Virus record (IMG/VR): IMGVR_UViG_3300032261_000043
Coordinates: 1 to 34,293 of that record
Length of the DNA: 34,293 nt
Source of the DNA: a virus
Taxonomy: Duplodnaviria > Caudoviricetes
Reading direction: 5' to 3' (one strand)
The first letter of the stretch is position 1. Each line of letters opens with the position of its first letter. Position numbers and translations under genes: made by a program. Shown piece by piece: positions 1-34,293 of the stretch. The notes beneath the pieces are model-generated. The model was not told where the DNA came from, did not search any database, and was given only the letters and a program-made list of their open reading frames with translations.

Positions 1-1
1 A

Positions 2-463
2 CAAGCCATCGTCGTTATCGAGTGGCTTGTCGTCCTTATCGAGCTCACGCATCACCATGTAATAGGTGAACATCCATGGATCACGCATGCGGCCTGACTG
101 CTCGTCCAAAATCCATTCGGACGTGTCGGCCTCCGCTTCCGTGTCGCCGGGCTTGTAGCCGCATCCCAGCGTGTCGCGCTTCGGAGTAACGAAGCCCTCC
201 ACGATCAGACCCATGAGCTGCTCGACGGGTTTGTTGTTTTCCCATTTGATCCAACCCTTGAGCAGCTGATCCGTGTTGACGATGAAGCGCGTGCCCATCG
301 GCAGCTCGACGTTATCCTGTCCCGCCGCGAACGTGCCAAACTTCGTGAACTTGAGAAGCTGGCCAACGATGTTGCGTTGCGGAGCTCGGCGGCCTTCCTC
401 CTCGAACGGATTGGGATGCTGAGCAGCAGGCAGTTTCTGTGACGTTGATTGCATTTCACTCAT
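2..463 (-). CDS. Phage protein, possibly ssDNA-binding/recombination; runs off the left edge
   Basis: Not in the ORF track. Hand translation from ATG 463 (ATGA overlap with the nuclease stop) gives MSEMQSTSQKLPAAQHPNPFEEEG...LLKFTKFG...GWIKWENNKPVEQLMG...DPWMFTYY, open to the window edge. Function inferred from position after the exonuclease. Confidence 0.7.
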   Translation of the reverse strand, partial: MSEMQSTSQKLPAAQHPNPFEEEGRRAPQRNIVGQLLKFTKFGTFAAGQDNVELPMGTRFIVNTDQLLKGWIKWENNKPVEQLMGLIVEGFVTPKRDTLGCGYKPGDTEAEADTSEWILDEQSGRMRDPWMFTYYMVMRELDKDDKPLDNDDGL

Positions 464-1668
464 GATCGTTTTCCTTTTCGCTTCGCAGTTTTCGCTCTCT
501 TTGTCACGGCAGGCTTCCTGCCGTGGATTTTCGCTTTGGTCTTTACCGTCTTTGCTTTCTGCTTCTTTCTCCTCTTCTTGTTGCCGGGCTCCATCAACGC
601 CGGTTTGTACGCCTCCGCGGGCAATGTGGCCGTGATCACCAAGCGGTCGCTGTCTTTGCTGATATGTTCAAACTGCTCGATGTCGATGCCCAGTGCCGTT
701 AGCTGCTCCTTCATCGGTCCGATTGCGTAATACGGCCGTCCGGAAACCCTGTACCAGTTCACCACGCCTTCAATTCTGCGCACGCCCTTGTCCTTGAGCC
801 GCTCCTTGATGACGTTTTGGCGATCATTGAATTGCGCTTCCAGCCGTTCAATCTGCACGCTGATTGCGTTGGCCTCGCGAGCATAGTCCGTTATCTCGGC
901 GATGAATTGCGGTGTGGCTCTGACATTGTTAGGCGGCACCGCCATTCGCTCGACGCCACAGGCGCCGACGAATGGACAGAACGAACATTCCTTGCCACCG
1001 GCGATCCAGCCTTCCGGCCGCAGCTCATTGCCATTCTTGGCGTGGATGATGATTGCCGCGCGTCGCTTGGCTTCATCATACAGCTTTTGATCGAACGGAA
1101 TGGCAAACTCGGTTATCTCGCTCCAGAACGATGCATCCGTGTACGTGAGCAGATCATAATTTGGCTTGTACTCCGTACACTCGCGAACCAAGCCCATTTG
1201 TGCGACGGTTTGCATGTAGTTTTCGATCTTGGCTTCGCTGATGTTCGTTCGTGGATCGATGGTCTTGCCTTCTGCGAGCAAAACGCCCTGCTCGCCTATG
1301 TTGTCGATGCCGAGATATTTCAACACGTCCGGCTTTTGCTTGATGATCAACGCATCGGGCGTCGCCGATAGATAGCCGCTGAACAGGGTTTTCTGCGCAT
1401 GTCCGGAAAACAGGATGTTGTCGCCGAACCGCAGTTGCATTGCCGGAGCCCAGAAGTGCCGTTCCATCAGCGTGCCACGAATGCGGGCTCCCCAATTTTC
1501 TTCATGATCCGCATCGCGTTCAACGCCACGCTCGGTGCCTTCATTCTTTAGCCAGAACGTCTTGCGAGCGCACTGGCCTATTTCCGAAGCGCCGACGGTT
1601 TGCGTCCGGTCATAGTCCCATTCAACTTCCAGCGTCTTGGCGTACTCTGCGAAAATCTCTTTTAGCAT
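460..1668 (-). CDS. Cas4-like PD-(D/E)xK exonuclease with a 4-Cys Fe-S cluster and a Lys-rich C-terminal tail
   Basis: N-terminal GASEIGQCARK, RGTLMERH, catalytic TPD...EGK, C-terminal CSFCPFVGAC (1+3 Cys arrangement). Confidence 0.8.
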   Translation of the reverse strand: MLKEIFAEYAKTLEVEWDYDRTQTVGASEIGQCARKTFWLKNEGTERGVERDADHEENWGARIRGTLMERHFWAPAMQLRFGDNILFSGHAQKTLFSGYLSATPDALIIKQKPDVLKYLGIDNIGEQGVLLAEGKTIDPRTNISEAKIENYMQTVAQMGLVRECTEYKPNYDLLTYTDASFWSEITEFAIPFDQKLYDEAKRRAAIIIHAKNGNELRPEGWIAGGKECSFCPFVGACGVERMAVPPNNVRATPQFIAEITDYAREANAISVQIERLEAQFNDRQNVIKERLKDKGVRRIEGVVNWYRVSGRPYYAIGPMKEQLTALGIDIEQFEHISKDSDRLVITATLPAEAYKPALMEPGNKKRRKKQKAKTVKTKAKIHGRKPAVTKRAKTAKRKGKRS

Positions 1669-1825
1669 TGCGTGGCACCCTTTCGAGTTGTTTCAGTTCT
1701 TGCGTGAGTTTGGCTCGGTTCATATCGATCAGTTTGCGAGAGCGAGGGCTGAGCGGCTGCCCGCTAATCTCGCATTCACGGATGAATTTCAGATCGGCCG
1801 ATATCTCCTTTCGTGTTCTTCGCAT
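1622..1825 (-). CDS. Hypothetical protein
   Basis: ATG with GGAG upstream; overlaps both neighbours. Confidence 0.4.
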   Translation of the reverse strand: MRRTRKEISADLKFIRECEISGQPLSPRSRKLIDMNRAKLTQELKQLERVPRNAKRDFRRVRQDAGS

Positions 1826-1961
1826 TTTCATTCTCCGTTGGCCGCAGTTTCCACGGCCCTTCATCATCGTACTTGCAATTCATGTACGTGCCGCAGATTT
1901 TGCAGAACGTCATCGGATTGTCGTACTGGCATTGATCTTCAGCACTTAGCTCGGTCTTCAT
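1776..1961 (-). CDS. Small Cys-rich hypothetical protein
   Basis: ATGA coupling to the upstream stop at 1958-1961; contains CKIC. Confidence 0.5.
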   Translation of the reverse strand: MKTELSAEDQCQYDNPMTFCKICGTYMNCKYDDEGPWKLRPTENENAKNTKGDIGRSEIHP

Positions 1962-2188
1962 TGTTGGTTCTGGCATGGGTTTCGATCCATCCAAGCTTGA
2001 ATATACGGCATCAACGTGTCGGCGGCGTATTCGCAGCAATCGTCGGACATCCCCGACATGTCCAACGCGATTTCCGAGATGGTGGCTTTGTGCAGGTATT
2101 CTCCCTCGTTGAAATAGCCGTTGTCTCTTGCGTTGTCTAAACTGGAAAACACAAGCTCTCTAAGCCTGTCGTTGTCGATTTCCGGCAT
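1958..2188 (-). CDS. Hypothetical protein
   Basis: GAGGA RBS, operon packing. Confidence 0.7.
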   Translation of the reverse strand: MPEIDNDRLRELVFSSLDNARDNGYFNEGEYLHKATISEIALDMSGMSDDCCEYAADTLMPYIQAWMDRNPCQNQQ

Positions 2189-2200
2189 GGGCTGTTCCTC

Positions 2201-2392
2201 CTATCCATGGCGACGATGCTCGGCGCGTATCGTGATCTTATGGATTTCGCCGGTCACCGGATTGAAGGTGACGACGCTTCCGGGCTTTAGGGCACTGGCT
2301 CTGAGCTGCTTGCCTTTGTAGGTCAGCACTTTTCCGTTGATGGAAAGCGGCCCAGTGTCTTCCGAGGTTTGCAGGATTTTGACCTTTCGCAT
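2201..2392 (-). CDS. Hypothetical protein
   Basis: GAGGAG RBS upstream of ATG 2392 (TTG 2401 is an alternative start). Confidence 0.65.
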   Translation of the reverse strand: MRKVKILQTSEDTGPLSINGKVLTYKGKQLRASALKPGSVVTFNPVTGEIHKITIRAEHRRHG

Positions 2393-2430
2393 AATCGTCA
2401 ATCTCCTCTTGCATCATCGAAGTCCGGTAG

Positions 2431-2790
2431 TCAGTCATGGCATGGCGGTTGTCGCGTTGCTTTTTCTTCTCTGTATTGTGCTGCCGCCAATTTTTCTTTT
2501 TCATTTTGCCTCTCCGCAACCTTGCTAAGTTTTGCTTCAACGGCTTCGTCAAGCAGCTCGCCCTCGATGCCAAAACACTTGGCGAGCAATTCGAGATAAA
2601 CCCGGCAGTCGGCAATCTCCTCGCGGCATTGGTCCGACAAGTCCACACCATCACGCCAACGTTTCTTGATCAGGTTGGCGAGCTCGCCGGCTTCACCGCA
2701 CAGAGCCAGTGCAAGAAAGCGCTCATCGCGGCTTGTATAGGGACGGAATAGATGCTCGGTCATGCGTTCGTGCAGCTCAAAGATATTCAT
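2431..2790 (-). CDS. mazG: MazG-like all-alpha NTP pyrophosphohydrolase
   Basis: LALCGEAGELANLIKK...EEIADCRVYL (ExxE...ExxD metal ligands); GGAGG RBS. Confidence 0.85.
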   Translation of the reverse strand: MNIFELHERMTEHLFRPYTSRDERFLALALCGEAGELANLIKKRWRDGVDLSDQCREEIADCRVYLELLAKCFGIEGELLDEAVEAKLSKVAERQNEKEKLAAAQYREEKATRQPPCHD

Positions 2791-3286
2791 AATCGATACC
2801 CTCCCGTTTGATCTGATACGTGTCGCCGTGTTTCGTCAGTAGTCTGCGGATCGCCACGAACGGCGTATCCGGTTCGTCTGGCAGTCCATCGTCGAACGGT
2901 GACAAGCCGTGCCGAATGCGCCACCGGATGATTGCCGCATCGATATATTCGAGCACCGACATTCGCATGTTGGCGCTGCCATCGATCAACCATTGCGAGG
3001 AAGCGACCAGCCGAAGCAATTCATCCGGAGCAGGTAACTTGCGCAGGTAACGGAGCAGCATGATTATTTCCGGTGCGTAATCGCCTGTTGTCAAACCCTC
3101 CTTTATCTGTCGCTTCCAAAGCCGGAAGCGTTTCAATTGGTCGCCTTGATCCTTCAGCTTCCGCTCAAGTGGTGACAACACCATCGGCGGTTTAACCTGC
3201 TTGGGCTCCATCTTGCGGCGGGCATGTTTTGTCGCTCGTTCGCCTTCGGCTTCGAATGGATTATCTGGCACATTAGTTTGCTCCAT
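2777..3286 (-). CDS. Hypothetical phage protein
   Basis: 169-aa ORF overlapping the mazG start; no clear SD. Confidence 0.7.
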   Translation of the reverse strand: MEQTNVPDNPFEAEGERATKHARRKMEPKQVKPPMVLSPLERKLKDQGDQLKRFRLWKRQIKEGLTTGDYAPEIIMLLRYLRKLPAPDELLRLVASSQWLIDGSANMRMSVLEYIDAAIIRWRIRHGLSPFDDGLPDEPDTPFVAIRRLLTKHGDTYQIKREGIDYEYL

Positions 3287-3412
3287 GTTGAGAGGCTGGC
3301 GTCGCTTGTCTCGGCCATTTAATCCGCGGAAGCCCGCAGAACCTCTGAGCGACCGATCTTCACATTGCGAGAGAAGGAGTAAGCTCGCGCTGCGGAGGAA
3401 TGGCCGCTGTCT

Positions 3413-3568
3413 CTATTGTTCGCCTCTCCATATGGCATCCAGTAAATCGTAATCGGCCTGCGAATGAACCGGCATATAGCCGAGTTGCAGCCACATGTCA
3501 TAGTGTCGCTCGACGCGATACTTCAAAATGAAATAGCGGATGTGTCGAATGATTGGCCATCGTTTCAT
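3413..3568 (-). CDS. Small hypothetical protein (51 aa)
   Basis: Not in the ORF track. MKRWPIIRHIRYFILKYRVERHYDMWLQLGYMPVHSQADYDLLDAIWRGEQ; ATGA-coupled to the VRR-NUC stop. Confidence 0.65.
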   Translation of the reverse strand: MKRWPIIRHIRYFILKYRVERHYDMWLQLGYMPVHSQADYDLLDAIWRGEQ

Positions 3569-3936
3569 CGCAGCAACCCTCGCTCTTCGAGCAGCTCCAA
3601 CGCTTCATCAACCGAATAGGCGATGCGGATGTCATGTCCGTTCTTTTTCATCTTGTAGTGCAAGCCAACCTGTTCGTCGGACAATCCGCCGTCGCGGTGA
3701 TTGCGTTCATTGGCTTTCTTCATTTCAAGCCAGAACACTTTGGCACGTTCGAGCGCAAAGACCAAATCGGGCGAGCCCGGCAATAGACCCTCCGCTTTCA
3801 ATTGTCGTCCGATAATGGGATGGCGTGCGCCACCATTGGGGATGGCCATGCAAACAACGTTGGCTCGCAATCGATGTCGCAGCGTCGCAACCAAAGCGGA
3901 TTGCACACGATGTTCGCTGGCGTCTTCGCCGGGCAT
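3565..3936 (-). CDS. VRR-NUC domain nuclease (Holliday-junction resolvase-like)
   Basis: SEHRVQ...AIPNGG.R...LKAEGLLPGSPDL...WLEMK...LSDEQ; GGAGG just before ATG 3936. Confidence 0.88.
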   Translation of the reverse strand: MPGEDASEHRVQSALVATLRHRLRANVVCMAIPNGGARHPIIGRQLKAEGLLPGSPDLVFALERAKVFWLEMKKANERNHRDGGLSDEQVGLHYKMKKNGHDIRIAYSVDEALELLEERGLLR

Positions 3937-4217
3937 GATCCCTCCGTTATTATTGGCTCCCGCTCGGAGTTGCCCCGTTGACTGATCCCGCAAACGGCTG
4001 GCGTGCGACGCAAAGAGCACACGTGTCCCGTCGCCGGCTCCGACGCGAAGAGCCAGCGGACCGACAACAGACCAATGATTTAGAGAAACGAATTTCCCTT
4101 GCGTGTGATTGAGGTTCGTGCGGAGCGGGTTGGTCCCCGCTAGGTTCTCTATCTGCTCCGATCATGGAGCCTCGCCAACGTCGTGCGAGCTAGAAGCGCA
4201 CGGAGGGGCGGACGACG

Positions 4218-4246
4218 ACGTTACTCTTCGTCATAAAAATTTCAAG
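4218..4246 (-). promoter_or_regulatory. Putative leftward sigma70-type promoter
   Basis: Minus strand reads CTTGAA-N17-TAACGT, resembling the rhizobial CTTGAC-N17-CTATAT pattern. Confidence 0.5.
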
Positions 4247-4368
4247 TCCCCGCAAATTCATTTTCGGGGAAATCGTACTGACATGTTTTCGCAAATAATC
4301 GTAACAGCAGACATGCCATCGCTTCGGATAATCAGAAAGAAAAGGGGAAAATCCCCTGTATTTTAGGG

Positions 4369-4398
4369 CTTGTATTTCCCCTTATTCTTTTATATATT
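4369..4398 (+). promoter_or_regulatory. Putative rightward sigma70-type promoter
   Basis: (C)TTGTAT-N17-TATATT in an AT-rich stretch at the strand switch. Confidence 0.6.
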
Positions 4399-4399
4399 G

Positions 4400-4915
4400 T
4401 GGATGGGTCGGATTGGCCCTCACGGGACTGGTATCGTCCAAGAGACATAAAACGGATACCCGCCTAAACCGCCGACGCAGTGACCGCACCAACGGCTTGC
4501 ACGCAGGAGAGGGTAAGTAAAGGGGCTCTGAGAGATCGGAGTTTCGAGAAGAAACGAGAAAGACGGAGCCATGATCCGTTGCCCGGTGCGCGCCTAGTCG
4601 TACTCAACACCGGCTCTCTATCGTCCCCCGAATGTCCATCGTGACCGCAGTAGGTAGTCCGATAGCAGAGTGTCCGCGGAATGTCCCTCACAAATCTTTC
4701 TCAATCTTGTTCGCCGAAGTCAGAGACGGCAGAAACAAGATCAACACCACTCACAATCAAACCGCCGCAACCGAACGTTCGCAACAACCTCTCCACATAT
4801 CCAACGCACTGCGTGAAGATCGCACGGGATATCGAGAGCCGATGCTGCGATCATCGTTTCCAGCTCCCTGCGCCTCATTGCCATAGATGATGGGCGCGCA
4901 GAGGGATGGACGATT
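4400..4915 (+). ncRNA. Candidate long structured RNA or 5' leader
   Basis: Directly follows the promoter, no credible ORF, many nested inverted repeats (see findings). Confidence 0.4.
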
Positions 4916-5013
4916 GGCGTTCATCATCAACCGGAAATCAAACCATGTCTATGAAGCAAATCATCATCTATCCGCAAGGCCGAGCTTGAAGCGTATCGGA
5001 AGGGCGGTCGTAA

Positions 5014-5085
5014 ATGAGTGATACGCTCTATGCGACGATCATCCTGCTCGTCGCTGCTTTCTTCATCACCGCGTATCTAGTCTGA
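5014..5085 (+). CDS. Putative 23-aa single-TM peptide
   Basis: MSDTLYATIILLVAAFFITAYLV, purine-rich sequence upstream. Confidence 0.4.
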   Translation: MSDTLYATIILLVAAFFITAYLV

Positions 5086-5102
5086 AAAGGGGAAATCACA
5101 TC

Positions 5103-5330
5103 ATGTCTAAGTCTAAGCGTGATCACAATCAAACCATTGAGCAATGGGCAGCGACGTTCGCCACTCTGCCTGCGCCGCAATCTGCGGAGCGAGCGATTGC
5201 TCACCATATCCTTGGCGATCTGCTTGGTTATAATTCCAATTCGCAGTATCGCATAGTGGATGCCGCAAATCTTGAGAATGCGCTGATCGCCTATGCAAGA
5301 CTTTTGCAAGAGCACGGCGTCAAGGTATAG
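5103..5330 (+). CDS. Hypothetical protein
   Basis: AAGGGG RBS. Confidence 0.7.
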   Translation: MSKSKRDHNQTIEQWAATFATLPAPQSAERAIAHHILGDLLGYNSNSQYRIVDAANLENALIAYARLLQEHGVKV

Positions 5331-5334
5331 AACA

Positions 5335-5883
5335 ATGCAAAAGTTTTACAATGACCGCTTGGACGACATCTTTCCGGATGCACGTCCTGCCTGCGAAGAA
5401 ACGAGCAACGACAAATTTCAACGTGCGAAGCTGGCGGCTGACAAGTCGCTGGCTTTCATCATGGCTGGCAATTCGACGGTGACGTTTCAATCAATCAAGA
5501 CCGGTGTCCGGTTCACGTTCCGAATTCAGGCACCGCACAAGGAAGGTAACGAAGGCACCAACGCAGCACGCGACGTGAATAGCCAGATGCGCTTCGTGCA
5601 GGTATTGACCGGTCAAGACAACGAAAATTCTTATCGTTATCTCGGCTACATCAAGCGCGGCGTCTACTTTCATGGTGGAGCGAAAGCCAAGATCGGCGAA
5701 GACGCACCATCAGCCAAGGCGTTCGCTTGGGCTTTCAAACGTCTGTCGCAGGGCGGTGACATGTCGGCTATGGAAATCTGGCATGAGGGTCGTTGCGGAC
5801 GATGTGCCCACAAGTTGACTGTCCCTGAGAGCGTGGCCTCTGGCTACGGTCCGGAGTGCATTGGAAAGGTAGGCTTACTGTGA
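5335..5883 (+). CDS. DUF6011-like Zn-ribbon protein
   Basis: C-terminal WHEGRCGRCAHKLTVPESVASGYGPEC. Confidence 0.75.
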   Translation: MQKFYNDRLDDIFPDARPACEETSNDKFQRAKLAADKSLAFIMAGNSTVTFQSIKTGVRFTFRIQAPHKEGNEGTNAARDVNSQMRFVQVLTGQDNENSYRYLGYIKRGVYFHGGAKAKIGEDAPSAKAFAWAFKRLSQGGDMSAMEIWHEGRCGRCAHKLTVPESVASGYGPECIGKVGLL

Positions 5884-6089
5884 AACGTCTTGCACTGCTC
5901 GCCCTTGTGTTGTTCATCTTCGCCGGTGCATCAACCAAGGGCGTCCACAAACCGGAAACCCATTACGAACCCGAGCAGGAATGGGTTTGCTACCATCACA
6001 ACAAGGAAATCAAACGCTTCAATCTCGATACAGACGACTATTACACCAAGCAATTGATCGCCTTGGGTTGCGTACCACAAGCGAGGTAA
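5880..6089 (+). CDS. Small membrane/secreted protein
   Basis: GTGA coupling; MKRLALLALVLFIFAGA is signal-like. Confidence 0.6.
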   Translation: MKRLALLALVLFIFAGASTKGVHKPETHYEPEQEWVCYHHNKEIKRFNLDTDDYYTKQLIALGCVPQAR

Positions 6090-6092
6090 ACA

Positions 6093-6260
6093 ATGACGGC
6101 TCAGGAATATTGGGACACGCACTTGACCCATCGCGGTCGCATTCGTGCCTTATACGCTATCGGCCGGGCTCTTGGCTGGCAAACGAAACAATGGGAGGAG
6201 CTTCCGCCGGAATTGCGGGAGCAGCTACAAGCCATTTGGCCGGGCATCAAATCAAAATAA
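6093..6260 (+). CDS. Small hypothetical protein (55 aa)
   Basis: Not in the ORF track. MTAQEYWDTHLTHRGRIRALY...WEELPPELREQL; GAGGT RBS. Confidence 0.65.
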   Translation: MTAQEYWDTHLTHRGRIRALYAIGRALGWQTKQWEELPPELREQLQAIWPGIKSK

Positions 6261-6283
6261 CTCTAACCCGATGGGGGACTTAA

Positions 6284-6727
6284 GTGTCTATGAACGAGCG
6301 ACCGCTGATCGTCATGTCATGCAGTCAAGTGAAGAAGCAAACGACAAAGCCAATGCCGTTTGCCGAAGTGTACGACGGCCCGATATGGCAGCAGGTTAAA
6401 AAACATTGGCCTTCCTCTCATATCGCAGTATTGTCCGCGGAACATGGTTTGCTTGAGCCGGGGACTGAGATCATGCCGTATGACCGGCTGATGGACGAAG
6501 ATCGTTTGCTCCACATTCTCAACGATGAAAAGCAAATGGAGAAGTTTGCCGAGTTGGTTCGCCAATACGGCAAAGTGATTGTCGTGGGCGGCGAGCTCTA
6601 CAAACTGTTTGCTCTCTACTTCACTTCGATCATGTACCCTGAGCTTGGCGACCGTGTGCACTTCGCCTGCGGTTCATACCTGCAGCAACGCGGGGCTCTC
6701 GGCACATTGTTTCAACAAGCCGCTTGA
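6284..6727 (+). CDS. DUF6884-like (YaaA-related) protein
   Basis: IVMSCSQVKK...AEVYDGPIW...VLSAEHGLL...I.PYDRLM. Confidence 0.7.
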   Translation: MSMNERPLIVMSCSQVKKQTTKPMPFAEVYDGPIWQQVKKHWPSSHIAVLSAEHGLLEPGTEIMPYDRLMDEDRLLHILNDEKQMEKFAELVRQYGKVIVVGGELYKLFALYFTSIMYPELGDRVHFACGSYLQQRGALGTLFQQAA

Positions 6728-6798
6728 CGTTTCGCCGGGACGGTGCATGTCACCGTCCAACGAAGCGACAACTCGCTTTCACGATCCCGATGGGACGT
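6728..6798 (+). repeat. Repeated hairpin element, copy 1
   Basis: CGGGACGGTG..TGTCACCGTCCAA shared with 10625-10653. Confidence 0.8.
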
Positions 6799-6825
6799 GC
6801 CAATCTAAGAAAGGAAGTTAAAACT

Positions 6826-7128
6826 ATGGCTACCAAGTCCAAGACTGTTAAGAAGGCCAAGACCGTGAAGACTGCCGCCAAGAAGACGGCAAAGAAGACG
6901 GCCAAGGCCAAGAATAATGGCGGCACCACGGTTCGCTACGTCAAGCCCGAGAAGGGTTCGATCCGCGAGAAGCTCTATGCGCTGTTCGTCAAGCACAAGG
7001 GCGACCACATTGCTGCGAAGGAGGCGGCGATCAAGGCCAAGATCAACCCGGCGACGGCGGCCAAGCAGCTCTGGCTGATGAAGCATAACAAGGGCAACTT
7101 CGCCGCTCGTAGGCATGCTGCCGCTTAA
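6826..7128 (+). CDS. Histone H1-like Lys/Ala-rich DNA-binding protein
   Basis: MATKSKTVKKAKTVKTAAKKTAKKTAKAK; AAGGA RBS; strong AAG/GCC codon preference. Confidence 0.75.
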   Translation: MATKSKTVKKAKTVKTAAKKTAKKTAKAKNNGGTTVRYVKPEKGSIREKLYALFVKHKGDHIAAKEAAIKAKINPATAAKQLWLMKHNKGNFAARRHAAA

Positions 7129-7190
7129 TCGCGGCAGTTTGCTTCTCTCCCATCACTCACTCACTCAACTCACAACAAGGAAACCCAATC

Positions 7191-8081
7191 ATGATAGACG
7201 CCTTCAATCAGACTTACGGTGCCGCTGCTCGTTTCGACATCAACCGCGGAATGACCGAGGAGGAAATCCGCAAAGTAGCACCGTCCGTGTTTGCCACAAC
7301 GGCGCATCACAGCCGTTCCGAACGCTTTGCGCCGATCCCGACAATTGAAATTCTTCGGGCTCTGCGTAAGGAGGGCTTTGAAGTTGTCGGTGCCAAGCAG
7401 TCGCTCGCTCGTATCGAAGACAAGCGAGATTTCACCAAACATCTTTTGCGTCTTCGCCGCTTGGGCGTGCAGAAGGCGTATCAGGTTGGTGATACCGTCT
7501 GCGAAATGTTGTTGAAGAATGCCAACGACGGATCAGCGGTCTATGATCTGTTCGCCGGGCTCTTCCGCATCCGTTGTCTCAACTCACTCGTTGCCAATCT
7601 CGGCACGGTCGATAGTGTCAAGGTGCGGCACACTGGCAAGGACGTGATCAACAACGTCATTGAAGGCACCTATACCGTGGTCGAAAACGCCAAGCTGGCT
7701 CTGGCTGCTCCGAAGGATTGGCAGCAAATACAGCTCGACCGCGATGAAAAGGTCGCATTCGCAGAAGCGGCACGGGTTGCCCGGTTTGCGGATGCCGAGG
7801 GGAAGGTTGATACGCCCATCACTGCGGATCAATTTTTGCACGTGCGTCGCCGCGACGATCAAGAAAACAACCTCTGGACCAACTTCAACGTGATCCAAGA
7901 GAATGCGCTGCGCGGCGGATTGAATGGCGTTCGTCGGACTGAGCAAGGCCAGCGCCGGCGAATGTCAACCCGCGAAGTCAAGGGCATTGATCAGGACGTG
8001 CGATTGAACCGCGCGCTCTGGACGCTCGCGACGAAGATGGCGGAATTGAAGGGTTGGAAAGAGCCGTCGCCCCAACGGTAA
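7191..8081 (+). CDS. DUF932 (DUF945) family protein
   Basis: APSVFA...HHSRSERFAPIPT...FTKHLLRLR...NANDGSA.Y.L.AGLFR..CLN.L...LW..FNVIQEN...IDQDVRLNRALW. Confidence 0.92.
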   Translation: MIDAFNQTYGAAARFDINRGMTEEEIRKVAPSVFATTAHHSRSERFAPIPTIEILRALRKEGFEVVGAKQSLARIEDKRDFTKHLLRLRRLGVQKAYQVGDTVCEMLLKNANDGSAVYDLFAGLFRIRCLNSLVANLGTVDSVKVRHTGKDVINNVIEGTYTVVENAKLALAAPKDWQQIQLDRDEKVAFAEAARVARFADAEGKVDTPITADQFLHVRRRDDQENNLWTNFNVIQENALRGGLNGVRRTEQGQRRRMSTREVKGIDQDVRLNRALWTLATKMAELKGWKEPSPQR

Positions 8082-8213
8082 CAATCTCTGACCTTTCATA
8101 GGGGACCAGTCCGGTATGGTGATGCGTCCGTGGCCGGTCCCCGACATTATTCCCTTTTTCTTTTTCTCAAATCGTGTACACTGTGACCGGGATCGGCCCC
8201 CGGTCTTGAAAGG

Positions 8214-8396
8214 ATGTCCATGTCCAATGTAGTGAAGACTGCCGAAGTCACGACGTTTTCACGTCTGACTTTGACCAACTTCGAAGCCGGAAAACTGATC
8301 AATGAGATAGCCGCTGCGATGCAGGAAGGATCATCACAGCAGCTCGTTGTGATCGAAGTGGATCACATCGCCGGTTCGATATCTGTCGAATGCTAG
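8214..8396 (+). CDS. Hypothetical protein
   Basis: AAAGGA RBS favours ATG 8220. Confidence 0.6.
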   Translation: MSMSNVVKTAEVTTFSRLTLTNFEAGKLINEIAAAMQEGSSQQLVVIEVDHIAGSISVEC

Positions 8397-8402
8397 AACA
8401 AC

Positions 8403-8440
8403 GGACCGGGGGAGCAATCCTCCGGTCCATTTCCGTTTTC
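8403..8440 (+). terminator. Hairpin / probable intrinsic terminator
   Basis: GGACCGGGGGA-GCAA-TCCTCCGGTCC followed by ATTTCCGTTTT. Confidence 0.6.
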
Positions 8441-8465
8441 AACAAACCCGAAAGACAACAACACT

Positions 8466-8981
8466 ATGACGCTACCCGCACGCACCTTGATCATCTCCGG
8501 CGTTGACGTGACTGACAACATTTTCACGCTCGATGCCCGGATCACCGGTCATGAAATTTCTTGGAACGTAACGCGAGCCCTGCGTGATGCCCGAGCAGGT
8601 TTGTTCGGTCCGCCGGAGATCATCCGGTATCAAGACCTGCCACAACCTTCGCATGAGGATGATCAGAACATCGATTTCGCCAAGGTCGATGCCATCAAGA
8701 AATGCGAGAAGGCTATGCGCGAGCCGTGTATGGCAATCGAACATCACACCGGAGCCATCTTTTGCTTCATCGATGGTAACCATAGGATCGCTGCCCATTA
8801 CAGCGAGGGTCAGGACTTCCCTTGCTGGATCATTCCGCACTGGCTTGAAAGCAGATACCGGGTTCATTTCGAGGAGCTCCATGCACCACATGATACAACA
8901 AAAGAAGATCAAATATTCGGCGGGAGAGGCTCTGATGCTTCAAATTCTCCGCCGAAGAAAACAGCCGATCACAACGGTTGA
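8466..8981 (+). CDS. ParB/Srx-like N-terminal domain protein
   Basis: FCFIDGNHRIAA motif preceded by EPCMAI. Confidence 0.6.
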   Translation: MTLPARTLIISGVDVTDNIFTLDARITGHEISWNVTRALRDARAGLFGPPEIIRYQDLPQPSHEDDQNIDFAKVDAIKKCEKAMREPCMAIEHHTGAIFCFIDGNHRIAAHYSEGQDFPCWIIPHWLESRYRVHFEELHAPHDTTKEDQIFGGRGSDASNSPPKKTADHNG

Positions 8982-9174
8982 TCTGGCTGATTTGTATTAC
9001 AGACAACGGAAGGGAGCAGTGCCATATCATGCTCGCAGCTCCGTGGTGTCTGTCGTCAAATCTCTGGCCGACAAGGCCAAGAGAAACCGGGAGCCGTTCA
9101 CGATCCACCAATCAGAGCGTCGCGGTCCCCATCCCATCGAAGTGCAGCTAAAGGAGGATCATGAAGCGACCTAG
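8881..9174 (+). CDS. Basic winged-helix-like protein
   Basis: GAGGAG RBS before ATG 8881; LQILRRRKQPITTVDLADLYY. Confidence 0.6.
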   Translation: MHHMIQQKKIKYSAGEALMLQILRRRKQPITTVDLADLYYRQRKGAVPYHARSSVVSVVKSLADKAKRNREPFTIHQSERRGPHPIEVQLKEDHEAT

Positions 9175-9931
9175 ACCAAATCCGGATGACTTGGACATCC
9201 CCGATTTTCTCCGGCGACAACCGGGGGATATCGCCAAGTCATCTGCAAACGTTCTTCCGTCATCTCACACGACGCACACGAAGCCCAAACCGTTTCATGT
9301 GCCAATGGGGATGACGGAAGCAGAATACGAAGTGACGAAAGCTCACCTTGAACGAGCACAACATAAAGGGGAATACGATATGGCTAATAGCATGAAATGG
9401 AAGATCGTCCCTTACGATGCCAGCGGGGCGATCATCCAACGCGGTGTTACCTCCGTGCCAGCCGGGACGGAGCAAGTACAACTCTATGCGAAGATGGCTC
9501 ACTGCTATCACCGGTGCGCCAAAGGCACTGTCAAAAAGATCATTGTTCATGATGCTGCGGACGGCATGCGCTGGGATTGGGAGGAAGGCCGGGACAATCC
9601 CTTGCCCCCTCCCGAAAAAGAGGAAGCTGCTCCGGCGTCGGCATCGAAGGGGAAGGCAAAGACCGACGGGAAGGCCAAACCGGAAAAAGTATCCGGCAAG
9701 AAGAAGCGGGCTCCACCGCCGAGGAAACAGGGACCGGGCGTCATCTCAGTCGTGACGGACATGATCAGTGCCAAGGGCGGTGCGAGCATGGACGAAATGA
9801 TGAAAGAACTGACCAAGCAATTTCCGGACCGTGATGCTGCCAGTATGAAGTCAACCGTTCGCACGCAGATGGGCCGGCAGAAGGCTCACAAGCGCCAAGA
9901 CGACAAACGCGGCACGGTTTGGACAAAATGA
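9161..9931 (+). CDS. Protein with N-terminal FtsZ-tail-like peptide and C-terminal HTH-like domain; possible internal start at 9380
   Basis: GGAGG RBS; DDLDIPDFLRRQ at residues 9-20; C-terminal GGASMDEMMKEL...TVRTQM. Confidence 0.75.
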   Translation: MKRPRPNPDDLDIPDFLRRQPGDIAKSSANVLPSSHTTHTKPKPFHVPMGMTEAEYEVTKAHLERAQHKGEYDMANSMKWKIVPYDASGAIIQRGVTSVPAGTEQVQLYAKMAHCYHRCAKGTVKKIIVHDAADGMRWDWEEGRDNPLPPPEKEEAAPASASKGKAKTDGKAKPEKVSGKKKRAPPPRKQGPGVISVVTDMISAKGGASMDEMMKELTKQFPDRDAASMKSTVRTQMGRQKAHKRQDDKRGTVWTK

Positions 9932-10111
9932 ATTCGTGATCCCCTAGCGCGGCAGGGCGTATCGAAGACGAAGCCCCATCGATGCGATAGACCGCGACGC
10001 GGACCAGCCGGCGGTGTCCGTGAGACAGAACAACACCGGCCAGCGGAGCGACGGAGGAGGCTATTTGGCGTCTCCAACTCCGTTCGCTCCGCACCTCAAT
10101 CGGAGGACAAA

Positions 10112-10336
10112 ATGCACTGGCGTATCCAGTTGAAAGATGAACACGGCACCTTTTGGTTCGTCGCTCACAAGCAATGGTCCGAGATGGCCGACGATGGTGC
10201 TAGGTTCGAAGACCCTGCGGTTGCCGCCAACGTTGTAGTAACCGCACAGGCAGACGCGAAATCAAATCCCGAATGGTTTCCGCGTATCAAGATGATTTCA
10301 TTTCGGGACCAACCAAATGAAAGGACAGAACGATGA
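10112..10336 (+). CDS. Hypothetical protein
   Basis: GGAGGA RBS. Confidence 0.7.
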   Translation: MHWRIQLKDEHGTFWFVAHKQWSEMADDGARFEDPAVAANVVVTAQADAKSNPEWFPRIKMISFRDQPNERTER

Positions 10337-10614
10337 CGCGAGACGAAGCAATTGATCATGTAATCGGCATCGCAACGATGTGGGGCGAGAACGCGGAAGA
10401 AGCCTATCCGCGACGCATCACAAAGGATATGACCGATGATGATCTGCGCGAACTCTTGAAGGGTTCGGAAGATTTGGACGAAGACGATTTGGAAGATGCC
10501 AGATCAATTCGCGATCTATGGATTGCGATTGACGTATTGACGAGCAACAAGCCGCGGCCCCTGAATGAAGCACTTGGGCCAACGGAGAACGTCGGCTCGA
10601 CAAATCAGGAATAA
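10333..10614 (+). CDS. Acidic hypothetical protein
   Basis: ATGA coupling, AAGGA RBS, Asp/Glu-rich. Confidence 0.7.
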   Translation: MTRDEAIDHVIGIATMWGENAEEAYPRRITKDMTDDDLRELLKGSEDLDEDDLEDARSIRDLWIAIDVLTSNKPRPLNEALGPTENVGSTNQE

Positions 10615-10669
10615 GCATTTCCTACGGGACGGTGACTGCGTGTCACCGTCCAAAGGAGCTGCCTGCTCC
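10615..10669 (+). repeat. Repeated hairpin element, copy 2
   Basis: GGACGGTGAC-TGCGT-GTCACCGTCC-AA followed by a GGAGC/GCTCC hairpin. Confidence 0.8.
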
Positions 10670-10695
10670 ATAACCCAAATGAAGGAGATACCAAC

Positions 10696-11367
10696 GTGAA
10701 ATTTTCTAGCCTGATAACGGCCGCTGTGATGACACTCGGCCTAGCATCGACCGCCAACGCTGGCTTGGTGTGCGGTGCTCCGCGGGTATTCTTGGGCGAC
10801 GAGCCCAACGATCCCAATCCTGTCGTCAGCGTGGAAGTGAATTACGATCCCTCGCAACATTTGTGGTCCGTCTTCCATCACCACTATAACGGCTTGGTCG
10901 CCGCTCGCATGTCGCAGTACGCATGGGAGGATTGGAGCAATCCAAATCAAATGCGTTGGGCAGGTTCGCTCAATCGCAACCGTTCGCTCTACATGGTTGG
11001 CGAAGTCCGTTTGAATGCTGCCACCGGCGAAGGCTACTATGAGGAATGGCTGTATAATCGTTCGCAAGGCAATCGGCTCGAATTGCATCTAGGAACGGCT
11101 TGCCGGCTTAATCGTCCGGTTGCTCCGCCGCCTCCGGTTGTTGTCGCTCCGGTCCCGGTCCCGGTTGTCCCTGTCGTTCCGGTGCCCGCCTTCGTCCCCG
11201 TCGCTCCGGCTCCGGCTCCGGCTCCGACGAACAACACGGTGCAACAAAACGGCCCCATCGTCACACCGCAGAGCCCGAATGCCAATAACATCACGATCAC
11301 CATCGTGCCGGGCACCGGTGCCGAGCAGTACAAGGTCAAGCCGGAAGCGAAAGGCGACGGGTCATGA
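10696..11367 (+). CDS. Secreted/periplasmic protein with Pro/Val-rich linker
   Basis: AAGGAG RBS; signal peptide MKFSSLITAAVMTLGLASTANA; PVAPPPPVVVAPVPVPVVP tract. Confidence 0.8.
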   Translation: MKFSSLITAAVMTLGLASTANAGLVCGAPRVFLGDEPNDPNPVVSVEVNYDPSQHLWSVFHHHYNGLVAARMSQYAWEDWSNPNQMRWAGSLNRNRSLYMVGEVRLNAATGEGYYEEWLYNRSQGNRLELHLGTACRLNRPVAPPPPVVVAPVPVPVVPVVPVPAFVPVAPAPAPAPTNNTVQQNGPIVTPQSPNANNITITIVPGTGAEQYKVKPEAKGDGS

Positions 11368-11771
11368 TCGCTCAGAGCCAGCCCGGTGCTAGCGCTCTGA
11401 GACACGCAGAAAGGCAGCAGGTTGAATTCCGGATCAAGGAATGCAACCTGTTGCTGCTCCGTACTGTCAAGGAGCGAATGGAATTGGTGAAGCGAAGAAA
11501 TGCTCTCAACGGATTTGTTGAAGAGCCATCTGAAGAGCCATCAGAGCCAGAACCGGAAATCGAAACACCATCACCGCCAAGGCAACGCAGAATTGGCTCG
11601 TCCAAATTCACTGATGAAGTGTGCGAGCGAATTAAGGCGATGGTCGCAGCCGGCCATGATCGCGAGACAATCGCGGCCATGGTCGGCTGTAGCGTCGGCA
11701 GTCTGCAAGTCAGTTGTTGTAAGCGCAAGATCAGTCTGCGCGTCAAAAGAAGGACATTCACGCATGCCTAA
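11364..11771 (+). CDS. HTH-domain protein
   Basis: KFTDEVCERIKAMVAAGHDRETIAAMVGCSVGSLQVSC; ATGA coupling. Confidence 0.7.
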   Translation: MIAQSQPGASALRHAERQQVEFRIKECNLLLLRTVKERMELVKRRNALNGFVEEPSEEPSEPEPEIETPSPPRQRRIGSSKFTDEVCERIKAMVAAGHDRETIAAMVGCSVGSLQVSCCKRKISLRVKRRTFTHA

Positions 11772-12174
11772 ACCCATGATCATCACCGTGTCCGTCGAAG
11801 AGATTGCCTTTGGCAAAGTCTATCGAATGCTCGACACGCATCCCGGCGTCATCAGTCTGACTTATCACGCTGAAGGCTCCAAACCGAACGGCCACGACAA
11901 GAAGGAGAACGGCAACAAAGGAAAACCCAAAAATACTTTCGAGATGCGCGGTAGCGAATACCTGCTAGGGGCCATGTACAAACACAAGGGACCGGTGCGA
12001 ACCATCGCTCTGCGCAAGCTGTTCGAGCAAGCCAAACGTTCGCCGGCGTCGGTGTCTTCTCTCTTGCACGCTGCCAAACAAGAGGGATTGATTGAAAGCC
12101 GTGAAGACGGTTACGTGCTGACGAAGAAAGGCCGTGACCGTGAATATCAGCGCAGCAAGAAGGGAGCCAAGTAG
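11764..12174 (+). CDS. Winged-helix protein
   Basis: AAGGA RBS; SVSSLLHAAKQEGLIESREDGYVLTKKG. Confidence 0.7.
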   Translation: MPKPMIITVSVEEIAFGKVYRMLDTHPGVISLTYHAEGSKPNGHDKKENGNKGKPKNTFEMRGSEYLLGAMYKHKGPVRTIALRKLFEQAKRSPASVSSLLHAAKQEGLIESREDGYVLTKKGRDREYQRSKKGAK

Positions 12175-12176
12175 CG

Positions 12177-12539
12177 ATGGCCGTCCATAAAATCTTTCGC
12201 ACTTATCGGTTCATCGACAAAGACCCGGTGATTGACGAGCTGCGAACGCTGTTGCAAGATGAAGGTTTGTTCGATCAATTGGCCAAGGTTGCCGTTCTGG
12301 CAAACCTCTCCTATTCGACCGTCTATAGCCTTTTTCACGGTGAAACTCGCAGGCCACACAACTCCACTGCTTCGTCAATCGGCACTTGTGCAGGCTACGA
12401 ACGTGGTTGGAAAAAGGTTCGCCGCAATATCAATTGGGACGAAGAGCTGAAGCTGGCGATTGCGTGGAATAAGAAGGAACGCAAGCGCATGGAAGCTCTT
12501 CGTGCGAAGGAAAAATCACAAAAGAAAAAAGCAGTGTGA
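12177..12539 (+). CDS. Cro/C1-type HTH regulator
   Basis: LAKVAVLANLSYSTVYSLFHGETRRPHNST. Confidence 0.7.
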   Translation: MAVHKIFRTYRFIDKDPVIDELRTLLQDEGLFDQLAKVAVLANLSYSTVYSLFHGETRRPHNSTASSIGTCAGYERGWKKVRRNINWDEELKLAIAWNKKERKRMEALRAKEKSQKKKAV

Positions 12540-12540
12540 C

Positions 12541-12804
12541 ATGATCTTACGATCATACACGCTGGCAATCATCGTGTTCTGGCTCACGCTCAGCATGGGC
12601 TCGACACGGATCAACCTAGATCAGATGCCGGAAATGGGGCTGCAAGGGCTGACCAAAGTGTACAAAGATCGTTACACTTACACAGAACGCGCAACGCCCC
12701 AAGGCATCCCGATTTATCAACCGCGCGTTCCGATACCGCCTTGGGACTTGAACCGAGGCAATCGGCTTCGTGTCATCCGCGACCAATGGGAGCATGTGAA
12801 ATAA
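12541..12804 (+). CDS. Hypothetical membrane-anchored protein
   Basis: ATG just after the previous stop; hydrophobic N-terminus. Confidence 0.55.
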   Translation: MILRSYTLAIIVFWLTLSMGSTRINLDQMPEMGLQGLTKVYKDRYTYTERATPQGIPIYQPRVPIPPWDLNRGNRLRVIRDQWEHVK

Positions 12805-12974
12805 TGCTGACGAAGAAAGACCGCAAAGCCTTGATCACAGCTATCAATCTCGGCTTGACGTTGTACGTGCCTAAAGAGCATCGGCAGGATTTCGCCGAGC
12901 TAATAGCAGACAAACTAGAAGTGCCATTTAAGGCTCGTTTCCTTGAAGCCTGCTTGGCGGATCAAATCGACTAA
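12804..12974 (+). CDS. Hypothetical protein
   Basis: TAATG coupling, GGAG upstream. Confidence 0.6.
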   Translation: MLTKKDRKALITAINLGLTLYVPKEHRQDFAELIADKLEVPFKARFLEACLADQID

Positions 12975-12976
12975 CT

Positions 12977-13003
12977 AGGGGGAGGCTCTGTGCCTCCCCT
13001 TTT
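12977..13003 (+). terminator. Intrinsic terminator
   Basis: GGGGAGGC-TCTGT-GCCTCCCC-TTTT. Confidence 0.7.
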
Positions 13004-13019
13004 CATGGGAGCACGTGAA

Positions 13020-13178
13020 GTGATATTGAAGACCCTGATATTGACGCTCAATGGCATAAACAGAAGCATTGATGTGGTTTTGCGAATGCTGATTGAAGAC
13101 CAATACAAGCGAATGCTATCTCGCGTATTGCCGCGAGATATCAAGCCAAAGAAGCTACTACCAGAAAAGGAGACATGA
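13020..13178 (+). CDS. Hypothetical protein
   Basis: GGAG then GTG 13020. Confidence 0.4.
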   Translation: MILKTLILTLNGINRSIDVVLRMLIEDQYKRMLSRVLPRDIKPKKLLPEKET

Positions 13179-13192
13179 ACAGGACACAGGAA

Positions 13193-13208
13193 AAATTCTC
13201 GAGAATTT
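13193..13208. promoter_or_regulatory. Perfect 16-bp palindrome, candidate operator
   Basis: AAATTCTCGAGAATTT in an intergenic gap. Confidence 0.55.
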
Positions 13209-13244
13209 CACGACTAGTATCAATTTACCTCACCACCAAAAGGA

Positions 13245-14105
13245 GTGAAAATGTCTGACACAATTTTTCCCCGCTGTATGCGCGAGGGAAAAAAGATTGA
13301 CGTGAACATGTGGAGCTTGGCGGAAGCCGTGCTCGCAGAGAGTGATGGCAAATTGGTAGGACGACGCGGCATCAAGGCGTTGTCCGAAGATTTTCAGAAC
13401 CTCTGCGGTTTGGATTACTCGACATCATGGCTGAACGATCTTCGTTTTGTTGCACAACAATTCCCTAGATCGCGACGCTATGACGGAGAGCACAACAAAC
13501 CGATTGTTTCCGTCAAAGCACATCTGGCAGCAGAAGACCCGGATAACTTGGACGCCATCGTGAAGGCGGCCAAGAAGGAAGGCGCTGCTGTTACTTCAAA
13601 GTTTGTGCAACATATGACGGTATTCTTCCGGCAGGAAGAATTTCGAGTGCGAAAGCATGAACACGAAGAAGCCAAACGAGACGTGACACGAGCCTCCAAG
13701 GAATTTGATCGTGCCGCAGCTCGTCAACGTGCAGCGAAGAATGATCACGAACGCGAAGAAGCCCAGCGTGATCGTGATAGTGCTGAGAAGCACAAGAAGG
13801 ATGCGCAGCAACGTGCTAGGGAAACCAGGCCAATGCCGCGCGGACAAGTCAAGGCACCGACGGACGAAACGGTGCTTAGCGTTTCGGTGCTGGTAGCCAG
13901 TCTCAAAGTCAAGGCCGCAGAAGCCAAGGGACTAGCGAAGGGAGCTCGTAAAGAGCTTGGCGACCGCATCGGATATCTGAGCGAGAACCAAGCCGCTCTG
14001 TTGCATGAAGTGGCGATGGAAGCCGCGGAGGCATGGCGGAAACTCGCGCAGGACATCCAGTCTTCAACCGACAAGAAGTCTTCGCACTTGTCAGTTGTTG
14101 CCTAG
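13245..14105 (+). CDS. LmbU-like DNA-binding protein with a charged coiled coil
   Basis: W...GLDYSTSWLNDLRFVAQQFPRSRR...VSVKAH resembles the LmbU pattern GLDYQTLRNYAWVARRF..SRR..LSF.HH; AAGGAG RBS favours ATG 13251. Confidence 0.55.
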   Translation: MKMSDTIFPRCMREGKKIDVNMWSLAEAVLAESDGKLVGRRGIKALSEDFQNLCGLDYSTSWLNDLRFVAQQFPRSRRYDGEHNKPIVSVKAHLAAEDPDNLDAIVKAAKKEGAAVTSKFVQHMTVFFRQEEFRVRKHEHEEAKRDVTRASKEFDRAAARQRAAKNDHEREEAQRDRDSAEKHKKDAQQRARETRPMPRGQVKAPTDETVLSVSVLVASLKVKAAEAKGLAKGARKELGDRIGYLSENQAALLHEVAMEAAEAWRKLAQDIQSSTDKKSSHLSVVA

Positions 14106-14124
14106 AAAGGAGGTATCCGAACAA

Positions 14125-14619
14125 TTGTTGATCCGTGATAGGAATGCTCAAGGATTGTACGACGTGCTTAATCAATATGAGTACGGTTGCACAATCGATC
14201 AGGCACGGCATGATCTTCAACGTGCGTTGAGGTTCGTAGACGATATGTCGTATAGGTACATCAGCAACGTCATTGGCGATATAAGACGCAGAGCCAAGAC
14301 GGGCGAATTGGACTTTACGATATCGCCGTGCAAGCGTGGTCCGAACGGTGACGGTTTGATCTTCGTCGTTCCCAAACAGGAAGATGGGACTTTCGAAGTA
14401 TCAGACAATCACCGCGACGAATTCGACTTTGGTGCCTATGGCTCAATGCGTGAGTTATGTGCCAAAGCGGAAACCGCGGTATCGCAAATGGTGGCCATGG
14501 CTACACATGAAACGAAGCGCCGAAGAAAAGCCGATTTGTTGGAATGTGCCGACAACTTCGGTTTCGCTCTGCGCAAGATGAAACGCGCCATGGAAAATTG
14601 GGAGGAACGAGCAGCCTAG
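14125..14619 (+). CDS. Hypothetical protein (possible N-terminal winged helix)
   Basis: AGGAGG RBS then TTG 14125. Confidence 0.65.
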   Translation: MLIRDRNAQGLYDVLNQYEYGCTIDQARHDLQRALRFVDDMSYRYISNVIGDIRRRAKTGELDFTISPCKRGPNGDGLIFVVPKQEDGTFEVSDNHRDEFDFGAYGSMRELCAKAETAVSQMVAMATHETKRRRKADLLECADNFGFALRKMKRAMENWEERAA

Positions 14620-14651
14620 TTTTTTTCGGGCAAGACTGCTCGCCCATCAAC

Positions 14652-14690
14652 AGTTACCCTGCCCGCCACGGCGGACAGGTTTTAACTTCT
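14652..14690 (+). terminator. Hairpin / probable terminator
   Basis: CCTG-C-CCGC..GCGG-A-CAGG followed by TTTT. Confidence 0.45.
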
Positions 14691-14698
14691 TATAACAT

Positions 14699-14748
14699 CC
14701 ATCAACCTCCATCAATCTCCATCAATCTCCATCAATCCATCAATCTCC
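14699..14748 (+). repeat. Tandem 10-bp repeat (CCATCAATCT), about 5 copies
   Basis: CCATCAACCT CCATCAATCT CCATCAATCT CCATCAAT CCATCAATCT CC. Confidence 0.9.
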
Positions 14749-14783
14749 GCACAATCCAAAAAACATAAAAAGGACGATCAAAA

Positions 14784-15089
14784 ATGAATGGGAAGAAATC
14801 AATTGGAGAGAATGATAGCCGCCTGATCTTTCAACCATTCGAGGAAGCCGTCGTACCTCCTCCCGGCCTTATCGAGCATATCAAGGATAGATGGTGGGTG
14901 GTTCATCCGCAGCGGGGCTTAGTTTGGTTTTGCTTCCATAAAATAGGCCGACATAATCCATTGGAGCTAGCCTCGCCACAGTGCAACACAAATGAGGCAA
15001 TCGTCAGATACCGCCTAGCCCGCTATCATTGGGCGGAAGTCAAGTTTATGCCATCCGTGTTCCGAAGGATTAATCCACATGACTACTAA
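14784..15089 (+). CDS. Hypothetical phage protein
   Basis: AAGGA RBS. Confidence 0.7.
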   Translation: MNGKKSIGENDSRLIFQPFEEAVVPPPGLIEHIKDRWWVVHPQRGLVWFCFHKIGRHNPLELASPQCNTNEAIVRYRLARYHWAEVKFMPSVFRRINPHDY

Positions 15090-15129
15090 AACAAACAACC
15101 ACCACTCAACGATGAAAGGAAGCCAGCAA

Positions 15130-15957
15130 ATGACCAATGAAAATGGCATGAGTATTCGAACCGTCGTAATTCTTTCCGGAGGGCAGGACAGTACGACATG
15201 CCTTTATTGGGCGATCCAGCAATTCCACGGCGCCAAACATGTCGCCGCAGTGACGTTCGATTATCAGCAGCTGCATCGTCGCGAAATCGAAGCAGCTACA
15301 ATCATAGCGAAAATGGCAGCAATAGCCTCGCACGAAGTAATTCCGCTGGGACCGGTATTGCATGGAACATCTCCGCTCGTCACCAACGATCTTGACAGTC
15401 TCGAAACGTACAAAGACTATAACGAAATGAACGAAGTCATCGGCAGCCGGATCGAAAGGACATTCGTGCCGATGCGCAACGCCCTGTTCATCACCATCGC
15501 AGCCAATCGCGCCATCGCTCTCGGAGCGCAGTCGCTCGTCACCGGAGTTTGCGAAATGGATAACGCCAACTATCCGGACTGCCGGGACGATTTCATCTAT
15601 TCACAGGTGAAATCGATCAACCTCGCGCTTGGCAACGAAACCAATTCATTCCAGATTTATGCGCCGCTGATGTTCATGTCGAAAGCCGAAACGATTGGGC
15701 TGGCGACACGTCTTCCCGGCTGTATGGAGGCGCTGGCCTATTCGCATACGGCCTACGATGGCGGCTATCCGCCGACATCGAAAGACCATGCGAGCACGCT
15801 CCGGGCTCAAGGGTTTTTGGAGGCGATGGTTCCTGACCCTCTAGTCGTGCGGGCATGGCGAGAGGGTCTAATGCCCCTCCCCGGATCGCCCAACTATGAC
15901 CGGTTGAGGGAGGGCGCTGGGCAACCTCCTAATGACCGGGAAACACCGGTTCCCTGA
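15130..15957 (+). CDS. queC: 7-cyano-7-deazaguanine (preQ0) synthase
   Basis: VVILSGGQDSTTC PP-loop, FDYQQLHRRE, TFVPMRNALF, NYPDCR, APLMFMSKAE; in-frame upstream ATGs from 15079. Confidence 0.93.
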   Translation: MTNENGMSIRTVVILSGGQDSTTCLYWAIQQFHGAKHVAAVTFDYQQLHRREIEAATIIAKMAAIASHEVIPLGPVLHGTSPLVTNDLDSLETYKDYNEMNEVIGSRIERTFVPMRNALFITIAANRAIALGAQSLVTGVCEMDNANYPDCRDDFIYSQVKSINLALGNETNSFQIYAPLMFMSKAETIGLATRLPGCMEALAYSHTAYDGGYPPTSKDHASTLRAQGFLEAMVPDPLVVRAWREGLMPLPGSPNYDRLREGAGQPPNDRETPVP

Positions 15958-16065
15958 CCCTTTTAGGAGGGTCTAGGATAGGGTTTGCCGGGGCAGGGTC
16001 AGGAATACCCGGGCTCCCGGTTCCCCATACTGTACGGTCAAGCCAAGGGCGGCAAAGGAGGGTTC

Positions 16066-16566
16066 ATGTACGTCAGCACAAAGACCTACGGGCACGCAGT
16101 CGGGTTCTCCGCCTGCTTCCGACAACACCGGGCGCAATCGCACTGCAAATACCTGCACGGTTACTCGCTCGCGGTCCGGCTTGAATTCGAGGCCGACGCC
16201 TTGGACGAGCTGAATTGGGTTGTCGATTTCGGCAGCTTGAAGGATGTCAAGATTGCGCTTGAGCAGATGTTTGATCACACCATGCTTGTTGCGCAGGACG
16301 ATCCGGAGCTGGATTTTTTCATGGAGCTCAACCGGCGAGGGCTTGCTCGTATCCGTGTTGTCGCAGCAACAGGTTGCGAGGCATTCGCCAAACAAGTCTA
16401 CATCATGGCACATGGTTGGCTTGTCATCAACAAATACGTTCCGCGCGTCAGACTGCGGAGCGTCGAAGTCGCCGAGCACGGAGCCAATTCAGCCATCTAC
16501 ACGGGAGGCGCTGATGCCACTAATGAAACGAGCGTACCTAGCGGGAGCAATATTCCGCGAGATTGA
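16066..16566 (+). CDS. queD: 6-carboxy-5,6,7,8-tetrahydropterin synthase
   Basis: AAGGAGG RBS; HCKYLHGY, LDELNWVVDFGSLK, FDHTML, TGCEAFA, VEVAEHGANSA. Confidence 0.92.
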   Translation: MYVSTKTYGHAVGFSACFRQHRAQSHCKYLHGYSLAVRLEFEADALDELNWVVDFGSLKDVKIALEQMFDHTMLVAQDDPELDFFMELNRRGLARIRVVAATGCEAFAKQVYIMAHGWLVINKYVPRVRLRSVEVAEHGANSAIYTGGADATNETSVPSGSNIPRD

Positions 16567-16915
16567 TCCTATGTCGTGGCGCCGGCGCGCGGCGAAATTG
16601 ATGCCGGAAGGCTGGGAAGCCGTCAATCCGCTTGATATGCAGAAGGCATGGGAATTGACGCCGGACGAATTGGTGAAGCGGGATTACATGCTGATACAGG
16701 AAAGCCAAGCCATCGTTGCGTATGTCAATAAGCCGTCTTGGGGAACGGCGATGGAGCTGGCTTATGCAAAGCGAATAAATATCCCGGTGATTGGCTGGAC
16801 ACCGCGACCATTGATCCGTCGGCTGCTCAATCCGTGGCTGGTGGCTCACTGCCACAAGATTTGCGGATCACTCAGCGAAGCGTGCTTGGAGCTGCGCAAT
16901 GTCAACGACTACTGA
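16514..16915 (+). CDS. Nucleoside 2-deoxyribosyltransferase / nucleotide N-glycosidase family protein
   Basis: AYLAGAI, VNP, KRD, SWGTAMELAYA, IPVI; GGAGG RBS. Confidence 0.85.
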   Translation: MPLMKRAYLAGAIFREIDPMSWRRRAAKLMPEGWEAVNPLDMQKAWELTPDELVKRDYMLIQESQAIVAYVNKPSWGTAMELAYAKRINIPVIGWTPRPLIRRLLNPWLVAHCHKICGSLSEACLELRNVNDY

Positions 16916-17480
16916 AAACCACAAGATCATCATTGCATCGTTGATCAAGATCATGGGCGACGATCCTAACCGGGAGGGCCTGAAGGAAACGCCGCGACGC
17001 TTCCTGATGTCCTGCCGGGAATGGTTCGCCGGCTATGACATGGACCCTGCCGAGATACTGACAACCGTTGATCAAGCAAATGGCTTCGATGAAATGGTGA
17101 TTGAGCACAACATCCCTTTCAACAGTTTCTGCGAGCATCATCTGGCTCCGGTCCGCGGCATCGCTCATGTCGGATATATTCCAAAGGAGCGAATATGCGG
17201 CATCTCAAAGCTGGCTCGCTTGGTCGAATGCTTCGGCCGCCGTCTCCAATTGCAGGAGCGATGTACCGTGCAGATTGCCGATGCGCTGGTTGAGCACCTT
17301 CAACCGATTGGCGTCGGCGTCCTGATCAGGGCGACGCACGCTTGTATGGAAACACGCGGTGTCAAAATGCACGGTACTCTGACGACAACCAGCGCAATGC
17401 GAGGAGCACTATTGACCGGGCACGGTCAAGCGCGAATGGAATTCCTTCAATCATGTGCCATGGCGGAGAAAGATCGATGA
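16899..17480 (+). CDS. folE: GTP cyclohydrolase I
   Basis: GDDPNREGLKETPRR, SFCEHHLAP, GISKLARLV, RRLQLQER, HACMETRG. Confidence 0.96.
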   Translation: MSTTTENHKIIIASLIKIMGDDPNREGLKETPRRFLMSCREWFAGYDMDPAEILTTVDQANGFDEMVIEHNIPFNSFCEHHLAPVRGIAHVGYIPKERICGISKLARLVECFGRRLQLQERCTVQIADALVEHLQPIGVGVLIRATHACMETRGVKMHGTLTTTSAMRGALLTGHGQARMEFLQSCAMAEKDR

Positions 17481-17764
17481 TTAATGGCTATCATGTTCAA
17501 ATCAACCTTGATGATCTGCATAACGAGCGCGCGTTGCTTCGCGTCATGTCGGAAATTGTCTTCTCGATATTGCAGGAGTTTCCGATTGAAATAACAACCG
17601 CGATGCAACTTGAAATTCTTAACAACGTCATTGGCGCTGTATGCGCATTGTGCGAGAAGGCGCCGGACGAAGAGCTGTACAGATTGAACCGCCAGACTAT
17701 TGAAACTTCCTATAAATGGCACACGCGAGTGTTCGCCGAGGCCGAGAGCGAGGGTCACGCATGA
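17477..17764 (+). CDS. Hypothetical protein
   Basis: ATGA coupling to folE. Confidence 0.65.
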   Translation: MINGYHVQINLDDLHNERALLRVMSEIVFSILQEFPIEITTAMQLEILNNVIGAVCALCEKAPDEELYRLNRQTIETSYKWHTRVFAEAESEGHA

Positions 17765-17961
17765 GAGCAACTTGTCCATACGCCAAATCACCGTTCACGC
17801 CTTGCGTGCGTCGTGATGGTCCCGTTTGTTTCGCCATGAATAGCGACGATCAACCGATTTGCGTTGGTTGCGAGCGAAGTCCGAAGACCTTGGGAGTTGA
17901 GCCCCCGAAGAATTGGGACCGTATCGTTGCTGACTATAAAGCAAAAAGCCGGAGGCGTTGA
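17761..17961 (+). CDS. Small Cys-rich protein
   Basis: ATGA coupling; five Cys including CVGC. Confidence 0.6.
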   Translation: MRATCPYAKSPFTPCVRRDGPVCFAMNSDDQPICVGCERSPKTLGVEPPKNWDRIVADYKAKSRRR

Positions 17962-18956
17962 TGCGTGTCTATATGGCTTCATTCTATCAAACCATCCGCG
18001 CCCAAACCATGTCGGCTTCGACAATCCAGCGCATCACCTATCGCAACTTCGTCTATCCGTGGATGCTGGAAAGCTTTCACTATATGGACAAGATCATGGC
18101 GCGCGACATCCGCGAACACAATCGCAACGTGTTTCTCGATAGTGGCGCGTTCTCCGCCTTCACCGTAAATGCGAAGATCGATCTTGACGACTATGCGCAC
18201 TTCCTACGGGACTGCGGCGACCTATACCACGTTGCATCAAATGTTGACGTGATCGGCACCGATTGCGAGGAGAAGACATATGCCAATCAAAAATATCTAG
18301 AAAGTAAAATTGGCACTGGCATTGTCTGTCCTGTTCATCATGTACGTGATCATGATGATTGGCTTAAACGCTACATGGATGAAGGATACGAATATTTATT
18401 TCTCGGCGGTATGGTGCCGGAAACGACGCCAGTACTTCGTCAATGGCTGGATCATGTATGGATGAAATATCTGACCAATCCGGACGGCACGCCAAAGCTC
18501 AAAGTGCACGGCTTTGGCTTGACGACGGAAGAGCTGATGTATCGCTATCCGTGGTTCTCCGTTGACAGTACGTCATGGCTGATCGCTGCAGGCTTTGGTT
18601 TCGTGTTCATGGACTTTCCGCAGGAAAAAGGCGAGCCACGGCATTTCAAAGTCAACTTCTCGGAACATTCATCGTCGCGCTATGATCTGAGTGGCTGGCA
18701 CTTCACAACGTTGAAAGCCGACGAGCAGGAGATGGTCCGCGCGAGGTTGGAGCAGTTGGAAATTGAACGACGATGGGTCGCCGATCCCGGCTTGCGTCGG
18801 GACTTCAAGGATGAACATGGCACCGAGCTCCGTTATACACCGGAGGCCATCGGCAAATCCCTTGGCCTTCGCCGCGTGATGAACATGGACTATTTCATTC
18901 GCATGGCAGAGCAGCGAACCAACAGATTTGCGAGAGTACAAGAGACTTTATTCTAA
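17961..18956 (+). CDS. dpdA: DpdA-like 7-deazaguanine DNA transglycosylase (TGT fold)
   Basis: VFLDSGAFSA, NVDVIG, PVHH, LGGMV, KVHGFG, YPWFSVDSTSW; sits within the que cluster. Confidence 0.8.
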   Translation: MRVYMASFYQTIRAQTMSASTIQRITYRNFVYPWMLESFHYMDKIMARDIREHNRNVFLDSGAFSAFTVNAKIDLDDYAHFLRDCGDLYHVASNVDVIGTDCEEKTYANQKYLESKIGTGIVCPVHHVRDHDDWLKRYMDEGYEYLFLGGMVPETTPVLRQWLDHVWMKYLTNPDGTPKLKVHGFGLTTEELMYRYPWFSVDSTSWLIAAGFGFVFMDFPQEKGEPRHFKVNFSEHSSSRYDLSGWHFTTLKADEQEMVRARLEQLEIERRWVADPGLRRDFKDEHGTELRYTPEAIGKSLGLRRVMNMDYFIRMAEQRTNRFARVQETLF

Positions 18957-18974
18957 TCGACAACAGGAGCGCAA

Positions 18975-19193
18975 ATGATGCTAGACGACAAGACCGAGCT
19001 TTATCTAAAGATCGGCTCAACCAAACTTGATCCAGCCGAGCCTACGCTTGAATGCGTGCTCGCACGCGGCTTTGCAGCGATGGGCTGGCTGCAACCACAA
19101 TCAGCCGCCTATGATATGGTCGTCGCTGCGGCCAATCGCGTCAACGCCGTGATTGAAGCCAAGAAAACAATAAATTGGGAAACACGCAAATGA
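18975..19193 (+). CDS. Hypothetical protein
   Basis: AGGAG RBS. Confidence 0.65.
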   Translation: MMLDDKTELYLKIGSTKLDPAEPTLECVLARGFAAMGWLQPQSAAYDMVVAAANRVNAVIEAKKTINWETRK

Positions 19194-20155
19194 AAGATGC
19201 ATTGAAATGGATCAAAGGCGCCATTTCAGCGCGTTCGCTGGTCGAAGACAAGACCTTTTACAAGATGGACAACAGCGAAATCAAAGCAACAAATGGCCGG
19301 CTAACTGCCGGCCATCCGTGCGAGACAGGTTGCGACTTTCTTGTACCGGGCGAGGAATTCGAAAAGGTGCTGGAACGGTTGCCGGGCGATATCACGATCA
19401 AGCCAATGGACAAGGCGGTGCAGTTACGTAGCGGCAGGTTCAATGGGACGATCAACACTCTGCCGCTTGATCGTTGGTCATATCCCGATGCGAGCGAAGC
19501 TGTTTGGCAACCCATCCCGGCAGATTTAATAAACCTGCTGGATCAGCTTCGCCCGTTCGTATCGGACAACGCCACGCAGGGATGGGCGACGTGTGTTGCT
19601 CTTGAAAAGGGTTGGGCGTATGCGACCAACAACATTGCACTCGCCGGAGGAGCGTGCAAGGGTTTGGACTTGATGGCCCTGCTGCCGGTGTGGGCCGTTG
19701 ACTTCGTACTGGCCAGAAAGGAGGGACTTCGAAACTGGGCTTGGTCGGAAAACTATGTGGCCTTCCAATGGGACAATGAAGCATGGATGCGAAGCGTGCT
19801 CGTGATCGGACAATTCCCCGAGAAAGCCGCGGCGATGATCCGTGAGGTTGCCGGCACGAAGACGACAACGAAGATCACGCCGGAGTTTCGTCAGGCGTTC
19901 GTTGATGTGGCCGGGCTGGCGGAAGATACGATCTTGATCTATGGCGACAAGATCGTTTCCCGGTTCAAGCAAGCAGAGATTGTCGCCGATATAGTGTGCC
20001 GCGTTCCGGATGGTGTAGAGTGTTCGATTTGGGGCGCCGAATATTTGGTGCCGGCAATAAAGGCGGCTGACAGTTGGTCGCCTGATGTCTGGCCAAAGCC
20101 GGCGCCTTGGAAAGGAAAATCAATCTGCGGTCTAGTAGTGGGGAGAAAGGCTTAG
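19190..20155 (+). CDS. DNA polymerase III beta-like sliding clamp
   Basis: About 320 aa with repeated ATNG/ATNN strands; ALKW.KGAIS...IKATNG...FLVPG..F.K.L..LP...L.SGRF...L....YP follows the DnaN N-terminal pattern. Confidence 0.7.
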   Translation: MKDALKWIKGAISARSLVEDKTFYKMDNSEIKATNGRLTAGHPCETGCDFLVPGEEFEKVLERLPGDITIKPMDKAVQLRSGRFNGTINTLPLDRWSYPDASEAVWQPIPADLINLLDQLRPFVSDNATQGWATCVALEKGWAYATNNIALAGGACKGLDLMALLPVWAVDFVLARKEGLRNWAWSENYVAFQWDNEAWMRSVLVIGQFPEKAAAMIREVAGTKTTTKITPEFRQAFVDVAGLAEDTILIYGDKIVSRFKQAEIVADIVCRVPDGVECSIWGAEYLVPAIKAADSWSPDVWPKPAPWKGKSICGLVVGRKA

Positions 20156-20851
20156 ATGTTTGGCAAAAACAGTGTGCAATCGAAAATGAGAAGTGACGGC
20201 CAGATTTTGCGCATCGTCAAGGGCAGTCCCTTTCTGACGATACAGGGCGAGGGACCGCACACCGGAAAAGCCGCCGTGTTTCTCCGGCTGCACGGATGTA
20301 ACCTGCGCTGTTGGTTCTGCGATACTGAATTCGAGAACCATGACGATCCGGATGTCAGCGTTGTTGACATAGCGCAGATGATCATGGATGTGCGAGGAGC
20401 AGCGCGACTTGTCGTCATCACCGGAGGCGAACCGATGCGGCAGAACATTCTGCCGCTGTGTCAGATGTTGCGACAAATGCGGATGCTGATCCAGATCGAA
20501 ACCGCGGGCACGCTTTGGATCAAAGGCATTGAGCGTGTCGCGGAAATTGTCTGTTCTCCGAAGACGCCGGCGATCAACTCCTTTGTGTATGATCACGCTT
20601 GCGCCTTCAAATACGTCATCAGCCAATCAGGCGTAACACCGGGCTCGTACCTGCCGACGATTTCGAGCCAGCCCGATACGAAGCCGCGGCAAGTCGCCCC
20701 GCCTCGCAAGGGAGCTCCGGTCTATCTCTCGCCGATGGATGAATACGATCCGGACAAGAATGCCGAAAATCACCGAGCCGTCGCCGCGCTGGCAATCAAG
20801 TACAACGTCATTGCCGGCGTACAACTTCACAAGATCATGGAGCTTGATTGA
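20156..20851 (+). CDS. queE: 7-carboxy-7-deazaguanine synthase (radical SAM)
   Basis: FLTIQGEG, VFLRLHGCNLRCWFCDT, VVITGGEP, IETAG, CSPK, QLHK. Confidence 0.95.
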   Translation: MFGKNSVQSKMRSDGQILRIVKGSPFLTIQGEGPHTGKAAVFLRLHGCNLRCWFCDTEFENHDDPDVSVVDIAQMIMDVRGAARLVVITGGEPMRQNILPLCQMLRQMRMLIQIETAGTLWIKGIERVAEIVCSPKTPAINSFVYDHACAFKYVISQSGVTPGSYLPTISSQPDTKPRQVAPPRKGAPVYLSPMDEYDPDKNAENHRAVAALAIKYNVIAGVQLHKIMELD

Positions 20852-20853
20852 CC

Positions 20854-21033
20854 ATGAAGAAAACCAAACGCAAGAAGACGGACACGCAAAAATTGATCCT
20901 CACCGTTGAGCGGATCGTCTGGGCGATTGATCGGCTATCGGATCAAATACAAATCAGCCGGGCCGCAACGCAAAAGCATTACGATCTGCAATTGAGCCGG
21001 CCGCGTGGATACCCAACAGCGAGGGATGGCTAA
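20854..21033 (+). CDS. Hypothetical protein
   Basis: Operon packing. Confidence 0.5.
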   Translation: MKKTKRKKTDTQKLILTVERIVWAIDRLSDQIQISRAATQKHYDLQLSRPRGYPTARDG

Positions 21034-21227
21034 TGACAACGCTAGGACAATATCGAGATATCGCGCTTGCACTTGGCGGCGAGAAAAACAATCTGGCTGT
21101 TGCATTCATCGAAGCAAAAATCGCCAAGCAGGGAGCCAATACGGAAGTGCTCGCCGACGAAAGTCAAATGATGATGGTTATTGCATCACTGCTGCATTTG
21201 CCGGCGGAGGATAAGAATGCCACTTGA
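21033..21227 (+). CDS. Hypothetical protein
   Basis: TAATG coupling, GAGGG RBS. Confidence 0.65.
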   Translation: MTTLGQYRDIALALGGEKNNLAVAFIEAKIAKQGANTEVLADESQMMMVIASLLHLPAEDKNAT

Positions 21228-21609
21228 TCGCATCATGATGATCAAGCTCATGGGCATGACCATGAGCCAACACGACGGCGAATGCCTCAACGCCATTCGC
21301 AAAGCCAATGCTATTTTGCTGTCGGCAAATATGACGTGGCAGGAATTCCTCGCCGACATCAAACCCGATCAATCGTATCGCGTCCCGCCATCACAGCGCC
21401 GAAAACAATCCAACCCATTCGAGCAAGCCGGCAAGGAGGGCCAGCGATACGATGATGCTAATGAAATCAATAGCATGTTCGAAGATGCGTTCGAAAATGC
21501 TAATGGTTCGTTCCGAGAGTTTTTGCATAGCATTCACCAATGGTGGGAAACAAAAGATTTTCTCACCGCCAAACAATACGACGCTCTGAGAAAGGCAGCC
21601 CGACGATGA
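21217..21609 (+). CDS. Hypothetical protein (DUF2786-like N-terminus)
   Basis: GGAGG RBS; IKLMGMTMSQHDGECLNAIRKA. Confidence 0.7.
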   Translation: MPLDRIMMIKLMGMTMSQHDGECLNAIRKANAILLSANMTWQEFLADIKPDQSYRVPPSQRRKQSNPFEQAGKEGQRYDDANEINSMFEDAFENANGSFREFLHSIHQWWETKDFLTAKQYDALRKAARR

Positions 21610-21872
21610 CCGAACATGATTGGGACGAACATGATTGGGACGCGTATGAAGATGAACTAAACAAACAAGTCAGCTTGCTGACAAGAGAGCTCAATAAGAC
21701 TTTCGCCGGCTATTCACGAATGGTCATCGTACTGGCGTGTGCACGCTCGATTGCCGCAATGTTTGGACCGGCCATGCTAAAAAGTCGCGAAGACTTTCTG
21801 TCGCGGTTTCCCAAATACATGCGCTCGATGTGGCGCGTGATGGATGAAACAATCGGACATGAAAGGTTTTGA
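21606..21872 (+). CDS. Hypothetical protein
   Basis: ATGA coupling; EHDWD duplicated. Confidence 0.65.
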   Translation: MTEHDWDEHDWDAYEDELNKQVSLLTRELNKTFAGYSRMVIVLACARSIAAMFGPAMLKSREDFLSRFPKYMRSMWRVMDETIGHERF

Positions 21873-21874
21873 CC

Positions 21875-21994
21875 ATGCCACATCCCATTGAAAAAACATG
21901 GCTGCGCCACATCACGAAGATAACCAAGAAGTCTGACGATTTCTTGTCATGGGTGGCATACTGGCTATTCTACGATTGGTCAACAATGAGGTGA
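21875..21994 (+). CDS. Small Trp-rich hypothetical protein (39 aa)
   Basis: Not in the ORF track; fills the gap; AAAGG upstream. Confidence 0.45.
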   Translation: MPHPIEKTWLRHITKITKKSDDFLSWVAYWLFYDWSTMR

Positions 21995-21998
21995 TGAC

Positions 21999-22241
21999 AT
22001 GACGAAAACTTTGTTGGAAGGCGAAGAGCTGCGTCAACGCCACGTTGATCTGATGACGGAGCTAAAAGACTTTGTAGAGAAACGTAAACTCTCGCCGGGC
22101 GAAATGTCATCGTGCGGCATCTGGCTTTGTTGCAATGCCATTCTGAATTACAATGGCAAGGTGCAACAGAAGTTTTTCGAAAAGACTGTTGCCGGCATGA
22201 GGGAATTCCTTGATCGCGGAAATCAGCTCCGGAGCAACTGA
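21999..22241 (+). CDS. Hypothetical protein
   Basis: GAGGT RBS. Confidence 0.65.
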   Translation: MTKTLLEGEELRQRHVDLMTELKDFVEKRKLSPGEMSSCGIWLCCNAILNYNGKVQQKFFEKTVAGMREFLDRGNQLRSN

Positions 22242-22242
22242 C

Positions 22243-24183
22243 ATGCGTGGCGACGCTATAGGGATGTTTTGGGAAGACACGTCTGAATATCTTGGACGCA
22301 ACTATAGCGGCCCACGCCCTTTGCCACCAATCCCCGATACCGGTTGGACGCTTCCAACGGATTACCCTTCGCTGGAAGGCCAAGGCATGATCAGCATCGA
22401 CGTTGAAACCAAAGACGTTGAGCTGCGAACAAGAGGCTGCGGCGCCAATCGCCCTGACTGTTATATCTGCGGCGTTGGCGTCGGCACCGAAGCAGGTTTT
22501 CGCCGCTATTATCCGGTGCGTCACGAAATGGGGGAAAACCTGCCAATCGATAGGGTCTTTGGCTGGCTCAAGCGAGAGCTCAAACGTCCGGTGCCGAAGG
22601 TCGGTGCAAACATCTTCTATGATCTGGCCTACTTCGATGCGGAGGGAATTGAAGTCACCGGTCCTTACTATGACGTGCAAGTGGCCGAGCCGTTGCTAGA
22701 TGAAACCAAGCTGACGTATTCGCTGGAAAGCATCTCGCAGGATCATCTCGGCGAGGGCAAGCGCGAAAACGAAATGTTGTCTTGGATGATCCGGGCTTTC
22801 GGCAATCAATCGAACATGAAAGGAAACATCTATCGCGCTCCGCCTGTCGTTGTCGGACCGTATGCTGAAAGCGACATTGATCTGCCGCTGCGCGTATTCG
22901 AATTGCAGAAGGCCGAATTGGAGAAGCAAAATCTTTGGTCCGTCTTCATGCTTGAGACGCGGCTGTTCCCGTTGTTGCTGGCGATGTGGAAGCGTGGTGT
23001 CCCGGTTGATCTGGACAAGGCCGAGCAGAGCTATGCCAAATTGGCAGAGCGACAAGTCGCTGTGCTCGCCGAGCTCAAACGATTGACCGGACACGACGCG
23101 GACATATGGGCCGCGGAAAGTCTTGCCAAGATATTCGATGCGATGAATGTCGATTACCCGATGACGGATAAGACCAACAAGCCATCATTTCGCAAGGATT
23201 GGCTCGCAGCGTGCAACCATCCGGCCGGGCAGTTGATCGTTGAAGCTCGCAAGCTCGACAAATTCAAGGGTACATTTATCAAGGGATACATTCTTGAAGG
23301 CAACATCAATGGTCGCATACATACGACATTCCATCCACTGCGATCCGATGAAGGCGGCACCGTGTCGGGTCGCTTCTCTAGTTCAAATCCCAATCTGCAG
23401 AACATCCCGATACGCGACAAGGAGCTGGGGCCGCTGATCCGCTCCATCTTCCTTGCCGAGCTTGGGCAACGATGGTGGAAATTCGATTGGTCGCAAATCG
23501 AATTCCGGCTGGCGATCCATCATGCGGCAAGGCTCAAGCTATATGGAGCTCAGGCAGTCATTGATCAATATCAGAATGACCCGACAACGGACTATCACGC
23601 CGTTGTCGCGGCGATCACCGGGTTGCCGCGATCGTCGGCTAAGAACATCAATTTCGGCATCATCTATGGGCTTGGCATTCCGGCTCTCGCCATCTCGCTT
23701 GGCGTAACCAACGAAGTTGCGGCGAAGATGTATCGCGAATATCTGCGGCGCGTTCCGTTCACGAGCAGGCTTCGCGATGCTGCGATGCAAGCCGCGATGC
23801 AGCATGGCGAAATCGTCACGTTGTCAGGACGCCGGCGGCGGTTCAACATGTGGGAAAGAAACGGAGTATACTTCCCCCATCGTGTCCCCGGTGCGCAACG
23901 CGCATTCACTCACAAGGCGCTGAATTCCCGGCTGCAGGGCGACGCAGCCGACATCATGAAAACCGCCATGGTCGATGCTTGGGAAGCCGGCATCTTCGAT
24001 GACGGCATTCTGGGAGCTCCGCATCTGACGGTTCATGACGAGCTGGACGGAAGCGATCCCGTAACACCAACCACGCAGGAGGCGTTGAATGAGCTAAAGC
24101 ATATCATGGAAACTTGTGTTCAACTGCTGGTGCCGCTGAAAGCCGATGGCGGGACCGGTATCAATTGGGGAGCCATCCAATGA
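22243..24183 (+). CDS. polA: Family A DNA polymerase with 3'-5' exonuclease
   Basis: ExoI IDVET, ExoII GANIFYD, ExoIII YAESD; SGRFSSSNPNLQNIP; motif A DWSQIEFR, motif B RSSAKNINFGIIYG, motif C VHDE. Confidence 0.96.
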   Translation: MRGDAIGMFWEDTSEYLGRNYSGPRPLPPIPDTGWTLPTDYPSLEGQGMISIDVETKDVELRTRGCGANRPDCYICGVGVGTEAGFRRYYPVRHEMGENLPIDRVFGWLKRELKRPVPKVGANIFYDLAYFDAEGIEVTGPYYDVQVAEPLLDETKLTYSLESISQDHLGEGKRENEMLSWMIRAFGNQSNMKGNIYRAPPVVVGPYAESDIDLPLRVFELQKAELEKQNLWSVFMLETRLFPLLLAMWKRGVPVDLDKAEQSYAKLAERQVAVLAELKRLTGHDADIWAAESLAKIFDAMNVDYPMTDKTNKPSFRKDWLAACNHPAGQLIVEARKLDKFKGTFIKGYILEGNINGRIHTTFHPLRSDEGGTVSGRFSSSNPNLQNIPIRDKELGPLIRSIFLAELGQRWWKFDWSQIEFRLAIHHAARLKLYGAQAVIDQYQNDPTTDYHAVVAAITGLPRSSAKNINFGIIYGLGIPALAISLGVTNEVAAKMYREYLRRVPFTSRLRDAAMQAAMQHGEIVTLSGRRRRFNMWERNGVYFPHRVPGAQRAFTHKALNSRLQGDAADIMKTAMVDAWEAGIFDDGILGAPHLTVHDELDGSDPVTPTTQEALNELKHIMETCVQLLVPLKADGGTGINWGAIQ

Positions 24184-24362
24184 AAGAAAAAATCGCGGAA
24201 ACATACACGCGCACAAGCGGCGATGTGGTTGGTAAACCAAGTATCGCCTGCGGGTATGATCACGTCGTGATCTGCTCGCAGTACATTCCTCGCCCGGCAT
24301 CCATCTCTTCTAAGCAATGGATGGAGTTTTGGGAAAGAGTAATAGCCAAAGAGCTATCCTAA
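24180..24362 (+). CDS. Hypothetical protein
   Basis: ATGA coupling, GGAG. Confidence 0.6.
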   Translation: MKEKIAETYTRTSGDVVGKPSIACGYDHVVICSQYIPRPASISSKQWMEFWERVIAKELS

Positions 24363-24385
24363 CCACACGCACAAAAGGAAAGACG

Positions 24386-24859
24386 ATGCATATCGATGAT
24401 CGAAACGTAACACGCTTGCCAAAAAATAACCTGCGCTCGTTGGAGGACATTCACCGTGACGACGTTGAAACTGGCATGGCTGAATTGACTGGGCAGGTTG
24501 TCAGGGAAAGAACACTTCCGGTTGCGGCTGCGCTGCCGCCGATGCCGGATTACGTGGAGCATCAGGAAAACGTTCCCCCCGTTGGCAAGCTAACAGCGGA
24601 GGCTCTCGTGCGTGATTACGAAGCAACGGCAAAAGAAATCGAAATCATGGGCAAGGAGCTGTTAGAGCTCCAAAAGCGAATGGAAGCCGAAACGCAGAAC
24701 ATTCATCAAGTGATCGAAGACGTGAAGGGACTTGCCAAGCGTTATCGCGATGAAGGCAAGGCGATCTTCAAACGACTGGAAGATGCCGCATTGATGACAC
24801 AATTGGTTCGCGAGAAGTGCGGTGAGCTGACAGAGAAGCTAAATCAAACCGCGAGCTAG
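24386..24859 (+). CDS. Coiled-coil hypothetical protein
   Basis: AAAGGA RBS. Confidence 0.7.
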   Translation: MHIDDRNVTRLPKNNLRSLEDIHRDDVETGMAELTGQVVRERTLPVAAALPPMPDYVEHQENVPPVGKLTAEALVRDYEATAKEIEIMGKELLELQKRMEAETQNIHQVIEDVKGLAKRYRDEGKAIFKRLEDAALMTQLVREKCGELTEKLNQTAS

Positions 24860-24861
24860 GA

Positions 24862-25059
24862 ATGCGTAAAATCCTGCGTGAGACGATCCGAACAATCAGA
24901 AAAGCAGGAGGAGAAGACGTGCGCGTTGAGCGCTCGTCAATCCATTTCAAGATCAAAGGGCGGGATGAAAGCATCCCGCTCCATATTGGTGATATTGCGA
25001 CAACACGACATCTGCCATCATTACGCAGTGAATTACGAAGAAAGGGATTGAGACTATGA
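24862..25059 (+). CDS. HicA-like small basic protein
   Basis: 65 aa; helix-G-VRVERSSIHFKI...IPLHIGDI...helix-GL pattern. Confidence 0.5.
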   Translation: MRKILRETIRTIRKAGGEDVRVERSSIHFKIKGRDESIPLHIGDIATTRHLPSLRSELRRKGLRL

Positions 25060-25334
25060 ACCGTCGCCGGCTGCCACGTTGCAGTCACAGATTGGCTGAC
25101 CATCAAATCAGTCAAGTAGTGCAGGAAGAAATCCGATTGATCAACGAGCAGATTGCACAGCTCGATACTTATCTGGCCTACCTCGAAGAATTGCCGACGC
25201 TTAAGCAGCGTCGGACACCAACGCTGAACCAAACCGAAACTGCATATAGCAAAGCATGGAGCATCAATGTCGGAGAAGCTGATAGCCGCGAAGCCTTACG
25301 TGTCACCGAACGCACTGCCGAGGACGAAGCCTAG
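25056..25334 (+). CDS. Hypothetical coiled-coil protein
   Basis: ATGA coupling. Confidence 0.5.
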   Translation: MNRRRLPRCSHRLADHQISQVVQEEIRLINEQIAQLDTYLAYLEELPTLKQRRTPTLNQTETAYSKAWSINVGEADSREALRVTERTAEDEA

Positions 25335-25518
25335 ACGTATCGGCAAACCACATCATAAAATAGCGGTCAACATCCCAACTCCGATCTATGACAAGATCGC
25401 CAAGCGGGCGAAGAAAGCCAAAGTGTCCTTCAGCGAAATGGCCGTGAAGCTACTCGATTGCGGCTTGTTCGATTACGAGGATAGCGAACAATATGACGAT
25501 CATGACGGAGATGGATAA
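25267..25518 (+). CDS. Ribbon-helix-helix DNA-binding protein
   Basis: KIAVNIPTPIYDKIAKRAKKAKVSFSEMAVKLL; GGAG RBS. Confidence 0.7.
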   Translation: MSEKLIAAKPYVSPNALPRTKPRRIGKPHHKIAVNIPTPIYDKIAKRAKKAKVSFSEMAVKLLDCGLFDYEDSEQYDDHDGDG

Positions 25519-25735
25519 CCGCATCAGAGAAACAACTGATGCAATATTCGAGGAAGCAACAAAACTAGGTTGCGCCATGGACAGGGGCGCGTGCGAAGCA
25601 ATAGCTCGTCGGCTGTTGGTCCCGCGCCCCGTCTTTTTACATCCGGGCGACATCGCCAAGTTTCACCGTGCAAGATACGAAGGAAATACAGATGCCTACA
25701 CAAGTCAAACCGAAGAAAAGGATTGTGGTGATTGA
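25493..25735 (+). CDS. Hypothetical protein
   Basis: Operon packing; start uncertain. Confidence 0.5.
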   Translation: MTIMTEMDNRIRETTDAIFEEATKLGCAMDRGACEAIARRLLVPRPVFLHPGDIAKFHRARYEGNTDAYTSQTEEKDCGD

Positions 25736-26189
25736 TCCGAAACGAATGCTCGTTGACTTTACCGAAGTCTTCGAAACAAATGACGCCTATCCGCTCGTCG
25801 GACTAGTTGGCGGAAAGGTTGATTTCGGAACTCTGGCTCGCGATCCCGACACCGGCATCACATACAATATCATCGTCTATGAATTCGGGCTCTACGTTCC
25901 TCCGGAGCATGGACACTATTTCTCGATTGGCTCTTCGCTCTATGAAGGCGGTGCCATCCTGTTTGCCGCCGATCACATGGGCGAAACGGTTTCGTATCCG
26001 GCAACAAAGCCACCGGTGCAATTCTATCGAAGCGGCGAGGAGGTTGAAGCCGCGATCCAGCGACGGGAAATCAATCGCCCGTATTCGGCAATCAATGGTG
26101 AAGTGATATGGCAATGGCCGAGCCATGGTCAATTCACCGAGCAGGCCATCCGCGACAGATTGAAAGAACAATTCGGGGGAAGCCTATGA
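25692..26189 (+). CDS. Hypothetical phage protein
   Basis: AAGGA RBS before ATG 25692. Confidence 0.7.
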   Translation: MPTQVKPKKRIVVIDPKRMLVDFTEVFETNDAYPLVGLVGGKVDFGTLARDPDTGITYNIIVYEFGLYVPPEHGHYFSIGSSLYEGGAILFAADHMGETVSYPATKPPVQFYRSGEEVEAAIQRREINRPYSAINGEVIWQWPSHGQFTEQAIRDRLKEQFGGSL

Positions 26190-26350
26190 GCACGATTTGG
26201 ATCACGCTAGGCATCGTCGGCATTCTGTACGGAGTGCCGAGAGCCTTTCGAACATTTGAGCGCGAGATGCGGGACGACAACAAGCTTTGGCTGTTCGTCG
26301 GTTGTCTCGGCATTCTGGCTTTCATCGGACTGACAAAGGTGCTTGCATGA
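26186..26350 (+). CDS. Small two-TM membrane protein
   Basis: ATGA coupling; two hydrophobic segments. Confidence 0.6.
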   Translation: MSTIWITLGIVGILYGVPRAFRTFEREMRDDNKLWLFVGCLGILAFIGLTKVLA

Positions 26351-26631
26351 AGAGGCGGCCGCGTGAACATTATCTTGGAAGCAGTCAAATGATGCCGAAA
26401 GCTTCCTGCGTATCATGTGGTGAGCCAATCGTCAGAGCTTCGCCGATTGATCACGACGAACCGGTGAAAGCCGGCAACATCATCGTCTGCCAGAAGTGCG
26501 CGCACGTAATGGCGTTCGATCAAAACCTGCGCCCTCGCAGGTTGACTGACGCGGAAATCCGGCGCGCAGCAAAAAATCCGTTGCTGCTAAAAACCCTGCT
26601 GACGATCCAAATCCACAACGCAAAAAAATGA
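26347..26631 (+). CDS. Zn-ribbon protein
   Basis: ATGA coupling; CVSC...CQKC. Confidence 0.65.
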   Translation: MKRRPREHYLGSSQMMPKASCVSCGEPIVRASPIDHDEPVKAGNIIVCQKCAHVMAFDQNLRPRRLTDAEIRRAAKNPLLLKTLLTIQIHNAKK

Positions 26632-26674
26632 GAGGGACACGCGGCCGGGAGGAAACCGCCGCTCGTCCCTCTCA
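26622..26674 (-). terminator. Terminator for leftward transcripts
   Basis: TGAGAGGGAC/GTCCCTCTCA stem next to A7 (U-tract on the minus strand). Confidence 0.55.
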
Positions 26675-26729
26675 ATCCTCCCCGCAGCACGTACCTCCAC
26701 GACGACGTACTGGCTTTGGGGAAGCCTAT

Positions 26730-26772
26730 AAGAAAGGGACCGGGCAGCAAGGCTGCTTTTCTGCCCGGTCCC
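26730..26772 (-). terminator. Second terminator at the convergence
   Basis: Perfect 12-bp GGGACCGGGCAG/CTGCCCGGTCCC stem, TTTCTT follows on the minus strand. Confidence 0.6.
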
Positions 26773-26809
26773 CGTCGCAACATGAGCGTACCTGTCAACG
26801 CCCGAGCGA

Positions 26810-27055
26810 CTAATTCAACTCTGATGCCGGCACGAGCTTCATCTGGCTCAAGCCTTCGTCAATCGCGATCATGAATTGCTGGCGTCCGTAGGCTTTGCAT
26901 TCCTGATCCGGAGCCTGCGCGAAGATCGTCCCGGCCATGTATCCGAGAGCATCGAGCGCGTGTATCGCACAACTATCGCCGCCATGAGTTTCCTGCCAGC
27001 GATCAAGCACACTCTGTATTTCCGCGGTCAACTCCGCCCGCTCTTTTGTCTGCAT
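26810..27055 (-). CDS. Hypothetical protein
   Basis: AAGGAGG RBS. Confidence 0.7.
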   Translation of the reverse strand: MQTKERAELTAEIQSVLDRWQETHGGDSCAIHALDALGYMAGTIFAQAPDQECKAYGRQQFMIAIDEGLSQMKLVPASELN

Positions 27056-27066
27056 GGAAGCCTCCT

Positions 27067-27297
27067 TTAGTTGGAGGGAATAAGCTCAAGCGCCTTTGCC
27101 GGCCAATGATCCGGCGTCACGCGGTCATCCCATTTCACGGACACGTCGTCCATGGTTATGGCGTAAGCAACAACGGTCCCGCGTCGCTTATGCCATAACG
27201 CCTTTGTCATGAGATGTTTGCCGCTGGTAGTATGGCCGAAAGTTTTTGCAACTGCATCTGTGAGCTTCACGCGATCCCCGATCTGAAATCGCGGCAT
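27067..27297 (-). CDS. Small SH3/KOW-like beta protein
   Basis: FQIGDRVKL...RGTVV...VSVKWD...LELI; GGAG RBS. Confidence 0.65.
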   Translation of the reverse strand: MPRFQIGDRVKLTDAVAKTFGHTTSGKHLMTKALWHKRRGTVVAYAITMDDVSVKWDDRVTPDHWPAKALELIPSN

Positions 27298-27309
27298 CGT
27301 TGTCTCCCG

Positions 27310-27762
27310 TTAGTTGAGCTCGAAGATACCTCCCCCGCCAAACTGAACCGACAACGGATCGCCGTCCGGAACATCGAACGGCGCATTTTCATCTAACGCT
27401 GCCACGAACAACAGATAATCCGTTGAAGGCGTGCCACTGTTTTTCCAGATCACTGCGTACTGTACATTACTGATTGCCCCTCCCGATGCTGTCCACAACA
27501 GCGCATCAGCCGAAAAGCGCATCTCGCTTGGAGTGTCGCCCACGTCCCATATGACGTGCTGCAACGCCATTCCACCTTGCGTATAGCCATTTGCGCCGGC
27601 AACTTCCCCCGTCAATTCCTCGAATGTCGTCATGGTCAAGTCAAGCGCGTTGCTTCCGTTCTGAAACAACGCCATCATAAAGCTGTCGTCATCTAGATCG
27701 ATGCCGCCATTCATCAAGTAACGTTTGGCAGAATTGTATGCCGTCCACGGTCCCGCGCCCAT
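27310..27762 (-). CDS. Putative virion structural protein
   Basis: GIDLDDD.F..AL...EV.G.NGYTQGG..L...F.AD...WTASGG.I...YAVI pattern seen in phage late genes. Confidence 0.65.
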   Translation of the reverse strand: MGAGPWTAYNSAKRYLMNGGIDLDDDSFMMALFQNGSNALDLTMTTFEELTGEVAGANGYTQGGMALQHVIWDVGDTPSEMRFSADALLWTASGGAISNVQYAVIWKNSGTPSTDYLLFVAALDENAPFDVPDGDPLSVQFGGGGIFELN

Positions 27763-27875
27763 CGCTTTTCCCTCATTGTGTGGAGCCTCACCCCATCGAT
27801 CCACATAACACGGTCGTCACCAGCATTCCCTAGTTTCACCACGGAACCGTCACATTTAGATTTGCCGTGACTTTT

Positions 27876-28217
27876 CTACATCATAGTGCCCGGCATGAAA
27901 CAACGGATAGCGATCGCGCCGTTTAGCCAGTAAGTCCAAACCCAAGCCCGGCCCGACCAATTGGGCTGCTTGACCACGGCATCGTCAGGCACATCAATCC
28001 AAACGGGCTCCCCTCCGTCCCGCCCGTCTAGACGGACACGATAATGCCCGCCCCTGCTTTCCCAATCGTCCGCCAAGATCGCGGCGCCCTCCGTGAACGA
28101 GCAGCACGGCCCCTTGTCGCTGCGCAGACTGTCAAACCACTTGTTGAGCTCCGGCCGACTAGGATCATGGGCTTGCGCCGGCGCCGTCAGCAGGGCCAGC
28201 AAAATCAGACATCTCAT
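27876..28217 (-). CDS. Secreted Cys-containing protein
   Basis: Signal peptide ending AQA-HD; WFDSL..CCS...W..VPDDAV...IRCF.PG. Confidence 0.75.
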   Translation of the reverse strand: MRCLILLALLTAPAQAHDPSRPELNKWFDSLRSDKGPCCSFTEGAAILADDWESRGGHYRVRLDGRDGGEPVWIDVPDDAVVKQPNWSGRAWVWTYWLNGAIAIRCFMPGTMM

Positions 28218-28229
28218 TTCGGGTTGCCT

Positions 28230-28258
28230 CTTGACACACGCTCTAGTTGTGATAATAT
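28230..28258 (+). promoter_or_regulatory. Sigma70-type promoter
   Basis: CTTGAC-N17-TAATAT. Confidence 0.65.
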
Positions 28259-28263
28259 CTCAT

Positions 28264-28380
28264 ACGTTGGAGGTCGGAATTTGGGTCGCCCGACGGAAAG
28301 CTTCAGACCCGCTCCGCAAGGAAAACCAAACTAGCCGAACCAACCAAAGACCCCGGCCAAAAGGCTGGGGTTTTTGTTTT
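28264..28380 (+). ncRNA. Candidate ~115-nt structured small RNA
   Basis: Bounded by a promoter and a terminator, no ORF, long interrupted stem with two inner hairpins. Confidence 0.6.
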
Positions 28381-28381
28381 T
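28347..28381 (+). terminator. Intrinsic terminator, possibly bidirectional
   Basis: CCCCGGCC-AAAA-GGCTGGGG-TTTTTGTTTTT. Confidence 0.8.
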
Positions 28382-28632
28382 CATTTCGGATCGCCTCCGG
28401 CTTGCTCAATCATCAAACGAACCGTCGCACAGTCTTCGCGAACGGCATTGATCTTGCCGTTCGTCATCGTGATCAGGCAATTCGTGCCTCTCGGAAAATG
28501 ACCATCCGAACCCTCGCGAGGTTCGCGAAGCGAACTAATCTCGGACGGATTGATATCAATTTCCTGCTGCCCCGTCGGTCCGTGAAGAACGACAAGGCGC
28601 AGGACTAGCAGCAATTGTGAGAACGTGATCAT
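28381..28632 (-). CDS. Hypothetical protein (weakly FlbD-like)
   Basis: L..P.G..I.INP..I..LRE...C.ITMTNGK...VRE....V. Confidence 0.6.
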   Translation of the reverse strand: MITFSQLLLVLRLVVLHGPTGQQEIDINPSEISSLREPREGSDGHFPRGTNCLITMTNGKINAVREDCATVRLMIEQAGGDPK

Positions 28633-28976
28633 TGTTTCTCGGCGGCATGAACCTGCTTGGGCTTGGCCTTCATGATGACCACGCGCCGCTCGATTGTGCG
28701 ACGCTCGATGTACTCTCGCCGAGGCCGCGGACGATAGACGGCCGGATGAAATGCCGGTGCCGGAGCTGGTACCAGAACGTATTGAGGGCCGCTGTTCATT
28801 GGATTAACAGCGTGATCAATTCCCCAATTCGTTTCGCCGCCAAACTTCGTCGGATCGTCATAGGCCGGCGGCACAATGCGTCCATAGATCGGAATGGCGT
28901 TTGGAATGTAGGTGCGCACAACCGGATAAGCTGCACACGCACAACCAATCGCACTAGCGACTAAATACGCTTTCAT
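28629..28976 (-). CDS. Hypothetical exported protein
   Basis: GGAG RBS; hydrophobic N-terminus, Pro-rich. Confidence 0.6.
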   Translation of the reverse strand: MKAYLVASAIGCACAAYPVVRTYIPNAIPIYGRIVPPAYDDPTKFGGETNWGIDHAVNPMNSGPQYVLVPAPAPAFHPAVYRPRPRREYIERRTIERRVVIMKAKPKQVHAAEKQ

Positions 28977-29025
28977 TACTCAGCTCCGTGAATGGTTTCA
29001 GATGCCATCCACCCCATTGTCCCCA

Positions 29026-29433
29026 TCAGTACTTCGGTGCTCCTCTTATTTCAGTCTCGTTGAAATAGAAATCCTGTTTGAACAGCCGTTGACTTTCCGG
29101 CGTGTTCGCTCGTGCTGATGTCTTCGTGGTGAAAATCATATTCTTCATTGCACGTTTTTCATCATCGATGTTAATCGGACGATAGGCAATCTGGAAGCAA
29201 TGTATCGGCCGATTGATCATCCCGCTTTCCGTCCAATGGATCGAAGGCCGCTCGACATAGGCAACCGCTTGCTCCAGCGTGTCGAATAGTTTCGCCTTCG
29301 TGATGTCATAGGTGAAGATCGCGTGGCCCTCGCCCTTGTTGTAATCCGGATCGTAATGCTCAAGCAGCACGTCAACCATCCAATGCCGCGGACGAACATA
29401 GATCGGGCCGGAGCAGACAACGGCGAATTTCAT
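29026..29433 (-). CDS. Hypothetical protein
   Basis: ATGA coupling. Confidence 0.65.
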   Translation of the reverse strand: MKFAVVCSGPIYVRPRHWMVDVLLEHYDPDYNKGEGHAIFTYDITKAKLFDTLEQAVAYVERPSIHWTESGMINRPIHCFQIAYRPINIDDEKRAMKNMIFTTKTSARANTPESQRLFKQDFYFNETEIRGAPKY

Positions 29434-29816
29434 TTCTTGCCTTTCTTCTTTTGATTTGCAACATGTAACGCCGTACTCTTTTGCAGCTCCTGCCGCATTC
29501 GCTCCCGCTCCTGCTCCAACATCTTCGCATAAGCCGGATGACGAGCCAAGAATGCTTCGTGCGCAGCAAGGTGTTGTTGTGGCGTCAACGGCTCGGGCTC
29601 CGGGAATGGCTTCGCCGCGTCAATGATCTTCTCGAATGGTGCGATAGTGTCGATCACCTCGTTTGGCTTGACGTGATTGATGTATTCGATTTCGCCATGG
29701 TCATCGTACCATTGCAAAGCCCTGATGTTGTCTTTCAACAACGCCGAGCAATCGGATTGATAGGCAATGCGATCCTTGTAGACCGTATCGGTTTCAACGT
29801 GGATTGATACGCGCAT
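29430..29816 (-). CDS. Tail-fibre-associated protein
   Basis: AAGGA RBS; IRALQWYDDHGEIEY...PNE.I pattern found after tail-fibre genes. Confidence 0.6.
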   Translation of the reverse strand: MRVSIHVETDTVYKDRIAYQSDCSALLKDNIRALQWYDDHGEIEYINHVKPNEVIDTIAPFEKIIDAAKPFPEPEPLTPQQHLAAHEAFLARHPAYAKMLEQERERMRQELQKSTALHVANQKKKGKK

Positions 29817-30099
29817 CGCTGATCCTTCTCTCCGCACTGTCAACGGCTTGGATGATCCCGGCAACCACTCCATTGCGGAATGTTTCCATCGTGGCGTTGC
29901 CCTGTCGTGTCATCTGCGCATTCTCGACTAGCAGCGTAGGCAATAGAGCGACCGCGCATCGCCAATCGTCAATCATCTCCTCGCTCTGCGGGTCTTTGCC
30001 CCGCACCCTAGTGAACCACGGACACCTGTGGCAAACCTCGCTCACGTCAACCTTGTGGAGAGGACAAACCGGACCGGGATTGGCATGAGGAATTAGCAT
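29794..30099 (-). CDS. Cys-rich putative Zn-binding protein of tail-fibre loci
   Basis: TGATG coupling; CPL..C..CPW..RG.DP...DDW.CA...LP.LL.EN...ETFRN. Confidence 0.7.
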   Translation of the reverse strand: MLIPHANPGPVCPLHKVDVSEVCHRCPWFTRVRGKDPQSEEMIDDWRCAVALLPTLLVENAQMTRQGNATMETFRNGVVAGIIQAVDSAERRISDARINPR

Positions 30100-30710
30100 C
30101 AGTTCATGCTCGCGATGATGACATCTATGTATTGCACTTGCATCGTGATCGGATGGTTGTGAGCGCCACCGCCGCCGCTGCTCGTCGCACCGGTCAAAGT
30201 GTTGGCGGCACTGTCTACGCCAATGCCATAACCGGAAGACGTGCCAGCCACGTCCCATTCTCCGGTTGTGCCAGTCGCGTTGTTCCAGCTGGTATATTGT
30301 CCGGACGGGCCGAAGTAATCATGCACGAACGTGCCGGAGCCACCGGGATAAACCGTCACAGTGCCGCTGACGCTGACATTCAAGTTGGCTTCTTCGGAAG
30401 CGACCAACGTATGATTGCCGACAACGGTTTGAGCCTGCACGGTTGAAAACGGATTTGTGCCGCCCGAAACTCCGCCTGTCCCCGATACGACGCGCAGCGC
30501 CTTGTCGTTCTGTGTTGTCACTTGCGTCCAACCAAGCGGCGCCGTGGCCTGATAGAACAGCATCACTGTGCCGGATGGCACGAAATTGGTAAAGGCTGAC
30601 GCCATCGTCCAAACAGTGCCATCCCATTTGTACTGCGGAACGCCAGCAATTGCCGGGCTCGGGAAAAGCTGGCCTACGCTTGGCGAATTTGGGAAATCGA
30701 GAGCAGCCAT
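30099..30710 (-). CDS. Tail fibre protein (collar-like domain)
   Basis: LDFPNSPSVGQ...KWDGTVW; PSGTVMLFYQATAPLGWT; H.L...E; GGGAHNH...VQYIDVI. Confidence 0.8.
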   Translation of the reverse strand: MAALDFPNSPSVGQLFPSPAIAGVPQYKWDGTVWTMASAFTNFVPSGTVMLFYQATAPLGWTQVTTQNDKALRVVSGTGGVSGGTNPFSTVQAQTVVGNHTLVASEEANLNVSVSGTVTVYPGGSGTFVHDYFGPSGQYTSWNNATGTTGEWDVAGTSSGYGIGVDSAANTLTGATSSGGGGAHNHPITMQVQYIDVIIASMN

Positions 30711-32584
30711 CAGGCCATGATCTCCTCAAGGATATTCGACCATATTGAATATTGCACGAGGCCGCTGCCAGTGTTGAAATTCGTCGCCAGCGGTTGATAC
30801 GTGTTTGATGTCATGTTGCCGGGTTTGTCATAGACTTCCGCGGCAAACGAACTAATCGCATCTGTGGTGGCGGCCTGATAGAGATTCGGCCCGCTGCTAT
30901 TGATGATGCCGGCAGCGCCGTTGCGCGTCAGTTTCACCGTACCCTGTTCATTGGCGACTGCCGCACGCAGGTAGATGTAACCCTCCACCCTGTACTTGAT
31001 GAGATTGGCACCGGATGCCATCGTCCAAGCGAGAGCCGTACCAATCAAAGTCGCTGTTGTCGTGCTGACGCTGCTCGTCACTTGAGTAGAATTGTAATAA
31101 TGATTTAGCCGAGCTCCGGGCAACGGTGTGCCGCGCTGTCGCACCTCGATCTTGTCGGGAGAAACGGCCCAATTGCCAACGGCGGCCAAGCCGCTTTCGT
31201 AATTGAAGTAGCCAGCCCATTTGAAGTTTCTATTTGTCGTCACCGCAACTGCCGTGTACATCGTGTAAGCGGCAGTTGCAGAAGAAGATATTGCCGTGCC
31301 CGTGTAAAAATTATCTTCCGTGTGCGACAACGTCGCGTAAGTGCCACCGCTGACAAGAGAAGAAGTATAGACACCTAGACGAACTGTGCCGGCATCATCG
31401 ATGAATGCAAGCCAAATGCGGAAAGCGTAGTTGTTAGAAACCTGTCCTAGCGTCGCTCCGGCTGGCACCGTGATCGATAGCGGACCGGTGATCGCTCTTG
31501 TGACAAAACCATTATTGCCATTGCGGAATTGAATATTGATCGGCGTTGTCGAAGATGGATCAGCGCCTGCCAAGGTCTTGATTGCGTATGTCACGGCATT
31601 CGCTGCATGACTTTCCACAATCATATAATCAGTGTTTGCTTTCGTATCGACGTATTGCTTCGTTGCCGCTTGCAAAGCCGAAGTCGGATCGGCCGGCAAC
31701 ACCAGCGGACCGGTCATCGTGTCGCCGGCCTTCTGCACCAACGCTGTTGTATCGATCAGCGGAGTTGCAGCAACCCACTGCGTTGATGTGCCATCATTAT
31801 AGCGGACATAGAATTGACCGTTGGTGCTGTTCCACCAGATTTGATTGTCAACCGGCGAGGCCGGCGCAGTTGAACTGATGGTGACCGTTGTTGAACCTGC
31901 TGGGCCGGTCAAACCGATTGGGCCGCGGATGTTGCCAACAGGCGAGCCCCATGAAGAGCCGGAGTAATTGTAAACGTCTCCGTTCGTGGTGTTCAAATAG
32001 TTGTCGTTTGCCAGCACACCGGAGATGGTGCCCGGAGCGCCGGCGCCTTCATACCACAGCGAGCCGCGTTGACCGTTGGCGCCCGGTGTGCCGGGAATGC
32101 CTTGCGGTCCCTGCGGACCAATCAGCGAAGTGCCGGCCGGCCAAACGCCTCCGGCCTTCGGGCCGTACAGCATGTGCGCGGAAGTGTCGATATAGAAATT
32201 GCCGTCAACACCAAGCGTATTCGCCGGAGCTCCGGAGCCGTAAAGGATCGTATTGCCATTCACACCGGCCGGTCCCTGCGGACCAATCAACGATGTATAA
32301 GTGACCGGCCATGCGCCCGACGATTTCGGGCCGTACATGTTGTGCGTATTCGTATCGATGTACCAATCACCGTCGCGGCCCATTGCCGAGTTGGGCGGAC
32401 CGGCTCCATACATCACGGTATTGCCGGGAGTGCCCGGAGCACCGGGAGTGCCGGCCGGTCCCGGCGGTCCCTGCTCTGGCACTCCGACAATCGTAACAAG
32501 ATCATCTTCGATAACCATCACGTCAGGCTCGTCCTGCGTGATGGTTATGTCAAAGTCTTGCTCGACAAGTACGCTATCAGTCAT
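30710..32584 (-). CDS. Collagen-like tail fibre / receptor-binding protein
   Basis: Gly-X-Y runs, repeated G.DG..YIDT...YGPK modules, KAGDTMTGPL.LPADPT.ALQAATKQYVD; ATGA coupling at 32581-32584. Confidence 0.85.
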   Translation of the reverse strand: MTDSVLVEQDFDITITQDEPDVMVIEDDLVTIVGVPEQGPPGPAGTPGAPGTPGNTVMYGAGPPNSAMGRDGDWYIDTNTHNMYGPKSSGAWPVTYTSLIGPQGPAGVNGNTILYGSGAPANTLGVDGNFYIDTSAHMLYGPKAGGVWPAGTSLIGPQGPQGIPGTPGANGQRGSLWYEGAGAPGTISGVLANDNYLNTTNGDVYNYSGSSWGSPVGNIRGPIGLTGPAGSTTVTISSTAPASPVDNQIWWNSTNGQFYVRYNDGTSTQWVAATPLIDTTALVQKAGDTMTGPLVLPADPTSALQAATKQYVDTKANTDYMIVESHAANAVTYAIKTLAGADPSSTTPINIQFRNGNNGFVTRAITGPLSITVPAGATLGQVSNNYAFRIWLAFIDDAGTVRLGVYTSSLVSGGTYATLSHTEDNFYTGTAISSSATAAYTMYTAVAVTTNRNFKWAGYFNYESGLAAVGNWAVSPDKIEVRQRGTPLPGARLNHYYNSTQVTSSVSTTTATLIGTALAWTMASGANLIKYRVEGYIYLRAAVANEQGTVKLTRNGAAGIINSSGPNLYQAATTDAISSFAAEVYDKPGNMTSNTYQPLATNFNTGSGLVQYSIWSNILEEIMA

Positions 32585-32946
32585 CTGCTCGGCCCTGCTG
32601 TCACCGTCAAAGTGCCGGACCAAATTCGCAACTGCAAGCCGCTTGGCGTGATGCGGATCAACGAATGATCATAAGTCACGAGCTGCAAATTTTCCAATAT
32701 CTGCTCGTTCGTGATCCACAATGTAAACTTGCCATTCGGCGCATCAGTAATCGTAAATGCGCCGTTCTCTGTTGTGAGCAGCAAATCTTCCTCGACATCT
32801 TCGGCATGATGCCGAAGACCCATCCGCAACATATTGCCGGTCAAGTCGATTGGCGCCCCTGTCGTACCATCAGGGTTTTGCGTCAGATATTGAAAGCCGC
32901 GGATAAAGTCCGCGTCGTTCTCAACCGTGATCGTACAAATAGCCAT
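32581..32946 (-). CDS. Tail/baseplate adaptor-like protein
   Basis: ADF...F......PIDLTG...M.LR...LTTENG...I.D..NG.F.L...YD...SG.L.V. Confidence 0.7.
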   Translation of the reverse strand: MAICTITVENDADFIRGFQYLTQNPDGTTGAPIDLTGNMLRMGLRHHAEDVEEDLLLTTENGAFTITDAPNGKFTLWITNEQILENLQLVTYDHSLIRITPSGLQLRIWSGTLTVTAGPSR

Positions 32947-32949
32947 GGC

Positions 32950-33276
32950 TTATTTCTTCGTCTTCTTTTCGCTGCTGACTTTGATGTTTAGCGGCGGTTG
33001 AAAATTTGCCATGTCGAACACTTGCTGCAACGCGGCATCAGTCTGATTACCGGCATCGTCGCGAGGCCATGGAGTTGCCATCGCGCCGCCAATAAACGCT
33101 TGATAGCTGGCATCGCTTTCGTCAACCGTAAGACGCCGCGCGCTGGTGAACACGCGACCATCATCAGCGAGCCAATACCAATCATGGATATTATAACGTC
33201 GCCTGTACTTGATCTTTTGCGTGGCATCCAATGCGTCAAGGATTTCCTGCGGGATAGGTGCATCTGCATCAGGCAT
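32950..33276 (-). CDS. Tail-fibre-associated protein
   Basis: GGAGGA RBS before ATG 33276; YN..DWYW..DDGRVF.S. Confidence 0.7.
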   Translation of the reverse strand: MPDADAPIPQEILDALDATQKIKYRRRYNIHDWYWLADDGRVFTSARRLTVDESDASYQAFIGGAMATPWPRDDAGNQTDAALQQVFDMANFQPPLNIKVSSEKKTKK

Positions 33277-34291
33277 ACTGTCCTCCGTTCGAAATTGATC
33301 CGGCAATCGTGCCCGGATAATAGTTGACGCCGCCACCTCCGGTATTGATAACACCGTTCAACGTAGCGGAATAGCGAACGCCGGAAACGTTGCCGAAACC
33401 GCTATAGCTCGTCCAAGTATAGTCGATCACACCCAGTTGGGTTGACCAAATGTAAGTACCAACGTTGATCGCTGCCGTCGCACTGAGATAAAGTGCGGAA
33501 ATCGCCGGCGCTGTTTCGATGGTCGCCGAGAAAAAGCAATTGATGTGTCCGGAAGTCGCGTAGGCATTTCCGGATGAGCTACCGGAAAGCGTGAGATTGC
33601 CGCTCATCGTCATCGAGCTAGAACGGCTGACATCCATATGCGGACCGGAGCAGGCCCCGAACTCAATGTTCTGCATTCCGCAGTAGCCGTAAGCCGTGAA
33701 AATTCCGCAACATGGATCGGCGACATTGGCCCCGCTGCTAGTGAACTTGAAATTAGAGACGTTGAATGAACCGGGGCCTTCGACTTGAATAGCCGAACAA
33801 CTGCTGCCATTGACAACCGGACTGCCACCCGAGCCGCTCAAGATAAGTGTGCCAGCGCCGCCGGGCACCCTAAACAACGGGCTCACCGTATTCGAATATC
33901 CAGATGCCACCGCCACGCTTATCGATAGATTAAAGCCGTTCATATTGTATCTGATGACTTCGTTCGCCGCTCGCTGCAACGTTTTGAACGGGCCGTGATT
34001 GGGAGATGAAAACGTTGCCGCGCTTCCATCGTAATTCGTATCATCTCCTGTGCTGCCGTTGACATAAAAAGTGCGATTGGCAATGAGATAGATCGGACCG
34101 CCGGCTTGCACTTGACCCGACGAAGACCAAACAAGATGGAAATACGATCCATCATAAACGAAACAGGCAATGGCATTCACCCTCAACTCACCAGCCGACA
34201 ACTCGCTGTTGTCGGCAGGATGCCGAATAGGCTTCGCTCCAAGAGCGTTGACGTTGAGAGTTGATGCGCCTGTGTTTGTGTTGCCAATCTT
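33269..34291 (-). CDS. Tail fibre/spike protein (beta-helix-like), 5' end outside the window
   Basis: Frame open to the right edge (KIGNTNTGASTLNVNALGAKPI); FYVNGSTGDD...PFKTLQRA; C-terminal PGTIAG...GGQY. Confidence 0.85.
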   Translation of the reverse strand, partial: KIGNTNTGASTLNVNALGAKPIRHPADNSELSAGELRVNAIACFVYDGSYFHLVWSSSGQVQAGGPIYLIANRTFYVNGSTGDDTNYDGSAATFSSPNHGPFKTLQRAANEVIRYNMNGFNLSISVAVASGYSNTVSPLFRVPGGAGTLILSGSGGSPVVNGSSCSAIQVEGPGSFNVSNFKFTSSGANVADPCCGIFTAYGYCGMQNIEFGACSGPHMDVSRSSSMTMSGNLTLSGSSSGNAYATSGHINCFFSATIETAPAISALYLSATAAINVGTYIWSTQLGVIDYTWTSYSGFGNVSGVRYSATLNGVINTGGGGVNYYPGTIAGSISNGGQYA

Positions 34292-34293
34292 CG

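Follow-up and report, generated by a model that had tools for sequence, protein, structure and literature searches.

A conserved C-terminal tail on a phage DNA guanine transglycosylase as a candidate contact with a sliding clamp

The DpdA proteins of phages are described as acting after replication, and the locus discussed here raises the question of whether one of them might reach newly made DNA by holding on to a sliding clamp. In a 34-kb phage record that is 58% complete (the window, meaning the whole 34,293-nucleotide stretch of DNA analysed), the predicted DpdA ends in the residues Q-E-T-L-F and a gene for a DnaN-like protein lies two genes downstream. The original prediction was of a DpdA that rides the clamp and modifies nascent DNA just behind the fork. 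If true, a clamp tether would offer DpdA both a means of modifying the majority of its targets in a quickly replicating genome and a way to tell phage from host DNA, and would tie protective DNA modification to the replication machinery. A widespread phage clamp, annotated but in the literature searched not linked to DpdA, would also gain a role and two candidate ligands.

The dpdA locus and the DpdA tail

The genes concerned lie on the plus strand in the order queC, queD, a deoxyribosyltransferase-like ORF, folE, a 94 amino acid ORF, dpdA, a 72 amino acid ORF, a 321 amino acid ORF and queE, with polA further on:

15079..15957, plus strand: queC (PF06508, E 1e-46; start codon uncertain)
15985..16566, plus strand: queD (PF01242, E 4e-16; start codon uncertain)
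16244-16915, plus strand: nucleoside 2-deoxyribosyltransferase-like gene, between queD and folE (PF05014, E 3e-8)
16899..17480, plus strand: folE, GTP cyclohydrolase I (PF01227, E 2e-61)
17961..18956, plus strand: dpdA, phage DNA guanine transglycosylase of the CAjan/9g (DpdA1-like) group, 331 amino acids (phrog_887, E 4e-51)
18927..18956, plus strand: DpdA C-terminal tail, F-x3-Q-E-T-L-F-stop, a candidate clamp-binding motif (QETLF codons 18939-18953)
18975..19193, plus strand: ORF of 72 amino acids, its stop overlapping the clamp start codon
19190..20155, plus strand: divergent phage beta-type sliding clamp, 321 amino acids, pI 5.5 (phrog_947, predicted structure, profile matches)
20156..20851, plus strand: queE, radical SAM (phrog_2076, E 3e-41)
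22243..24183, plus strand: family A DNA polymerase with a 3'-5' exonuclease domain (PF00476, E 8e-60; GGAG before ATG 22243)
22243..22278, plus strand: polymerase N-terminal peptide MRGDAIGMFWED, a candidate second clamp-binding peptide, common to the PolB-type polymerases of related phages

As in phage DpdA1 systems, folE, queD, queE and queC are all linked to dpdA (Pfam and PHROG matches). FolE, QueD, QueE and QueC would make preQ0, and DpdA is the predicted G-to-preQ0 exchange enzyme. The same four genes, together with a dpdA next to clamp and polymerase genes, are found in the Queuovirinae CAjan, 9g, PaMx25 and iggy (PMC6884629, PMC7544227, PMC10484667, bioRxiv 2023.04.13.536721), although the polymerase is PolA here and PolB in the CAjan/9g-type phages. 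Insertion of 7-deazaguanine into DNA has been reported for CAjan and 9g (PMC6884629), and we infer that the predicted enzyme described here does the same. The deoxyribosyltransferase-like gene could act on released guanine or on 7-deazaguanine nucleosides. The 72 amino acid ORF has no Pfam or PHROG match and was not found in any of five related contigs searched; scans for promoters and terminators gave matches at chance level only and tetranucleotide bias gave no clear target motif.

The dpdA ORF begins at ATG 17961 with a GGAGG ribosome site and encodes a protein 35-37% identical to the DpdA proteins of CAjan and PaMx25. It carries the conserved DSG, LD, HGFG and DST motifs of the TGT-like barrel, and its structural model is a TGT-type barrel that matches TGTs and the bacterial DpdA 7ui4 (Foldseek, E about 1e-5); a search by sequence found no solved structure of any phage DpdA. 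Translation of bases 18939-18956 confirms that the 331 amino acid ORF ends Q-E-T-L-F-stop, as had been claimed. In the model, the last helix spans residues 301-316 and the chain beyond residue 316 is coil, with no helix or strand. The pLDDT is 82 across the tail block (residues 321-330) and 63 at residue 331, against mostly 90-98 in the body of the protein; taken with the conservation of F323, this leaves room for the tail to pack on DpdA itself.

The reported beta-clamp consensus is QL[SD]LF (PMC12867686). Judged by its sequence, the DpdA tail resembles the clients that carry this motif without being a strict member of the family: Q1, the L-F at positions 4-5 and the location at the protein terminus are shared, whereas L2 and S/D3 are replaced by E and T and there is an extra conserved phenylalanine four residues upstream. 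A non-leucine second position is evidently tolerated, because the functional QHDLF and QPDLF motifs of the phage Mu protein MuC bind a beta clamp (PMC12867686). DpdA is the only ORF in the window to end in Q-x-x-[LFMI]-[FW]. An internal QKTLF in a RecE-like exonuclease (460-1668, minus strand) was also considered and rejected as a chance occurrence, having no homologue in the fetched loci and lying just before the nuclease core motif.

Conservation of the motif among DpdA homologues was tested directly, and the comparison of sequences indicates that the tail is a real and conserved feature. Q-x-x-[LFMI]-[FW] lies within three residues of the end in 84 of 119 close homologues, compared with 9 of 3656 other ORF ends in the fetched loci (stop-to-stop ORFs of at least 150 amino acids, non-coding frames included). 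In the A1 alignment, Q is present in 89, L in 87, F or W in 88 and the upstream F323 in 88 of 91 rows, figures that are inflated because the 91 were chosen from 120 hits by leaving out mostly tail-less or truncated ones. Positions 2-3 are mostly E/P/D and T/G in the close homologues; Q, L and F are fixed, with free variation in the residues from helix 301-316 to the motif. More distant clamp-linked DpdA proteins end in QIGLF, QMGLF, QISLF, QPELF or [IV]QELF, with QLGLF also seen, and a further group ends in G-F-x-L. Amongst named phages, the DpdA ends are VMELF in CAjan, IQELF in PaMx25, RLQDLFDE in 9g and QRRLF in Dp-1, where dpdA is near dnaN.

The phage clamp and the polymerase peptide

The 321 amino acid protein matches no Pfam family at E 0.1; it matches phrog_947 (E 3e-27) and, by profile, 4trt (E 1e-5), and 168 phage records contain a relative, often annotated as a replicative clamp. 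Its model (pLDDT 91.5) resembles bacterial beta clamps along its whole length (Foldseek E 1e-19, TM 0.78), and the VIA comparison of model residues 1-321 gives Z 26.9, an rmsd of 2.9 Å, 310 aligned residues and about 15% identity. The identification of 19190-20155 as a DnaN-like clamp gene between dpdA and queE is thus upheld by a predicted beta-clamp fold over the full length of the protein.

A profile alignment to four DnaN proteins (probability 86%, E 5e-6) places ATNNIAL on ATDGHRL and GQFP on GTFP. With pocket residue roles taken over from E. coli beta, which we assume to apply to the phage clamp, and with the C-terminal register set by eye, the L-F subsite of the window clamp (T146, L151, P210, V317) looks retained, and the His and Pro positions of the other subsite are occupied by I149 and G318. 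Of 178 clamps, 161 have T146, 169 have Leu/Ile/Val at position 151 and 165 have P210; Val or Ile takes the place of His in 152, and Gly that of the terminal Pro in 161. An apparently retained L-F subsite combined with a changed second-residue subsite fits a motif with a fixed L-F and a free second position, the fit being one of alignment rather than docking. Prediction of a complex between the clamp (A2) and DpdA residues 300-331 (A1) gave ipSAE values of 0.43, 0.06 and 0.19, with a median below the 0.32 mark, a result that weighs on neither side.

The clamp was modelled as a monomer. Its pI of 5.5 is close to the median of 5.6 in 112 relatives, and low pI is reported to go with ring clamps (PMC3201878). 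No clamp loader (PF13177) was detected in the window, which is 58% complete, or in any of four complete relatives with this type of clamp (CAjan, PaMx25, BUCT626 and G056); Dp-1 has one. Phage beta clamps that lack loaders have been noted previously (PMC3201878, PMC4889955), and the host loader could conceivably load the clamp described here.

PolA starts at ATG 22243 with the peptide listed above. The pattern D-x-x-G-[LFMIVW]-[FW]-[FW] is found within the first 130 open-frame residues of 52 of 57 close PolA and 36 of 38 PolB proteins, and elsewhere in only 10 of 27,401 other ORFs. Two positions outside the pattern definition are also conserved, with Arg two residues before it in 91 of 92 and Asp/Glu two residues after it in 90 of 92, so that the peptide can be summarised as RxDxxG[LFM]FW; the polymerases of CAjan, PaMx25 and 9g start with the same peptide. 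Among distant PolAs, those of the G-F-x-L group and of Dp-1 lack it. The suggestion that the PolA N-terminus might be a second, degenerate clamp peptide therefore holds as regards a peptide, which is conserved, but not as regards its degeneracy. The G-L-F at its core can be aligned with that of DpdA tails such as DQIGLF, and we regard the peptide as a candidate ligand that may bind the clamp.

The PolA of the window and the PolB of CAjan are alike only in their first 58 aligned residues (33%, E 1e-4; window 22243-22420, CAjan L003:11101-11270), which points to a swap of polymerase family behind a retained N-terminal module; the shared peptide would then be a clear example of a docking module that persists after the enzyme attached to it has been replaced. 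The best NCBIfam match of PolA is to the DpoZ model (313 bits, under its cut-off of 500), placing it within a wider group that includes polymerases of modified-base phages. The penultimate residues of the DpdA tail and the polymerase peptide seem to covary, F accompanying F in 11 of 15 cases versus 18 of 74 (p 0.0005), but this was set aside because all 11 come from one clade. Stenotrophomonas phage BUCT626 has a clamp and PolB and no dpdA in 18.8 kb (L088:9001-12240), and its polymerase starts with only a worn form of the peptide (GLFFE).

Distribution of tail and clamp

Scans of viral, metagenome and genome sequences, with the best 80 matches taken where there were more, yielded 262 distinct DpdA proteins whose C-terminus is closed. 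Of these, 180 have a clamp, 37 have none within at least 5 kb of downstream sequence, and 45 are undecidable. Among the matches listed, 165 of the 180 versus 5 of the 37 end in a hydrophobic tail of the strict or the broad kind, and 74 of the 180 versus 1 of the 37 in the strict motif; the patterns were defined after the tails had been seen, and a tail of either kind is found in about 14% of 4971 background ORFs. In 171 of 179 clamp-bearing loci, again among the matches listed, the start of the clamp gene is no more than 1.5 kb downstream of dpdA, and in none does the gene lie upstream. When 50 of the 54 loci without a nearby clamp were searched over the whole contig, one was found only in L072, whose DpdA ends in QPELFA, and in the remaining eight of nine near-complete contigs without a nearby clamp DpdA is tail-less. 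A tail with no clamp match is seen in L057, L066, L138 and L142, which are fragments or end close behind dpdA.

The co-occurrence of tail and neighbouring clamp that had been put forward as a check is thus apparent in the raw counts and in the adjacency of the two genes, but it is not significant in phylogenetically independent contrasts. Clamp presence changes just five times on a DpdA tree of 217 rows that was built without the tail, and the contrasts comprise four pairs only (sign test p 1, not significant), so the large counts mostly reflect shared ancestry. Tandem pairs of dpdA-like genes are found in L093, L094, L107, L125, L126 and L166; both copies have hydrophobic tails in L166, which bears a clamp, and neither copy does in the clamp-less tandem loci.

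A tree of 140 close relatives, with the tail state read by eye, shows loss of the tail in no fewer than four subclades, of which the first has 13 rows and the second 4, the others being the P0048/L203 group and P0017/P0026. The DSG, LD, HGF and DST motifs persist in most of the close homologues without a tail. The gene context was usable in three of the subclades. A tail-less dpdA is followed by a RepB primase gene in L205 (82-2754) and by an AAA-helicase gene in L209 (1299-4664), and lies beside a tyrosine integrase and a resolvase in L203 (533-5270). These three contigs (2.8-7.2 kb) contain neither a clamp nor a remnant of the motif in another frame, and their DpdA proteins may be decaying. 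Loss of the tail where there is no clamp is as expected of a tail that works with the phage clamp, not with the host clamp or in the fold of DpdA. A search for further context for tail-less copies gave none in viral contigs and only two known genomes among 401. QETLFT is kept in L284 (7876-14845), an integrated element of a bacterial chromosome contig whose genome has a single clamp match, the host dnaN. In L284, L203, L209 and L205, close relatives of the dpdA described here are found in integrative elements that resemble satellites, with genes for a tyrosine integrase, a primase-helicase and a serine resolvase among them and no clamp gene seen. Capture of dpdA may give satellites a means of modifying DNA of their own.

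Cellulophaga phage phi47:1 has a dnaN gene and a tail-less DpdA. Two of its que-cluster neighbours (L086:4233-4886 and 5606-6070) end in QVNLF and SVNLF, and a partner protein may have taken over the tether. L243 was rejected as a second clamp-bearing, tail-less exception, as QDTLFE is found in frame behind one stop; the in-frame stop (L243:1733-1766) could be a sequencing error, a nonsense change or a read-through site. The tail is absent from mycobacteriophage DpdA proteins without a clamp, and Arbiter, a species-mate of Rosebush compared in its place, has neither clamp nor tail.

What the tail might bind

We consider it fairly probable that DpdA is a client of the phage's own clamp, with the QETLF tail as the candidate contact, and is recruited in this way to new phage DNA; that it also acts processively, coupled to the fork, we infer. 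The polymerase would hold the phage clamp by its N-terminal peptide and the terminal L-F of DpdA would enter the same kind of pocket, either that of the second protomer or that of clamps which the fork has left behind, the likely benefit being faster and more phage-selective modification ahead of restriction enzymes. The receptor would be unlike host clamps, with about 15% identity and an altered second pocket. Such a tether is probably an enhancer and not a requirement for catalysis. dPreQ0 reportedly accounts for about 32% of G in CAjan and about 28% in Rosebush, and expression of 9g DpdA together with Gat-QueC in E. coli, where there is no phage clamp, leads to modification of 9-18% of plasmid G (PMC6884629). 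The Rosebush-type and 9g plasmid results imply that the phage clamp is not required for activity, and such high modification, apparently without one, makes the tether at most an enhancer or targeting device. Also counting against the client reading are the tail-less DpdA of phi47:1 alongside its dnaN, the tail of L284 in a genome with the host dnaN only, the small number of independent contrasts, the room for the tail to pack on DpdA and the failure to find a loader in any of the four relatives.

The closest precedent is the alpha-glucosyltransferase of phage T4, also a post-replicative, anti-restriction DNA-modifying enzyme on its own phage's clamp, for which Sommer 2004 is said to be the source. 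It co-purifies with gp45, and the strength of its expression, not clamp binding, is reported mostly to set the share of DNA modified (PMC13216743). DpdA differs in carrying out base exchange, in its TGT fold, in having a beta-type clamp in place of gp45 and in its defined C-terminal QxxLF; in addition, no loader was found in the DpdA-phage relatives checked and clamp binding by DpdA is presumed. The literature search, which covered few subscription papers and no supplements, found no paper proposing a DpdA-clamp link: the word 'clamp' is absent from the main texts of PMC6884629, PMC7544227, PMC10484667 and bioRxiv 2023.04.13.536721, and the available parts of PMC7544198, PMC8265664 and PMC8306585 contain nothing on it. 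For CAjan and 9g, dpdA deletion mutants and LC-MS assays exist (PMC6884629, PMC7544227).

Binding of the tail to the host beta clamp, alone or in addition, with the phage clamp serving mainly the phage polymerase, is an unlikely explanation though one to be taken seriously. Integrated elements have the host clamp too, yet three satellite-associated clades have lost the tail; nor do the clamp-less mycobacteriophage DpdA proteins have one, and dpdA and the clamp gene are neighbours in 171 of the 179 loci listed. In favour of the host clamp, similar QxxLF motifs in MuC bind that of E. coli (PMC12867686), many tails are near the host consensus (QLGLF, QISLF) and 9g DpdA, with its RLQDLFDE end, is active in uninfected E. 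coli (PMC6884629); the L284 tail and the lack of phage loaders in the relatives checked point the same way.

We doubt strongly that the tail is structural or intended for another partner, with F323, L330 and F331 packing on DpdA, a second DpdA or a Que enzyme, in which case its resemblance to clamp motifs would be incidental. The pLDDT of the tail block, an F323 that the canonical motif leaves unexplained and the largely joint inheritance of tail and clamp would all suit such a role, but the residues leading up to the fixed Q, L and F vary freely, most tail-less close homologues keep the barrel motifs and the polymerase has a matching G-L-F core. Very improbable, in our estimation, is a tail that binds the clamp without processive action at the fork, the clamp only marking replicated phage DNA or the contact barely affecting the level of modification. 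The motif is kept across very divergent phages, implying a selected benefit, even if the T4 enzyme provides a parallel in that its expression mostly sets its share (PMC13216743) and Dp-1, with tail, clamp and loader, has only about 1.7% of its G modified, as dPreQ1 (PMC6884629).

Returning to DpdA as a client of the phage clamp, the observations on tail, polymerase and satellites can be joined in a broader reading that we offer tentatively and with some doubt. In these mid-sized phages a private, loader-less beta clamp would be the hub that couples replication to 7-deazaguanine exchange, with polymerase and DpdA both docked on it, modification confined to nascent phage DNA and satellites shedding the tail. 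The portable N-terminal RxDxxGLFW module would have survived the exchange between PolA and PolB, and satellite-like elements would capture dpdA and lose its tail once away from the clamp.
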